Source: Candidatus Pacearchaeota archaeon (GTDB lineage Archaea; Nanobdellota; Nanobdellia; Pacearchaeales; GW2011-AR1). Taken from it: 64,000 bases of DNA. A program made the translations under genes and the position numbers. Location of the stretch: the NCBI GenBank assembly GCA_041659445.1, contig JBAZYG010000001.1, forward strand, positions 155,068 through 219,067. The letters run 5' to 3'. The notes under the pieces were generated by a model that was not told the origin of the DNA, did not search any database, and worked only from the letters and a program-made list of their open reading frames with translations. Below are positions 1-64,000 of the stretch, in pieces. Positions within the stretch are counted from its first letter, which is position 1. Each line of letters begins with the position of its first letter.

Positions 1-357
1 AAAAATATTTTAGAGTATTTAGTTAAACAAGTTAAACAAAGAGAAAAAAGTTTTCTTCCAAAAAATCCTTTAATTATTTCTAATTTAGAAATTGTAAATG
101 ATAATAATCCAGATAATTTTTATGGACTTTTATTAAAACTTAGAGAAGATTCAATTCTTGAAAATGATGAAAGATTTGCTTTTGGAAAAAATAAAATAAA
201 ATTTGAAAATGAATTAGGAAATGCTGAAAAAAATCTTTGGACAAAAGAAAAAGATTTGTCTGGGGTTTTTGCGGATAATAGTCAGAGTGTGAATTCTGAC
301 AATGACAATTTGTATAGTTCCAATAATAGTGGCTGGGTGGTTTTTGTGAGAGATTAA
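1..357 (+). CDS. 3' end of an upstream gene, partial (C-terminal ~118 aa ...NSGWVVFVRD*). Hypothetical.
   Basis: Open frame runs from the window edge to a TAA at 355-357. It is not in the ORF track because the start lies outside the window. No recognisable motif. Confidence 0.35.
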   Translation, partial: KNILEYLVKQVKQREKSFLPKNPLIISNLEIVNDNNPDNFYGLLLKLREDSILENDERFAFGKNKIKFENELGNAEKNLWTKEKDLSGVFADNSQSVNSDNDNLYSSNNSGWVVFVRD

Positions 358-369
358 AAAAATAAAATT

Positions 370-1218
370 TTAAAAAATTGGTTTTGGAGGCATCATTGAA
401 TTATTAAAATTTTGAGAATTTGACATTCCAAAAGGTGATGGTGGTTGGTCCATATTTAAATTGTTCATTTTTTTAATCATGAAGTGAATTTGATTTTCTG
501 TTTTAATTAAAGTTAAAATTAAATTTCCTAATGCAATTCTTGAAATTCCTTCAGAAATTGGTATTTTGGATTTTGATGAAAATTCATTCAAGATATTATT
601 TATTTCTGTTTGGTTTAAAATTATTTCAGTAGGTTTTCTTCCCATTGTTCCTTCGACAACAACTTTTTCATTTGCACCCGGACATTCTATTAAATTAACA
701 TTTGAATCTTTTATTAAAACATCTAATTTTCCTAATTGAACATATTCAAATGTTTCAGAAGGTTGCAAATATTGTAATTTTTCTGGAAGTCTTGGTTCTG
801 GAATTCTTAAAATTCTTGTATCTTTTTGGGTGTTTTGCGATGAGGGTTTTATTATTTCTATAAATTCAGGAAATTCTTTGTTCTTTGAAAAATCTATTTT
901 ACTTTTTTCTTTAGGTTGTTCAGTTTTTAATGGAGATTTTAATTCTTTTAAAATTTCTTCATTTGTTTTGTTGTGACTTTTTTCTTTTACTTTTTCAATT
1001 ATTTGTTCTCTTGTTAATGGTTTTATTATTCTTATTCTTCCAGGATAATTTAATTTTTGTTTTTGATTAATTAATGCATTTAATCTATATATTGGGTCTA
1101 ACTTGTAATTTTTTATTAATTCTTTTGTAAAAGTCATTAGAAAAATTTCCCTTTTTTCAACGGGAATTTCTTTTATCATTTTGTAATTTAATTTGGAACA
1201 TTGAATTCTGGAGACCAA
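370..1218 (-). CDS. Hypothetical protein (282 aa).
   Basis: Long ORF with typical coding composition. No clear catalytic motif and no P-loop. Confidence 0.45.
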   Translation of the reverse strand: MVSRIQCSKLNYKMIKEIPVEKREIFLMTFTKELIKNYKLDPIYRLNALINQKQKLNYPGRIRIIKPLTREQIIEKVKEKSHNKTNEEILKELKSPLKTEQPKEKSKIDFSKNKEFPEFIEIIKPSSQNTQKDTRILRIPEPRLPEKLQYLQPSETFEYVQLGKLDVLIKDSNVNLIECPGANEKVVVEGTMGRKPTEIILNQTEINNILNEFSSKSKIPISEGISRIALGNLILTLIKTENQIHFMIKKMNNLNMDQPPSPFGMSNSQNFNNSMMPPKPIF

Positions 1219-1721
1219 TCAGTATCTTCACCTTCTTCTTGCACAACTGATTTTTTTGTTCCCAATTCTTCTTGAATTTTATTTAATGGTTTTATTGTTT
1301 CGTTATTTGATTTTTTAGACATTGGATATTTTGAAGGAATTTCATTCATTGGTTTTGGTGTTGAAAATTCATTGTATCTTTCTGTTGGTTTTGAATCATG
1401 AATCATGGTTATTCCTCTTGCAATTATTTTATTTTGTTCTAATAATTTATCTATTCGTGAAAGTAATTCTGGATTGTTGTCTTTTTCTTCTGTTATTTTA
1501 AAATCTTTTGCTGTAAGAGTTTTTGCAGATTCTTCAAATAAATCTAAAAGTTCTGTCATTCTGTTTGATAAATTTTCGAAGTTTTCAGAAAGAGATGTCA
1601 TAACTTTTTGAAGAGAAACAAAGTTTTCAATTAATTTTGATTCAAATTCTTTATTAGATGCTTTTTTTGGAGATTTTTCTTTGTTTGTTTTTTTTGTCAT
1701 AATCCCCTCTTTTTTAGTCAT
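1188..1721 (-). CDS. Hypothetical K/E-rich coiled-coil protein (177 aa).
   Basis: ORF overlaps the downstream gene by 31 nt, operon-like. Charged, probably helical composition. Confidence 0.4.
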   Translation of the reverse strand: MTKKEGIMTKKTNKEKSPKKASNKEFESKLIENFVSLQKVMTSLSENFENLSNRMTELLDLFEESAKTLTAKDFKITEEKDNNPELLSRIDKLLEQNKIIARGITMIHDSKPTERYNEFSTPKPMNEIPSKYPMSKKSNNETIKPLNKIQEELGTKKSVVQEEGEDTDWSPEFNVPN

Positions 1722-1760
1722 ATCTCTAAGATGTGATTTATATTTATAAACTTTGTTGAG

Positions 1761-4184
1761 TTAAAAAATTCCTAGAATATCTGAATCTTTTTTTGATAAG
1801 TGTTCTGTTGAATTTTGGTTTTCAAAATCTTTTTCAATTCTTTGTTTTTCTTTATGCACTTCGTAATTTCTCATTTCTTTATCTGTTCCTTTTAATATTT
1901 CTTGTTCTAGTTCATGAATATAATCACTTATTTCTTTTGCTACATCTGCATTAACACTTATGCTGTCAATTTCGTTTTCTATCAAAAATTTTACCATTTC
2001 TTTTTTACTTCCAGATTGTCCGCAAATACTTGTTTCAACATTTCTTCTTTTACAGACTCTTATCACATACGCAATTTGGTGCAATATTGCAGGATGCATT
2101 TCATTGTAAAGATGTTGAACTTGTTCGTTTCCTCTATCAACTGCTAAAATATATTGTGTTAAATCATTTGTTCCGAATGAAATAAAGTCAATTCCTTCTT
2201 CACATAATTCTTGTATTAATTGAACTGCAGCAGGAGTTTCTATCATCACTCCAACTTTTGCATTTTCAAATTTTAATTCTTTCATAATTTTTTTTACTTG
2301 CTTTATTTCATCAACGCTTATAACTTGTGGAAGCAAAATTCCAATTGTTGTTCCTTCTTCAGAAATTTTTTTCAATGCATTTAATTCAGCCTTTAATATT
2401 TTAGGGTTTTTTAACCCAAATCTGATTCCATGCATACCTAACATTGGATTTGTTTCAATTTCTTTTGGAGCACCTTCGAGATCATGAAATTCATCACTTC
2501 TTATATCTGAAGTTCTTACCCAAATTTCTTCAAAGTATTTTGAAATTCCTTTTACTCCTTTGAAAATTACTTCTTCATATTCTGTCATTTTATTATTTGT
2601 TAAAAAATAATTTGGATGAATTCCAGATTCTGCAATTATTCCTTCAAGTCTTGTTAATCCAACTTTTTTTATTCCTGTTTTTGATGCTCTTTCTGCAAAG
2701 CTTGGTAAATCTACAATAACTTTTAATTTTGTTTTAGTAATTTTTGTTATTGGTTCTATTTCTTTTAATTTATTTTCTGAAGTTTTCCCAAGATAAACTT
2801 TTCCTTCATATCCGTCGACAGTTATTTCTTGTCCGTCTTGTAATTTTTCTGTTGCAGTTCTTGTTCCGACAACTGCAGGAATTCCCATTTCTCTTGATAC
2901 AATTGCAGCATGTGCAGTCATACCTCCTTCATCAGTAACTATTGCAGAAGATTTTTGCATTGTTACAACCATATCTGGATTTGTCATGATTGTAACTAAA
3001 ACATCGCCTTTTTGAATTTTGTTTAAATCTTTTAAATCTTTAATTATTTTCACTTTTCCCGAGGCGATTCCAGGAGAAGCTGCTAATCCTGTTAAAATTA
3101 TTTCTCCTTTTATTTTTTCGTCTTGTTTTCTAGAATTTTTTCCTAAAGTTGTAATTGGTCTTGTTTGAACAATATAAATGTCGTCGTTTTCAATTGCAAA
3201 CTCCATGTCTTGTGGTTTTGAATAATGTTCTTCTAAAATATTTGCAAAATCTGCTAATTTTTTTATTTCATAATCTTTCAGAACTTGGGCTTTTGAACGT
3301 TCTTCTCGTAATTCAAGAATTTTTGTTTCACCAGAAGCAGTTCGTCTTATTGCAATTTTTTTTTCTTCAATTCTTTTACTTAAAATGTTTAAATTTTTTG
3401 AAATTGTATATGTATCTGGGGTTATTCTTCCTGAAACAATTCCTTCTCCTAATCCCCAAACAGCCTCGATAATTATATTTTCTGTTTGCATTGTTGGGTC
3501 TTTTGAAAAAATTACGCCTGATTTTTCTGAATTAATCATTCTTTGAATTACTACTGCTAAACTTGCTTTTACGTTTGCAAATCCTTGTTTGTTTCTATAA
3601 TAAATTGCTCTTGATGTAAACAAAGATGCAAAACATTTTTTTATTGCTTCTATTAATTCTTCATTTCCTTTTATGTTCACGTATGTTTCTTGTTGTCCTG
3701 CAAAACTAGCTTCTGCTAAATCTTCTGTTGTTGCACTGGAACGAACTGCGACGAAAATTGGTTCTTGAGCATTGTGTAAAATGTCATAAGCAGAGCCTCT
3801 TTCAATATCTAATTTATCTGAACTTAAAGTTTCATAGGATTCTATAATTTCTTCTTTCATTTCTCTTGGGAATTTTGAATTTAAAATTAATTCTCTTATT
3901 TTTTCAGATATTCTGTCTAGTTCTTTTGTGTTTTCATAATCAATGTCTTTTAGAAGTTCATTTATTCTGTCGAGTATTCCTGCTTCTTTTATAAAATAAT
4001 CATAAGCTTGAGCTGTTATTACAAATCCTTCTGGAACAGGTATTTTTGCGTTGAAAATTTCAGCGAGATTTGCACCTTTTCCTCCTGCGATACTTCCAGA
4101 ACTTTTATTTAATTCAGAAAACCACTTCACAAAATCTGGGTGTTGTTCTGAATCTTCGATGCTTTTACCTCTTTTTTCAAACAT
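1761..4184 (-). CDS. ppsA: Phosphoenolpyruvate synthase (pyruvate, water dikinase).
   Basis: 807 aa. N-terminal ATP-grasp motif GGKGANLAEI. Central phosphohistidine swivel domain GGMTAHAAIVSREMGIPAVVG. C-terminal PEP-utilising domain MIETPAAV. Confidence 0.9.
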   Translation of the reverse strand: MFEKRGKSIEDSEQHPDFVKWFSELNKSSGSIAGGKGANLAEIFNAKIPVPEGFVITAQAYDYFIKEAGILDRINELLKDIDYENTKELDRISEKIRELILNSKFPREMKEEIIESYETLSSDKLDIERGSAYDILHNAQEPIFVAVRSSATTEDLAEASFAGQQETYVNIKGNEELIEAIKKCFASLFTSRAIYYRNKQGFANVKASLAVVIQRMINSEKSGVIFSKDPTMQTENIIIEAVWGLGEGIVSGRITPDTYTISKNLNILSKRIEEKKIAIRRTASGETKILELREERSKAQVLKDYEIKKLADFANILEEHYSKPQDMEFAIENDDIYIVQTRPITTLGKNSRKQDEKIKGEIILTGLAASPGIASGKVKIIKDLKDLNKIQKGDVLVTIMTNPDMVVTMQKSSAIVTDEGGMTAHAAIVSREMGIPAVVGTRTATEKLQDGQEITVDGYEGKVYLGKTSENKLKEIEPITKITKTKLKVIVDLPSFAERASKTGIKKVGLTRLEGIIAESGIHPNYFLTNNKMTEYEEVIFKGVKGISKYFEEIWVRTSDIRSDEFHDLEGAPKEIETNPMLGMHGIRFGLKNPKILKAELNALKKISEEGTTIGILLPQVISVDEIKQVKKIMKELKFENAKVGVMIETPAAVQLIQELCEEGIDFISFGTNDLTQYILAVDRGNEQVQHLYNEMHPAILHQIAYVIRVCKRRNVETSICGQSGSKKEMVKFLIENEIDSISVNADVAKEISDYIHELEQEILKGTDKEMRNYEVHKEKQRIEKDFENQNSTEHLSKKDSDILGIF

Positions 4185-4254
4185 AAATAGAATAATTAAT
4201 TAGAATTAATAAAGGTTTTTATGGGAATTATTATACGAGTTTTATCTTTATTTT

Positions 4255-4431
4255 TTAATTTGAAATAGCATTTACAGGACAAGATTCAATTGCTTTTTTT
4301 ATGCATTTTGCTTTTTTATCTGCGTTTTTTTTAACTTGTGCTTTTCCATCTTCACTCATTTCAAAAACGTCAGGGCAAATTCCAGGACAAGTTCCACAAC
4401 CTATACACTTCTTTTTGTCAACTTTTACCAT
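4255..4431 (-). CDS. Small single-cluster [4Fe-4S] ferredoxin (58 aa). Missing from the ORF track, presumably because it falls below the length cut-off.
   Basis: Hand translation gives MVKVDKKKCIGCGTCPGICPDVFEMSEDGKAQVKKNADKKAKCIKKAIESCPVNAISN. It has CxxCxxC...CP plus a distal C...CP, the pattern of Pyrococcus/Thermotoga-type ferredoxins. It replaces the low-complexity + strand ORF at 4301-4603. Confidence 0.75.
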   Translation of the reverse strand: MVKVDKKKCIGCGTCPGICPDVFEMSEDGKAQVKKNADKKAKCIKKAIESCPVNAISN

Positions 4432-4535
4432 GTTTGGAAGTATATTTTTTAGTTTAATAATGTTTTTATGGAAATTTCATTTATATTATGTTCTAAGCGT
4501 TAGATTAATAAATTATCCTGAATTAATTAAATATT

Positions 4536-5420
4536 ATGAAGATATTAATTATCGGTGCTGGTTCTATTGGAGTTTATCTTGGTACTTTATTATTTTCAAA
4601 TAATCATGAAGTTATTCTCTTGGGCAGAACAAAATTAAAGAAGCTTAATGAAACAATTTTAATTGGAGAAAACCCTTATAATTTACCTCCAAGAATTTAT
4701 AAAATGCCTAAAAATAAAACCTTTGATTTTATATTTATAACATCAAAACTTTATGATTTACAAAAAAATTTACAATCTGTCATTGAAAATAATTTAAAAT
4801 CAAATTATTTAATAAGCATTCAAAATGGAATTGTTGACGAGAGTTTATATGAGCCTTATGTAAAAAATTCGAAATTTACTTCCATTTCAGTATTTGAAGG
4901 TTTTAGGTTAATAGAAAATCAATTGGTTGCTTCTTACTCAAAAGCTGGTTGGAAGACAGACAATTCTGAAACAGGGAAAGTGGTTTCAAAATTACTTTTT
5001 GATTCTAAAATAAATTGCACTATTGAAAAAGATTTGAATTTAGTTAAAGCAGAAAAAACAATAATGAATTGCTCTGTCAATCTCTTATCTGCTATTGAAA
5101 AGAAAACTTTTTATGAATTGTTTTCTGATGAAAAAACTCTAAATAAAATCAACAAGCTTTTTGATGAATCTTATAATATTTTGAAGAAATTATACACCTT
5201 AAGAAGTAAGGAGGTATTGAAAAAAGAATTTTATAATATTGCTTCTAAAATGAAACATTATTCTTCGACTTATCAAGATGCTATTTCTAAAAGAAAAACA
5301 GAAGCGGAATTTCTTAATGGATTAATTGTTAGGTTAGGAAAAAAGATGAAAATGCCAACTCCTGAAAATAAAAATATTCTTGAAGAGTTTTATAGGATAT
5401 ATTCGGATAGAAATAAATAG
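4536..5420 (+). CDS. 2-dehydropantoate 2-reductase family protein (ApbA/PanE-like).
   Basis: N-terminal Rossmann motif MKILIIGAGSIG. The C-terminal region (STYQDAISKRKTEAEFLNGLIVRLGKKMKMPTP) resembles the ApbA_C domain. Confidence 0.6.
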   Translation: MKILIIGAGSIGVYLGTLLFSNNHEVILLGRTKLKKLNETILIGENPYNLPPRIYKMPKNKTFDFIFITSKLYDLQKNLQSVIENNLKSNYLISIQNGIVDESLYEPYVKNSKFTSISVFEGFRLIENQLVASYSKAGWKTDNSETGKVVSKLLFDSKINCTIEKDLNLVKAEKTIMNCSVNLLSAIEKKTFYELFSDEKTLNKINKLFDESYNILKKLYTLRSKEVLKKEFYNIASKMKHYSSTYQDAISKRKTEAEFLNGLIVRLGKKMKMPTPENKNILEEFYRIYSDRNK

Positions 5421-5450
5421 TTTTATAAATCTATTTTAGTATATATAAAC

Positions 5451-6005
5451 ATGATAATTATAGCATGGGTTTTGATTATTTTAGCAGTTTTAATAGTAAT
5501 AATGCTTTTCAGTTATTACAATAGGTTTGTTGTTTTAGCAAATAGAATTGATAATTCATTAAGTCAAATTGATGTTCAATTAAAACGAAGAGCAGATTTA
5601 ATTCCAAATCTTTTGGAAACTGTTAAAGGTTATGCTAAACATGAAAAAGTAATAATGGAAACAGTTACTAAAGCAAGAAGTGCAATGATTTCTGCTAAAG
5701 ACTTGCCTTCAAAAATAAAAGCTAATAATGTTTTGGAAGGTGCTTTAGGAAAATTATTCGCAATTGCCGAGGGTTATCCTGATTTAAAAGCAAATACAAA
5801 TTTCTTAGAATTACAAAAAGAACTTTCTGCAACAGAAGATAGAGTTGCTTATTCAAGACAATTTTACAATGATTCAATTTTGAGTTATAATAACATGGTT
5901 CAAAAATTCCCAGGATTAATTTTTGCAGGAATTTTTGGAAGAAAAGAAAAAGAATATTTGAAAATTGAAGAAGTTGATAAAAAACTTCCTAAAGTTGAAT
6001 TTTAA
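5451..6005 (+). CDS. lemA: LemA family membrane protein.
   Basis: N-terminal TM segment followed by the LemA signature ...QIDVQLKRRADLIPNLLETVKGYAKHE... Confidence 0.85.
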   Translation: MIIIAWVLIILAVLIVIMLFSYYNRFVVLANRIDNSLSQIDVQLKRRADLIPNLLETVKGYAKHEKVIMETVTKARSAMISAKDLPSKIKANNVLEGALGKLFAIAEGYPDLKANTNFLELQKELSATEDRVAYSRQFYNDSILSYNNMVQKFPGLIFAGIFGRKEKEYLKIEEVDKKLPKVEF

Positions 6006-6050
6006 TTAATTTTTGAAAATATAAATCTTTATTAAGTTTCTCAAATTATT

Positions 6051-6338
6051 TTGATAATGTTAAAAAAAGGATATATTAAGTGCAATTATTCTAAAGGAAT
6101 GTTTAGTGATGAATATTTTGTGAATTTTAAAGGTTCTTTTGAAAGGGATTCAGGTATTGATGGGAATTATCTTGTTATGAAAGACAGAGTGATTACTAAA
6201 GATGAAAGTTTTGGATTATTAAAAATTATAATTTTAGGGACAAAAGGAAAATCAACTAAAATATTGATTGATGGTGCAAAAGATGTTGGAGCAGGAGTTT
6301 TTTTTGAAGTTCCTAATGAAGAAATAATATTTAATTAA
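6051..6338 (+). CDS. Hypothetical protein (95 aa).
   Basis: ORF only. Confidence 0.3.
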   Translation: MIMLKKGYIKCNYSKGMFSDEYFVNFKGSFERDSGIDGNYLVMKDRVITKDESFGLLKIIILGTKGKSTKILIDGAKDVGAGVFFEVPNEEIIFN

Positions 6339-6387
6339 TATCTTTAAATATACATATATTTTTAAATAATTAATTTATTGGTTTTTT

Positions 6388-6882
6388 ATGAATACTAAAG
6401 AATTCGTTCAGTTAATAAGAAATCACGGATGGAATCTTTATAAGATACCTAATTTAACTGCTCCTAGTTTTGAAGAAATGCAAAAAAATGGTCCTGTAGA
6501 TTTTTTATATTCAGGAGAACATTCTTATTTTTTTGCTCCTAAACAGATGGGAAATCAAACTCTTAGAGAAGCTTATAGTATTACAAAAGGGCTTGGGCCT
6601 TCATTAGTTATTTATCCTAAATATGAAGGTTTGTTAGAAGTTTATAAAGGAACAAGCACTTGTGAGATGGATAATGAAATATTTTTTAGCAGATTATTTT
6701 TTGAAAAAGAAAGTAGTACTCTTATGACTCCTAAAACCACATATAATTTTGACCCTAGCGCAGCACTTTTAGAGACAAGATTATTATTAGATATCTTTAA
6801 GAATAATTTTAGGATTGTTAGACCAGGAAAATATGGTAAAACCATTCCAATTCCGATGATTCAAAACCCTAGAGATAATTGA
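6388..6882 (+). CDS. Hypothetical protein (164 aa).
   Basis: ORF with coding-like composition. No motif recognised. Confidence 0.4.
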   Translation: MNTKEFVQLIRNHGWNLYKIPNLTAPSFEEMQKNGPVDFLYSGEHSYFFAPKQMGNQTLREAYSITKGLGPSLVIYPKYEGLLEVYKGTSTCEMDNEIFFSRLFFEKESSTLMTPKTTYNFDPSAALLETRLLLDIFKNNFRIVRPGKYGKTIPIPMIQNPRDN

Positions 6883-7629
6883 TTAATTAATATACTTAAC
6901 TTTTCCAAAATCATAAACTTTATTCTTTTCAACTAAAAAAGCTTCAAATTGCATTAATTGTTTTATTGAAATTATTTGATCTGATTCTTTTCTTATTCCT
7001 AAATTTTCTACTTCAGAACCTTCTGTTAAAGGCAAAAAACTAGGGACAATTATTAGTTTCTTTTTTTTGAAATTTCCAATTAAAAATGCTTTATATTTTT
7101 CAGATTTTATTCCTTTTTTGTCTTTTAATTTTACAGAAGGATGTAAATGTCCTATTATTACTATTTTTATTTTTTTATCATTTAATTCTTTAAACCATTT
7201 ATCTCCATGAGTAAATGCAAGATTTTCTTGAATGTAAAAATCTTTTAATTCATAATTTTTTAAAGTAAAAGTATCATGATTTCCTTTTATTAGGATTATA
7301 TTTTCTTTTTCTAGGAATTTCTCTAAAAATCTTAAAAAATCTCTTACTTCAAATATTTCATCTTTATCAAATGAAAAATAATGTTTAATATCTCCAAGTA
7401 AAATTATTTTATTTAATTTGTATAAAGCTTTTACTCTTTTTAGGATAATTTCAATTTCTTTTTTTGTTTCTTCTAATTGATTAAATGGAAGAAAAATTCC
7501 CTGAGATTTTAGCATTTGTTCATATCCTAAATGTAAATCTCCAATTGCAAGAATTCCTTGTTTTGGAAAGAATATTGTTTTTGAAATGAATTTAAATTCT
7601 GGTGTTTTTGAGGATTTTTGGGGTTTCAT
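6883..7629 (-). CDS. Calcineurin-like metallophosphoesterase (small archaeal SbcD/Mre11-related phosphoesterase type).
   Basis: Motifs GDLHLG, GDIKHYF, GNHD and GHLHP in the canonical order. 248 aa. Confidence 0.7.
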   Translation of the reverse strand: MKPQKSSKTPEFKFISKTIFFPKQGILAIGDLHLGYEQMLKSQGIFLPFNQLEETKKEIEIILKRVKALYKLNKIILLGDIKHYFSFDKDEIFEVRDFLRFLEKFLEKENIILIKGNHDTFTLKNYELKDFYIQENLAFTHGDKWFKELNDKKIKIVIIGHLHPSVKLKDKKGIKSEKYKAFLIGNFKKKKLIIVPSFLPLTEGSEVENLGIRKESDQIISIKQLMQFEAFLVEKNKVYDFGKVKYIN

Positions 7630-7681
7630 GAAAATAGGGAGAAAAGGTAGTTTTTTATATTTGTGGGTGTTATGAAAGGGT

Positions 7682-8089
7682 ATGGCACAGTTAATGACTA
7701 ATGATGAAAGAGATTTTTATCAAAGTCAGTCAGAATTATCAAGAGTTCAGATGAAATTCTTAAAAAGCCAAAATAAAATTTCTGAAGAGCAAGTTGATAT
7801 TTCAAAAAAGCAAATAGAAATTTTAGAAAAACAAAATAAATTAATGGAAAATCAAACAAAATTTTCCAAAATTTTAGCAATAGCAACGGTGGTTTTGGCT
7901 CTTGCTGGATTTTCTCAATCCATATATTATTTTGAACTTTTTAGTCAAGGGATGATTAAAGATTTTTATGATGGTTTGGCTTTCATTCTTTTAGCAATTG
8001 TCGTATTTGCAATTGGAATGTTAATAGTAAACTTGCTTTTTAATTGGAAATTATTTCAAGAGGAAAAAAGAGCAAATAAAATTAATTAA
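7682..8089 (+). CDS. Hypothetical membrane-anchored coiled-coil protein.
   Basis: N-terminal Q/K/E-rich heptads. Two C-terminal hydrophobic segments. Confidence 0.4.
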   Translation: MAQLMTNDERDFYQSQSELSRVQMKFLKSQNKISEEQVDISKKQIEILEKQNKLMENQTKFSKILAIATVVLALAGFSQSIYYFELFSQGMIKDFYDGLAFILLAIVVFAIGMLIVNLLFNWKLFQEEKRANKIN

Positions 8090-8099
8090 AATAAGATTT

Positions 8100-8711
8100 T
8101 TAACGATAATCTATCCATTTCCAAGCTATTAATGCAAGAATTATTGCTATTATCCACAATCCCCACGTTGGAATTCCATATATCATACCATATGCAAAAA
8201 AATGTGGACTTTGAGAATAAAAATATGTTATAACTAAAATTGCTAGTCCTACAATAAATCCAAATGAAATTTTTGGAAATTTAAAATTCTCTCCTCTGTG
8301 ATGATGTTCTCCTTCCTTAAAATTTATTCTATTTAAAAAATTTACAGAAATTGATAATATTGCGCCCATTAACAAGAGTGTCCATATTTCTTTTGGCAGT
8401 TCTTTAAATAGGGAGAGTATTACTTCTTTGACTATCCAAATTAAAGCCATAAATAAAATTATCCAAAATAAAATTTTTAAATCAATTCTTAATCTTTTCT
8501 TTTTTATTGATGAATGAATTGTTTTTGATAAAAAGGCTAAAAGAATTCCCATAAATAAAAAATAAAATACTCTATAATCTATAAAGAAGTTCATACTTGA
8601 AAAAACCTTTGTTAAAAATAAATTAGAGACCCAAAATAATATTGCATAAATAATTGTCCATACAGCAATCCATTTTAATTGATTTAATTGTCTTTTATAA
8701 ACTTCTTTCAT
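8100..8711 (-). CDS. Hypothetical polytopic membrane protein (203 aa).
   Basis: About five hydrophobic helices. Lies directly downstream of the Lhr helicase gene on the same strand. Confidence 0.45.
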   Translation of the reverse strand: MKEVYKRQLNQLKWIAVWTIIYAILFWVSNLFLTKVFSSMNFFIDYRVFYFLFMGILLAFLSKTIHSSIKKKRLRIDLKILFWIILFMALIWIVKEVILSLFKELPKEIWTLLLMGAILSISVNFLNRINFKEGEHHHRGENFKFPKISFGFIVGLAILVITYFYSQSPHFFAYGMIYGIPTWGLWIIAIILALIAWKWIDYR

Positions 8712-8741
8712 AAATCTTAACTAATTTCAAAATTTAAAAAC

Positions 8742-11381
8742 CTATTTATCCAACCATTCTAAATCACTATAATCATAAATATAATCTGGTTTTTTTTCTT
8801 TATTTATTTCTGAAACATAATAATCATGCATTCTTTTTAAAAATTCTTGTTTGTCTTCTATTCTCATCAAATCCATATGTCCTTGAAGAATAAGATTAAG
8901 AGAGAAAGGAGATGGGACTTTCACAAAATCAGTTATTATTTTTACTTTTCCTTCTTTTATCCAAGACAAAACTTTTTTTGCATTTTCAATATCCATTAAA
9001 TCTTCTAAAACTTCTCTTTTTGCTTCTTTTAAAATTGGGAAATCTGAACTTATTTTTTTTACACTAGCAATTAAAAAATGACTATTCATTTGTTGTCTTT
9101 TTACGCTTTTTTTATTTCCTTTGTAATTTCTTAAAATCATTAATGAACGAGTTGCACAATGTCTAAACCTTCTTGTTAAAATGTCTGTTTTTTCAATTGC
9201 TTTTCTTAGAATCTCTTCAATATTTTTTTCTGAAAGATTTGAAATTGCTTTGTCAAAATTTAATTTTTCAGAAGACAGGTAAAAACCCCTGTCGCTTATT
9301 CCTATTTCAACATCTCTTTCTCCTTCTTTTCCAATTAAAAAAGCTAAAGCTCTTGAAAGTGCGTCATTTACTCTTCTTCCATATAAACTATTTATTAGAA
9401 GATATTTTTTTTCATCTCTTTCATCAGTATATTCTTCTACTGTGATTGTTTCTGAATCAGAAATTTCAAAGAATTTGTATTGCTGATAAATATAATTGTA
9501 AATTTCATTTGCAATTTTTTCATTCACATAAGTATATTCTTTAATAAATTCAATTATTTTTTCTTTTGGTTTTTTTGCTTTTAATCTTTCTTTAATTTTT
9601 TTTCTGAATTCATTAATTTCTAATGCAGATTCAAAACTCAATGGAAGCACTTCAGAAAACCATGAAGGAATTGTTGGTGCTCTTGATAATTCTGGTTTTA
9701 CATAAAGGTTCATTCCTTTTGTATACATATACTGATATTTATTTCCACCAAGAACAAAAATATCTCCTTTTTTCATTCGATTTAAAAAAGATTCATCAAT
9801 TTTTCCAACTTTTTCTTCTGAATTAATTTTCACATCCACAAAAGATTCTTCAGGAATTGTTCCAATATTTGTCAAATAAATTACACGAGCCATTTTTCCT
9901 TTTTTTCCTATTGTTCCTTCTTTTTCATCATACCATATTTTGCTGTAAATTTTATTTTTTTCTAAATCATATTGTCCTGAGAGATAACTTATAACAGATA
10001 AAAAATCAATTCTTGATAATTCAGAGTAACAATAACTTTTTTTTATCAAGGAAAACATTTCATCTTTTTTCCAAATCTTATTTATAGCCATTCCAAATAT
10101 TTGTTGAGATAATACATCAAGACAATTTTTAGGAAAATGGATGTTGTCTATTTTTCCTTCTATCATTTCTTTTTGAATTATACTGCATTCAACTAAATCA
10201 TCTCTGTCTAAAACTATAAATTTTCCTTTTGCTGTTTCATGAAGTTTATGTCCTGCACGTCCAACTCTTTGAAGAGCTCTTGAACTTGCTTTTGGACTTC
10301 CAAGCATTATTACTAAATCTATATATCCAATATCAATTCCTAATTCTAAAGAAGTGGAGCAAACAACAACTTTTAATTTTCCGTCTCTTAAATCATCTTC
10401 TATTTTTTTTCTGTGGTCTTTGCTTAAAGATGAATGATGTGCTGCAATATTTTCATCAGTGTATGCCGTCGGAAATTTGTCTTTTAAATAATTCACAACT
10501 CTTTCAGTTGCAGAACGAGTATTTGTGAAAACCAATGTTGTTTTATGTTTTTCAATTAATTCATGAACAAGTTTGTATAAATCATTGTAAGGGTTTTCGT
10601 GTTCTATTAAATTTTCTACTGGCGTTAATACTTCAATATCTAATTTTTTATTTGAAGGAATTTTTGCAATTTCAATTATTCTTTTTTCGTCCTCGCCAAT
10701 TAAAAATCTTGCAATTTCTTCTAAAGGTTCTATTGTTGCACTTAAACCTATTTTTACAGGAAAAGTTTTGCTTAATTCATTTAATCTTTCTAAACTTAAA
10801 CTTAAGTAAACTCCTCTTTTGTTTCCAAGTGAATGTATTTCATCGACGATGCAAAATTCGACATTTTCAAAAGCTTCTATAAATTTTTTAGTTGTCAAAA
10901 CAATTGCTAAAGATTCTGGAGTTGTAATTAAAATGTGCGGAGGGTTTTTTGCCATTTTTGCTTTTTCAGAAATTGAAGTGTCACCAGTCCTTAACCCAAT
11001 TCGAATTTTTTGGAGTTTTATTTCTTTAGTTTTTGCAAGTTCAGTTATTTCTTCTAAAGGTTCAATTAAATTTTTGTGAATATCATTACTCAATGCTTTT
11101 AATGGAGAAGTATAAACTGCATAAACTTTGTTTTCAAGTTGGTTTTTTTCTGCTAAATTTATTAAATGATTTAAAATAGACAAAAATGCAGTTAAGGTTT
11201 TACCTCCTCCTGTTGGCGCTGAAATTAATGTGCTTTTTCTTTCATAAATATTCAAAACTCCGTATTTTTGTGAATCTGAAAAGTCTTTAAATTTAGAGAA
11301 AAACCATTCACGAATAAGAGGGTTTAATTTTTCTTTTATTTCTTCTGTTTTTCTTGGTTTTGCTATTAATACTTCTGTCAT
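8742..11381 (-). CDS. lhr: Lhr-type superfamily II ATP-dependent helicase (Lhr-core like).
   Basis: 879 aa. Walker A APTGGGKT. DEIH box (CIVDEIHSL). SAT motif (SATIEP). Long C-terminal extension typical of Lhr rather than Hel308. Confidence 0.8.
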   Translation of the reverse strand: MTEVLIAKPRKTEEIKEKLNPLIREWFFSKFKDFSDSQKYGVLNIYERKSTLISAPTGGGKTLTAFLSILNHLINLAEKNQLENKVYAVYTSPLKALSNDIHKNLIEPLEEITELAKTKEIKLQKIRIGLRTGDTSISEKAKMAKNPPHILITTPESLAIVLTTKKFIEAFENVEFCIVDEIHSLGNKRGVYLSLSLERLNELSKTFPVKIGLSATIEPLEEIARFLIGEDEKRIIEIAKIPSNKKLDIEVLTPVENLIEHENPYNDLYKLVHELIEKHKTTLVFTNTRSATERVVNYLKDKFPTAYTDENIAAHHSSLSKDHRKKIEDDLRDGKLKVVVCSTSLELGIDIGYIDLVIMLGSPKASSRALQRVGRAGHKLHETAKGKFIVLDRDDLVECSIIQKEMIEGKIDNIHFPKNCLDVLSQQIFGMAINKIWKKDEMFSLIKKSYCYSELSRIDFLSVISYLSGQYDLEKNKIYSKIWYDEKEGTIGKKGKMARVIYLTNIGTIPEESFVDVKINSEEKVGKIDESFLNRMKKGDIFVLGGNKYQYMYTKGMNLYVKPELSRAPTIPSWFSEVLPLSFESALEINEFRKKIKERLKAKKPKEKIIEFIKEYTYVNEKIANEIYNYIYQQYKFFEISDSETITVEEYTDERDEKKYLLINSLYGRRVNDALSRALAFLIGKEGERDVEIGISDRGFYLSSEKLNFDKAISNLSEKNIEEILRKAIEKTDILTRRFRHCATRSLMILRNYKGNKKSVKRQQMNSHFLIASVKKISSDFPILKEAKREVLEDLMDIENAKKVLSWIKEGKVKIITDFVKVPSPFSLNLILQGHMDLMRIEDKQEFLKRMHDYYVSEINKEKKPDYIYDYSDLEWLDK

Positions 11382-11510
11382 TTTAACAATTAGAAAAATT
11401 TAATAAGAAACTTATAAAACCAAGATTTATAAGATTTTTGATTTCTTGAAGAGTAGTTTATTGCACTTTGGAATATAAATCTTTTTAAATGAAGAGAATA
11501 AATAATAATT

Positions 11511-11795
11511 ATGGTAACCTACTCTAAGACTAACATTTATATTAAAGATAAGTCTGAAGTGAATTTAGATAATTTAAAAACAGAATTAGAAATTAAAGGA
11601 GATCCTTATTATCAAAATTGTTTTAATCCTGAACGAAAGGAGTTTCATTATTTTATGGAAAATTCAGTGATATATTTAATTGAAAAAGAAAAAGAAGTCG
11701 ATATAAATATTATTTCTAAGTATGAACTGTATGTGAGTGAGTGGAGAAAAACCCTCGAAGCGATTTTAAACGAAGCTAAAATAAAAAAGCCTTAA
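11511..11795 (+). CDS. Hypothetical protein (94 aa).
   Basis: ORF only. Confidence 0.35.
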   Translation: MVTYSKTNIYIKDKSEVNLDNLKTELEIKGDPYYQNCFNPERKEFHYFMENSVIYLIEKEKEVDINIISKYELYVSEWRKTLEAILNEAKIKKP

Positions 11796-11819
11796 AAACA
11801 GAATTTTCTTAATTAATTT

Positions 11820-12704
11820 ATGGAAAGAATTGATTTTAGAGATCAAATTTCAAAGAACAAAACAAAATCATTTTTCTTGATGTTTTCTATATTTGCAATA
11901 ATAATTATTTTGGGTTATGTAATTTCATTGGCTTTTGATCCGTTGTATTTTAGTTTTGTCATGATTATAGCAACTATTTTTTCCATAAGTTATCTTTTGA
12001 TTATGTATTATAATTCAGACAAAATTGCGATTTCAAGTGTTGGGGCAAAACTTGCAGATAGGAGTAAATACAAAGATTATTATTCTTTAGTTGAAGGATT
12101 AACTCTTGCTTCTGGTTTGCCGATGCCAAAACTTTATGTAATGTCATCAAAGCAAATTAATGCGTTTGCTTCTGGACGAAACCCCAATCATGCTGTTGTG
12201 TGTGTCACAGAAGGTGCTTTGGAAAAATTAGAAAAGAAAGAACTAGAAGGGGTTTTGGCTCATGAGTTGAGTCATATTGCAAGTTTTGATATTCGATACA
12301 TGACATTGGTTGCAGTGATGGTTGGAATTATTTCAATTATTTCTCAAATTTTTTTAAGAAGTTTGTGGTTTAGGGGCGGAGGAGATGATAACGGCAAAGC
12401 TCAAATTATTTTTATCTTGATTGGAATTGTCTTGGCTATTTTAGCTCCTATTGTTGTTTATTTTGTCCAGATGTCTATTTCAAGAAAAAGAGAATACAGT
12501 GCAGATGCAATGGCTGTTAAATTTACTAGGTATCCAAATGGCTTGATTGGTGCTTTGAAAAAAATAAAATCAGATAATTCTGTGCCTAGTGAAAGAAAAG
12601 TTTCAAAAGCTTTAGCACCTTTGTTTATTTCAAGTCCTTTTAAAAATCTAGCAAGTTCTCATCCTCCAATTGATGAAAGAATAAAAACATTAGAGAGAAT
12701 GTAA
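11820..12704 (+). CDS. htpX: Zinc metalloprotease HtpX (peptidase M48).
   Basis: Two N-terminal TM segments, an HELSHI (HExxH) motif, further TM helices, and a conserved E in the ...REYSAD... region. Confidence 0.85.
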   Translation: MERIDFRDQISKNKTKSFFLMFSIFAIIIILGYVISLAFDPLYFSFVMIIATIFSISYLLIMYYNSDKIAISSVGAKLADRSKYKDYYSLVEGLTLASGLPMPKLYVMSSKQINAFASGRNPNHAVVCVTEGALEKLEKKELEGVLAHELSHIASFDIRYMTLVAVMVGIISIISQIFLRSLWFRGGGDDNGKAQIIFILIGIVLAILAPIVVYFVQMSISRKREYSADAMAVKFTRYPNGLIGALKKIKSDNSVPSERKVSKALAPLFISSPFKNLASSHPPIDERIKTLERM

Positions 12705-12735
12705 GATTTATAAAGTATTTTTAATTTATTAATTT

Positions 12736-13173
12736 ATGAAGAAAAAGAGGAAAAAGTTATTTTTTATTATTGGAGCTTTTGTGTTAATTATTGCATTTGT
12801 TTTAATTTTGATTTTTACTTTGAGACCCAAATTGACTGATGAGCAGTTATTAACTCTCGTTTATCCCCAAATTAAAGCAGATTGTGATTATCTAAATAGT
12901 CTAAAAGTTTCAGGTAATTATACAGATTGTCTTACAAAATGCGAACTTTCTTCTGAATCTGATTTTTTGGATTCTGATGTTTCTAGGAACACATATACTT
13001 CTTATAAAGAAGGAAGTAACTATGTTTTGGAATTAAGAATGTTTTTGACCTTTGGTAGACCCACATACTCTGGAGACTTAAATTATTATTTTGTTTTTAA
13101 TAAAAAAGGAGAAGTAATTTCTGAAAATGTAAATCCTTCTCTTGAAGAGCTTGAGAGTAGTTGGTGTTACTAA
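12736..13173 (+). CDS. Hypothetical protein with an N-terminal signal/anchor.
   Basis: Basic N-terminus followed by a hydrophobic stretch. Cysteine-containing mature part. Confidence 0.4.
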   Translation: MKKKRKKLFFIIGAFVLIIAFVLILIFTLRPKLTDEQLLTLVYPQIKADCDYLNSLKVSGNYTDCLTKCELSSESDFLDSDVSRNTYTSYKEGSNYVLELRMFLTFGRPTYSGDLNYYFVFNKKGEVISENVNPSLEELESSWCY

Positions 13174-13183
13174 TTCTTTTAGA

Positions 13184-13378
13184 TTAAATAATTAATTTTA
13201 AAAACTCTTTTTTCTTATCTTCTTTTTTAGGTAATTCTCCTTCTACTTCAATTTTTTTTATTTTTAAAGATAAATCTCCTCTTCTAGGTGGTCTTTTATT
13301 ATTGGTTGCTTTATCATACATTTCTTCGTTTATTATTGGTCTTTTTGAATTTAAGATTAATTCATATGTTTCTTTCAT
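13184..13378 (-). CDS. Small basic hypothetical protein (64 aa). Uncertain.
   Basis: Same strand as the upstream 93-aa ORF, 12-nt gap. Competes with the + strand ORF 13302-13484. Confidence 0.25.
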   Translation of the reverse strand: MKETYELILNSKRPIINEEMYDKATNNKRPPRRGDLSLKIKKIEVEGELPKKEDKKKEFLKLII

Positions 13379-13390
13379 TTTTGTTCTTCC

Positions 13391-13672
13391 TCATTTCACT
13401 TTTCTTACTATTTCTGATAGTAATCCTTTGAATTTTATTTTAAAATCTAATTTATATACTGGACACCTTTCCATTGCATCTTGAGAAAAAGTTATGGGAG
13501 TTTTATCATTTGTTAAGTATCCATTATCTGGAGATTTAAGTCCCACACAATACTTTTTAGTATACTTGCAGAACCCCTGTTTTTTTTCTGACCAAGGAAA
13601 TTCTTGTTCCGTGTAACTGTTAGGACATCTTGCGATCACGTTTTCATCTTTTATTGCTTTTATTAATTTCAT
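13391..13672 (-). CDS. Hypothetical cysteine-containing protein (93 aa).
   Basis: Five Cys (CPNSY, FCKY, YCVG, ERCPVY). Confidence 0.4.
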   Translation of the reverse strand: MKLIKAIKDENVIARCPNSYTEQEFPWSEKKQGFCKYTKKYCVGLKSPDNGYLTNDKTPITFSQDAMERCPVYKLDFKIKFKGLLSEIVRKVK

Positions 13673-13788
13673 TTTTATTCTCCCTTAAAGTTGTTTTAAC
13701 TTTATAGTAATATATTGAATGATTAAGATTATAAGCATTTATCCTACTAAATGGTAGGATTTATATATTAGTGATTTTTATTTAGATT

Positions 13789-14514
13789 ATGGATACAGAA
13801 ATATTAGAGGAACTTGGATTAACTAAAACAGAAATTAAAATTTATTTGACTTTACTTGAGTTAGGTTTTTCTTCAGCTGGAAAAATTCTTGTTAAATCTA
13901 AACTTCCAAATTCAACAGTTCATAGAGATTTAAATTCTTTAATAGAAAAAGGATTAATTAGTTTTATTTTAAATGGAAAGAGAAAAATTTATTCTGCTAC
14001 AAATCCAGAAAATTTTTTTGAATTTATAGAAGACAAAAAAAGGAGATTTGAAGAAATTCTTCCTGGATTAAAGGAAAAACAAGAGAAATCTGTTGAAAAA
14101 GAATCTGCTTCAATTTATCAAGGAATTAAAGGAATAAAAGAGGTTTATAATATTATGATTAATTCAAAAGGAAAAGAATACAATACTTTTGGAGGTGGAG
14201 AAATTCCAGTAAAGATTATGGGTTGGACCTGGTGGTTGAATTTACATAAAAGAAGAATCGCAAATAGATTGTTTTCAAGACAAATTTTTGATAAAACTGT
14301 TAAAGATATTGGAAGAGAAATTGAAAAAAATTCATTAACAAAAATAAGATATGTTGATGAAAAATTTGCACAGTTTCAGGAAACTGTTATTGTTGAAAAT
14401 TATGTTGCAATTGCAGTTTTTTCTGAAAATCCTTATGCTTTTTTAATTCATGATAAAAACGTTGCAGATAGTTATAGAAAGCATTTTGAATTATTGTGGG
14501 AGAGTGCAAGATAA
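13789..14514 (+). CDS. TrmB-family transcriptional regulator.
   Basis: N-terminal wHTH LGLTKTEIKIYLTLLELGFSSAGKILVKSKLPNSTVHRDLNSLIEKGLI followed by a TrmB-like C-terminal domain. Confidence 0.7.
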   Translation: MDTEILEELGLTKTEIKIYLTLLELGFSSAGKILVKSKLPNSTVHRDLNSLIEKGLISFILNGKRKIYSATNPENFFEFIEDKKRRFEEILPGLKEKQEKSVEKESASIYQGIKGIKEVYNIMINSKGKEYNTFGGGEIPVKIMGWTWWLNLHKRRIANRLFSRQIFDKTVKDIGREIEKNSLTKIRYVDEKFAQFQETVIVENYVAIAVFSENPYAFLIHDKNVADSYRKHFELLWESAR

Positions 14515-14556
14515 CTAAATAATATATTTTAAAAACTCTTTTTTCTTATTTTATTC

Positions 14557-15405
14557 ATGGGATTTATAAGAGGTGTAGGAGTTTTTCTTTTATGTTTTAT
14601 TCTTTTTTTGTCTCTTTTTTTTATGAATGTTTTTTTAAATTTAAATTGGTCTTTGGAACATGATACTTTAGAACCAAATTTAATTAATTATGCAAATGAT
14701 TTTATTAATTCATCTGGAATTTCACAAGATGTTTCAATGGCTTTAACAGTAATGGAGTTTTATTGCATGACTCATACAAATTATATTTTTAATTATCAAG
14801 ATTTTAACATTGATATTCCGTGTAATGTTGTAGATTATGGGGTAAAAAATGCCACGAATTATATTATTAGTTCTTTAGTTGATAAAATATATTATCAAGA
14901 ATATAATTGTGAATTTTGGACTTGTGTCAAGACATCAGAGGTTCCAGTCGTCTTCATTTCTGAAAAAGCAAAAGATTATTGGTTTTATTTATTTAAAATT
15001 TCAATAATTATTTCTATAATTGCTTTTGTTTTAATGCTTTTAATAACAAGAAAAAAAGCAAATGCCTTTATCAATACTGGTGTTTTGGTTTTGGCTTCTT
15101 CAATTTTGTTCAGAGAATCTAAATTATTATTAAAGATATTTCCAAATAATCCTATACTTGATTTTTTAGAAATTTTCTTTGCTAAAGCAAATACAATTTT
15201 TATTATTATGATTATTATTGGAGTTGTATTCTTAATTGTGGGAATACTTCTTAGATTTTTGAATATTGGAACAAAAATAAGTCAAAAACTTAACAAGGAA
15301 AAAGATGAAAAAGTTCTTTCTAAAGAAGATGTCAAGCAAGCTGTTAGAGAAGAACTTGAAGAAGAAAAAAAATCAAAGAAAAAGAAAATCAGCAAAAAGA
15401 AATGA
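14557..15405 (+). CDS. Hypothetical polytopic membrane protein with a K/E-rich C-terminal tail.
   Basis: Several hydrophobic helices. Tail ...EELEEEKKSKKKKISKKK. Confidence 0.45.
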   Translation: MGFIRGVGVFLLCFILFLSLFFMNVFLNLNWSLEHDTLEPNLINYANDFINSSGISQDVSMALTVMEFYCMTHTNYIFNYQDFNIDIPCNVVDYGVKNATNYIISSLVDKIYYQEYNCEFWTCVKTSEVPVVFISEKAKDYWFYLFKISIIISIIAFVLMLLITRKKANAFINTGVLVLASSILFRESKLLLKIFPNNPILDFLEIFFAKANTIFIIMIIIGVVFLIVGILLRFLNIGTKISQKLNKEKDEKVLSKEDVKQAVREELEEEKKSKKKKISKKK

Positions 15406-15434
15406 TTTTAAACTAGATTATCTATTCTTTTAAA

Positions 15435-15986
15435 ATGTGTAAAAATTGTGAATTAAAACCTGTTTATGAATTTACTAACAAAAGAAAATTATGTAAACAA
15501 TGTTTTATAAATTGGTTTCAAAAAAAATTTCTTTATACAATAAGAAAATTTTCAATGATAAATAAAGAAGAGGTTATTGCGTATGAAAATTCAGGAAATT
15601 TTAGAGATGTTGTTTTAGAAGATTTATTAAAAATATTTTCAGAAAAGTCAAGAATAAGTTTAATTAAACTTCCTTCAAAAAAGAAATTTACAAAAAAGGC
15701 AATTTCAGAAACAATAGATTCTAATTCAATTAAGATAATGCAGTTTATTACAGAAAATAAAATCTCTCAATTAAAGAATTTAAGTGCTTCTGATAAATCA
15801 ATTATAAAACCATTGTATCTTTTTTTAGATTCAGAAGTTTTGCTTTATGCTAAATTAAAGAACTTGAAATTTGAAAAAATTGTCGAGAAGAAAACTAATT
15901 GGAGTTTTTTTATTGATGAATTAGAAATAAAGCATCCTGAAATAAAAAGGGCAATTGTTAATAGTTATTTAGAATTATATAAGTAA
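15435..15986 (+). CDS. NcsA/Ctu1/TtcA-like protein with a degenerate PP-loop. Possibly a non-catalytic homolog.
   Basis: N-terminal CxxC...CxxC as in Ncs6/TtcA (MCKNCELKP...CKQCF). Where SGGKDS is expected the sequence is VIAYENSGNFRDVVL. The C-terminus IKPLYLFLDSEVLLYAKLKNL resembles the family's conserved region. Only 183 aa. Confidence 0.45.
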   Translation: MCKNCELKPVYEFTNKRKLCKQCFINWFQKKFLYTIRKFSMINKEEVIAYENSGNFRDVVLEDLLKIFSEKSRISLIKLPSKKKFTKKAISETIDSNSIKIMQFITENKISQLKNLSASDKSIIKPLYLFLDSEVLLYAKLKNLKFEKIVEKKTNWSFFIDELEIKHPEIKRAIVNSYLELYK

Positions 15987-16480
15987 TTTTTATTTTTTTT
16001 ATATTTCTTGTATGCAAAGAAAACAGCAATTCCAATAATGATTACTAATCCTATAACAATAACAGTTATATTCTTGAAATGCGTTGGGAAATTTTGAGAT
16101 ATTGAATTTTCTTTTTCAGAATTGGTATTATTTTCAGTTTTAATAGAACAACTTTGATTCTCAATAGGTTTTATATTTAAATCAGCATAACAATATGTTT
16201 TTTCCTTTGTGCAGTTTCTTATTTGTATTCCCTCTACACAAGAAGACCAAGGAGAACAACTCCAATTAGTTAAGCAACTGCTACTACCTCCTGTATTATC
16301 GCTACCTGTCTCTCCTATCACTTCGCCTGTTGGAGAGGTTGATGCAGAGTTATTCATAATAAAAGCTTCATCTTCTTGGTCAAAGAAAGTTGTATTAGCA
16401 GATACATTTTCTGTTACTGCTATTAATAAAAATAAGATAATCAGAATAGAATTAAGTAAATTAAATTTAAATATTTGCAT
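15965..16480 (-). CDS. Secreted Cys/Ser-rich protein with a C-terminal TM anchor. The ORF track gives 15965-16570; the start is refined to the internal Met.
   Basis: MQIFKFNLLNSILIILFLLIAVTENVSA looks like a signal peptide. C-terminal ...VIVIGLVIIIGIAVFFAYKKYKKNK anchor. Using the internal Met removes the 80-nt overlap with the upstream gene. Confidence 0.45.
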   Translation of the reverse strand: MQIFKFNLLNSILIILFLLIAVTENVSANTTFFDQEDEAFIMNNSASTSPTGEVIGETGSDNTGGSSSCLTNWSCSPWSSCVEGIQIRNCTKEKTYCYADLNIKPIENQSCSIKTENNTNSEKENSISQNFPTHFKNITVIVIGLVIIIGIAVFFAYKKYKKNKNYLYNSK

Positions 16481-16490
16481 TTTATCATTA

Positions 16491-17915
16491 TTAGTTAACA
16501 GTATTTGTGTAATATGAACCAGTATAAGTGGTAATATTTGCAACAGCAGTTTCTGATTCAAATTGAACAATTAAATTTTTTTGATTTGCATCCGCAAGAA
16601 TCGTGCAAATAATTGTGTTAATAAATGGAACATTCACATCAAGACTCATTGCGCTCTCTCCAGTATTAGCAGAATTTGTGCTCACCGCGATATTATCAAT
16701 ATTTTCTACAGTATCACCTGCTTGAGTCATAAAGTTACAGTTTCCAACAGGTCCTGCATCATTTATAATCACCCTATTTTGAACTGCTACTCCTGCTGTA
16801 GATGAACTTTGTGCCAGATAGACTTTAACAATATTCATTTTACTCGGTGTTAATGCAATAGTGAATATAGTAGTATACTCTGCATTTGTAGCATTTAAAT
16901 TATTTTCCAAATAAACAGGAGTAAGTTCACTTACAGAAGAAATATCATTCCAATCATGGATAGTTGTTCCGTTCAAAGTATAATTAGATGCATTAACATT
17001 TCCAGAAGCATCAATATCTTGAACAAATAATTTAGTTATTCTGTTTATTGAACTTCCCAAGTAATTGAAAAATCCAGTATCATCTGCTGTTATATTTTCT
17101 TGTGAAAATATAGAACCCCTTGATTCAATATCATCTTCTACTAACAAGTCAGCTCCAGTTGCGTCTGTATCACAATCAACATAATTATTTCCCTCGCATA
17201 AAGTAAAGTTCTCATTTACTAACTTGTTTGTTGCATTTCCAACTATTTGAAAACTTCTAGAAACAGTGGTTGCTCTTCCTGATAAATATGCACCGCTAAT
17301 ACACATTTGCATTGTTTCTGTATTTTCATCCCAAAAACATTCTTGCATCCCATAATCATTTGTTTCTGATATAATATCATGAATTAATGAATCTGCAAAA
17401 GAAGAAGGGAGTGTAGATGCAAGTTCTCTTGGAGCATTATATAAAGCAGATGTAATAGTTCCATCAGATTTAATGAAATTGATTTCATCTTGTAATTTTA
17501 AAGGACTTAAACCCTGTAATGTGCCGTGTAATACTAAACTTCCTGTTGAAATTTCATCGGTATCTTTTCTTAAATAGTTCCAAACCACTAATCTTCTTCT
17601 TGGAGTTTGATCTGTTCCATCTATATTTATATTGAGATAATAATCTTTAGAAATATTATTGCAAGCAGAACCCACTCCTTCTTGCTCTATTTTCCACTCA
17701 CCCCAATTGCCTGTTGTTAAATTAGTTATGTTTGAATAACAAGTATTTCCACCAGTTAAAGCATCATAAACACTAAAATTAAATTCATAAGTTCCTGTAT
17801 TAAATGTTGTTCCAGTATAGTACTGCCCTTGCCAGACTAAAACATCTGATGCAGAAACAATGTTGATAATTAATATTAAAATGACACTTATTAAAACCAA
17901 AAATATTTTATTCAT
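16491..17915 (-). CDS. Secreted hypothetical protein (about 474 aa from the internal Met; the ORF track extends to 17987).
   Basis: MNKIFLVLISVILILIINIVSA signal peptide. Many NxS/T sequons. Confidence 0.5.
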   Translation of the reverse strand: MNKIFLVLISVILILIINIVSASDVLVWQGQYYTGTTFNTGTYEFNFSVYDALTGGNTCYSNITNLTTGNWGEWKIEQEGVGSACNNISKDYYLNINIDGTDQTPRRRLVVWNYLRKDTDEISTGSLVLHGTLQGLSPLKLQDEINFIKSDGTITSALYNAPRELASTLPSSFADSLIHDIISETNDYGMQECFWDENTETMQMCISGAYLSGRATTVSRSFQIVGNATNKLVNENFTLCEGNNYVDCDTDATGADLLVEDDIESRGSIFSQENITADDTGFFNYLGSSINRITKLFVQDIDASGNVNASNYTLNGTTIHDWNDISSVSELTPVYLENNLNATNAEYTTIFTIALTPSKMNIVKVYLAQSSSTAGVAVQNRVIINDAGPVGNCNFMTQAGDTVENIDNIAVSTNSANTGESAMSLDVNVPFINTIICTILADANQKNLIVQFESETAVANITTYTGSYYTNTVN

Positions 17916-18138
17916 TTTCTCCCTCCTTTTTAGTCCAAAAATAAATTTTAGCCATGCCAGTTTGTCTTGTTTTGACCTTTTTTGCACCTTCTAAAAATGA
18001 AAAATAATTAGTTACAGTTTGTCTAGAAACACCAAGTTTTGTCGACAATTCAGAAACAGTAAATCCTTTTGAATTTAATTTTAATTCTTTTATAATCTTT
18101 TCTCGATTGTGATTAATGTCTTCTCTTTTTTTCTTCAT
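17908..18138 (-). CDS. Small winged-helix/HTH DNA-binding protein (76 aa).
   Basis: FTVSELSTKLGVSRQTVTNYFSFLEGAKKV is an HTH. Lies directly upstream of two secreted-protein genes on the same strand. Confidence 0.55.
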   Translation of the reverse strand: MKKKREDINHNREKIIKELKLNSKGFTVSELSTKLGVSRQTVTNYFSFLEGAKKVKTRQTGMAKIYFWTKKEGENE

Positions 18139-18293
18139 CTTATTGTAAATGAATATTGCTTATAATGTTGACAACAAAATCATGTTAAATATATTTAGCA
18201 ATATTGTAAAGCAATTAAGAAGAAAAACTTAATAAATAAATCCCGAAATGTTAACAATGTTTATAATGTGGATAATGTTAGTGAAATCTAGAA
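18139..18293. promoter_or_regulatory. AT-rich promoter region with four ATAATGT(T/G) repeats. Possible operator for the adjacent HTH gene.
   Basis: Repeats at about 18162-18174 (tataatgttgaca), 18247-18257 (aatgttaaca), 18263-18270 (ataatgtg) and 18272-18283 (ataatgttagtg). The repeats are visible in the sequence; their function is inferred. Confidence 0.3.
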
Positions 18294-18644
18294 TTATTCT
18301 TCTTTTTCTATATCTTCATTCTTAAGGAAAAAGTTATTAATTTCATTTAAATGATCAAGAACTTTTTTCAGTTGTGGATTTTTATTTACAAAATCTTTAG
18401 TTATAACAGTTTCATCCATTACTGCGAGGTAAATTCTAGCTAAAAAATTTATTTGACTGTCATAAGAAACCCCTCTCCCTCTTTTACTTCTTATTAAATT
18501 TATTATGTCAAAAGAACCACTTTTCATAGCTTGATCTACTTTTTTTCTTGCTACTTCATCAAGAAGTTTAATAGTTCCCTGTTTCAAAGATACGCTTATT
18601 TTTTCTTCTTGTTTATCTTCAGGTGTTTCATTTGGATAGTTCAT
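18294..18644 (-). CDS. Hypothetical protein (116 aa).
   Basis: ORF only. Acidic C-terminus. Confidence 0.4.
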   Translation of the reverse strand: MNYPNETPEDKQEEKISVSLKQGTIKLLDEVARKKVDQAMKSGSFDIINLIRSKRGRGVSYDSQINFLARIYLAVMDETVITKDFVNKNPQLKKVLDHLNEINNFFLKNEDIEKEE

Positions 18645-18816
18645 TTTACAAAAGCCAATTTTTTCTATTGAGGTTCGTACTAATTACTTTAATCTAAATG
18701 AATATAATAAATATATAAATTTGTCGTTTTCATTACTTAATTACTAAGAATTTCCTAATCTTGAATTGTTTTCTTCAATCACAAGTGTTCTATGGAATTT
18801 AGTATATAAGTAATTT

Positions 18817-20838
18817 TTATTGTTGCTGTTGTCTTTTATCTCTTTCCATTCTTTCCATGAATCCTTTTAGAAATGTTGAATTATCTCCAGACTTTCTAAC
18901 TATTTCTTTTATTCTATTTGCAGAAGAATTTCCTAGTTGAACTCTTTCAGTTCTTATTGCTGAAGCTAATTTGTCCTTCATTGCATCACTTAAGTAAATT
19001 TCTTTATCAGCATAATTTGACATTTTTTTCAAGTTTGTCAAAGTATTTGTTATTGGCATGAACTTTATGGAATCTTTTTCAGGTTTTATTACTAAATCTC
19101 CTATGTCTATTGCAACTCCGTAATTCACTTTTTGTTTGAATAATTTATTATGGTTTTTTAATACATCATCAAATTCTCTTGCAATTTCTAGGGCTGTGTT
19201 TTCGTTTTGAAATGTTTTTGTTTTGAATGGAGCAAGTATAACAAATAAGTTATCTCTTGTTTGATAAATTAATCCTTTTCTACTTTCACCAATGCTTGTT
19301 AATTTTTGAAGAGTTTCTTTTAATCCTCCTGAAATTAAATCAGTATAACCTTTTAAGTTAACAGAAACAATTGTAGCTTGTTGTTTTTGTCCTGTTATTG
19401 ATAAAGATAATTCTGCTGTGGATGCAGTTGATGTCAAACTTCCTTTTTTAATTGGTTGGTCTGTTTGTATGTCTGGATGAAGTTCAGAAATATTTCTTAC
19501 TTGAACTGTTGAAGGATATTTTCTTGCTCTTCCATATGAAGGTTGTTTATGCACTCTTTTAATTAAGATTACTGAAACTGCTATTAAAACTAAAAGAACA
19601 AAACCCCAGATAAATGGATTTAATGAGAAGATATTTTCAGAAAAATCTTTAACACTTACTGATTTTCCAGTCAAGCTTACTGTTTGAGAATGATCGCCTA
19701 TTTGAACTACGTATTCTCCGTTTGGAGCTGTTAATTTAAATTTTTTAGATTCTGAAACTCCTAAATTTACTTCAAGGTTTAATGGTTGTTCACCAATTTT
19801 TATCTCGACAATTTCGTTATAAGGAACATTACCAACATTTGTTAATATTAAAGTATTATTTAATATTTCAGATTTGATTTCTTTTTTTTCTTTTATGTCA
19901 AAAGTTTTTACATTTGTCAATTCATTATAATATGCAGAAATTTTCCAAGATGCAGGGGGCTGTGTTTGATTTATTGCATATTCAAATTCCTCATTTGATT
20001 GAAGTTCTAATTTTTTAATTATAGTGTCTTCATTATTTTTTATAGAAGCATAAACAGTTGTTGGAATATTCTCTCCTGTTTGATCATGCAAAGTTATTTT
20101 TCCTTTAAGATTTTCTCCAGGATTTATTGAGAAAGATTGAAGAGTAATTTCTAAACTTGTTGGAACTTGTTTTACTTTTATTGTTGTTGCTGTTGTCCCG
20201 TTATTTAATATTTGTCCTTCTGAATTTTTTTCATAAACGTATAAATAAATTGAATGTTCTCCTGCTTTTAAATTTCCAGGAATTGTAATTTGAATTGAAA
20301 ATTCTCCGTTATTCACAGCATTTGAATAAATTGGGTTTTGTGATAAATTTGTTAAAAGTTTTGCTTCAATTGTTCCTGAAGAAAATTCTCCATTTTGTTT
20401 TGTTGCAGTTCCTATGATAAAAATTGTTTCTCCTGGGGAAACCTCGTTTGTTATTTCATTAAGAGACAAAATTATTTTATTTGAAATTAAAAAGTTTGAA
20501 CTCAAATCTCCTGCTTGTTCTCCTAGTTTATAATAAATTAAACAATTTCCCAATGATTTTCCGATGAATTCATTAACTAAAGGAATAGAAATGTCTCGAA
20601 ATTTTTCACCATCTTGCATAAAAATAGATTCTTTGTATATTTCTGTTTCGATTGTTCCGCATTTTAATATAACACTTAATGAATCACTTATAGGTGTTTC
20701 TGCTGTTATTTTTATTGGAACATTTAATGTGTCACCTAAATTATATATGCTTTGAGGAGTTTGTTCTAAAGTTATTGTTGCTGAAGCTAAAGAAATTGCG
20801 AATATTAGAAAAATTATAAATAATGCCTCTTTTCTCAT
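18817..20838 (-). CDS. Single-pass membrane protein with a large extracellular domain and a ~250-aa cytoplasmic tail.
   Basis: Signal MRKEALFIIFLIFAISLASA. TM FIWGFVLLVLIAVSVILIK near residue 410. Sequons in the ectodomain. Confidence 0.5.
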   Translation of the reverse strand: MRKEALFIIFLIFAISLASATITLEQTPQSIYNLGDTLNVPIKITAETPISDSLSVILKCGTIETEIYKESIFMQDGEKFRDISIPLVNEFIGKSLGNCLIYYKLGEQAGDLSSNFLISNKIILSLNEITNEVSPGETIFIIGTATKQNGEFSSGTIEAKLLTNLSQNPIYSNAVNNGEFSIQITIPGNLKAGEHSIYLYVYEKNSEGQILNNGTTATTIKVKQVPTSLEITLQSFSINPGENLKGKITLHDQTGENIPTTVYASIKNNEDTIIKKLELQSNEEFEYAINQTQPPASWKISAYYNELTNVKTFDIKEKKEIKSEILNNTLILTNVGNVPYNEIVEIKIGEQPLNLEVNLGVSESKKFKLTAPNGEYVVQIGDHSQTVSLTGKSVSVKDFSENIFSLNPFIWGFVLLVLIAVSVILIKRVHKQPSYGRARKYPSTVQVRNISELHPDIQTDQPIKKGSLTSTASTAELSLSITGQKQQATIVSVNLKGYTDLISGGLKETLQKLTSIGESRKGLIYQTRDNLFVILAPFKTKTFQNENTALEIAREFDDVLKNHNKLFKQKVNYGVAIDIGDLVIKPEKDSIKFMPITNTLTNLKKMSNYADKEIYLSDAMKDKLASAIRTERVQLGNSSANRIKEIVRKSGDNSTFLKGFMERMERDKRQQQQ

Positions 20839-20901
20839 TTTTATCTATAAAAATTAGTATTTTTCTATTTATAAAGATTTATGAGGAAGAAGAGTTTAAT
20901 T

Positions 20902-21327
20902 TTAATTAAGTTGTTGCTCTATATTTTTACATATTTTTTTATTATTAAATGAAACTAATGCAAATATTTTTGGAGTTGTTTTATAAAATAAAATGCATCT
21001 TTTTTCGTCTCCTATTACAGCATACATATTGCCAAATTCAGAGTTATTTATTGCATTTAAGGTAATATTCGTTTCTTTTTTTCCAATCAATTTAAGGATG
21101 TTTTCTTCTATTGATGTTATTCCTGTTTTTGAATAAAAGATTTTTAAGTTATCAGATTTTTCAAATATTTTAATTAAAGGAATTTTAAAGGATTTTTCAT
21201 CGGCAAGAAATTTAAATCCATCATCCTTTTCTATTAAGTGTTCTAATGCTTTTTGATATTCCTTATCTGTCATTTCCATATTTTTATTCATTTTATTTGG
21301 AGATTTTTTAATTAAGATTATTTTCAA
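20902..21327 (-). CDS. Hypothetical protein, tandem paralog A (141 aa).
   Basis: Shares the C-terminal block ...KRCILFYKTTPKIFALVSFNNKKICKNIEQQLN with the adjacent ORF. Confidence 0.45.
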   Translation of the reverse strand: MKIILIKKSPNKMNKNMEMTDKEYQKALEHLIEKDDGFKFLADEKSFKIPLIKIFEKSDNLKIFYSKTGITSIEENILKLIGKKETNITLNAINNSEFGNMYAVIGDEKRCILFYKTTPKIFALVSFNNKKICKNIEQQLN

Positions 21328-21721
21328 GATTTTTACATAATTCTTTGTTGTTAAAGCAGATTAATGCAACTGGTTTTCTTTTAGGATTTTTTTCATAAAC
21401 TTTTATTCCATAATAGAGAATATATCTTTTTTTATCCCCCCTAAGACATATATAATCGGGGCTATCTATTTCTTTTATAGTGACATCCTCTTTATTTCTT
21501 TTTTCTAATTTTTTAATAATTTTATTTTTTATTTCTTCCCATTGCTCAGTCATTCTTTCTTTGGGGTAAACAAATTCTAAATTTCTAGAGAGGTTTATCA
21601 TTTTTTCTATAGTGTAATTTAATTCTGAAGGTTTATTATGTAAATATTGAAGGGGATCATCATGAGAAATTAAATTTTCTACAAGGAATTGATATTTTTT
21701 TCTCACTCTATCTTTTGTCAT
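21308..21721 (-). CDS. Hypothetical protein, tandem paralog B (137 aa).
   Basis: C-terminus ...KKRYILYYGIKVYEKNPKRKPVALICFNNKELCKNLENNLN. Overlaps paralog A by 20 nt. Confidence 0.45.
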   Translation of the reverse strand: MTKDRVRKKYQFLVENLISHDDPLQYLHNKPSELNYTIEKMINLSRNLEFVYPKERMTEQWEEIKNKIIKKLEKRNKEDVTIKEIDSPDYICLRGDKKRYILYYGIKVYEKNPKRKPVALICFNNKELCKNLENNLN

Positions 21722-21811
21722 ATTCTTTTTAAATTCTTTTTTGTTTATAAGTATTTATATAGCACAATTAAATTTACATAATTTTAAATATCTTGATTTT
21801 TTATTATTTTT

Positions 21812-22939
21812 ATGGTTAAAAAAAAGAGTGTGGTTAACCCTTATAGTGTTTCTGGTGAAGTTAATTATGAGAAGTTAATTAAAGAGTTTGGAGTTTCAAA
21901 AATTGATTCTAAATTATTAGATAGAATTCAAGCAATTACAAAAGATTTGCATTTTATGCTTAGAAGAGGAGTTTTTTTTGCTCATAGAGATTTGAATTGG
22001 ATTTTAGACGAATACAAAAAAGGAAACAAATTTTTTTTATATACTGGAAGAGCTCCTTCTGGTAAAATACATTTGGGACATTTAATGCCTTGGGTTTTTG
22101 TAAAATGGCTTCAAGATAGGTTTGATGTTGAATTATGGTTTCATTTTCCAGACGAAGAAAAGTTTTTGTTTAAGGGTGATTTGAATTTTGATGAAGTTCA
22201 AAAAACTTTGAAAGATAACATGTTAGATGTTATTGCCTTGGGTTTTGATCCAAAAAAAACACATTTTATCGTCGATACTCTTCATGCAGGAGTTATGTAC
22301 AAAGAAGCTTGCAAAGTTGCTAAGAAAATTACATTCAGTACAATTAAGGCTAGTTTTGGTTTTAATGATCAATCAAATATTGGTTCTATTTTTTATACAA
22401 GTATGCAAACAGTTCCAAGTTTTTTACCATCTGTTTTAAAAAATAAACAAATTCCGTGTTTAATTCCTCATGGTATTGACCAAGATCCACATTTTAGAAT
22501 TGCCAGAGACGTGTTACCTAAACTAGGACATTTAAAACCAGCGTCTATTCAATGCAAATTTCTTCCTGCTTTACAAGGTCCTTCAAGTAAAATGTCGTCG
22601 AGTGCAGAAGCAAGTGCAATTTATACTACTGATGATGCAAAAACTGTTGCAAATAAAATAAATAAGTATGCTTTTTCAGGAGGAGGAGCAACTTTAGTAG
22701 AGCATAAAAAAAATGGTGGAAATCCTGAGGTTGATGTTTCTTTCCAATATTTAAAAATGTTTTTTGAATCTGACGATAAAAGACTTGAAAAGATTAAAGC
22801 AATGTATGAATCTGGAGACTTATCAACAGGTGAATTAAAAAAAATTTTAATTGATAAAATAAATGCTTTTTTAAAAGAACATCAAAAAAAGAGAAAAGAA
22901 GCAGAAAATAAAATTAATGATTTTTTATATAAATTTTAA
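21812..22939 (+). CDS. trpS: Tryptophanyl-tRNA synthetase (archaeal/eukaryotic type).
   Basis: YTGRAPSGKIHLGHLMPWVFVKWLQDRF (HIGH region). KMSSS. Collinear resemblance to archaeal TrpRS (…TKWLQ…EKFLFK…GFDP.KT…IDQDP…). 375 aa. Confidence 0.9.
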   Translation: MVKKKSVVNPYSVSGEVNYEKLIKEFGVSKIDSKLLDRIQAITKDLHFMLRRGVFFAHRDLNWILDEYKKGNKFFLYTGRAPSGKIHLGHLMPWVFVKWLQDRFDVELWFHFPDEEKFLFKGDLNFDEVQKTLKDNMLDVIALGFDPKKTHFIVDTLHAGVMYKEACKVAKKITFSTIKASFGFNDQSNIGSIFYTSMQTVPSFLPSVLKNKQIPCLIPHGIDQDPHFRIARDVLPKLGHLKPASIQCKFLPALQGPSSKMSSSAEASAIYTTDDAKTVANKINKYAFSGGGATLVEHKKNGGNPEVDVSFQYLKMFFESDDKRLEKIKAMYESGDLSTGELKKILIDKINAFLKEHQKKRKEAENKINDFLYKF

Positions 22940-24063
22940 ATTGCTTTTTTTTCTGTCATAGCAATTTCTTTTAAAACTATTTTTTCAAGTGATTTTTCTG
23001 GAATTTGTTCTTTTTCTTTATTATATCTAATTTGTGTAAGTTCGTCGACGAGTAAATCTGTATTATAAAATTCTTTTGTAAATTTTTCCACTTTTTTCAT
23101 TTCTTCGATTAAGTATTTTCTTTGAATTCCTAATTCAGTATCTTTCTTTGCAATTTTATTTCCGCTTTTTTTCCAAATTTCAATGGCTTGATTTGATAAA
23201 TCATCATAATATTCTATTACTGATGCTGGTTTCAAGAAGTTCTTTTCAAAATTTTCTCCTAATATTAATGTTTCATCTTCTGGGTTTTCTTTCTTTTTTA
23301 TTCCGAATGTCCATACATTTGAAGTATTTTCTGGTTGTTGTGCATTCAAAAGAAAAGTTGGATTTCCCCTGTATTCTAAAGGTATTGAATAATTTACAAA
23401 TTTTGCTCCTTCAATTGGTAACCCTATTCTGAAAATTGTTCTAGAGCCATTTATTAAATGTATTAATTTTGAAGAATTATTTCCAAAAATTGTGAAGAGC
23501 CCAGAATTATAGGGTAGTTCTTTATTTTTTAATTCCATTGTTTTAAATTTATGATCTGTTCTTCTTATGTTCTTGTTTTTGCTATAAACCACGCCGTTGT
23601 CTTCAATTCTACTATTTCCATATTCAGTTGTTTTGTATAAAATTTCAAGGTTATCATCCATTTTTGATTCACCGCTAGAATTTCTTTTTGAATAATCCTG
23701 CACGAAAAAACTTTTACCTTTTCTAAATACTGCTGTATCTGTTCCCAAGAGGTTTTGGGGAATGTTATTATAAATTAATTTTTTTAACAAAAAATTTCTG
23801 TCTGAAGGATTTTTGTCTGATAAATATTCTAAAAATAAAACTGATTGGGGCGCTGTAACCATTCTAAATCCTTTGTCTTCTATTTTTTGCTTTAAATCAT
23901 ATGATTTTCCTGGTTCAAAACTGTCTAAGTAAAATTGAAAACTTTCTGGTTTTTGCACTTTTTGGTTTGGTTCTTCATCATAATCTTTTAATAAAGTTTT
24001 TACTGATTGAATTACTTTTTTACTATTTCTTAGATTTCCAAAAATAAAATTGAATATTCCCAT
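22936..24063 (-). CDS. Hypothetical protein (375 aa).
   Basis: ORF with coding composition. No motif recognised. Confidence 0.45.
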   Translation of the reverse strand: MGIFNFIFGNLRNSKKVIQSVKTLLKDYDEEPNQKVQKPESFQFYLDSFEPGKSYDLKQKIEDKGFRMVTAPQSVLFLEYLSDKNPSDRNFLLKKLIYNNIPQNLLGTDTAVFRKGKSFFVQDYSKRNSSGESKMDDNLEILYKTTEYGNSRIEDNGVVYSKNKNIRRTDHKFKTMELKNKELPYNSGLFTIFGNNSSKLIHLINGSRTIFRIGLPIEGAKFVNYSIPLEYRGNPTFLLNAQQPENTSNVWTFGIKKKENPEDETLILGENFEKNFLKPASVIEYYDDLSNQAIEIWKKSGNKIAKKDTELGIQRKYLIEEMKKVEKFTKEFYNTDLLVDELTQIRYNKEKEQIPEKSLEKIVLKEIAMTEKKAI

Positions 24064-24099
24064 GTTTTTCTGTTTTTTTCAGAGTTTATAAGTCTTTGT

Positions 24100-24843
24100 T
24101 TAGTTTTTATTAAAGTCTTTTGCAGTTGCAAAATAAGTATTTGAATCTTTAGATTTTTCGTCAGCTACATATGTTGGATATAAAATTTCTTTTCTTGATT
24201 CTAATTTTAATTCTTTTGTTTTTATTCTTTCTATTCTTGAGCCCCATTGATGATCAAAAATTAATGCAACTTCTTCTTTTCCTGTTTTTTCATTGTACAC
24301 TATTTCTGAACCTCTGTAAATTGCATTATGTGTTGCAATTACTTTTTTGCCTTTTTCATCTTTGCTATTTGCATAATGACTGTATTTGTAATAAAATCCT
24401 ACAATCATTCCTGGTTGTAATTCTCCTGTCATTGCTAAAGTATCTAATCTCTTCCAATTATCTTCAGGGTTTTTTTCTTTTTTATCTACTAAATATTTCC
24501 AACTTTTTTTAGGATCTTTTTCATTTATTTTTGCAATAACTTTATCATGATAAATTCTATTTTCAGAAGCAACTTGAGTATATTCTTTTTTATATTCTTT
24601 TTTTGCAATCATTCTTGAATATTTAGCACATTCCAATGGAGATAATTTTATTTTTTTATTTAATGCTGGAATTTTTTGTTCTTTTATGTCTTCTAAATTC
24701 CAATGCGGTTTAAGGCTTTCTTTATAATCAAGAACTCTTTTTTCTAATGCTTTTGGATCATTAATATGACTTCCTACATTTGCTTTTATATAAGGCAAAG
24801 TGCTCATTCCTAATGCTAATAAATATGCTGTTAGTTTTTTCAT
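24100..24843 (-). CDS. Secreted protein, possibly a papain-fold (NlpC/P60- or CHAP-like) hydrolase. Tentative.
   Basis: Signal MKKLTAYLLALGMSTLPYIKA. A Cys (ECAKY) and downstream His (THNAIYRG, FDHQWG) are spaced as in a Cys-His hydrolase. Weak call. Confidence 0.35.
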   Translation of the reverse strand: MKKLTAYLLALGMSTLPYIKANVGSHINDPKALEKRVLDYKESLKPHWNLEDIKEQKIPALNKKIKLSPLECAKYSRMIAKKEYKKEYTQVASENRIYHDKVIAKINEKDPKKSWKYLVDKKEKNPEDNWKRLDTLAMTGELQPGMIVGFYYKYSHYANSKDEKGKKVIATHNAIYRGSEIVYNEKTGKEEVALIFDHQWGSRIERIKTKELKLESRKEILYPTYVADEKSKDSNTYFATAKDFNKN

Positions 24844-25070
24844 TTTTTTCTCCTTCTTTTAAGATTTTTCTTATCGAATTTTCTGGATTGTTTTCCATTT
24901 GTTTTAATTCTCAATTTTTAGAGTATTTAAGGTTTACTCATCTCAAGTCCCTTATTTACTTTATTTTCTTATATCACTAATTAGTGGTAACTATTTATAA
25001 ATGTTTCGTTTTAGATTTAGTAAATTATTAATTTGATTAATTTTATAAAAGAGTAGAACTTTGTTTAAAC

Positions 25071-26780
25071 ATGAAAACATTATACCTTCATGTAGATTAT
25101 ATTGAATTTGAGCCTTTAAAAAAAGCACTAAAAGATGTTGAAAAACTTGGAGAGCAAGATATTTCTAAAAAAAGAATAGAAGAAGCTTTAGTGATTTTAG
25201 TAGCAATTGAAAATGGAGATTCTGTTTCAGATAAATTTCTTGGAGAATTTGTCAACAATACATTGTCTATTTCTGAACAAGTTAAAACAAAAAAAATTGT
25301 TCTTTATCCTTATGCTCATCTTTCAAGAAATTTGGGGAATCCGTCTATTGCAATGGAAATTTTTAAAACATTAGAGACTAGACTTAAAAAAGAAAAATTA
25401 AATGTTACAAGAGCTCCATTTGGATATTACAAAGCTTTTGAATTAAAGGTTAAGGGACATCCTTTGAGTGAATTGTCGAGGGAAATTATTTTAGGAGATG
25501 AATCTAAAGAAATTGAAGAAAAATATGATTCTAAGCAGTTGCTTAGGGAAATTTCAAAATCAAAATTAGATACAACAAAACTCAAAGAAAATGATCATCG
25601 AATTTTGGGACAACAAATGGATTTATTCAGTTTTTCTGAAATTGCACCAGGAATGGTTTTTTGGCATAATAATGGTTTAATTATAAGAAATGAATTAATT
25701 AATTTTTGGAGGGAAGAACATAGAAAAGCAGGGTATAAAGAAATTTTAACTCCTCAAATTATGGATAAAAAGCTATGGCAAATTTCAGGACATTGGGAAA
25801 AATATCGAGAGAATAATTTTTCTACAGAATATGAAAAAAGAAAATTTATGATTAAACCCATGAATTGTCCTGGTGGAATGCTTGTTTTTAAAAGCAAACC
25901 AAAAAGTTATAGAGATTTACCGTTGAGAATGGGTGAACTAGGGGTTGTTCATAGAGTTGAACTTTCAGGTGTTTTAGCTGGTTTGTTTAGAGTTATTCAA
26001 TTTACACAAGATGATGCACATATTTATTGCACTGAAGAGCAAATTAACGACGAGGTAATGTCTATTGTTGATTTAATTAAGTTTTTTTACTCAAAATTTA
26101 ATCTTCCTTTTCATATTGAATTTTCAACAAGACCTGAGAAAAGAATAGGAACAGAAAAAGAATGGGATAAAGCTGAAAAACTTTTAGAAGATGTTTTGAA
26201 AAAAAATAAATTAAAATATAAAATCAACAAAGGAGATGGTGCGTTTTACGGGCCTAAAATTGATTTTCATGTTACTGATTCTTTGGGAAGAACATGGCAA
26301 ACAGCGACGATTCAATTGGATTTACTTCTTCCAGAAAGATTTGATATAGAATATACTGATAAAGATAATGTTAAAAAAAGGCCAATTATTTTGCATAGAA
26401 CAATTTATGGAAGTTTAGAAAGATTTTTGGGAATTTTGTTAGAACATTTTAATGGAAGATTGCCTGTTTGGCTTTGTCCAGTTCAAGTAAGGGTGTTGAG
26501 TTTTACAGATAGAAATATCAAATACAGCGAGAAGGTTGTTGAAAATTTAAGAAAAGAAATTCCAAATTTAAGAATTGATTTTGATTTTAATCAAACAACT
26601 GTTCCTGCAAAAGTCAAAGAAGCAGAATTAATGAAAGTTCCGTATATAATTGTTGTAGGAGATAAAGAAGAAAAAGAAAATACTCTTGCAGTCCGTGTCA
26701 AAGGAAGTAATAAAATTGAAGTTTTTAAGTTAAATGATTTTGTTAAAAAATTAAAAAAAGAGATTGAGGATAGAGGGTAA
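25071..26780 (+). CDS. thrS: Threonyl-tRNA synthetase, archaeal type with an N-terminal editing domain.
   Basis: Class II motifs (HRILGQQMDLF, NCPGGML, ...GPKIDFHV...). Archaeal-type N-terminus MKTLYLHVDYIEFEP. C-terminal anticodon-binding domain. Confidence 0.9.
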   Translation: MKTLYLHVDYIEFEPLKKALKDVEKLGEQDISKKRIEEALVILVAIENGDSVSDKFLGEFVNNTLSISEQVKTKKIVLYPYAHLSRNLGNPSIAMEIFKTLETRLKKEKLNVTRAPFGYYKAFELKVKGHPLSELSREIILGDESKEIEEKYDSKQLLREISKSKLDTTKLKENDHRILGQQMDLFSFSEIAPGMVFWHNNGLIIRNELINFWREEHRKAGYKEILTPQIMDKKLWQISGHWEKYRENNFSTEYEKRKFMIKPMNCPGGMLVFKSKPKSYRDLPLRMGELGVVHRVELSGVLAGLFRVIQFTQDDAHIYCTEEQINDEVMSIVDLIKFFYSKFNLPFHIEFSTRPEKRIGTEKEWDKAEKLLEDVLKKNKLKYKINKGDGAFYGPKIDFHVTDSLGRTWQTATIQLDLLLPERFDIEYTDKDNVKKRPIILHRTIYGSLERFLGILLEHFNGRLPVWLCPVQVRVLSFTDRNIKYSEKVVENLRKEIPNLRIDFDFNQTTVPAKVKEAELMKVPYIIVVGDKEEKENTLAVRVKGSNKIEVFKLNDFVKKLKKEIEDRG

Positions 26781-26812
26781 ATTTTTATAAACTCTAATTT
26801 GATAATTCTTTT

Positions 26813-27313
26813 ATGGAATTCAAGGAATATTCTGAAAAGTTAAAAAAATCCAAAGAATACAAAGATTTTTTAGTAAAAAATAAAGGTGTTTATTTTTTTT
26901 CAGGATTTTTTTCAATAGATCATGAAGGAAAAGAACTTCCACAAATTAATTTTGATTTTTATGTTCCTTCAAGTTCTGAAATTTATAGTTTTAAGTTTGG
27001 AGAAAAAATAGAAATAACTCCAGTAGATAATTATGATAAAAGAATTCCAGAAAAATTATCCCTTGATTTTAATTTTAAATTAGAAGATTTTCAAGATTTA
27101 ATTCTTAAAGAAATGAAAGATAAAGAAATTAAGAATAACATTAAGAAATTTTTGTTTAGTTATCAGTCTTTAGAGAAAAAACCTTATCTTTTGGTTACTG
27201 TTTTTTTATCAAATTTTGGATTATTAAAAGCACATATTGATGTCAAGGAAAAAAGATTCATTTCTTTTGAAAAATCTTCTATCTTAGATATGATGAAAAT
27301 TCTTAAAAAATAA
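26813..27313 (+). CDS. Hypothetical protein (166 aa).
   Basis: ORF only. Confidence 0.4.
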   Translation: MEFKEYSEKLKKSKEYKDFLVKNKGVYFFSGFFSIDHEGKELPQINFDFYVPSSSEIYSFKFGEKIEITPVDNYDKRIPEKLSLDFNFKLEDFQDLILKEMKDKEIKNNIKKFLFSYQSLEKKPYLLVTVFLSNFGLLKAHIDVKEKRFISFEKSSILDMMKILKK

Positions 27314-27353
27314 TTTCAGAAAGGTTTAAAAACAAAATTCAGTCTGAGATAAG

Positions 27354-27593
27354 ATGGTAACAGATGATAATAATATTCCGTATCTTTTGGATAATATCCC
27401 TTATTCAGAAAATGGACTTGAAGAGGATTTGTCTATTTTAGATGGAGATGAAAGAGCTTGCATGAATTGGGAATTGAGAGGCAAGGGTTTTAGTTTTATT
27501 AGAAATCCTTTATCAGAAAATTCTCGTTCACGTGATGACGAAATTAATAATTTAATTTATAGTGGTGAGCCAATTCAAATTAAAAAAAGATAG
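27354..27593 (+). CDS. Hypothetical protein (79 aa).
   Basis: ORF only. Confidence 0.3.
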   Translation: MVTDDNNIPYLLDNIPYSENGLEEDLSILDGDERACMNWELRGKGFSFIRNPLSENSRSRDDEINNLIYSGEPIQIKKR

Positions 27594-28190
27594 TTATTTT
27601 TCAACAATGAAATTAATCATCATTTCGGTATTGTGAGTTGAAAGAATTTTAAATTTTGCTTTTTTGAATAAGTCATGAATTTCTTTTTCATCAAATAAAT
27701 AATAATATCTTTTTCCTTTTTTTCTCCAATCAATTAGTTTTTCTTTTCCTTTTTTTTGATTAAATCTTTTTGAATTAAAATTCCAAACTCCAATTAAAGA
27801 TTTTGAATTTTTTTTCATTACCCTGTATAATTCTTTGATTGCTTTTTGATGTTCTTTTGGTTTTAGGCAGTGAATTGCTGAGATGCAAATCGAAAAGTCA
27901 AAAAAATTGTTTTCAAATGGTAGAGACTTTAAATCTGCTACAAAAAATTCTGCTGGAATTTTCAATTTTTTTGCTTTTTTTTCTGCTAATTTAATCATTT
28001 TTTCTGAGAAATCTACTAAATACATTTTTCCGTCTTTCATTTTTTTTAAATGTCTTCCACTTCCACTTCCTAAATCAAGAATTTTTCCAGAACAATTTTT
28101 CAAAAAATCTTCACTTAATTTTGAAGGAATTTGCTTAAATTTTTCCCATTCAGGTGCAATGTTGTTCCAGATTTTTTGTTGAGTTTGCAT
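27594..28190 (-). CDS. Class I SAM-dependent methyltransferase.
   Basis: Motif I ILDLGSGSGRH, followed by an acidic residue after beta2 (YLVDFSEKM). Confidence 0.8.
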   Translation of the reverse strand: MQTQQKIWNNIAPEWEKFKQIPSKLSEDFLKNCSGKILDLGSGSGRHLKKMKDGKMYLVDFSEKMIKLAEKKAKKLKIPAEFFVADLKSLPFENNFFDFSICISAIHCLKPKEHQKAIKELYRVMKKNSKSLIGVWNFNSKRFNQKKGKEKLIDWRKKGKRYYYLFDEKEIHDLFKKAKFKILSTHNTEMMINFIVEK

Positions 28191-28267
28191 GAATATTCTA
28201 AGAATCAGGAAATTAAAATCTTTTCTTTTTCAATTAGTTTTTTATACACTGAATTCTTTTTACTTTT

Positions 28268-30202
28268 ATGGATAATTATAAAAAAAAGAGGAAATTCAAA
28301 AAGAGGTTTATAATTTTTGGAGTTCTTTTATTAATAATCGCTTTGGTCTTTTTGTTTACTCGAGCTTATCTTTATTTAAATTTCCTTTTGGGAAATGATA
28401 TTGTAATAACTTTAAATGCAGATAAAAGTCATTTTTTTCTTAAACATGGTGAAAGCGAAACTGTTTCTTTAAAATCTCAAACTTTTGCAAATCCTTTTTG
28501 TAGTTTAGAATGCTCTTCAAGTTTTAAAAATTTAAATACTGGAGAAATTCTTGATGAAGATAGTTTTACTTTAAAATCAACTTTATCTTATACTCGAGAA
28601 TACAATCTTACATCAAATAATATAGGGGCAGGTCAAGAGTTTTATAGATTTGAAATTAAATGTAAAAGCATAAAAAAGGTTCTTTGTCAAACAAGTGGTG
28701 AAGAAAAAACAAGAAATATTTTAGTGACTTTGGATTATAATTTGAACGATTATGAACAAGAAATAAAAAATTCTTCTAAAGAGAACATTTCTTTAATATT
28801 TCAAGAAATAAATAATATGCAAGCAAATCTTATAGAAATTAATGATAATTTATTAATTTTAGAAAAAAACGACACATCTAATCTTCTTTTTAATGACATA
28901 AATAATCTTTCTAATTCTATAAATATTTTGAATCAAACTTGTTTTTATCTAATAAATTTATGGGAAAATGAAAGTTATTCAAATCTTGAACAAGAAATGT
29001 TTGGATTTGACGAAGATTTTCAAAAAGTTAAAACTAATTTTGCAAATGTAAATGAAACTTTTTATTTTCTTACTTTTGAAAATAATCTTTTGTTTAACAA
29101 TTTTACTTATGCAAGAGAAGGATTAGAATCTTTAAAACAGCAAAATGTTTCTTTTAATGAAACACTTGAAATCAATTCTTTAATAAGCAAATTTAATCTT
29201 ATTTCAGACAATGAAAGTAATTACAACGAAATTTATGGTTTGATTTTTGAAATAAATAATTTTAATATTAGCGGTGAAAAATGTTGTTATGCTTCTGGTT
29301 TTCTTTCTGAAGTTCCTATTTCTGAAATTTATTTAAATGAAATTAATGAATCTTATTCTCTTATTTTTAATGAAAAAAAACCTGTTTGTTGCTTTTTTGG
29401 AAAGTGCGAAGATTGTTCAAATAATGAAACTAATTATCCAATAGTTTTTGTTCATGGACATAGTTTTAATCATAAAGTTTCTGCAGAATATAGTTTTGAT
29501 TCTTTTGAAGAAATGCAAGAAAAATTAGAAGAAGATGGATTTATCAACGGAGGGACTTTAATTTCTGTTTCAAATTCTGAATCCGAGGGAGTTTTTGGAA
29601 AATTAAATTATCCTTTTACATTTAGAGTGAGTTATTATTTTGATATTTTCAAAAGTTCAGATTCAGTAAAAGTAATTCAAACCAAAAAGGACAATATAGA
29701 TACTTATGCTATTCGTTTGAATGATATTATTGAAGAAATTAAATTTCAAACTGGAAAAGATAAAGTAATAATTATTTCTCATAGCATGGGCGGAATTGTT
29801 TCTAGAAGATATATGCAAATTTTTGGTGAAGATGATGTTTACAAATTTATTAGTATTGGTTCTCCACATCATGGAATAAGTAAAAAAATTTATGATTATT
29901 GTAAATTATTTGGAGCAACAGCAGAATGCGACGATATGAAAGCCGATAGTTTGTTAATAAATAAAATTAATCAAGATATTTTGGAAGTTCCATCTTACAG
30001 CATTATTGGTGTTGGATGTGATATGAATGGTGAGGATGGAGATGGAATTGTCGAGAATTCAACTGCTTACTTGGATTTTGCTCAAAATTATTATATAAAT
30101 GGTTCGTGTCCTGGAAATTTTGAATATTTACATTTGGACATGGTTAAACCAGATAAGTATCCTGATGTTTATGAAATAATTGTAGAGATTTTAAAAGAAT
30201 AA
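28268..30202 (+). CDS. Membrane-anchored extracellular protein with a C-terminal alpha/beta-hydrolase lipase/esterase domain (Bacillus LipA/class-2-lipase-like).
   Basis: N-terminal TM (FIIFGVLLLIIALVFLF). About 380 aa of sequon-rich domain. Then PIVFVHGH (oxyanion region), GxSxG nucleophile ISHSMGG, and IGSPHHG, collinear with LipA-type lipases. Confidence 0.65.
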   Translation: MDNYKKKRKFKKRFIIFGVLLLIIALVFLFTRAYLYLNFLLGNDIVITLNADKSHFFLKHGESETVSLKSQTFANPFCSLECSSSFKNLNTGEILDEDSFTLKSTLSYTREYNLTSNNIGAGQEFYRFEIKCKSIKKVLCQTSGEEKTRNILVTLDYNLNDYEQEIKNSSKENISLIFQEINNMQANLIEINDNLLILEKNDTSNLLFNDINNLSNSINILNQTCFYLINLWENESYSNLEQEMFGFDEDFQKVKTNFANVNETFYFLTFENNLLFNNFTYAREGLESLKQQNVSFNETLEINSLISKFNLISDNESNYNEIYGLIFEINNFNISGEKCCYASGFLSEVPISEIYLNEINESYSLIFNEKKPVCCFFGKCEDCSNNETNYPIVFVHGHSFNHKVSAEYSFDSFEEMQEKLEEDGFINGGTLISVSNSESEGVFGKLNYPFTFRVSYYFDIFKSSDSVKVIQTKKDNIDTYAIRLNDIIEEIKFQTGKDKVIIISHSMGGIVSRRYMQIFGEDDVYKFISIGSPHHGISKKIYDYCKLFGATAECDDMKADSLLINKINQDILEVPSYSIIGVGCDMNGEDGDGIVENSTAYLDFAQNYYINGSCPGNFEYLHLDMVKPDKYPDVYEIIVEILKE

Positions 30203-30209
30203 ATTTATT

Positions 30210-30647
30210 TTATAAAATATGATTAAGCAATATTAATTTTTTATTTTCTATATCTGCTTGTAATCTTCTTATTCTACCTGGTTGTGCTAAATTCAATATT
30301 CCTCTATTTGCATCAAAAATATCTTTTAAATAGGGATATATCTCTTCTTTGTCTTTTTCAACTAAATTTGTAAAATAATTTAATACATTTCCAGTATAAC
30401 TTTCATTTTTTAATTCCTTAATTTTATTTAAAGGCATGAAATTGCCATTTTGAAATTCAATCCATTCCTTTGGAAATTCATCCACAAGTTTTCTTTCAAT
30501 CATGTATGGCTTAAGCAACTCTTCATTTGTAACGTCCAAATTAATTTCAAGTTTTCTAATTGGAATTGTACCTGAATTAATTATATCTCTCATATGTTTT
30601 TCATTGAGGTTGAAAGGTCCAATACGAGTGATTGGTTGATTTGTCAT
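30210..30647 (-). CDS. Hypothetical protein (145 aa).
   Basis: ORF only. Confidence 0.4.
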   Translation of the reverse strand: MTNQPITRIGPFNLNEKHMRDIINSGTIPIRKLEINLDVTNEELLKPYMIERKLVDEFPKEWIEFQNGNFMPLNKIKELKNESYTGNVLNYFTNLVEKDKEEIYPYLKDIFDANRGILNLAQPGRIRRLQADIENKKLILLNHIL

Positions 30648-30697
30648 GATATATCTATTTTAAAATGATTTAAAAAGATTCTTGTTCCATAAAATAT

Positions 30698-32077
30698 ATG
30701 TTGAAACCAGATAAATCTAAAGGCGAAGTGCGAAAACCGACGAAAACAATTTCAGGAATAACTCCTGTTGCAGTTATGTTGCCTCCTCGTGCGTGCGAGC
30801 ATGGGGGTTGTGTTTATTGCCCAAATTTAGGCGTGCCTCAAAGTTATACTCCTAAAAGTCCTGTTGTAATGAGAGCGAGGGAAGTAGAATATGATTCTTT
30901 TAAGCAAGTTCAGGCAAGACTAGAGGCTTTTAAAATTATGAATCATCCTACAGATAAAATTGAGATTATAATTATGGGTGGAACTTTTTTAGAATATCCT
31001 GAATCTTTTCAAAATAATTTTATTAAAGGAATTTATGATGGATTAAATTTTAAAAAATCAAAAAATTTGAGTGAGGCTAAAAAAATAAATGAAACAACAA
31101 AACATAGATGTGTTGCTTTATGTGTTGAAACTCGTCCAGATAAATGTATTAAGTTTATTGATAGAATGCGAGAATGGGGAGTTACAAGAGTTGAGTTAGG
31201 TGTTCAGATTATTGACGATAAAATTTACAAATTAGTTAATAGAGGACATAAAGTTGAAGATGTAGTCCGAGCTACAGAATCTTTGAAAAATGCAGGTTTT
31301 AAAATTGGATATCATATAATGCCTGGATTGCCTGGAAGTAATTTGAAAAAAGATTTAGAGTTATTTAAAAAATTATTTTCAGATGAAAGATTTAAACCTG
31401 ACCAGTTGAAAATTTATCCTTGTCAAGTTATGCCTGGTTCTGTATTAGAAAATTGGTATTGGACAGGAAAATACAAACCATATACAAAAGAGCAAATTGA
31501 AAAAATTTTAATTGAAATGTTAAAAAAAGTTCCAAGATATTGCAGAGTTATGAGAGTAATGAGAGAAATTCCTCCAGAATATATTGTCGCTGGAACAAAA
31601 AATATTGATTTAAGAGCAGATATTGAAAAAGAATTACGAAATAAAAAATTTCAATTAAAAGAAATTCGTTATCGAGAAATTGGGTTTGCATTAAAAGAAA
31701 ATAAGAAATTTGATAAGAATTTAAAATTAAAAATTACAAAATATAATGCTAGTAATGGAAAAGAATATTTTTTAGAAATTATCAATAAAGATGATTTTTT
31801 GTTTGGTTTGTTAAGATTGAGAATTTTTAAAGAAAATAAAATAAAAAAAGCAATTGTTCGAGAACTTCATGTTTATGGCCCGTCTTTAAGATTAGGTGAA
31901 AAAGGAAAAGTTTCTCAGCATTCTGGTTTAGGGAAGTGGTTGTTAGAAGAAGCTGAAAAAATTGTGGAAAAAAATAAAATAAAAAAATTAAATATTATTT
32001 CTGGGATTGGAGTTAGAGAATATTACAAAAAGTTGGGTTATGAATTAGAAAAAGAATATATGGTTAAATATTTATAA
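30698..32077 (+). CDS. elp3: Elongator Elp3-like tRNA uridine(34) acetyltransferase (radical SAM + GNAT).
   Basis: Cys cluster CEHGGCVYCP (radical SAM). C-terminal GNAT ...RELHVYGPSLRLGE...QHSGLGKWLLEEAEKIV...ISGIGVREYYKKLGYELEKEYMVKYL, closely Elp3-like. 459 aa, a short-form Elp3. Confidence 0.85.
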   Translation: MLKPDKSKGEVRKPTKTISGITPVAVMLPPRACEHGGCVYCPNLGVPQSYTPKSPVVMRAREVEYDSFKQVQARLEAFKIMNHPTDKIEIIIMGGTFLEYPESFQNNFIKGIYDGLNFKKSKNLSEAKKINETTKHRCVALCVETRPDKCIKFIDRMREWGVTRVELGVQIIDDKIYKLVNRGHKVEDVVRATESLKNAGFKIGYHIMPGLPGSNLKKDLELFKKLFSDERFKPDQLKIYPCQVMPGSVLENWYWTGKYKPYTKEQIEKILIEMLKKVPRYCRVMRVMREIPPEYIVAGTKNIDLRADIEKELRNKKFQLKEIRYREIGFALKENKKFDKNLKLKITKYNASNGKEYFLEIINKDDFLFGLLRLRIFKENKIKKAIVRELHVYGPSLRLGEKGKVSQHSGLGKWLLEEAEKIVEKNKIKKLNIISGIGVREYYKKLGYELEKEYMVKYL

Positions 32078-32097
32078 TTGAACTTAATTAATATTTT

Positions 32098-32505
32098 ATG
32101 GATTATATTGTTGCATCTGGTCCTGTAATTATTGAAAATGGGAAATTATTAGTCAATAAAGATAATAGGGATGATTTTTACAAACTTCCTGGAGGAAAAA
32201 TAGAAGAGGGAGTTGAAAATTTAGAAGATGCTTGTAAAAGAGAAACAGAAGAAGAAATTAATGGAAAAATTGAGATAATAAAACCATTAAGTCCCATGGT
32301 GTTATGGAAAAATCCACAAACAGGAGAGAAAATGTGCATTTTGCTAATTCATTATTTATCTAAATTAAAAAATAAATCTGAGATTAAACCAATTTCTCCA
32401 ATAAAGGAAATTAAATGGCTTGATATTAAAGAAATTAAGCAAGGTAAATATATTGTTGCTCCAAATATTAAATTCTTAATTGAAAAAGGTGAGATTAATC
32501 TCTAG
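32098..32505 (+). CDS. NUDIX hydrolase.
   Basis: Nudix box GGKIEEGVENLEDACKRETEEEING matches Gx5Ex7REUxEExGU. Confidence 0.8.
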   Translation: MDYIVASGPVIIENGKLLVNKDNRDDFYKLPGGKIEEGVENLEDACKRETEEEINGKIEIIKPLSPMVLWKNPQTGEKMCILLIHYLSKLKNKSEIKPISPIKEIKWLDIKEIKQGKYIVAPNIKFLIEKGEINL

Positions 32506-32707
32506 AATCACTATAAAATTTTTTCCAATTTTCAAATGAAAGAGGGTTAAGGTCTTGTTCACTTCTAACAAAATATTGACGTGGAGTTGGTCCGTGATTA
32601 TTCCATTCTCTTTTTCTTATAAGGAATTCCTCTCTTTTTGCAATTTGGTCAATATAATAATCCATATAATTCTTTAGTAAATTTAATTCTATTTGAAATT
32701 CTTCCAT
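32495..32707 (-). CDS. Small hypothetical protein (70 aa). Uncertain.
   Basis: ORF in an otherwise empty interval. Confidence 0.25.
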   Translation of the reverse strand: MEEFQIELNLLKNYMDYYIDQIAKREEFLIRKREWNNHGPTPRQYFVRSEQDLNPLSFENWKKFYSDSRD

Positions 32708-32840
32708 AAAAATAATGTTAGTTGGAAGTTTATAAAGATTATTATTTTAAATTTTTATTCTAATTTGCATTAATAAATTAAATTAATAATATACAATTTA
32801 GGACACATATCTTTATTAATAAAACTTGATGTTTGGTTAA

Positions 32841-33245
32841 ATGAGCTTTGAAGACATTTTAAAAAGAAATCCTAATTTAACACTTAAAGATTTACAAGAA
32901 CTTCAGAGAGATTATGATAATAGATTTGTAATTCAAAAAGGTTTTTCTGGTTTTAATAAAGTTAGACATACCTATGCTCATATTGGAAAATTAGTTGGGA
33001 GATTAGCAGATTATATTCATGATATGGAAGAAAATTCAAAAAATGTTTCTGAAGAAGATATTAAAAATAAAGTAATACCTGATTTGTTAGTATATTCTGC
33101 TTGGCTTGCTGAGGAATTTAATGTTGATATGGAACAAGCATATCTTAAAAGATTTATTGAGAATTTAAAAAGATTATATTCTGAAAAAGTTTCACCAAAT
33201 GAAATTCAATCGCTTGAGAATTGTATAAAAGAAAAATTTAAATAA
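32841..33245 (+). CDS. Hypothetical protein, possibly a MazG-like all-alpha NTP pyrophosphohydrolase fold.
   Basis: Weak resemblance (…IPDLLVYSAWLAEEFNVDMEQAYLKRF…). Low confidence. Confidence 0.35.
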   Translation: MSFEDILKRNPNLTLKDLQELQRDYDNRFVIQKGFSGFNKVRHTYAHIGKLVGRLADYIHDMEENSKNVSEEDIKNKVIPDLLVYSAWLAEEFNVDMEQAYLKRFIENLKRLYSEKVSPNEIQSLENCIKEKFK

Positions 33246-34098
33246 GATTTAATTTTTTGATACATTCGTTTCCTTTTTTTATGCCTTCTTTATAAAAATT
33301 GTATAATTTATCTTTATCTGTCGTTAGTTGCGATATATTATATGGAGGTTCTATAAAATATACATTTTTTTGTTTTTTTATTTTATTTATATTCGTTGGT
33401 TTTTTTATCTTTTTTAAGAGATACTTAATTCCAAAATATCTTGTTTCTAATATAATTCTTATAAAATTATATGGGATGTCTTTGAAATCTTGTAATAAAC
33501 TTATTTTTTTATTTAAAGCAATAATTATTCTTTTGTTTGGATATTTTTCAATTATTTCATTAATATTCAATCCATCTATTATTTGCCCATCAAAAAATTT
33601 TATTTTTTTAGAACTTGCATACGGAACTGCACTAGAAGCTTCTTTTAATTTTTTTAACATATCTTTTTTACCATTTACCCATTTTACTTCCATTTTTCTT
33701 GGGTTAAATAATTTAATCCAAAATTCTATTTTGGATTTTTCTATTTTATCTTGATTTAATTTTGTTTTTGTTTTTTCAATATTTTTCAAATATTCTAGAT
33801 TTAAAATATCTAAAGTTTTCTTTTTAATAAAAAATCTTTTTATTTTGTGTACCATTTTTTTAAAAGAAAGAGTTTTAATAAATTTGTTTTTTATTGTTAA
33901 ATCCTCATAGTAAACTTTTGCACCATTTTTTGCATTTTCTGATAAAAAGTATGCTCCGTTATGAGCTCCTGCAGATATTCCATAAATGCTATGGATGTGT
34001 TGATAAATATTTTTTTCTTGAAAACTTACTACAATTCCTGCTCCAAAGACACCTTCCATTGCTCCACCATCCAAGATAAGAATAACATCTCTTTTCAT
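33238..34098 (-). CDS. Patatin-like phospholipase domain protein.
   Basis: ILDGGAMEGVFGAGIV (glycine-rich oxyanion region). GxSxG nucleophile GISAG. 286 aa. Confidence 0.7.
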   Translation of the reverse strand: MKRDVILILDGGAMEGVFGAGIVVSFQEKNIYQHIHSIYGISAGAHNGAYFLSENAKNGAKVYYEDLTIKNKFIKTLSFKKMVHKIKRFFIKKKTLDILNLEYLKNIEKTKTKLNQDKIEKSKIEFWIKLFNPRKMEVKWVNGKKDMLKKLKEASSAVPYASSKKIKFFDGQIIDGLNINEIIEKYPNKRIIIALNKKISLLQDFKDIPYNFIRIILETRYFGIKYLLKKIKKPTNINKIKKQKNVYFIEPPYNISQLTTDKDKLYNFYKEGIKKGNECIKKLNLI

Positions 34099-34099
34099 C

Positions 34100-34930
34100 T
34101 TAAATTTTAATATTTCCTTTTTGCCAATCTTTTAAAATTAATCTGGCTGTTTTGTCTTCGTCGACAAATCCACCTTTTTTTAAAAATCCTCTGGATTTTC
34201 CAAGTTTTTCAATTAAATATTCTGAATTTCCATTTGCATTTATTTTGTAATATTTTTCTAAAATTTCTGGATATTTCTCCATAATGCTTTGAACCACAAG
34301 TTCAGGATCTTTTACTTGAGTATAAGAACGACCTCCAGCAATTGTTTGTTCTGAAATTTTGTCTTTTTGTTCTTGAGAATATTTTTCTTTTGGAATTACT
34401 CCTGGACTGTCAATTAAAACAATATTTTCAGTTAATTTTATTTTTTGAATTCCTTTTGTGAATCCTGCTTCAGAACCAACTCCTGCAGAACTTTTTCCAA
34501 TTAAAATATTTAAAAGAGAACTTTTTCCAGTATTTGGATAACCAATAACTCCGACGAAAACTTTTTTATTTTCTTCTAAAGGAATTTTTTTTGAAAGTTT
34601 TTTAATCAAATCTCTTAAATTTTTAATTCCTTTTCTATCTTTACAAGATACTAAAATTTTTGGGGTTAAATTTTTGTAACCATAAGTTTTTTTATTTATT
34701 ACTAAATCAGATTTATTTAAGACATAAACTAAAATTTTTTTTCTCTTTTTTATTTCTTCTTCAATTTCCAAATTCCTTGTTTCTTCAGGAAATCTTGCAT
34801 CAAGTATTTCTAAGATTATGTCTGAACTTTCTATTATTTTTTCGTGCAATTCAGAATATTTTGATTTTTGCTTTTTTATTTTATCTATATGCCTATTTCT
34901 TCTAGAAGAAAAACTATATCTTGGTCTCAT
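34100..34930 (-). CDS. Circularly permuted GTPase (YlqF/RbgA/Nug1-like ribosome-biogenesis GTPase family).
   Basis: G4 (VLNKSDL) precedes G1 (GVIGYPNTGKSSLLN), G2 and G3. Basic N-terminus. Confidence 0.7.
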   Translation of the reverse strand: MRPRYSFSSRRNRHIDKIKKQKSKYSELHEKIIESSDIILEILDARFPEETRNLEIEEEIKKRKKILVYVLNKSDLVINKKTYGYKNLTPKILVSCKDRKGIKNLRDLIKKLSKKIPLEENKKVFVGVIGYPNTGKSSLLNILIGKSSAGVGSEAGFTKGIQKIKLTENIVLIDSPGVIPKEKYSQEQKDKISEQTIAGGRSYTQVKDPELVVQSIMEKYPEILEKYYKINANGNSEYLIEKLGKSRGFLKKGGFVDEDKTARLILKDWQKGNIKI

Positions 34931-35019
34931 TCTTTTATTACGTTTAATGGGTTTTTAGAATTTTTGTAATAAGAAGCTTTAAGAATTTCAAGAAATTTAT
35001 TTAACATATAAACTTAATC

Positions 35020-35727
35020 ATGTTAAGCATAATTATTCCTACAAAAAATGAAGGAAAGTATTTGGGTCTTTTACTAAAATCAATTAAAAATCAAAGTTTT
35101 AAAAATTTTGAAATTATTGTTGCAGATGCAAATTCAAAGGATAATACTAAAGAAATAGCTAAAAAGTATGGTTGCAAGATTGTAAAAGGTGGTATGCCTT
35201 GGACAGGAAGAAATAACGGTGCAAAAATTGCTGAAGGAGACTTCTTTGTTTTTATAGATGCAGATGTTGTTTTACCTGAAAAAAATTTTGTTGAAAATTG
35301 TTTGAAAGAAATTTCTGAAAGAAATTTGGATGTTGCTGGAGTTTTATTAAAACCAAGGATAGATAAAAAAAAGCATCTTTTGTTTTTTTACAAATTAATA
35401 TATTCTTTTTTGAATTTTTTGATGAAGATTTCTCAAAACTCTAAATCTCCTTTAATGCAAAATTGTATGTTTTCTAAAAAAAATATTTATACTAAAATTA
35501 ATGGTTTTGATGAAACTCTTGTATATGCAGAAGATTCGGATTATGCTAGACGAGCAGTTAATAAAATTCATGCTAAGTTTGGAATAATAAATAAAAAGAT
35601 TTATGTTTCAACAAGAAGACTTGAAGAAAAAGGATTTAAACTTATTTTTAAAGTAATTTATATGGCAATTTTGAGAAATTTTAAGGAATTAAGAAAAAAA
35701 AATTCTAAAATTAGATATTTTGATTAA
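35020..35727 (+). CDS. Family 2 glycosyltransferase.
   Basis: MLSIIIPTKNEGKYLGLLLKSIKNQSFKNFEIIVADANSKDNT..., DAD and DxD-like (FIDADV) motifs. Confidence 0.85.
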   Translation: MLSIIIPTKNEGKYLGLLLKSIKNQSFKNFEIIVADANSKDNTKEIAKKYGCKIVKGGMPWTGRNNGAKIAEGDFFVFIDADVVLPEKNFVENCLKEISERNLDVAGVLLKPRIDKKKHLLFFYKLIYSFLNFLMKISQNSKSPLMQNCMFSKKNIYTKINGFDETLVYAEDSDYARRAVNKIHAKFGIINKKIYVSTRRLEEKGFKLIFKVIYMAILRNFKELRKKNSKIRYFD

Positions 35728-36176
35728 AGCTCTTTTTTTGTCATTTTTGACAAAATATATCTATATAAATTAATTGAAATTAAGAAAAATAAAAAAGATA
35801 GCAATTGCGATAATGCAATTGAGTATACTTCTTTGTAATTTTCTAATAAGAGATGTTTTGAGATTGTAAAAAGTGAAGGATAATAAATCAAACAAGTTAA
35901 TAGAAATGCTGCCGGCGTAAAGTATAATATATCTTGTCCGAATTTTTTTCTTGAAAATTCTTTTCTGGTAAATTTATCATATATTCTTGTGCATGTCCAA
36001 AAAAGAGAAGCCCCTATAATTGAACCTAATACAATTAAACCTGAAATCCAATTTACTGAAATATTTGTTTTTGAAAAAACATATCCAAATATTTGGGCTC
36101 CAAAAATTGCTCCGATTTCTCCGAAAATTATTTCTTTATTAAAATTAAAAAAGGATTTTGAAATTTTCATGTTCAA
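35724..36176 (-). CDS. Hypothetical membrane protein (150 aa).
   Basis: About four TM helices. Confidence 0.45.
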   Translation of the reverse strand: MNMKISKSFFNFNKEIIFGEIGAIFGAQIFGYVFSKTNISVNWISGLIVLGSIIGASLFWTCTRIYDKFTRKEFSRKKFGQDILYFTPAAFLLTCLIYYPSLFTISKHLLLENYKEVYSIALSQLLSFLFFLISINLYRYILSKMTKKEL

Positions 36177-36418
36177 TCTTTTTTAAGAATTCCTTTTATC
36201 TTTATTGGAACATATTTTTTTATTTTTAATTCAGATTCAGGAATTTCCTTAGAATAAAAAATTTGTTTTAAATTAAAAACAAGTTTATTTTCGTCTTCTG
36301 TCGCGATTTTAAATAATTCTCCTTTTATCCACATTATCTTTCCTTTGTAGTCCAATTCTCTACCATAATGTTTTATCTTAAGAAGATAACATTTTTTTTC
36401 TTCAATTTTTTTAACCAT
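36173..36418 (-). CDS. Hypothetical protein (81 aa).
   Basis: ORF in a co-directional run, 4-nt overlap. Confidence 0.35.
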   Translation of the reverse strand: MVKKIEEKKCYLLKIKHYGRELDYKGKIMWIKGELFKIATEDENKLVFNLKQIFYSKEIPESELKIKKYVPIKIKGILKKD

Positions 36419-36440
36419 ATTATTTTTGATGTTTTGTTGT

Positions 36441-36938
36441 TTAAATATTTTGGGAATGGTTTTTTAATTTTTTTGAGAGTATGTAATAAAAATCTTGATA
36501 TTGTGTTCTTATTTTCATAGTTCTTCTTAACATGTAGTCTGTTCCGAAATAAGGGTAATTATCTAAAATATCAAATATAATCCACATTGGCCAGCATTTA
36601 ACCATAATTTTGTATATATCTTCTTTAGTTTTAGCACTTTTAGATTCTTCAATTAATTCAAAATACTTTTCACACATTTTATTAAATAATTTTTCGGTTA
36701 ATTTTTCTTTTAATGCCTTGTCTAATTCTTCACATTCTTTAAGATTATTATAAGATGTAACACTACCGTTATTAAATATAAATTTGGTTTTATACATTCC
36801 AACCCCCAACCATTTTTTTAACTCATCTCCTGAACCTTGTTTCCAGATTTGAACATCTAACTTAGTAAATCCGATTTTTGTGCAATCATAACCATATTCC
36901 TCATTATTTTTTATATCTTGTTTTTCTTCATTTTCCAT
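36441..36938 (-). CDS. Hypothetical protein (165 aa).
   Basis: ORF only. Confidence 0.4.
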   Translation of the reverse strand: MENEEKQDIKNNEEYGYDCTKIGFTKLDVQIWKQGSGDELKKWLGVGMYKTKFIFNNGSVTSYNNLKECEELDKALKEKLTEKLFNKMCEKYFELIEESKSAKTKEDIYKIMVKCWPMWIIFDILDNYPYFGTDYMLRRTMKIRTQYQDFYYILSKKLKNHSQNI

Positions 36939-37000
36939 TTTACTTATATTTTTTTAAATGTATTATTTTTAATATTTTATTGTTTAAATATTTTGAGAAA

Positions 37001-37378
37001 TTACCATAGCTTTTTATGACAAGTTTTACATCTGACGTCGATTTGTTTTCCAAATAAACCCGATATTTCTGGGAATTTTTTGCATATTTTTGGTTTTATT
37101 TTTTCTAATGAACATTCTGTTATGTTGCCTTTAAATTTTAAAAATTGGCAATATTTATTTTTTCTTTTAATATATCCATGCTTTGTAATAAAATCCGAAT
37201 ATCCTGCTTTTTTTATTTTTTTAATTTCTTCTTTTGATAATTTTACTTTTAATCCACAGCACAATCCGCATCTTAAGCACTTGAATTTTTTTCTTGCAAG
37301 GACATACGGACGAATAAATAAAACATAAAGATAAAAAAGAATCATTAAGAATAAAATTATATTTATTAATACATTCAT
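37001..37378 (-). CDS. YkgJ/UPF0153-type CxxCxxCC zinc/iron-chelating domain protein with an N-terminal TM helix.
   Basis: CLRCGLCCG motif plus distal Cys residues (CQF..., CKTC). Confidence 0.55.
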   Translation of the reverse strand: MNVLINIILFLMILFYLYVLFIRPYVLARKKFKCLRCGLCCGLKVKLSKEEIKKIKKAGYSDFITKHGYIKRKNKYCQFLKFKGNITECSLEKIKPKICKKFPEISGLFGKQIDVRCKTCHKKLW

Positions 37379-37415
37379 CTTATTTATTAGAATTCTTTTA
37401 TTATAAATTTAACCA

Positions 37416-37488
37416 TGCCCCGTCCGGGATTCGGACCCGGGTTCCAGCCTTGAAAGGGCTGTGTCCTTGGCCTCTAGACTAACGGGGC
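37416..37488 (-). tRNA. tRNA-Glu (anticodon TTC), 73 nt, no encoded CCA.
   Basis: Hand fold: acceptor GCCCCGT/ACGGGGC, D-arm GTCT-AGAGGCCAA-GGAC, anticodon arm CAGCC-CTTTCAA-GGCTG, variable GAAC, T-arm CCGGG-TCCGAAT-CCCGG, discriminator A. The T-loop reads TCCGAAT (C at position 55 instead of the near-universal U), which is unusual. Confidence 0.75.
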
Positions 37489-37591
37489 GTAAAATTAATT
37501 GTTTGAGTTAGTTTAAAAAAGTAACTATGCTTGTTATTTTTCCCTAATAATAACTTTTAAATATGTAAATTTGTTTGGAAAAATGTTAAAT

Positions 37592-37615
37592 GAGCCTGTA
37601 GCTCAGCCTGGTTAG
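37592..37615 (+). repeat. 24-nt exact duplicate of the 5' end of the downstream tRNA-Ile gene (gagcctgtagctcagcctggttag).
   Basis: Identical to 37654-37677 (acceptor 5' strand plus D-arm). Separated from the gene by 38 nt. Confidence 0.7.
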
Positions 37616-37653
37616 GTTGAATTAAATTTGTCATTAACCATTCTGAGTTGAAC

Positions 37654-37776
37654 GAGCCTGTAGCTCAGCCTGGTTAGAGCACCGCTCTTATATGAATGTT
37701 GCTTTCAAAAAGCAATATCCTTTCTGGATTAGTCTAAGAAAGGCGGGGGTCCTCGGTTCAAATCCGAGCAGGCTCA
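37654..37776 (+). tRNA. tRNA-Ile (anticodon TAT, reads AUA) with a 48-nt intron at the canonical 37/38 position (intron 37693-37740).
   Basis: Hand fold: acceptor GAGCCTG/CAGGCTC, D-arm GCTC-AGCCTGGTTA-GAGC, anticodon stem CCGCT/GGCGG, exon loop C-T-TAT-A|A, variable GGGTC, T-arm CTCGG-TTCAAAT-CCGAG, discriminator A. BHB-like motif: 4-bp helix CTTA/TAAG flanked by 3-nt bulges TAT and AAA. Mature length 75 nt. Confidence 0.8.
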
Positions 37777-37988
37777 TTTTATTTTTTATTTTAATAACTT
37801 TTTGTTAATTTTTTTCTTAAAAACTGTAAGTAAAATTTATTTTAATTAATAATTAATTTCTTTTTAAAATAGTTTATATTAATTTAATTTTTATCGACGA
37901 TAAATTAAGTGTAGGTAAAAGCAATATTTATATAGTATAATTGTGTAGGATAACTATAAAAAATAATTAAGATTATTGATAAAAAAAG

Positions 37989-40900
37989 ATGGTGAAAAAG
38001 TTTAAAATCTATTTGTTAATTTGTATAATATTATTTGTGATTTTAATTGATTTTTTATCTGCAGAATCAATTTCTGATACTCTTCATTTAAACATTCAAA
38101 CAACTTATTCAAATGGGACAATTCAACCTGGAACTTTTACTTTTGTTTTTAATATAACTACAGATTCTGCATGTTCAAATGTTGTTTATTCAAATTCTTC
38201 AACCTTGACTACTGATTCAAGAGGAATTATTTCTTATTATCTTGAAAATGTAAATTTGAATTTTACAAATCAGTATTACTTATGTTATTACAGAGACGGT
38301 GTTTTGATTAATAATTCTAAAATTGCAAGAAGCCCATATTCTTTTACAACAAAAAACGCAACAGTTAGTGGATTAATTAAAGATGCTAATTTAAACATGA
38401 CTGGATATAATATTAGTGCAGATTATTTTTCAGGGACAGGAGCAAATTTAACAGAAAATTTAACTATTGGGAAAAAAATCATTTTTGGATTTGGTGAAAC
38501 AATTGATAATTTAGTCAGTGGTTGGATTAAAATAACTGGAAGTGCTAATGTTACAGGAAGTTTAATTGTCAACGGAAATATTAATTCTACTACTGGAGAT
38601 ATTTGTATAACAGGAGGAAATTGTTTGAGTACAGTTGCTTCAGGAACAGAACCTTTATGGACAGCAAACTTTACTGCTTATAACACGTCGTGGAGTTCAA
38701 CTTATAATTCAAGTTATGTTCCTTATACTGGCTCAACTGCGAATGTTAGTTTAGGAGCTTATAATTTCAGCGTCGGAGGAACTGATTTTTTTGTTAATTC
38801 AAATAAAGATTCAATTTCATCTGGAGGTTCAACAGCTTCGGGATTATATTCTGTTGCTTTAGGTGAATCAAATATTGCTTCAGGAGATGATTCAGTATCT
38901 TTAGGTTATAGTAATACTGCTTCAGATACTGGTGCTGTTGCCATTGGTTATCAATCAACTTCTTCTGCACCTTATTCAACAGCCTTAGGATATATGACAA
39001 CTGCTTCTGGACAAAAATCAACTGCTTTTGGTGCATCAACAATAGCGTCATCAGATTATGCAATTGCAATGGGTTATTCAACTATTGCATCAGGAACATA
39101 TTCTACAGCAATTGGTAGAGGAATAAATGTTTCTGGTTCAAATTCTGTTGGTATTGGATTAAATGATCAATCAGGAACTGTTCTTAGTCAAGCAAATACA
39201 ATGTCAATTATGGGTGGAACAGTTGGAATAAATACAACAGCTCCTAAAAATACTTTAAATGTCATCGGAACAGGAAATATAACTGGAAATGTAACTTCAC
39301 AAACTGATTTTTGTATTGAAGGTGGAAATTGTTTAAGTAGTGCTGTTGGAAGTTTAGGAAATATTTCAGGAGGTGGAGTAGAAAATTATATTCCTAAATG
39401 GATTGGATCAGCAAGTTTAGGGAATTCACTTGTTTATGATAATGGAACTTATGTTGGTATTGGAACAGCAACTCCAACATATCTTCTCGACGTGAATGGA
39501 AGTGGAAATATTGTGAATGATTTTAGAGTTGGAAATGATTTATTTGTTACAGGTTGGGTAAATTCAAGTGAAGATGTTTGCATTGTTGGAGGAAATTGTT
39601 TGAGTACAGTTGCTTCAGGAACAGAACCATTATGGACTGCTAACTTTACTGCTTATAATTCTTCTTGGTCATTTACTTATAATGCAACTTATGACTCTTA
39701 TAATTCAACTGGATTAATTAAAGATTGGAATTCTTCGGGTTTAATAATAAATTGGAGTACTGAATCTGGAATTGAATCTGATCCTTTATGGACTGCTAAC
39801 TTTACTGCTTATAACTCGTCGTGGTCTTCAACTTATAATTCAAGTTATAATACTGCTTATAATTATACAATAAATGGGACATTTATGAGGAAAGATGGAG
39901 ACAATGGTACTGGAGTTTATAATTTTGGAGGAGCTTGGAACGACGGAGGATTAACAATTTCTAATGGAAATTTGTATGCTCAAACTGTTTATGTTTATAA
40001 TATAACTTCTTTGCAAGTTTCAAATTTAAACATTAATGGTTCTTTAATTCCGCAAATTGGTTTTGATAATACTTTTGATGTTGGAAGTTCTTCATTAAGA
40101 TGGAGAGATTTATACGTCGGTAGAAATATTTTTTCAAATGGAAGTATTAATGTTGATTCAGGAGGAGATATTTGTATTGTTGGGGGAAATTGTTTGTCAA
40201 CATCTGGAACAGGTTCTGGAACAATTACAGGAGCTGGAACAGCGACGTATGTTCCCTTATGGAACGGAACTTCTTCGTTGAATAACTCAGTGATTTATCA
40301 AAATGGAAGTAAAATTGGAATTAATACCACTATTCCGACAGCGACATTAGATGTTAATGGAAATATTCATGCTTCAGATATTTTTGCAACAGATGTTATT
40401 TCTGGAAGCACTGTTGGTTTTGTTTCAGTTGGTTTAGGTGGTTCTATTGGTGCACATAAAACTAATTATGATGCTAAAATTACCTTTCCTGAAACAGATG
40501 ATATTTCTATTTATACAGGACTTTCTGGAGAATTATTAAGAATTTCTGGGGATGATGGTGCTGTTGGAATTGGCGAATCAATTCCAGTGTATAAATTAGA
40601 GATTAAGGGAGTTCCTATGCCCTTGGAAACACCGTCGGGTAATGGTTATTTTGGAATAACTAATATTTCAGATGGAGATATTTTAGAAATTGATTATTCT
40701 GGGAATGTTGGTATAAATACTTCAACTCCACAAAATAAATTAAATGTCGTCGGAGATGGAAATTTTACAGGAAATTTATATTCTAATGGAGCACAAGTTT
40801 TAACATCTTATACTGAAACAGAACCATTATGGACAGCAAACTTTACTGCTTATAACACGTCGTGGAGTTCAACTTACAATTCAACATATGCAAATTGGAA

Positions 40901-42527
40901 TAAAACTTATGCTGATACTTTATATTCATCAATCTCAGAACCTTTATGGACAGCAAACTTTACTGCTTATAACACGTCGTGGAGTTCAACTTATAATGCA
41001 AGTTATGATGCAAAATTAAGTGGAGTAGGAACTTCAGGTTATATTGCTGCGTGGAATGGAACTTCTTCGTTGAATAATTCAATTATTTATCAAAATGGAA
41101 CTACCTTAAATATTTCTGGAAATATCTTTGTTCAAGGCGGTTCTGGAGATGTGAATAGTAATGGTGCTGTTAATTCAGCTGATTCATTATGGGTTAAACA
41201 ATATTTAGCAGGAGCAGTTAATTTAACTGCAAAGCAATATGCAGAAGCAGATGTAAATGGAGATGGAAGAGTTGATTATTCAGATGTAGATTTAATTGAG
41301 CAAAAACTTACTGTTGAAGGATTGCCTTTAAATGAAGTTCAAAGAGAAGGAAAAAGAGCTGTTGATTCAGCATATTTTATTGATTATGACAAAGATTTTG
41401 GGATAGGAAATTATTTTTCTGATGCTGGAGATTATAATCTTACAAGTAAACTTTATGTTAATGGAACAGGAAATATCACACAAGATTTTTATGTTGGAAA
41501 TGATTTAATTGTTACAGGTTGGGTAAATTCAAGTGAAGATTTTTGTATTGTTGGAGGAAATTGTTTAAGTAATAGTGCAGATGTTTCAGAACCTTTATGG
41601 ACTGCAAACTTTACTGCTTATAACACGTCGTGGAGTTCAACTTATAATTCAAGTTATGTTCCTTATACTGGCTCAACTGCAAATGTTACTTTAGGAGATT
41701 ATAATTTTTCAGTTGGGACTTCTGATTTTTTTGTTAATGCGGATTTAAGTTCAATTTCGTCTGGGGCAAGCTCAACAGCTTCGGGATTATATTCTGTTGC
41801 TTTAGGATATGTATCAACAGCTTTAGGGCCTTCTTCAGTAGCTGTTGGGAATCATGCATTCTCTTCAGGTGATTCTTCAATAGCATTAGGGCATTATACA
41901 AATGCTTCAGGTGATTCTTCAATAGCATTAGGTGATTTAACAAATGCTTCAGGAGCTTCTTCAACAGCGACTGGTTTTGCAACAACAGCTTCGGGATTTT
42001 TATCAACAGCAATGGGTAGAGAAATTATTGCAGGAGGAGATTATAGTTTTGCTATTGCATTGAATGATCAAAATAATTTGAATGTTTCTCAAGCAAATAC
42101 AATGGCAATTATGGGGGGAAATGTTGGTATTGGAACAGCGACTCCTAATTCTATTTTAACAACTAAAGGAAATAATGTTTCATTTTTATCTGTTGGTGGA
42201 GAAAAAAGATTTTATTTTTTATCAAACGCAGATGGTAATGAAGCTGTTTTTACAATGTATGATTTTTCAGAAACTGCAAGAATTTATTTGAATACTTATT
42301 CAGATAGTTACCTTAATGTTCCAACTGGAAAATTTGGTATTAATACTTCAGCTCCTAAAAATACATTAAATGTTGTCGGAGATGGAAATTTTACTACAAA
42401 TCTTTTTGTTGGAAGTAATATAACAACAGAAAAATTAGTTTTTGAAACAAGTGCTTCTCATTACATCGACGATAATTCAACTTGTGTTAAAATTTACGGA
42501 AGTACAAGTATTTTAGAAATATGTTAA
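37989..42527 (+). CDS. Giant secreted adhesin-like surface protein (1512 aa) with Hep_Hag/YadA-head-like repeats, tail-fibre-like 'VGIGTxxPxxxLxVxG' motifs, six 'EPLWTANFTAYNTSWSSTYNSSY' repeats and an internal dockerin module.
   Basis: Signal MVKKFKIYLLICIILFVILIDFLSA. Runs of (S/T)xA(L/I)G heptads (e.g. SVALGESNIASGDDSVSLGYSNTASDTGAVAIGYQS...). Dockerin duplicate GDVNSNGAVNSAD...ADVNGDGRVDYSD at about 41140-41310. NxS/T sequons throughout. Confidence 0.7.
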   Translation: MVKKFKIYLLICIILFVILIDFLSAESISDTLHLNIQTTYSNGTIQPGTFTFVFNITTDSACSNVVYSNSSTLTTDSRGIISYYLENVNLNFTNQYYLCYYRDGVLINNSKIARSPYSFTTKNATVSGLIKDANLNMTGYNISADYFSGTGANLTENLTIGKKIIFGFGETIDNLVSGWIKITGSANVTGSLIVNGNINSTTGDICITGGNCLSTVASGTEPLWTANFTAYNTSWSSTYNSSYVPYTGSTANVSLGAYNFSVGGTDFFVNSNKDSISSGGSTASGLYSVALGESNIASGDDSVSLGYSNTASDTGAVAIGYQSTSSAPYSTALGYMTTASGQKSTAFGASTIASSDYAIAMGYSTIASGTYSTAIGRGINVSGSNSVGIGLNDQSGTVLSQANTMSIMGGTVGINTTAPKNTLNVIGTGNITGNVTSQTDFCIEGGNCLSSAVGSLGNISGGGVENYIPKWIGSASLGNSLVYDNGTYVGIGTATPTYLLDVNGSGNIVNDFRVGNDLFVTGWVNSSEDVCIVGGNCLSTVASGTEPLWTANFTAYNSSWSFTYNATYDSYNSTGLIKDWNSSGLIINWSTESGIESDPLWTANFTAYNSSWSSTYNSSYNTAYNYTINGTFMRKDGDNGTGVYNFGGAWNDGGLTISNGNLYAQTVYVYNITSLQVSNLNINGSLIPQIGFDNTFDVGSSSLRWRDLYVGRNIFSNGSINVDSGGDICIVGGNCLSTSGTGSGTITGAGTATYVPLWNGTSSLNNSVIYQNGSKIGINTTIPTATLDVNGNIHASDIFATDVISGSTVGFVSVGLGGSIGAHKTNYDAKITFPETDDISIYTGLSGELLRISGDDGAVGIGESIPVYKLEIKGVPMPLETPSGNGYFGITNISDGDILEIDYSGNVGINTSTPQNKLNVVGDGNFTGNLYSNGAQVLTSYTETEPLWTANFTAYNTSWSSTYNSTYANWNKTYADTLYSSISEPLWTANFTAYNTSWSSTYNASYDAKLSGVGTSGYIAAWNGTSSLNNSIIYQNGTTLNISGNIFVQGGSGDVNSNGAVNSADSLWVKQYLAGAVNLTAKQYAEADVNGDGRVDYSDVDLIEQKLTVEGLPLNEVQREGKRAVDSAYFIDYDKDFGIGNYFSDAGDYNLTSKLYVNGTGNITQDFYVGNDLIVTGWVNSSEDFCIVGGNCLSNSADVSEPLWTANFTAYNTSWSSTYNSSYVPYTGSTANVTLGDYNFSVGTSDFFVNADLSSISSGASSTASGLYSVALGYVSTALGPSSVAVGNHAFSSGDSSIALGHYTNASGDSSIALGDLTNASGASSTATGFATTASGFLSTAMGREIIAGGDYSFAIALNDQNNLNVSQANTMAIMGGNVGIGTATPNSILTTKGNNVSFLSVGGEKRFYFLSNADGNEAVFTMYDFSETARIYLNTYSDSYLNVPTGKFGINTSAPKNTLNVVGDGNFTTNLFVGSNITTEKLVFETSASHYIDDNSTCVKIYGSTSILEIC
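38590..41720 (+). repeat. Family of near-identical intragenic DNA repeats (>=6 copies of the ~70-nt unit gaacc(t/a)ttatggac(a/t)gc(a/t)aactttactgcttataac(a/t)cgtcgtgg...). The outermost copies extend to ~130 nt of near-identity.
   Basis: Copies start near 38649, 39624, 39781, 40821, 40938 and 41589. Blocks 38641-38780 and 41581-41720 are almost identical. A second repeat, ggaggaaattgtttgagtacagttgcttcaggaacagaacc, occurs at about 38610 and about 39590. Confidence 0.8.
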
Positions 42528-42528
42528 A

Positions 42529-45500
42529 ATGGTTAATATTAAATCAAAAAAAAAGTTTTTTTTATTTTTGTTAGTCGTAACTTTTTTTATAATTCTTTTT
42601 GAAATTAGCTCGACTTCTGCTTGGCTTACTGGATATGATTACAGAAAACAAATTAATCTTACTGGAGGAACTAATGCAGGAAATGATTATCAAATAAAAT
42701 TAACAATAGGAAATACATCAGGAGGAGATTTTAATTTAGGTGGAAATGCAACAAATTTTCCAAATGATATAAGATTTACAGATGACGACGGAGAAACACT
42801 CTTGCCCTATTGGATTGAAAATACAACAAGTCCAGCAATTTTTTGGGTTAAAGTAAATGATTCTCTTAATTCAAATCAAATTATTTATATTTATTATGGA
42901 AACTCAACTGTTTCAAGTGCAACTAACGGAACTGCGACTTTTGTAATGTTTGATGATTTTGAAAGCACTGCTTTAAATGCAGTCCCAGATTCAAGCAAAT
43001 GGGTAATTACTGGAACAGACGCAAACGATAATGTAACTATTTATTTAGACCCAGCAAATGCTTCAAATCAAGTTGCAAGGACAATTGAACAAATTGATGG
43101 AGTTGGAACAAGATTATGGGTTAAAAATCTTACTTCAAGTAATTATTCTTTTGATTTTGATTATAGAACAAGTGTAAATAGAGTTTATTATTTTTACATA
43201 TATGATGGTGCTACTATTAGGACAACTATGAATCTTGATACTACATTTCATTGGTATAATGGGGCAGCTTATCAAAATTTTGCCCCAGCAACTCCATCTC
43301 ATTCTACAAATACTTGGTACGATACCGAAATATTTGTAGCAGGACCTTTTTTAAATATGACTATTAATGGAGTAAATTATAAAGGAGGAGTTCGTTCAAA
43401 TGCAACAGCATCAGTTACCTCATTAGTGATGAATCCACATACTGCAAGTTTAACTCCTCCATTATACCAATATGTTGATGATTTTAGAGTAAGAAAGTTC
43501 TCTATGAATCCTCCAGTATTAAGTGCTGTCGGAGGACAAGAATTAATTCAAGGATTGACCTGTGGAAACTTATCTGATGGAACTTATACACTCACACAAA
43601 ATGTAACAAGTAACACTACTTGTTTTATAACAAATTCTACAAATGTTATTCTTGATTGTCAAGGATTTTATATTTATGGAAATAATTCTCCATCTTCTTA
43701 TGGAGTATATTCAAATTATCCCAATACCACAGTTAAAAATTGTAATATTTTTAATTATTCTTCAGGTATAATTTTAGACAGCAATGCAAATTCAACATTA
43801 GAAAACAATACTATAAATGTTACTTTTAGCTCGGGTTCTGATGATTATGGAATTAAATTGGGTTCTGGAGTAAATTCAACAACTAAAAATAATATAATTA
43901 ATGGTTCAGGAACAAATATTTATGCTTATATGTCTTATGCAATAAATAGTTCTTCAATTAATGACACAATATTTGTCCCTTCGGGTAGGGCTTCATTTTA
44001 TTCCGTTGGAACTACAATGAATCAAGTTTTTAATTTCACAAAACTAAATGGGAAAGGAGTAATATTTTATCAAGGAAATCCTTCATTTTACAATTTAAAA
44101 ATGAATACAACTTCAGGTTCATCTATGGATTTACCAAGAAATATTACCTTAAAAAACATAACAATAAATACAAATGGAGATGCTGATGCTGTAACAATAT
44201 CAGGTGTAGGCGTTCATTTAGATTGTGAAAACGGAGTAATTAATGGTTCAAATATAGCATCAAGAAGTGGAGTATATTCTTCAGTAGGAAATGCTAAAAT
44301 TAAAAATTGCAATATAAATAATTTCAATTATTGTATTAGGATATATGGAGGTATGAATAATTCTGTTGAAAATATTATTGCAACAACATCTTATAATGGT
44401 GGGATTCCATTAAATATTTATTTTCAATCAAATTATACTCTTGTGAATAATTTCACAGGTTCAGCTCTTGTTAATGGTTTTGGTTTATCAATTCAATATT
44501 CAAGCCATAATGTAATTAATAATTCTAACTTTAATTCACTTGGAGGTAGAGGAATTTATTTTTATGGTTTAATTGGAACAGGTTTAACTTTAAATAACAC
44601 CCTAAACAATTCTTCAGGGAATTCTTCTTCAAATTATGGAATTCAACTTTCAAGTTCTAATGATAATCTTATTTATAATTCCAATGGTTCAAGTAATACC
44701 TTAACAGGAATAGATTTAACAGATTCAAGTAATAATTATTTTAATAATATAATTGGAAATTTAACAAACAATCCTACATCAACAGGTGACGGAATTACTC
44801 TCGAATCTAATTCAATAAATAATACTTTTGAAAATTCTTTTGCAATATCAAACTCTCAAAAGGTAGATTCTTACAATTCTGCTTTTAGAATTTTTTACAG
44901 CAATAATAACACTCTTAATAATGTCACAGCAAATGTTACAGGAATTAATGCAACAGGGATTTCCTTATATTCTTCAAATTATACTTTAATTAATGGTTCT
45001 GTTGGAGATAGCAACAATTTTAATAATTCGGGTTCAGGTATGCTGTTATCAAATTCAAGTCATAATGTACTTAATAATTCTGTTGCAATAAGTGGTCTAG
45101 GAAATGGGGCTTTGGGATTAAATACAAATAGTAATTATAATAATATTGTAAATTTTATTGGAATTGCAAACTCAACTGAATATGGATGCAAATCTGTTGA
45201 GCCAAAATTAACTAACAACGTTGCCATTTTCATAACAACAAGTAGTAGTTATAATAATTTAACAAATGTTTCAGGTTATAGTCGAAGTGAAGACGGAATT
45301 GCATTTTATAATAATTCTGCAAACAATATTGTAAATAATAGTTTGGGTTTAACTTATTCAAGTGTTGGGATTTTATTAACCAATTGGGCGTCTGATAATC
45401 AAGTTATTAATAGCACAGCAATCGCAATGGGTGGTTCTTGTGGAGGTGGAAAAGCATTTGGTATTGCAGATAATTCAAGTAGAAATAATATAACTAATAT

Positions 45501-46248
45501 AACAGCAATTCAATATGGTGCTGTTTCAACAGATGGGGCTTTTTTTATACGATGCATTGGGGCAACAGCCGAATGTCATCCTAATTTTAATAATACAGTA
45601 ATTAATTCTAAAATTTTAATTTACAATTCTACAAATGGTATTTCAATAACAGACAATTCAACAGGAAATGTAATAAGAAATATTTCAATAAATTCAACAT
45701 ATACTTCTTCAACATTAAGTTTGCTAAAAGTTAATTCATCAAATAATGTTTTTTGCTTAAACAATTTTACAAGTAATCTTGGAATTTATATAAATGATTC
45801 AAATGGAAGCAATACTTATAATTGCTCTTATGGTGGAAAGGTTCAAGGAAATATTTATGAAAATGTGAATAATGGAACAATAAATGTTCTCGGTTCAGAA
45901 AATTCTTCAATAGCAAATTACTATATTGGAAAATATGGTTCTGGATATCCTTATAATCAAACAAATTCTTTAAATAAAATCTATGGTGCGGTAGACTACG
46001 TTCCTTTAACAATTTATTTAACTTCTTGCGCTTATTCTGGTTCTGGAAATTGGGTAATAAATTGTTCAGAAAATTGCACCATATTAAGTAATACAGATGT
46101 AGTGGAAAATAATATTTCTATACTTGGAGTAGGAACTTTTAGAACTTCTGCAAATATAACTGGTTTTAGTAAATTAATAATTGCAGGAATAGATTCTTCA
46201 AATATTTGTAGAGTTACTTGTTTTGATGGGGGATGTTTTAAAGATTAA
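42529..46248 (+). CDS. Giant secreted protein (1239 aa): DUF2341-like N-terminal domain, LamG/concanavalin-like region, long parallel beta-helix (PbH1-like) repeat region.
   Basis: Signal/anchor KKFFLFLLVVTFFIILFEISSTSA. WLTGYDYRKQINLTGG...NFPNDIRFTDDDGETLLPYWIEN...WVKVN...IYIYYGN matches the DUF2341 pattern. Then dozens of N-x-(I/V)-x-N-x-S / SSNNxIxNN turns. Start is 1 nt after the preceding stop. Confidence 0.7.
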   Translation: MVNIKSKKKFFLFLLVVTFFIILFEISSTSAWLTGYDYRKQINLTGGTNAGNDYQIKLTIGNTSGGDFNLGGNATNFPNDIRFTDDDGETLLPYWIENTTSPAIFWVKVNDSLNSNQIIYIYYGNSTVSSATNGTATFVMFDDFESTALNAVPDSSKWVITGTDANDNVTIYLDPANASNQVARTIEQIDGVGTRLWVKNLTSSNYSFDFDYRTSVNRVYYFYIYDGATIRTTMNLDTTFHWYNGAAYQNFAPATPSHSTNTWYDTEIFVAGPFLNMTINGVNYKGGVRSNATASVTSLVMNPHTASLTPPLYQYVDDFRVRKFSMNPPVLSAVGGQELIQGLTCGNLSDGTYTLTQNVTSNTTCFITNSTNVILDCQGFYIYGNNSPSSYGVYSNYPNTTVKNCNIFNYSSGIILDSNANSTLENNTINVTFSSGSDDYGIKLGSGVNSTTKNNIINGSGTNIYAYMSYAINSSSINDTIFVPSGRASFYSVGTTMNQVFNFTKLNGKGVIFYQGNPSFYNLKMNTTSGSSMDLPRNITLKNITINTNGDADAVTISGVGVHLDCENGVINGSNIASRSGVYSSVGNAKIKNCNINNFNYCIRIYGGMNNSVENIIATTSYNGGIPLNIYFQSNYTLVNNFTGSALVNGFGLSIQYSSHNVINNSNFNSLGGRGIYFYGLIGTGLTLNNTLNNSSGNSSSNYGIQLSSSNDNLIYNSNGSSNTLTGIDLTDSSNNYFNNIIGNLTNNPTSTGDGITLESNSINNTFENSFAISNSQKVDSYNSAFRIFYSNNNTLNNVTANVTGINATGISLYSSNYTLINGSVGDSNNFNNSGSGMLLSNSSHNVLNNSVAISGLGNGALGLNTNSNYNNIVNFIGIANSTEYGCKSVEPKLTNNVAIFITTSSSYNNLTNVSGYSRSEDGIAFYNNSANNIVNNSLGLTYSSVGILLTNWASDNQVINSTAIAMGGSCGGGKAFGIADNSSRNNITNITAIQYGAVSTDGAFFIRCIGATAECHPNFNNTVINSKILIYNSTNGISITDNSTGNVIRNISINSTYTSSTLSLLKVNSSNNVFCLNNFTSNLGIYINDSNGSNTYNCSYGGKVQGNIYENVNNGTINVLGSENSSIANYYIGKYGSGYPYNQTNSLNKIYGAVDYVPLTIYLTSCAYSGSGNWVINCSENCTILSNTDVVENNISILGVGTFRTSANITGFSKLIIAGIDSSNICRVTCFDGGCFKD

Positions 46249-47443
46249 AATGAAAATTGGAAATTTATTTTTTGTTTTTTTTATTTTTCTTTTTTCAATT
46301 TTAACTTTTGTAATTGTTTCAGCAGATGTTATTTCTGTTAATTCAGGAGGAAGTGAAAATGTAATAATAACTGCAGATAAATATCTTGAAGGTTTTTTCT
46401 TTTCTTCAAGAGACATTAATAATTTACCGAGCAATCCTTTAAATGTAAAATTGGTTTCCTTGAATGGAAGAAATGAGTCAGATACTGATTTGAATTGTTC
46501 AGGATATATTACTGACGTTGAGAATTTGACTTTGACAGTATATGTAGATTGGATTAAAGATGATAATTCACAATTTATTCAAGTTTTTGAAAATCAATTA
46601 AACAATTCTGTGTTTTCAACTTTGTTAAATAATGGAAATTTAAGTTTAGGAGATGTTTGGAAATGTTCATTGAAAGTTTCTGATGGAGAATATAATAGTA
46701 GTTGGATTGACTCAAATGAATTAACTATTATTGATATAACAAATCCAAATGTAACAATTGTTCATCCAAATTCTTCTGCTAATTACACAAGTTTAGATAT
46801 TGATTTCAATATTTCGATTTCTGAAAATGAAAATATTTCTTGGTGTGGTTACAGCGTCAATGGAACAGCGAATGTAACAATGATTAGATTAAATGATTCT
46901 TATTTTTGGCATGAACCCCCAAACTTAACAGTTGGATTAAATAATGTAACTTTTTATTGTAATGATACTTCTGGAAATTGGGGAACAAATTTCACGAATT
47001 TTACAATTTTAGACGAGGCTGCAATTGCAATTCAATTGTCTCCTGCATTAAGTTTAACTGTTAATTGGACTTTGGAAAGTTTGCCTGCTAATGATTTGAA
47101 CGCAGAAGGAAATAATTTAACTGGAGATACTTTGTATTGGGTAAATTTATCTGTAACTGCAACTACTGCAGATTTATACGTGAAAGCCGACGGAGATTTG
47201 CAAACTTTAGATTTAGATATTCTTGGTTTAGGAAATGAAACTTTTTGTGCAAATTTAACAAATTCTTCTGTTCCTGATTTAAATAGATTGATTATGAATA
47301 CAAGTTATGTTTTAATTGCTGAAGATCTTCCTAGTAGTATAATTTATTTGAAATTTTATCTTGATGCTCCGTCGGGACAAGCAGCAGGAACTTATTTGAA
47401 TAATTTAGATTTCAAAGCAGTAAATCATGGAAACACTCCTTAA
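46223..47443 (+). CDS. Secreted protein (406 aa). The C-terminal half belongs to the paralog family defined by ...F(W/Y)LD.P.GQAAGTY.N...FK.V.
   Basis: Signal ...FLFSILTFVIVSA|DV. C-terminus ...YLKFYLDAPSGQAAGTYLNNLDFKAVNHGNTP. The region from ~residue 250 aligns with the full length of the two ~200-aa paralogs. Overlaps the upstream gene by 26 nt. Confidence 0.55.
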   Translation: MMGDVLKIKMKIGNLFFVFFIFLFSILTFVIVSADVISVNSGGSENVIITADKYLEGFFFSSRDINNLPSNPLNVKLVSLNGRNESDTDLNCSGYITDVENLTLTVYVDWIKDDNSQFIQVFENQLNNSVFSTLLNNGNLSLGDVWKCSLKVSDGEYNSSWIDSNELTIIDITNPNVTIVHPNSSANYTSLDIDFNISISENENISWCGYSVNGTANVTMIRLNDSYFWHEPPNLTVGLNNVTFYCNDTSGNWGTNFTNFTILDEAAIAIQLSPALSLTVNWTLESLPANDLNAEGNNLTGDTLYWVNLSVTATTADLYVKADGDLQTLDLDILGLGNETFCANLTNSSVPDLNRLIMNTSYVLIAEDLPSSIIYLKFYLDAPSGQAAGTYLNNLDFKAVNHGNTP

Positions 47444-47518
47444 TTTTTTAAAAGAAATTAATTTCACTAGAAAAAATAAATCTTTATAAAGTATATTCTC
47501 TTATTTAAATCAATTAAT

Positions 47519-48136
47519 ATGAAAAAGAAAGGTGTGATATTTTATCGTTTGATTTTGATTTTAATTCTTTTAGCAGTTATTGTTTTATTAATTGTTCAAA
47601 ATCTTCCTAAAGTTACTGGAAATTCAATTACTGGTTTTGCAACAAGTGGAAATACTACTTCAAATGTTACAATTACTTCTTATTTATCAATTGCGTTTTG
47701 TGATAATTTATCTACAGGAATTTGGTTTGGAGAAGTTGCAAGTTTACCTGTAACAAATCAAAATGGAACACATAATGCAGATGGTGCTAGTAGTGGAAGT
47801 ACTTATTGTTTGAATGTTTCTGCTGATTCAAATACAAATGTTGATTTTTGTACAAAAGCAAGTGGAAATTTGACAACAACCGGAGCAGATGTTATTGTTT
47901 TAGCAAATGAAACTTGGAATAATGCAACAACCACAGATGCAACAACTCCATCTTATGCTACTGAAAATATTTTGACAACAGATTATGTCAAATCCGGTGG
48001 TAATGTTGCTAGCGACGGTACTGGTGTCAATTATTACAGATTCTGGTTAGATATTCCAGGTGGACAAGCAGCAGGAACATATAATAATACTGTATTTTTC
48101 AAAGGAGTAAATACTGGAAATCCATGTGGTGCATAA
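47519..48136 (+). CDS. Small secreted protein, paralog family member (205 aa).
   Basis: N-terminal hydrophobic segment. ...NTNVDFCTKASGNL...ANETWNNAT...YVKSGGNV...YYRFWLDIPGGQAAGTYNNTVFFKGVNTGNPCGA. Confidence 0.55.
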   Translation: MKKKGVIFYRLILILILLAVIVLLIVQNLPKVTGNSITGFATSGNTTSNVTITSYLSIAFCDNLSTGIWFGEVASLPVTNQNGTHNADGASSGSTYCLNVSADSNTNVDFCTKASGNLTTTGADVIVLANETWNNATTTDATTPSYATENILTTDYVKSGGNVASDGTGVNYYRFWLDIPGGQAAGTYNNTVFFKGVNTGNPCGA

Positions 48137-48773
48137 AATTAAAATGAAGAAAAAAAAGGTGACATTCGTTGAGAAAATTTTGTTTTTAAGTTTAGTCTTG
48201 ACTTTGATTTTACCTTTGGCAACTGCAGGTGTTGGTGTTAAATGGAGTAAAGAATCTTCTTTAGTTTCAGAAAATTCAAAAGTTTGTATGTCTTATGATG
48301 TTTATAATCCATGGCCACAAGATACTTATGCTACAATTAGTTTATCTCCGGAATTAATGGAAATTATTGATTATATTGGTTCAGATATTGTTTTCCTTCC
48401 TAATGAGACATCAAGTACAAATGCTATTCCTGTTGAATTTTGTTTTAAAACACCAAAAGTTTATGAAAAAGATTGTTGGGTTGGAGATGTATTTTTTTGT
48501 AAGCAAGATTGTTTAGAAGAAATGAAAACTTATGAAGGTGAAGTGTTGGTAATGGAAACTTCTCCAGATCAATCATCTCAATCTGCACAAGGTTCTGCTA
48601 CTAAAATGTCTGTTTCTGCACCTTTGAGAATTAGAGTTCAATGTGAAGCACAAAATAGAAATTTCAGTGCATTGTATGTTCTTGTTGGACTTATTGCATT
48701 AATATTATTGATAATAAATTTAGTTAAAAACAAGAAAAGCAAGCAAAATAAAAAGATTAAGAAAAAGAAATAA
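48126..48773 (+). CDS. Secreted Cys-containing protein with a C-terminal TM anchor and a poly-Lys tail (215 aa).
   Basis: Signal ...LILPLATA|GV. C-terminus ...ALYVLVGLIALILLIINLVKNKKSKQNKKIKKKK. The true start may be the internal MKKKKV (48144), which contains an A8 tract. Confidence 0.5.
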   Translation: MVHKIKMKKKKVTFVEKILFLSLVLTLILPLATAGVGVKWSKESSLVSENSKVCMSYDVYNPWPQDTYATISLSPELMEIIDYIGSDIVFLPNETSSTNAIPVEFCFKTPKVYEKDCWVGDVFFCKQDCLEEMKTYEGEVLVMETSPDQSSQSAQGSATKMSVSAPLRIRVQCEAQNRNFSALYVLVGLIALILLIINLVKNKKSKQNKKIKKKK

Positions 48774-48779
48774 AATCAT

Positions 48780-49364
48780 ATGATTTCTAAAAATCAAATT
48801 TTTTATAAGACTTTTTTGATTGTGATAATTTTTTTATGCGTTATCTTAATTATTTTTCAAAATTCAAATAATTTTACTGGAAATTATTTATTAAATACTA
48901 CATCTAATGTTTCATTATTTAAATATTATTCAATTGCGTTTAGTGATAATTTGTCTTCTGGAATTGAATTTGGAACAATAGAAAATCTTCCTGCAGTTAG
49001 TGTTAATGCAACATATAATTATTTGGGTTTGAGTAATTCAACAGAATATTTTATTAATGTTTCAAATGATTCAAATACAAATATTGATTTTTGCATAAAA
49101 GCCGACGGAGATTTAGAAAGTATTGCAAGTGATATTTTGGGATTAGGAAATGAAACTTATAATAATGCAACATTCACTAATTTATCCTCGCCCTCGGATA
49201 CAGAGGTTTTGTTGACGACTTCTTATGTTAAATCAGGAAGTAATGTTTTAATTGGTGGAGTAAATTATTATCGTTTTTGGCTTGATGTTCCATCAGGACA
49301 AGCAGCTGGAACATATAACAATACTGTTAATTTCAAAGCAGTTGAAACAGATTATTCTTGTTAA
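48780..49364 (+). CDS. Small secreted protein, paralog family member (194 aa).
   Basis: ...NTNIDFCIKADGDLESIASDILGLGNETYNNAT...YVKSGSNV...YYRFWLDVPSGQAAGTYNNTVNFKAVETDYSC. Collinear with the 47519 protein over its full length. Confidence 0.55.
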   Translation: MISKNQIFYKTFLIVIIFLCVILIIFQNSNNFTGNYLLNTTSNVSLFKYYSIAFSDNLSSGIEFGTIENLPAVSVNATYNYLGLSNSTEYFINVSNDSNTNIDFCIKADGDLESIASDILGLGNETYNNATFTNLSSPSDTEVLLTTSYVKSGSNVLIGGVNYYRFWLDVPSGQAAGTYNNTVNFKAVETDYSC

Positions 49365-49402
49365 TTAGAAAGCATTAAAAATCTGAAATTATTATTTTCT
49401 TT

Positions 49403-50863
49403 ATGATTAAAAAAGAGGTGTTTATTTTTATCTTTATTTTTTGTGTATCTCTTGTGTTTGCAATAACTGGTTATGTTACAGAAGGAAATTCTCCGTCATC
49501 AGTTACTATTGAAGGTTTGAGAATTGTTTATTCTACTTTTAATGGTTCTACAACTAATTTTAATTCCTTGAATACATCTGAATTAAATAATTTATCATTG
49601 ATGACTTTAGAAAAATCTAGTTATGGTAAAGTTATTTTTAATCAAAGTGTTAATTTGACTTTAACTGCAGGAGTGGATAAAATTGTTAATTTTGATTTGG
49701 ATTTGAACATTTCTAATAATTTAATTTATATTGATGATTCGGATTTACCTTATTTAAATAAAACAGTTACTATGTTTTTATATGGTCTTAGTTATACAAA
49801 TCCAAGGATAATTCATAATGGTGTTGTTTGTAGTGATTGTACTAAATTAAGTTATTCTGGAGGTAATTTAACTTTTTCAGCAACTACTTTTAGTGGAACT
49901 TATTATGCACAAGAAACTCCTGTTTCTCCTGTATGTGGAAATGGTGTTTGTGAATCTGGAGAAACTTCTACTAGCTGTTCTGCAGATTGTGGAAGTGGTG
50001 GTGGAGGCGGTGGAGGGGGAGGCGGAGGCGGTGGTGGAGTTACTCCTCCGATGACAACAGGCGTTAGTTTTTACATTGTTCCAGATTTTTTAGCAATTTC
50101 AATGTATAGAGGAGAATATTTTCAAAAAAATATTATTATTGTTAATAACGGAACCGAGGATTTAATAATTGGAGCATTTGTTTCAGGATTAGATAAATTT
50201 GTTTTTCCTCAAGAAGAAATATTTGAAGTTAAAGCTGGACAAAATTATACTTTAAGATTAAATATTTATGTTTCTAGTTCAACAAATATTGATGTTTACG
50301 TCGGTAAGGTTTTATTTCAATCAAAATCACTTGATAAAAGTATTAATTTTATTTTAGATGTTAAAGAAAAAGGGGCGTTATTTGACATTAGAACAAATGT
50401 TACAAAAAGATATGTTCCTCCAGGAAGAGATGTTCTTGCAAAAATTTTAATTATAAATAAAGGAGAATTAAGAAATTTTGATGTTTCTTTAGAATATAAA
50501 ATTTTAGATTTTGAAAATAATAGTTATATGCCCAAACAAGAAGATTTTGCAATAAATGAAACTTTTGCAAATACCTTTTCCTTGCATGTTCCTTCTGATC
50601 TTCCAATTGGACAATATTTATTCTACGCTAAAGTTAATTATGGAAATGTTAGTGCAACTAGTTATGATACATTTATTGTTGAAACAGTTTCATTTTGGTC
50701 TTGGATAATTTTAATAATAGTTATTATAATTTTGATTGCAATAATCTTTTTTATCTTGAGAAAAAGGAAAAAGAAAAAAGAAGGGAAACTTAAACCAAAA
50801 TCATTTTTTAAGAAACCTTCTTTAGTTAAAAGAAAATTAAGATATCCTAAAATAAATGAATAA
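49403..50863 (+). CDS. Surface protein: signal peptide, N-domain, CGNGVCESGE...C..DC knot-like motif, Gly14 linker, two Ig-like segments, C-terminal TM plus basic tail.
   Basis: MIKKEVFIFIFIFCVSLVFA signal. PVCGNGVCESGETSTSCSADCGSGGGGGGGGGGGGGGVTPP. C-terminus FWSWIILIIVIIILIAIIFFILRKRKKKKEGK. Confidence 0.55.
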   Translation: MIKKEVFIFIFIFCVSLVFAITGYVTEGNSPSSVTIEGLRIVYSTFNGSTTNFNSLNTSELNNLSLMTLEKSSYGKVIFNQSVNLTLTAGVDKIVNFDLDLNISNNLIYIDDSDLPYLNKTVTMFLYGLSYTNPRIIHNGVVCSDCTKLSYSGGNLTFSATTFSGTYYAQETPVSPVCGNGVCESGETSTSCSADCGSGGGGGGGGGGGGGGVTPPMTTGVSFYIVPDFLAISMYRGEYFQKNIIIVNNGTEDLIIGAFVSGLDKFVFPQEEIFEVKAGQNYTLRLNIYVSSSTNIDVYVGKVLFQSKSLDKSINFILDVKEKGALFDIRTNVTKRYVPPGRDVLAKILIINKGELRNFDVSLEYKILDFENNSYMPKQEDFAINETFANTFSLHVPSDLPIGQYLFYAKVNYGNVSATSYDTFIVETVSFWSWIILIIVIIILIAIIFFILRKRKKKKEGKLKPKSFFKKPSLVKRKLRYPKINE

Positions 50864-50908
50864 ATCTTTCACCGCAATTCATATAAACTTTGTTTTTAAT
50901 TTAATTTT

Positions 50909-52093
50909 ATGTTAATAGGGCTTGTTGGAAAACCTTCTGTTGGGAAAAGTACATTTTTTAAAGCAGCAACTTTAGCAGAAGTAGAAATTGCAAGTTATCC
51001 TTTCACGACGATAAAAGCAAATCATGGTGTTGGTTATGTCAAAGTAGATTGTATTGATAAAGAATTTAATGTTAAGTGTAATCCGAGTCATGGTTTTTGT
51101 ATTAATCATAAAAGATTTGTGCCAATTGATTTAATGGATGTTGCTGGTTTAGTGCCTGGAGCTTCTGAAGGTAAAGGTTTAGGAAATCAATTTTTGGATG
51201 ATTTAAGACAAGCAGATTGTTTTATTCACATTGTTGATATTTCTGGTGAAACAGACGTCGAAGGAAAACCAACAAAAGGTCATGATCCAAAAGAAGATAT
51301 TTTATTTTTAGAAGAAGAACTTGATAAATGGTATCATGGAATTTTAATAAAAGTATGGACTTCATTTTCAAAAAAAGTAGATAATGAAAAAAGAAAATTT
51401 TCAGAAGCAATTGTTAAACAATTTTCAGGATTAAAAGTTAAAGAAGAACATGTCAAAGAAGTTTTGTTAAAATTAAATCTTCCTGAGAAATCTTCTATTT
51501 GGAGTGAAGAACAAGTTAAATCTTTTGCAAAAAAACTTAGACAAATTTCAAAGCCTATGATTATTGCTGCAAATAAAATAGAACTTAGCGATGGTAAAAG
51601 AAATTACGAGAAAGTTAAAAAAGAATTTCCTGAGTTGAAAATAATTCCTTGCTCTGCAGATTCAGAATTAGCTTTAAGGCAAGCTACGAAAGCAGGTTTG
51701 ATTGAATATATTCCTGGTGAAAATCATTTTGAAATTTTAAAAGAATTAAATGAAAAACAAAAATCTGCTTTGATTAAAATTCAAAAAGAAATTTTGGATG
51801 TTTTTGAATTTGGGACAGGAGTTCAAGAAGTTTTGAATTATGCTATTTTTGATATTTTAAAATATCTTGCAATTTTTCCTGCATCTGCAAATAAATTAGG
51901 AGATAGTAAAGGAAATATTCTTCCAGATTGTTTTTTATTGCCTCCAGATTCAACAGCGTTGGATTTTGCTTTCTATCTTCATACTGATTTTGGTAAAAAT
52001 TTTATTAAGGCAATTAATGCAAGAACAAAAATGGCTCTTGGAAAAGATTACAAATTAAAGAATAGAGATGCTTTAGAAATTATTACAAGATAA
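50909..52093 (+). CDS. Obg-family GTPase of the archaeal YchF/Ygr210-like type.
   Basis: G1 GLVGKPSVGKSTFFKAAT. G3 DVAGLV. G4 NKIE. C-terminal TGS-like domain. 394 aa. Confidence 0.8.
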   Translation: MLIGLVGKPSVGKSTFFKAATLAEVEIASYPFTTIKANHGVGYVKVDCIDKEFNVKCNPSHGFCINHKRFVPIDLMDVAGLVPGASEGKGLGNQFLDDLRQADCFIHIVDISGETDVEGKPTKGHDPKEDILFLEEELDKWYHGILIKVWTSFSKKVDNEKRKFSEAIVKQFSGLKVKEEHVKEVLLKLNLPEKSSIWSEEQVKSFAKKLRQISKPMIIAANKIELSDGKRNYEKVKKEFPELKIIPCSADSELALRQATKAGLIEYIPGENHFEILKELNEKQKSALIKIQKEILDVFEFGTGVQEVLNYAIFDILKYLAIFPASANKLGDSKGNILPDCFLLPPDSTALDFAFYLHTDFGKNFIKAINARTKMALGKDYKLKNRDALEIITR

Positions 52094-52223
52094 TTTAATC
52101 TTTTATTTTGATAGATTAGTCTAATTAAAAGTGGATATAATAAATGTTAAACAACGTTTGGGTTTGAGCTAGAAAGATATTTTCATCTAACTTAATCTTA
52201 TAAAAAAATAGAAACCGAAAAAT

Positions 52224-52544
52224 TTATCGTTTGAAAAATATGCCCCAAGAATCTCTTACACGATTTGGACAAATTACTCTTACTTCTTTTGGTAATGGTC
52301 CTTCACTTAATTCGCCATTTATAATATTTCCTAGTTCCCTTCTTGGTCTAGTGTCAACGAAATTAGCATTTTGTATTGCTGGAATGTCTGTTCCTTGTAG
52401 TACATATGCATCATACATTAATTGCATCCCATCAACTTTTATAAATTTGATTTCTCTGGCTCTAGGATTTAATCTTATTTGCAAATCAATTTCCTCACCA
52501 ATCATATCGTAAGATTCGTTTGCTATTAATTTGTAGTTTTTCAT
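52224..52544 (-). CDS. Hypothetical protein (106 aa).
   Basis: ORF with protein-like composition. Several small-protein families were considered and none matched convincingly. Confidence 0.4.
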   Translation of the reverse strand: MKNYKLIANESYDMIGEEIDLQIRLNPRAREIKFIKVDGMQLMYDAYVLQGTDIPAIQNANFVDTRPRRELGNIINGELSEGPLPKEVRVICPNRVRDSWGIFFKR

Positions 52545-52751
52545 GTTACAATTAGGATAAAATCCTACTTTATAAATCTTTCGATTTATTTACCACTTTA
52601 AAGTTACTCATTAACAACTACAACATCAAAGAATTTTCGGAGATTGAAAATTCACAAGATTACTTACTTCATTGTTATGTCATGCCTTGTAGAATAGTGA
52701 TTACATGAAATTTTCGAAAATTTTTAAAAGCTATGGTGTTTTATTGATTTA

Positions 52752-52964
52752 ATGAAAATTAAGATAAAAGTTCATGCAAATTCTTCACAGGAAAAAATTG
52801 TTAAGATAAATGAAGAAGAATTTGAAGTTTGGATAAAACAAAAACCCATTGATGGAAAAGCAAATATTTTTTTAGAAAAATTATTAAAAAATTATTTTAA
52901 AAAAAGTGTTAAATTAATTAAAGGTATTACTTCGCAAATTAAAATTTTTGAATTTATTGAATAA
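52752..52964 (+). CDS. DUF167/YggU-family small protein.
   Basis: MKIKIKVHANSSQEKIVKINEEEFEVWIKQKPIDGKANIFLEKLLKNYF...VKLIKGITSQIKIFEF fits the YggU pattern (…V.V.A……P.dGkAN…i.G..s..K.…). Confidence 0.6.
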   Translation: MKIKIKVHANSSQEKIVKINEEEFEVWIKQKPIDGKANIFLEKLLKNYFKKSVKLIKGITSQIKIFEFIE

Positions 52965-54015
52965 ACTTTTTTCTTCCTGTTTTTCCTGCTTTTATCTTTA
53001 ATAATTCTACATTACCATTTCTTCTTAGGTTATCTATTTTAAAATAAAATTTAGAACCTAGTTCTCTTTTTATTTCAGACATAGACAAATCATTTCCATA
53101 TTTTGTTCTTAAATTTTCTATTTTTTCATATATGTCAGCTAAATTATATTTATTTCTTCTTTTATTTGATTTCGGTGTTTTTTCATTTAATTGAATATTT
53201 GTTATTTCAAATTCTTTTAAAATATTATAATCTAAACTTCTTGCTTTATGAATTAAATTACATTTTCTCATTTCTTCTGGGGTAAATTTTTCATTGTTTA
53301 ATCTCTCAATTAATGCTTTTGCCAAATAAGAAGAATCTTCTGATTCAATTTCAAAGATTAAATATCCTCTTGCATAATTGAAATCAGTTTCTTTCATAGT
53401 TATTGTTTTATCTTTTTCAGGAGAGACTTTTTTTCCTTTTGTAATCATATCTATAAACTTATTTCCTAATAAATTAGCTAAATTATTCTTTTTTGAATCC
53501 TCTGTTATAGGAGTTAATATATAACATTTATTTCCATGATTAAAAACATAAGAAAATATTTCTTTTTCTTGAGAAGTGTCTTCTAATTCTGAATTTTGAA
53601 CCAATTCTTTTATCTCATCTTTAAGATTATCTATTAATATTCTTTTGCTTTCATCATCTATTCTTGATAGTGTCTTTTTAATTTCTAAAGCATTTTGGAT
53701 ATTTTCTTTTGGAAAATCTTGATAATAACATCTTCTACTCATTGATTGTTCGTCATCCTGTAAATCTACTAAAAGTGCTTCTGAAGATGTGCTGTAATAA
53801 TCTTTTTTTAGATTTGAAAACTTTCCCTGATATTCTGAATTAATTTTACCAGTATCTTTTTCTTTATTTTTCTTTTTTTTAATTATTTCCTTTTGAAGAG
53901 CAGTTATTTCATTACTGTATTTTGTTTCAATTTCTAATAATCTTTCCCTTTGAGATGCCTCTATTTTTCCGTGTTCTGTTTCAAATTTATTAAAAATTTT
54001 ATCTAAATATCTCAT
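52954..54015 (-). CDS. Hypothetical coiled-coil protein (353 aa).
   Basis: K/E-rich helical N-terminal third. No catalytic motif. Confidence 0.45.
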   Translation of the reverse strand: MRYLDKIFNKFETEHGKIEASQRERLLEIETKYSNEITALQKEIIKKKKNKEKDTGKINSEYQGKFSNLKKDYYSTSSEALLVDLQDDEQSMSRRCYYQDFPKENIQNALEIKKTLSRIDDESKRILIDNLKDEIKELVQNSELEDTSQEKEIFSYVFNHGNKCYILTPITEDSKKNNLANLLGNKFIDMITKGKKVSPEKDKTITMKETDFNYARGYLIFEIESEDSSYLAKALIERLNNEKFTPEEMRKCNLIHKARSLDYNILKEFEITNIQLNEKTPKSNKRRNKYNLADIYEKIENLRTKYGNDLSMSEIKRELGSKFYFKIDNLRRNGNVELLKIKAGKTGRKKFIQ

Positions 54016-54125
54016 AAAAATGAGAATTTGCCTTTATTTATAAATGTTTCTATAATCGTAACTATATAATGGTTACATTAATTCAATTAATAATGATTTT
54101 TAAACTCCTTTTGTTTTCTATAATT

Positions 54126-54662
54126 ATGAAATACATCATTGTTTATTTAATAAGGGGCGAAGCAGGGAAATATCATAAGATGCTTGTTAATAATTTCTCT
54201 AAGAAATTTAAGATAAAGAACTTAAATTATCATATTCAAACACATATTACGTTAAAGTATCCTTTTGAAACTAAAAATATTAAAGATATTGAGAAAGTTT
54301 TGATGAATTTTTCTAAAGTGCAAAAATCATCATTAATTAAAATTAAAAAAATTGGACATTTTAGAAACCATGTTCTTTATCTTAAAACAGAATTTTCTAA
54401 AGATTCCAAATTGTTATTTTCGAATTTAATAAAAATTTTGATAAATATTCCTAGAATGAGAGAGAGGAAAATAGATTTGATTGCTAGAGATAATTTTCAT
54501 GCAACTTTAGGATATGCAAAAAGTGAAGTGCAATTTAAGGAAATGTGGGATTTTCTTAAAACTAAGCATTTTAAATTTAATGTTCTTTTTGATAACATAA
54601 CTATACTTAAGAAAAATGATAAAGATAGATGGAGGATTCATAAAATCTTTGAAATAAAATGA
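54126..54662 (+). CDS. 2H phosphoesterase superfamily protein (LigT/ThpR-like 2'-5' RNA ligase / cyclic phosphodiesterase). The ORF track starts at 54069.
   Basis: Two H-x-T/S-x motifs, HITL (…THITLKYPF…) and HATL (…NFHATLGYAK…), at the expected spacing. Start refined to the internal MKYIIVYLIRG. Confidence 0.7.
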   Translation: MKYIIVYLIRGEAGKYHKMLVNNFSKKFKIKNLNYHIQTHITLKYPFETKNIKDIEKVLMNFSKVQKSSLIKIKKIGHFRNHVLYLKTEFSKDSKLLFSNLIKILINIPRMRERKIDLIARDNFHATLGYAKSEVQFKEMWDFLKTKHFKFNVLFDNITILKKNDKDRWRIHKIFEIK

Positions 54663-55051
54663 AATATGAATATGCTTCAGATTTACAAGAACTTGCAGAG
54701 GATATTTCTAAGAAATTGTTTCCTCACGTGATAATGGATAGAGTTAAATGTTATAGGGGTTATGGGACAAGTTCACAAGGAACTATTGCAAGATGTCATA
54801 CAATAAATAAACTGGTTCAAAAAGCACTTGGAATAAAAGCTTATTATATTTTGGAATTTCTGTCTGAAAGGTTTGATAAGTTGCCTAAAGAAGAACAGAT
54901 TAAAATAATCATTCATGAATTAATGCATATTCCCAAGACTTTTGGAGGCGGTTTTAAACATCATGATTTCGTTACAAATAAAAATGTAAATAGTCATTAT
55001 AAATTATATGTCAATTTAAAAGAAAATGAAAAAAATAAAACTTGGTTTTAA
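54659..55051 (+). CDS. Putative HExxH zinc metallopeptidase-like protein (130 aa).
   Basis: IIIHELMHIP motif near the C-terminus. 4-nt overlap with the upstream gene. Confidence 0.5.
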   Translation: MKYEYASDLQELAEDISKKLFPHVIMDRVKCYRGYGTSSQGTIARCHTINKLVQKALGIKAYYILEFLSERFDKLPKEEQIKIIIHELMHIPKTFGGGFKHHDFVTNKNVNSHYKLYVNLKENEKNKTWF

Positions 55052-55388
55052 TTTAAATAACCGAAAAATCTTTTTAGATGCAGTTAAAGTTCCTTGGTGG
55101 TATAAGGGAATTGGATTGATGTTTAAGTCAAAGATAAGAGCCAAAGCTTTATTGTTTGATTTTGAAAAAAAAACAAATATTTCTTTGCATTCTTTTTTTG
55201 TTTTTTTTGATTTTTATGCCTTGTGGCTCGACGATAAAAACAATGTTCTTGAAATTCAAAGAGTAAAACCATTTCAATTATCCGTGAATTCAAAAAAATC
55301 GTTTTTAAAAGTATTGGAAATCCCTATAACAAAAAGGTATTTCAAGTTTTTAAGAACTTATCGACGAGAATTCGAAAGATTTAAATAG
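55026..55388 (+). CDS. DUF192-family protein.
   Basis: …AVKVPWWYKGIGLMFKSKI…FFDFYALWLDDKNNVLEIQ… fits the DUF192 pattern (GLMFR, tandem aromatic, LD…V). 26-nt overlap with the upstream gene. Confidence 0.65.
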   Translation: MKKIKLGFNLNNRKIFLDAVKVPWWYKGIGLMFKSKIRAKALLFDFEKKTNISLHSFFVFFDFYALWLDDKNNVLEIQRVKPFQLSVNSKKSFLKVLEIPITKRYFKFLRTYRREFERFK

Positions 55389-55423
55389 GTTATAGTCGTA
55401 TTTTATTTATAATAGTTATAAAA

Positions 55424-55429
55424 GGAGGT
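55424..55429 (+). promoter_or_regulatory. Shine-Dalgarno-like GGAGGT 5 nt upstream of the small ORF start.
   Basis: Read directly: aaaaggaggttaaaaATGgga. Confidence 0.4.
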
Positions 55430-55434
55430 TAAAA

Positions 55435-55581
55435 ATGGGATCAATAATCGCAAAGAACATTGTGAAAAGAAAGCCAGGTTACCTTTACTATGTAGATGGA
55501 AAAGGAAATGTTTGTGAAGCTAAAATGGCTAGAGGCGGAAAGAAGAAAAAGAAAACTGTAAAGAAAAAGAAAAAAAGATAA
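55435..55581 (+). CDS. Small Lys-rich protein (48 aa), not in the ORF track. Possible nucleic-acid- or ribosome-associated protein.
   Basis: MGSIIAKNIVKRKPGYLYYVDGKGNVCEAKMARGGKKKKKTVKKKKKR. Strong RBS. Located upstream of kae1 and the ribosomal protein genes. Confidence 0.45.
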   Translation: MGSIIAKNIVKRKPGYLYYVDGKGNVCEAKMARGGKKKKKTVKKKKKR

Positions 55582-55638
55582 ATTTTCTTTAAACAGTTTA
55601 TTATTTTTTTATTTTTAATTAATATTTTTTATTTTTTA

Positions 55639-55824
55639 TTAACCTTTATTTGAAATACAACCTTGTTTTTGAAAGCATCCTCCGCAATAAACTAATTCAT
55701 CATCGTGATGACAAATTCTAATTCTTCCATTGTTATTTTTTATCAAGTTTAACCAAAAAGGATGAATTGTTTTTGGAATAAAATGTCTATATAATGTTTG
55801 TTGTATTTTTGAATAACTATTCAA
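55639..55824 (-). CDS. Small hypothetical Cys/His-containing protein (61 aa). Uncertain.
   Basis: …ICHHDDELVYCGGCFQKQGC… may bind a metal. Confidence 0.25.
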   Translation of the reverse strand: MNSYSKIQQTLYRHFIPKTIHPFWLNLIKNNNGRIRICHHDDELVYCGGCFQKQGCISNKG

Positions 55825-55857
55825 TAGATTTTTATATTTATTTTATTTTATTTTTTT

Positions 55858-56847
55858 ATGTTAATCATCCTTGGAATTGAATCTACTGCACACACTTTTG
55901 GAATTGGAATTGTGAAAAATGGAAAAATTCTTTCAAATGTTCGAGATATGTATACCACTGAATCTGGAGGAATTATTCCAATAGATTCTGCAAAACACCA
56001 TCGTGAATGTTGTGAAAATATTTATAAAAAGTCTTTAGAAGATGCAAAAATTTCAGAAAATAAAATTGATGCAATTGCTTTTTCCCAAGGTCCGGGTTTG
56101 GCTCCTTGTTTGTTGGAAGGAATTAAATTTGCAAAAAAAATTTCTAAAAAATTAAACAAACCATTAATTCCAGTTAATCATTGTGTTGCACATCTTGAAA
56201 TTGGACGAGTTACAAATGCTAAAGACCCTGTTTTACTTTATGTTTCAGGAGCAAATACTCAAGTGATTGCTTATGCTGCTGGAAAATATCGTGTGTTTGG
56301 AGAAACGTTAGATATTGGTGTTGGAAATTTTATTGATAATTTTGCTCGTTATGCAAACATTGGTTTTCCAGGTGGACCTAAAATAGAAAAACTTGCATTA
56401 GAAAGTAAAAATTATATTGAATTGCCGTATAAAGTAAAAGGAATGGATGTTGCATTGTCTGGGATTTTAACAAATCTTCATCAAAAATTAAAATCTGGAA
56501 ATTATAAAATTGAAGATTTGTCTTATTCAATGCAAGAAACTGTTTTTGCAATGCTTGTTGAAACTGCAGAAAGAGCTTTGGCTCACGTCGGTAAAAAAGA
56601 ATTGTTGCTTGGAGGAGGTGTTGCTTGTAATTCTAGATTGCAAGAAATGTGTAAAATAATGTGTGAACAAAGAGGATGTAAATTTTTTGTGCCAGAAAAA
56701 TCTTTGCTTGTTGATAATGGTGCAATGATTGCGTATCTCGGAGAAATAATGTTTAAAAAAGGAATTAAATTTCTTGAAAAAGATTTTGATAAATTAGATA
56801 TTCTTCCGAGACAACGTACAGATGATGTGATTGTGAATTGGAAATAA
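55858..56847 (+). CDS. kae1: tRNA N6-adenosine threonylcarbamoyltransferase Kae1 (KEOPS catalytic subunit), not fused to Bud32.
   Basis: LGIESTAHTFGIGIV…, …YVSGANTQVIA…, …GGGVACNSRL… are the Kae1/TsaD/Qri7 signature regions. 329 aa. Confidence 0.9.
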   Translation: MLIILGIESTAHTFGIGIVKNGKILSNVRDMYTTESGGIIPIDSAKHHRECCENIYKKSLEDAKISENKIDAIAFSQGPGLAPCLLEGIKFAKKISKKLNKPLIPVNHCVAHLEIGRVTNAKDPVLLYVSGANTQVIAYAAGKYRVFGETLDIGVGNFIDNFARYANIGFPGGPKIEKLALESKNYIELPYKVKGMDVALSGILTNLHQKLKSGNYKIEDLSYSMQETVFAMLVETAERALAHVGKKELLLGGGVACNSRLQEMCKIMCEQRGCKFFVPEKSLLVDNGAMIAYLGEIMFKKGIKFLEKDFDKLDILPRQRTDDVIVNWK

Positions 56848-56848
56848 T

Positions 56849-57091
56849 TTAATTTAAATCATATGGTGGGATTATTGGTTGGTCCAACCCCGCGATATAT
56901 TCATCTTTTATCATTTTTTCAATATCCACTTCTTCAATCGATAAAATTTCTAAATTTTTTTTGCAAATTCTCTTGAATAATCCAACAATTCCAAAATTTT
57001 GCTCTTTAATTCTTGTACTTACTTTTGCTCCAATTTTTATTCTTCCTCTTAATTTTCCTATTTTTCCACCCCACAATTCCCAATCTGACAT
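56849..57091 (-). CDS. Hypothetical protein. The frame stays open ~48 codons upstream of the ATG with no alternative start, so this is a possible N-terminally truncated or alternative-start gene.
   Basis: The upstream in-frame region reads …DFGIKVIEKGNSTIYCIDSEKNIHGFYREGLRHY|MSDWELW… until a TAA. Confidence 0.3.
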   Translation of the reverse strand: MSDWELWGGKIGKLRGRIKIGAKVSTRIKEQNFGIVGLFKRICKKNLEILSIEEVDIEKMIKDEYIAGLDQPIIPPYDLN

Positions 57092-57472
57092 ATAATGTCT
57101 AAGTCCTTCTCTATAAAACCCATGAATATTTTTTTCTGAATCTATACAATAAATTGTGGAATTTCCTTTTTCAATTACTTTTATTCCAAAATCCTTAATT
57201 TCTCTTAAATTTTTTTTATTATTGTTGTTTGAATGATAAAAAATTATTTCCTTCTTTGAATATTTTAAAAAAGAAAGTTAATTTAGAGGATGTTGTTTTT
57301 TCTTTTTGTTTAGATAAAGATTCTGCAGAATTTTCTAAAAGAAAATTAATTGAGGGGGGTTTTGCTTTTAATGTAGACATTGATCCTATATCTAGAGATT
57401 CTTTTAATTTATAAGAAAATAATTATCTTTTATTACAATAATCTTTTTAAATAAAGTATTTATTGGTTTTAT

Positions 57473-57832
57473 ATGACAATTAATCTTGAAGATTTTAGAG
57501 GCCCTATGTTGGGATTTCCTTTGTTTAACTATTTTGATTTTAAAAAAGCAATTGAACTTTCTGATAGAGATTTTGCAGAACTTTATTTAAAATTAATGGA
57601 AGAATATAGATATAAAGATGGTTGGTGGACTGAAAGCAAAGGAATACCCTCTTGTTCAAAATGCAATGAAAAAATTTCTGGACCAAAAGATTTGAGAAGA
57701 TATTGTGGTAGGTCTTTACATCCTAATTGTTTTACAGAGGAGATTAAAATAGAAATGAAATCTATGAATTCAATTATGAAGAAATATTTTAATAGAGTTT
57801 TAAAAGTAGACTTTTCTTTATTAGATAATTAA
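57473..57832 (+). CDS. Hypothetical protein (119 aa) with a C…C…C…C region.
   Basis: …CSKCNEKISGPKDLRRYCGRSLHPNC…. Confidence 0.4.
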   Translation: MTINLEDFRGPMLGFPLFNYFDFKKAIELSDRDFAELYLKLMEEYRYKDGWWTESKGIPSCSKCNEKISGPKDLRRYCGRSLHPNCFTEEIKIEMKSMNSIMKKYFNRVLKVDFSLLDN

Positions 57833-57890
57833 TATTTATTTTAATTTTTTCCAGAAACATTTATAAAGCAACTATTTCTAAATATTTTAT

Positions 57891-57920
57891 CCGATGAGCA
57901 ATTAAGTTCAGATGAGGACT
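57891..57920 (+). promoter_or_regulatory. Two GATGAG (C-box / K-turn-like) motifs in the 5' leader of rpl7ae. Candidate L7Ae autoregulatory K-turn.
   Basis: ccGATGAGcaattaagttcaGATGAGGact, 36-65 nt upstream of the ATG at 57956. L7Ae binds K-turns, and autoregulation via a leader K-turn is described in other archaea. Confidence 0.3.
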
Positions 57921-57955
57921 TGATTGTTCTTAATTAAATAAAAACCAAACACAAA

Positions 57956-58258
57956 ATGGACGCATATCAAATAATTGAAAAGGCAAAAAGAACTGGCAAA
58001 ATTGAAAAAGGAACAAACGAAGTTACAAAAGCTATTGAGAGAGGAACTGCTAAGTTTGTTGCTTATGCAAAAGATGTTGATCCTAAAGAAATCATAGCTC
58101 ATTTATCAGCACTTTGCAAGGAAAAAAATATTCCTTATTCTGAAGTCGATAGTAAGCAAAAATTAGGAATTGCTGTTGGAATTCAAGTCGTAGCATCTTC
58201 AGTAGCAGTTATCGAGGCTGGAGAAGCAGATAAAGATATTGCTAGTTTAAAGAAATAA
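57956..58258 (+). CDS. rpl7ae: Ribosomal protein L7Ae (K-turn binding; also an sRNP/RNase P component).
   Basis: [76 protein letters not shown] is near-collinear with the canonical archaeal L7Ae. Confidence 0.9.
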
Positions 58259-58270
58259 TAAAATATTAAA

Positions 58271-58561
58271 ATGGCGAAAAATCAGGGAAAAAAAGATACA
58301 AAGCAGCAAAGTACGAAGGGAAGTGACAAAATTTTAGGTGAAGCTGTTCCTGCTGTTGTTCAAGAAATTTTAGGGAGAACTGGTTTCAGAGGAGAAATTA
58401 CTCAAATTAAAGTTTTGGTTCAAGAAGGTAGAGATAAAGGACGAGCAATGAGAAGAAATATTAAAGGTCCTGTGAGAATTGGTGATGTATTAATATTAAG
58501 AGAAACTGAAATTGAAGCAAGAAAAATTAAATCAAGTATTACAAAGGGAAGTTATAGTTAA
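58271..58561 (+). CDS. rps28e: Ribosomal protein S28e.
   Basis: …[59 protein letters not shown]… is the S28e signature. Confidence 0.9.
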
Positions 58562-58562
58562 A

Positions 58563-58772
58563 ATGGGAATTCATGGAATTATTTTAGAGCATGTTCTTAA
58601 TGGATTAAATATTTTAGAAAGTGGAAGTATGAAAGAAGTTATTATTAATACTAATATTGATGATAAATGGGATGCAAATAATTTAGCTGGAAAGATTAGT
58701 AATTATAATGTTAAAGTAGAAGAAAGTATGGGTTATTATCTTTTAAAAATTTCAAAGAAGGAGAAAAAATAA
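58563..58772 (+). CDS. Hypothetical small protein (69 aa from the Met directly after the S28e stop; the ORF track gives 58512-58772).
   Basis: MGIHGIILEHVLNGLNILESGSMKEV… Starts 1 nt after the rps28e stop. Stop 1 nt before the next ORF. Confidence 0.35.
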   Translation: MGIHGIILEHVLNGLNILESGSMKEVIINTNIDDKWDANNLAGKISNYNVKVEESMGYYLLKISKKEKK

Positions 58773-58773
58773 A

Positions 58774-59148
58774 ATGCAATTTAATATTGAGCTTCCAGAG
58801 GATGAAAGAGGAAATATTGATTTTAATAAATTGGAAAGAGAATTATCTAAAAATTTATCTAGCAATCCTCAAGAAGATGTTTGTGTTTACAAAACTAAAG
58901 ATGAAAAAATTGTGAATTTTATTAAAGATTATTTTATAAATTCTTATGATTTTAGTGTTGCAATTTCTTATAAAAAAGATGGAGATTATTTAATTAAATT
59001 TTCAACAGATGTTGTTTTAGAAAAAACAGGACTTGAAAAAACAAATGAAGCAAAATTTTTAGATTATATGAACAGATTAAATTTAGAACTAGGAAGTGCA
59101 GATCCTTTTGTACCATTGTATCGATTTAACGGAGGTTTAAATGCCTAA
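58774..59148 (+). CDS. Hypothetical protein (124 aa), translationally coupled to rpl24e.
   Basis: Its stop overlaps the rpl24e start (ATGCCTAA). Confidence 0.45.
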   Translation: MQFNIELPEDERGNIDFNKLERELSKNLSSNPQEDVCVYKTKDEKIVNFIKDYFINSYDFSVAISYKKDGDYLIKFSTDVVLEKTGLEKTNEAKFLDYMNRLNLELGSADPFVPLYRFNGGLNA

Positions 59149-59314
59149 ATGTGTTTATTGTGGAAAAACTTATGAATTTCCGAGAGGATTAACTTTAGTT
59201 GGAAAAGATGGAAATATAAATTATTTATGTTCTTCAAAATGCCGAAAAAACATGGCTATGAAAAGGCGTAAAGTCCGTTGGATATCTAAAAAGAAAAAAG
59301 TAAAGATTGAATAA
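59141..59314 (+). CDS. rpl24e: Ribosomal protein L24e (57 aa), not in the ORF track.
   Basis: MPKCVYCGKTYEFPRGLTLVGKDGNINYLCSSKCRKNMAMKRRKVRWISKKKKVKIE. C4 zinc-ribbon pattern typical of L24e. Confidence 0.85.
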   Translation: MPKCVYCGKTYEFPRGLTLVGKDGNINYLCSSKCRKNMAMKRRKVRWISKKKKVKIE

Positions 59315-59356
59315 AATCACGAAAATCTTTAAATAGTCTTTTAAATAGATTTTTTA

Positions 59357-59842
59357 ATGCCAAAAAGAAATTTGTTGATAGTAGTTGAAAATAAATCTAA
59401 ATATAATTCTTTAGAAGAAGCAACTTTATCTGGTTATTTTAATGTTGATGTTGTTAGTGATTTTGTTGAGGCTAATGAAAAATTAAAAAATCTTTATGAT
59501 ACAATTTTTTTAGAATTGCAAGGTATTGCATTACTTTCTCCTGAAAAGATTCCTCCTTTTGTTCCTGAAACTATCTATCAAGAATATAATAAAGACCCAA
59601 TTAATTTTGTAGGTAAATATTTATTAGAAAAAATAAGAAATGATAAATGTTCTTTGAATAAAAATACTCCTATTATAGTTCGTGTTGATGGTAGTCCAGA
59701 AAATCGACGTGATAAAGCCAAGTTTATAAGTATGGGTGCAACAAATGTAATTTACATTCCTTCTGAACTTGATGAACTTGAAGAATTTATTAAACCATTT
59801 GATATTTCTTTAGAGAGTCTTAAATCAAAATATTCTAAGTGA
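59357..59842 (+). CDS. Hypothetical protein with a degenerate CheY-like receiver pattern (161 aa). Occupies the position where ndk usually follows rpl24e.
   Basis: LLIVVENKSKYNSLEEATLSGYFNVDVVSDFVEANEKLKNLYDTIFLEL resembles a receiver domain, but the acidic pocket reads E-N and the phospho-acceptor position reads E (FLEL). No NDK motifs. Confidence 0.4.
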   Translation: MPKRNLLIVVENKSKYNSLEEATLSGYFNVDVVSDFVEANEKLKNLYDTIFLELQGIALLSPEKIPPFVPETIYQEYNKDPINFVGKYLLEKIRNDKCSLNKNTPIIVRVDGSPENRRDKAKFISMGATNVIYIPSELDELEEFIKPFDISLESLKSKYSK

Positions 59843-60055
59843 AATTAAATTTTATCTTATAAGTCCTTAATTTTTTATTTATATTTTTTTATTTCAAAAA
59901 TAAGCTCTTTTTTACATGTATTTTTGTTTTATCGTCGATAAAACCCCAGAAAACTTTATAAAGCAAGTTGTTTTCTTTTTAATATAATTAGGCAGTTTCT
60001 GTCCTAAAAATTACAGAAAATGATAAAAAATAGGGGAAAATATTTCAAATTTTAA

Positions 60056-61945
<1,890 letters not shown>

Positions 61946-62031
61946 GTTGTTTACCTCCATGGTCCTCGATAAAACATCTGCGGATTTAAATTTAAAAAAT
62001 TTAAATAAGGAGGCAAACTTAGAAATATAAA

Positions 62032-62340
62032 ATGAAAAAAGCAAAATTATCAACGCCTACATGGATTTTAGAAGGTTATGATAGCCTCGAGGCTTACAAC
62101 AAAGCCAAAGGCCTTAACAAAAAATCAAAAAAATCTGGTAAAACTTACAAGATAAAAATATGTCCAAAATGTAAAAGTGATAATGTTGGAGTTGTGTTAA
62201 TTGAAAGTAGTGAAGAAACAGGTGGAGGAAAAGAATGGGAATGTAGAAAATGCAAATGGAAAGGAAAAAGTCCTGTTGATAAAGAATTAACAGAAGATGA
62301 ATTTTTAGAGCATTTAGATAAACAAGAGGGAAAGAAATAA
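62032..62340 (+). CDS. Small Lys-rich zinc-ribbon protein (102 aa).
   Basis: CPKCKSD…(23 aa)…CRKCKWKG. Acidic C-terminus. Lies between gyrB and gyrA. Confidence 0.45.
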   Translation: MKKAKLSTPTWILEGYDSLEAYNKAKGLNKKSKKSGKTYKIKICPKCKSDNVGVVLIESSEETGGGKEWECRKCKWKGKSPVDKELTEDEFLEHLDKQEGKK

Positions 62341-62341
62341 A

Positions 62342-62755
62342 ATGGAAAAAATTCAAAAAAAGAAAACTTTAGAAATGAATGTCTACATAGCTGGATATCG
62401 AATAACTTTTGATGGGGTCGCTAAAGACTATAAAGGAATGTATTGTTCAGAATTTGATGGAAAATATTTAAATATGGTTCGTTGTAATGTTGAAAAATTT
62501 CCAACAATTGCTTTGTCTTTATTAGAAAATTCAGTGAAACCAAATCTTGTTAATGAAGTAATAATAAATTTTCCTGAAGGTGATAAAAATTTTACTTTGT
62601 CAATGGACGGATATTTTGGAAGACCTGCAGTTCTTTATGGTTCCCAAAGATTGAAGTCTGTTACTAAAAAAGATAGAAAAACGCTCACAAAAATTATTAA
62701 CCAAATTAATTCATTTGAAGTAAAAGGAAAGAAAATCGCTTTAAGAACAAATTAA
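62342..62755 (+). CDS. Hypothetical protein (137 aa).
   Basis: Starts 2 nt after the previous stop. Same operon as gyrB/gyrA. Confidence 0.45.
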   Translation: MEKIQKKKTLEMNVYIAGYRITFDGVAKDYKGMYCSEFDGKYLNMVRCNVEKFPTIALSLLENSVKPNLVNEVIINFPEGDKNFTLSMDGYFGRPAVLYGSQRLKSVTKKDRKTLTKIINQINSFEVKGKKIALRTN

Positions 62756-62756
62756 A

Positions 62757-63014
62757 ATGCCAGAAGAAAATAATGAAGAAGAAAACGATGAAGTTGAAGT
62801 TATAGAATTTAGCTTGAGCTTAGATGAAATAAACGAACTTATGGAAAAACTAGATTTTTTAAGGAGAACAAAAACAGAAATTTCATTTTCAGTCGACGAG
62901 TATAACGAACTTTTGATACATTATTTTGATGAAAATGCAGAAGATGAAGATTTAGATTTAGATGAGAAAGAAGAAGATTCTGAGGAAGACGAGGAATTCG
63001 AGGGAGAATATTAA
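62757..63014 (+). CDS. Hyper-acidic small protein (85 aa, roughly 40% D/E).
   Basis: MPEENNEEENDEVEVIEF…DENAEDEDLDLDEKEEDSEEDEEFEGEY. Its stop abuts the gyrA start. Confidence 0.45.
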   Translation: MPEENNEEENDEVEVIEFSLSLDEINELMEKLDFLRRTKTEISFSVDEYNELLIHYFDENAEDEDLDLDEKEEDSEEDEEFEGEY

Positions 63015-64000
63015 ATGACAGAAAATAAAGAAGAAAAAAATCTTGTGAATGAAAAAGGTGTTTTGAATAGCGAAGTCTCTGAAGAAATGAAAAAATCTTA
63101 TTTGGATTATGCAATGAGTGTTATTGTTTCTAGAGCTATTCCTGCAATTGAAGATGGTTTGAAACCTGTTCAGAGAAGAATTTTATTTTCAATGAATTTA
63201 ATGGGATTAAAACCAAACACACAAACAAAAAAATCAGCTAGAATCGTCGGAGATGTTATAGGTAAATATCATCCACACGGAGATACTGCTGTTTATGATG
63301 CAATGGTTCGTATGGCTCAAGATTTTTCTTTGAGATATCCTTTAGTTTATGGGCAAGGTAATTTTGGTTCTATTGACGGAGATCCTCCTGCTGCTTATCG
63401 TTATACTGAGGCTAAGCTTGAAGAGATTTCAGAAGAATTATTACAAGACATTGACAAAGAAACAGTTGAATTTATTCCTAATTTTGATAATTCACTCAAA
63501 GAGCCAGTTTTATTACCTGGAAAACTTCCAACTTTACTTTTGAATGGTGCATCTGGTATTGCCGTCGGTATGGCTACAAATATTCCTCCTCATAATTTAA
63601 CAGAAGTTTGTGATGCAATAATTAGTTATGTTGATAATCCAGAAATTTCGTTGAAAGAATTAACTGGAATTATTCAAGGTCCAGATTTTCCAACAGGTGG
63701 GATTATTCAAGGAGATATGAATGAATTATATTCGACAGGTAGAGGAAAATTAGTTGTCAGAGGAAGAGTAACTACAGAAGAAAGCAAGAAAAAAGATTTG
63801 GTTGTTATTACAGAAATTCCATACATGGTCAACAAAGCTACTTTAATTGAGCAAATTGCTGGTTTAGTTCGTGATAAAAAAATAAAAGATGTTTCTGATT
63901 TAAGAGACGAATCTAGTAAAGGAAAAATTAGAATTGTTTTGGAATTAAGAAAAGGAACTGATGCAAAATTTGCAATAAATGCATTATACAAATATACAAG
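63015..64000 (+). CDS. gyrA: DNA gyrase subunit A, N-terminal ~328 aa (continues beyond the window). Not in the ORF track because no stop lies within the window.
   Basis: …[29 protein letters not shown]…[41 protein letters not shown]…AYRYTEAKL… is the canonical GyrA N-terminus with catalytic-Tyr region (AYRYTE). Confidence 0.9.

Follow-up and report, generated by a model that had tools for sequence, protein, structure and literature searches.

A C4 zinc-ribbon gene near-invariably placed between gyrB and gyrA in Pacearchaeota/Woesearchaeota-type genomes: a candidate gyrase-associated module with a hyper-acidic companion

Gyrase, a bacterial-type enzyme, reached the Archaea by horizontal transfer, which raises the question of how its new hosts adapted it (PMC9348778). 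Zinc, accessory genes and archaeal gyrase-associated factors go unmentioned both in a 2022 survey of gyrases in Archaea and in a 2024 review on archaeal DNA topology. A sequence-only reading of the window, i.e. the whole 64,000-nt stretch of DNA that was analysed, had noticed three small ORFs between gyrB and gyrA and had proposed for them a regulatory or protective role towards gyrase. Do these genes belong with the enzyme, or do they merely share its operon? The three ORFs are indeed encoded there, on the plus strand, and the last stop abuts the gyrA ATG, as had been described (ORF3 ends at 63014 and the ATG lies at 63015). The features of the locus are as follows:

57956 to 59314, plus strand: ribosomal protein genes L7Ae (57956-58258), S28e (58271-58561) and L24e (59141-59314), identified with Pfam
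60062-61945, plus strand: gyrB, 627 aa, intein-free, with the Pfam domains HATPase_c, DNA_gyraseB, Toprim and DNA_gyraseB_C (GyrB_C)
61922 to 61944, plus strand: 23-nt direct repeat, copy 1, at the true 3' end of gyrB, coding for KEANLDI and the stop
62007 to 62029, plus strand: 23-nt direct repeat, copy 2, 83% identical, coding for KEANLEI and a stop 1 nt before the ORF1 ATG
62032-62340, plus strand: ORF1, a 102-aa C4 zinc-ribbon protein, the constant element of the operon
62342-62755, plus strand: ORF2, a 137-aa basic protein (pI 9.6)
62757-63014, plus strand: ORF3, an 85-aa hyper-acidic protein, companion of ORF1
63015 to 64000, plus strand: 5' part of gyrA, running past the window edge (Pfam DNA_topoisoIV, E=6.7e-120)

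The flanking pair is a gyrase according to its GyrB and GyrA Pfam domains and to its GyrA box. Indeed, the full-length GyrA on the source contig (843 aa) carries the box QKRGGKG at approximately residue 531 and ends in an acidic tail. The gaps of 2 nt or less attributed to the whole cluster hold for ORF1-ORF2 (1 nt), ORF2-ORF3 (1 nt) and ORF3-gyrA (0 nt), but not for gyrB-ORF1, which are separated by 86 nt. This 86-nt gap contains a TATA-like, AT-rich stretch that could serve as an internal promoter, has no Rfam match and an RNA fold z-score of -1.8, and no terminator-like site was found in 59300-64000. The second repeat copy probably marks where gyrB once ended close to ORF1, before a duplication or insertion of 85 nt moved this older junction away; a start of ORF1 at most 30 nt from the end of gyrB is seen in 19 related loci. 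ORF1, ORF2 and ORF3 are real genes and not chance ORFs, since homologues exist for each of them (at least 249 clusters for ORF1, about 30 for ORF3 and one for ORF2) and since all three are called on three independent assemblies. None of the three has a match at or near threshold to a characterised family in Pfam, NCBIfam, PHROGs or PADLOC.

The description of ORF1 as a C4 zinc-ribbon protein is confirmed: it has two CxxC knuckles (CPKC and CRKC), and the four Cys ligands are invariant in 38 homologues. The protein (pI 9.2) comprises a conserved N-terminal motif (TPxWILEGYDS..Y.KAKG), a Lys-rich linker, the ribbon proper (CPxC-x23-CxxC), with strands around both knuckles in the AF2 model, and an acidic amphipathic C-terminal helix (ELTEDEF..YLD), the last 24 residues being predicted as helical and containing no Trp. 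Residues C44, C47, C71, C74, W11, W69 and W76 are invariant in alignments of 24 and of 38 sequences. The AF2 model is of moderate quality (pLDDT 63) and gave no informative fold match. Median identities across loci are 58% for ORF1, 75% for GyrB and 78% for GyrA, and conservation indicates that ORF1 is strongly constrained.

Homologues of ORF1 at 55-74% identity form at least 249 clusters. The family is narrow, because an exhaustive HMMER search with the ORF1 profile retrieved just 66 clusters among 1.84 billion representatives, nearly all of them of 35-178 aa. In the curated libraries, the only low E-value was obtained against phrog_1244, a family of unknown function (E=1.7e-5, ribbon region). 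Many sub-threshold matches to ribbon families, and a match to the RPA12 C-ribbon (E=0.03), were also obtained. ORF1 does not qualify as an Elf1-like transcription elongation factor, since its Zn_ribbon_Elf1 match (E=0.03) scores 14.8 bits where 29.8 are required and since only 7 of 38 members match this model at all, and a resemblance of the N-terminal motif to the N-terminus of a fatty-acid-binding protein (FABP; 3pp6, E=0.17) was treated as due to chance. IMG/VR contains no relatives of ORF1 or ORF3, and a viral origin of either was rejected on this ground. Judged from these searches, the ORF1 of the window founds a family of small C4 zinc-ribbon proteins that carries no annotation.

The comparison with related genomes that had been proposed separated the three ORFs from one another. 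It was carried out on 80 species-level genomes retrieved via ORF1, so that it reads from ORF1 to a gyrase context and does not imply the converse, namely that every gyrase operon of the clade carries ORF1. In this set, gyrB lies upstream of ORF1 in 76 of 80 loci (54/54 where at least 3 kb of upstream sequence exists) and gyrA lies downstream in 74 of 80 (63/64 where at least 3.2 kb of downstream sequence exists). Four distant relatives are also located between gyrB and gyrA (P0157 in L088, P0155 in L089, P0171 in L172 and the ribbon protein of L093); they are shorter, retain only the ribbon and the acidic helix, and have gene ends that abut or overlap. Every examined context of members with a profile E-value below 1e-10 is a gyrase context. 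As for the most distant matches to the family, P0169 lies among small ORFs without gyrase, and the contigs L090 and L171 are too short to reveal a gyrase linkage. ORF1 is thus found near-invariably between gyrB and gyrA in Pacearchaeota/Woesearchaeota-type genomes, a result in favour of a link with gyrase. No fusion of ORF1 to GyrA or GyrB was found in the 66 clusters or in the open frames of more than 160 aa of the loci.

A control set of 80 loci, seeded with gyrA and drawn from other lineages, gave matches to the ORF1 profile in just two, the DPANN-like L091 and L093. Some of these control loci have gyrB 15-200 nt upstream of gyrA and many have no nearby gyrB, so the statement that the two genes are normally adjacent is only partly true. 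One DPANN-like operon (L094), whose GyrA is 67% identical, has a 230-nt gap without a ribbon gene, and no degenerate ORF1 remnant was found in it. A mirror-tree/partial Mantel analysis of 25 taxa, with ribosomal proteins as species proxy, gave no signal, and its GyrA-GyrB positive control failed as well (r=0.26, partial r=0.13, p=0.2), which means that the test had no power.

ORF2 does not follow ORF1. One other cluster among 5.8 billion is homologous to it (P0002, 37% identity, in conserved blocks). Its AF2 model (pLDDT 72.6, pTM 0.68) was built from a two-sequence alignment and has no significant Foldseek match (best E=0.15 in the PDB and 0.029 in BFVD); the matches listed include YeaZ, acetate kinase, Prp8 RNase H, EndoV and RuvC-type folds, with an RNase H-type probability of at most 0.23. 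Since ORF2 is absent from the 80 related genomes and known in one other lineage only, it looks like a rare lineage-specific passenger placed between ORF1 and ORF3 and outside their module, and its membership in a conserved module was rejected; absence from close relatives had been named beforehand as a refuting condition. The view of the three ORFs as one inserted unit that may modulate gyrase is supported only in part: ORF1 is near-invariant, ORF3 is a recurrent companion found in 32 of the 80 loci, and ORF2 stands apart from both.

ORF3 contains 44% Asp+Glu (pI 4.05, net charge -32), in agreement with the roughly 40% given for it earlier; among the other window ORFs of at least 100 aa, the median is 12% and none exceeds 18%. 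A core of some 45 residues (VEVIEFSL..EINEL.EKL..L..TK..ISF.VDE.NELLIHY), flanked by Asp/Glu-rich tails, is conserved in its approximately 30 homologues, and hyper-acidity runs through the whole family, with a median of 40% Asp/Glu and net charges between -13 and -44. ORF3 is always encoded downstream of ORF1: in none of 30 cases does it precede ORF1, and in 25 of 30 it is the immediately following gene. Furthermore, a natural protein (P0138), itself encoded between gyrB and gyrA, is an ORF1-ORF3 fusion. ORF3 is small and strongly acidic, as DNA mimics are, and it is from its charge that a DNA-mimic role may be suggested.

Taken together, the data lead us to favour, on balance, the reading that ORF1, and ORF3 where present, constitute a gyrase-associated small-protein module, a proposal drawn from synteny and one fusion. 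The observations behind it are the order and conservation of the genes, the natural fusion, the composition of the proteins and the fact that no known family contains them. ORF1 would be co-produced with GyrB and GyrA, presumably from a common transcript, and could be a dedicated partner of the gyrase holoenzyme, acting on it or together with it as an accessory subunit, an assembly factor or an activity regulator. ORF3 would be an optional companion, which most likely binds ORF1 and could supply polyanionic, DNA-like tails that compete with DNA or shield basic surfaces. As to the direction of the effect of ORF1 and ORF3 on gyrase, which we infer, obligatory co-expression in the operon of an essential enzyme would favour a stoichiometric partner or tuner over a stress-induced inhibitor of the YacG type. 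A broader reading is possible and is put forward tentatively: the gyrase of Pacearchaeota/Woesearchaeota-type DPANN would be more than A2B2 and would include a lineage-specific zinc-ribbon third component, with a hyper-acidic partner in many species, binding near the junction of the GyrB C-terminus and the GyrA N-terminus, tuning DNA binding or supercoiling, and evolved after the horizontal acquisition of gyrase.

Position alone is weak evidence for such a module, because the gyrB-gyrA interval tolerates unrelated passengers. Indeed, clearly unrelated genes coding for cytidylyltransferase (CTP_transf_like), HD, HAD, tRNA-binding (tRNA_bind) and NUDIX proteins share this interval. ORF1, with or without ORF3, could likewise be a nucleic-acid- or protein-binding protein with a gyrase-unrelated job, for example in transcription or translation, that was trapped early in an essential and highly expressed operon beside L7Ae-S28e-L24e and kept by inertia. 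Ribosomal protein genes precede the operon in many loci (the L7Ae-S28e-L24e block lies upstream of gyrB in 26 of 80 related loci, L088 also has these three genes there, and L089 has L7Ae and S28e but not L24e), the ORF1 ribbon weakly resembles, below threshold, the Elf1, RPA12/TFIIS-type and IS1595/InsA ribbons, and the related operon L094 does without ORF1. Against this, the passengers differ from genome to genome and are gained and lost on either side of ORF1, whereas ORF1 remains and its position is constant despite loss or gain of the N-terminal motif; the uniform gyrase context below a profile E-value of 1e-10 points the same way, as does the lack of family members in IMG/VR and in 78 gyrase loci of the control set, which comes from other lineages. 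Retention by inertia is judged rather unlikely.

It is less probable still that ORF1 and ORF3 represent a split, miniaturised ZPR1-like module, i.e. a ribbon followed by a beta-rich domain, which would serve as a folding or assembly chaperone of gyrase. Eukaryotic ZPR1 serves eEF1A. The ORF3-family profile matches mouse ZPR1 (2qkd) with E=0.0097, and a concatenated ORF1+ORF3 profile does so with E=3.6e-4, through weak pieces in which the second CxxC is followed by helix-strand in the same order; but the aligned pieces are individually non-significant (i-Evalues of 8.8 to 1000), and the scores may be inflated by acidic composition. In Pfam, a single one of 31 ORF3 homologues matches jr-ZPR1 (E=0.016, far below threshold). 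The list of the 25 commonest families for 16 ORF1+ORF3 concatenates has neither zf-ZPR1 nor jr-ZPR1, and neither was found for P0138. The fusion of ORF1 and ORF3 in that protein would fit a ZPR1-like order, as would the JGI label 'C4-type Zn-finger protein' on one ORF1 homologue, yet P0138 alone has no match in the PDB, and the ORF3 core, at about 45 aa, falls far short of the size of the ZPR1 jelly-roll. The weak similarity is treated as a lead only.

Finally, the idea that ORF3 is a split-off acidic N-terminal extension of GyrA, made as one protein by readthrough or separated by a recent nonsense mutation, is suggested by the common frame, the single TAA between the two, the stop abutting the ATG, and the 40-aa acidic N-terminal extension of GyrA in L003-L006, where no separate ORF3 exists, but it is very improbable and effectively refuted, since the ORF3 core forms a family of its own, which some 30 genomes encode as an independent ORF whose frame varies and which other genes often separate from gyrA, since the acidic GyrA extensions of relatives lack this core (no ORF3 match in L003) and GyrA N-terminal extensions range from acidic to poly-Lys, since P0138 joins ORF3 to ORF1 and not to GyrA, and since the gyrA start in the window agrees with the N-terminus of its family.

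For the favoured gyrase-associated module, the interest lies in a small protein retained in the gyrBA operon across an archaeal radiation, which makes it a concrete and testable candidate for a gyrase-associated factor. If ORF1 binds gyrase, it would, like YacG before it, bring to light a regulatory surface not seen so far on this major drug target, and two families annotated only as 'hypothetical protein' would, if the proposal is true, receive a function. The gyrB-gyrA interval of these reduced genomes is, in addition, a cargo site for unrelated genes, and the case of ORF2 is a warning against inferring function from adjacency alone.

Among known systems, YacG, an endogenous gyrase inhibitor of E. 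coli (PMC2490753, PMC4083091), is like ORF1 in being small (65 vs 102 aa) and zinc-binding, with four Cys ligands and invariant tryptophans, and the logic could be the same, a zinc domain docking on the enzyme while flanking segments reach functional sites. ORF1 is moreover tied specifically to gyrase by genomic evidence. However, YacG is a treble-clef/FCS finger and ORF1 a classical CPxC-x23-CxxC ribbon. The YacG family (PF03884) is absent from the scans of ORF1 at E-values up to 1 and up to 10, and it does not figure in the top 25, by frequency, of the 51 families obtained for 38 ORF1 homologues. YacG has a disordered tail at its C-terminus, which carries the critical Trp40 (and Trp59) and docks on GyrA and the TOPRIM domain of GyrB (PMC4083091), whereas ORF1 has its invariant Trp residues in the ribbon and the N-terminal motif and ends in a predicted acidic helix. 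YacG is also proteobacterial, encoded apart from gyrase and stress-induced (PMC10886550), while ORF1 is archaeal and lies within the gyrBA operon. The finger type, the lack of a PF03884 match and the lack of a Trp-bearing C-terminal tail led to the rejection of ORF1 as a YacG homologue.

Acidic DNA mimics and polyanionic gyrase modulators, such as the phage peptide Igy and MfpA/Qnr (PMC10886550), resemble ORF3, which is small and extremely acidic and is here encoded with gyrase. ORF3 differs from the mimics in that it lacks pentapeptide repeats and matches none of the known mimic families, and its charge resides mostly in variable, probably disordered tails around the 45-aa core and not on a rigid DNA-shaped surface. 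The E. coli GyrA C-terminal acidic tail acts in cis, and the tail of the window GyrA is also acidic. ORF3 is linked to ORF1 by adjacency and fusion, a link that known mimics lack. With ZPR1 (2qkd), the ORF1-ORF3 pair may share a C4 ribbon followed by helix-strand (EIDELI.KL..LK.....F.L.IDD), collinear with the fusion, but it has no Pfam ZPR1 match, its jelly-roll is missing or reduced to about 45 aa, and it is split in two genes; we know of no topoisomerase link of ZPR1. As regards the operon itself, gyrBA operons and split arrangements both occur (PMC9348778), and the window follows the canonical gyrBA order, with co-oriented gyrB and gyrA coding for a bona fide-looking gyrase with a GyrA box. 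The control operons place these two genes 15-200 nt apart without a ribbon gene, whereas the operon of the window holds between them a constant zinc-ribbon gene and variable cargo.

The window derives from a metagenome-assembled genome of Candidatus Pacearchaeota (DPANN) and, as the sequence-only reading had reported, contains three small ORFs between gyrB and gyrA at 62032-63014, whose NCBI product names are 'hypothetical protein WC812_01410/01415/01420'. The operon is laid out as follows:

60062-61945, + strand, gyrB (627 aa)
62032-62340, + strand, ORF1 (102 aa)
62342-62755, + strand, ORF2 (137 aa)
62757-63014, + strand, ORF3 (85 aa)
ATG at 63015, + strand, gyrA (843 aa on the source contig)

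The gaps of 2 nt or less described earlier are found at the ORF1-ORF2, ORF2-ORF3 and ORF3-gyrA junctions (1, 1 and 0 nt, respectively), but not between gyrB and ORF1 (86 nt). No terminator-like site was detected in 59300-64000. That the enzyme is a true gyrase is suggested by its GyrA, which contains the canonical GyrA box (QKRGGKG) and ends in an acidic tail. An archaeal ribosomal protein cluster (L7Ae-S28e-L24e) lies upstream of gyrB and, in the stretch running from this cluster to gyrB, L24e is flanked by two lineage-specific ORFs (58774-59148, 124 aa; 59357-59842, 161 aa) with no significant family match; the second shows a faint response-regulator-like match and is essentially missing from the best 80 of 118 related loci. 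The 3' end of gyrB is copied in an imperfect direct repeat of 23 nt (61922-61944 and 62007-62029; 83% identical, 85 nt apart), the second copy of which encodes, in a frame differing from that of gyrB, KEANLEI-stop, ending 1 nt ahead of the ORF1 ATG. The two copies differ mostly by synonymous or conservative changes, and the repeat looks like the relic of a former tight gyrB-ORF1 junction, moved apart when 85 nt were duplicated or inserted. Within the added sequence are an AT-rich TATA-like run (at about 61985-62006) and a doubtful ACCUCC/GGAGG pairing (fold z-score -1.8).

None of the three ORFs matched a family at or near threshold in Pfam, NCBIfam, PHROGs or PADLOC. In ORF1 (pI 9.2), a basic N-terminal half precedes the CPKC-x23-CRKC ribbon, and the C-terminus forms an acidic helix. 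A word-indexed search returned at least 249 homologous clusters (55-74% identity, each about 100 aa). Four Cys, W11, W69, W76 and several further positions are invariant in the family alignments (24 and 38 sequences). An exhaustive HMMER search of 1.84 billion representatives with the ORF1 profile returned 66 clusters only; 65 of these span 35-178 aa, and none of the 66 is a fusion to GyrA or GyrB. One protein from the latter search, P0188 (432 aa), contains four tandem related zinc ribbons, each followed by an acidic helix, and a C-terminal DUF5655.

The zinc-ribbon family to which ORF1 belongs is narrow and under strong constraint, and its members are nearly always encoded in the gyrB-gyrA interval. 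A scan with the family alignment, limited to a single genome for each GTDB species, recovered 118 relatives; the 80 best loci are labelled Pacearchaeota, Woesearchaeota or Nanoarchaeota. Neighbouring genes were scored in these 80 loci by tblastn with the window proteins, a locus being testable with at least 3 kb upstream (gyrB) or 3.2 kb downstream (gyrA): gyrB is upstream of ORF1 in 76 (54/54 testable) and gyrA downstream in 74 (63/64 testable), with median identities to the window of 58% for ORF1, 75% for GyrB and 78% for GyrA. More distant, shorter relatives are devoid of the N-terminal TPxWILEGYDS motif and retain the ribbon and acidic helix; three of them, P0157 (locus L088), P0155 (L089) and P0171 (L172), are also encoded between the two gyrase genes, their ends abutting or overlapping those of the neighbours. 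On metagenome contig L172, gyrB (108-1991) appears as two separate ORFs of 391 aa and 227 aa, perhaps through a frameshift or an error in assembly or because it is a pseudogene, and the region aligns end to end with the window GyrB by tblastn. The most distant match inspected, P0169, is surrounded by small ORFs, gyrase being absent; contigs L090 and L171 are too short to reveal the gyrase neighbourhood of their family members.

As a control, a gyrA-seeded scan of metagenome contigs provided 80 loci (mostly 56-62% GyrA identity), taken to be other lineages, of which only two matched the ORF1 profile: L091, which is 75% identical and carries ORF1 and ORF3, and L093 (GyrA only 62% identical), where a distant, shorter ribbon with a basic C-terminus lies between gyrB and gyrA, again with ends that abut or overlap. 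No ribbon gene was found in the more than 20 control loci where gyrB abuts gyrA (15-200 nt). In the DPANN-like operon of L094, whose GyrA is 67% identical, the 230-nt gap contains neither ribbon nor remnant, so ORF1 is not universal. A second ribbon subtype has a basic instead of acidic C-terminus, and in some loci two ribbon genes stand in tandem, hence paralogous ribbons upstream of gyrA (L093:4687-4953, L171:267-554, L171:551-799, L057:5762-5902 and L085:5834-5995).

ORF3 (pI 4.05, net charge -32) contains 44% Asp/Glu, against a median of 12% and a maximum of 18% in the other window ORFs of at least 100 aa. Clustering of the ORFs between ORF1 and gyrA yielded an ORF3 family of 30 members, hyper-acidic throughout (net charge between -13 and -44, with a median Asp/Glu content of 40%), in which Asp/Glu-rich tails that vary in length enclose a conserved core of about 45 aa (VEVxEFSLxxEEIxELIxKLxxLKxTKxxIxFEIDDENELLINYEE); the family HMM is matched in 32 of the best 80 (of 118) ORF1 loci. 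This acidic companion family is tied to ORF1 by order (never upstream of it, 0/30), by adjacency (first gene past it in 25/30) and by one natural ORF1-ORF3 fusion, P0138 (178 aa), encoded between the gyrB 3' end and gyrA beside tRNA_bind and cytidylyltransferase passengers. Fusion and adjacency argue that ORF1 and ORF3 work together. A shared frame with a single TAA between, and an acidic GyrA extension without ORF3 in locus L003, had suggested that ORF3 is a split-off acidic GyrA N-terminus, which the family data rule out. Variable low-complexity GyrA N-terminal extensions occur in L003, L013, L050, L056, L064, L067, L084, L085 and L094, mostly acidic (up to 40 aa, L003) and in one case poly-lysine (L056), none related to the ORF3 core.

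ORF2 (basic, pI 9.6) is a rare passenger, which in the window interrupts the usual ORF1-ORF3 pair. Its only homologue among 5.8 billion proteins is the cluster P0002 (37% identical), likewise encoded in the interval from an ORF1 homologue to gyrA, with no gyrB upstream, and ORF2 has no relative in the best 80 of 118 ORF1 loci. An AF2 model from two sequences (pLDDT 72.6, pTM 0.68) gave only insignificant fold matches, scattered among RNase H-like-fold proteins. Many other unrelated genes that differ by genome (cytidylyltransferase-like, HD, HAD, tRNA-binding, NUDIX) flank ORF1 on both sides, and ORF2 behaves like this interval cargo. In loci L007-L087, the interval is a cargo site for zero to about five tightly packed unrelated genes on either side of ORF1 (CTP_transf_like, HD, HAD, tRNA_bind, NUDIX, a Cys-rich 80-aa family and a nucleoside-deoxyribosyltransferase-like family). 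Inteins also interrupt the gyrase genes of many relatives, e.g. gyrB L012:4106-5368 and gyrA L045:1543-2847. The insertion points follow residues numbered about 429 and about 500 on the window protein for gyrB, and about 131 for gyrA, and two of the inteins are confirmed by Pfam Intein_splicing and LAGLIDADG_3; similar split matches occur in about 20 loci (e.g. L021, L024, L040, L048, L056, L062, L077-L079, L083), and the window gyrB and gyrA are intein-free.

The proposal that all three ORFs modulate gyrase can be retained for ORF1 and ORF3, which synteny and fusion make plausible gyrase-associated factors, but not for ORF2. On balance, a gyrase-linked function seems somewhat probable. That ORF1 is a conserved hitch-hiker appears rather unlikely; a mirror-tree test does not separate the two, the GyrA-GyrB control itself being almost uncorrelated (star-like radiation). 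The operon genes are probably co-transcribed and translationally coupled, and ORF1, with or without ORF3, would associate physically with gyrase and could act as its stoichiometric partner, assembly factor or tuner. A partner or tuner is favoured over a conditional inhibitor because ORF1 would be expressed from inside the operon of an essential enzyme.

A relationship of ORF1 and ORF3 to ZPR1, an unexpected lead, is improbable: structure 2qkd is matched weakly, at E=0.0097 with the ORF3 profile and at E=3.6e-4 with the concatenated ORF1+ORF3 profile, whose aligned pieces are collinear but individually insignificant. No Pfam ZPR1 model is reached, and P0138, as lone query, finds nothing in the PDB. 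YacG is a 65-aa treble-clef/FCS zinc-finger protein that docks on the GyrB TOPRIM domain and GyrA via an invariant Trp40 and its C-terminal tail (PMC4083091, PMC10886550). ORF1 has another finger type, a Trp-free C-terminal segment and no PF03884 match, which excludes it from the YacG family, although it could operate along a YacG-like logic. Extreme acidity is the sole feature that ORF3 shares with DNA mimics. A survey of gyrases in archaea from 2022 (PMC9348778) and a 2024 review on their DNA topology (PMC11894792) are both silent on zinc and on any accessory gene where DPANN gyrBA operons are concerned, and further literature searching for such a gene found nothing. In summary, ORF1 and ORF3 lie outside every described gyrase-modulator family and would be of a known general kind, the small-protein partner of gyrase.
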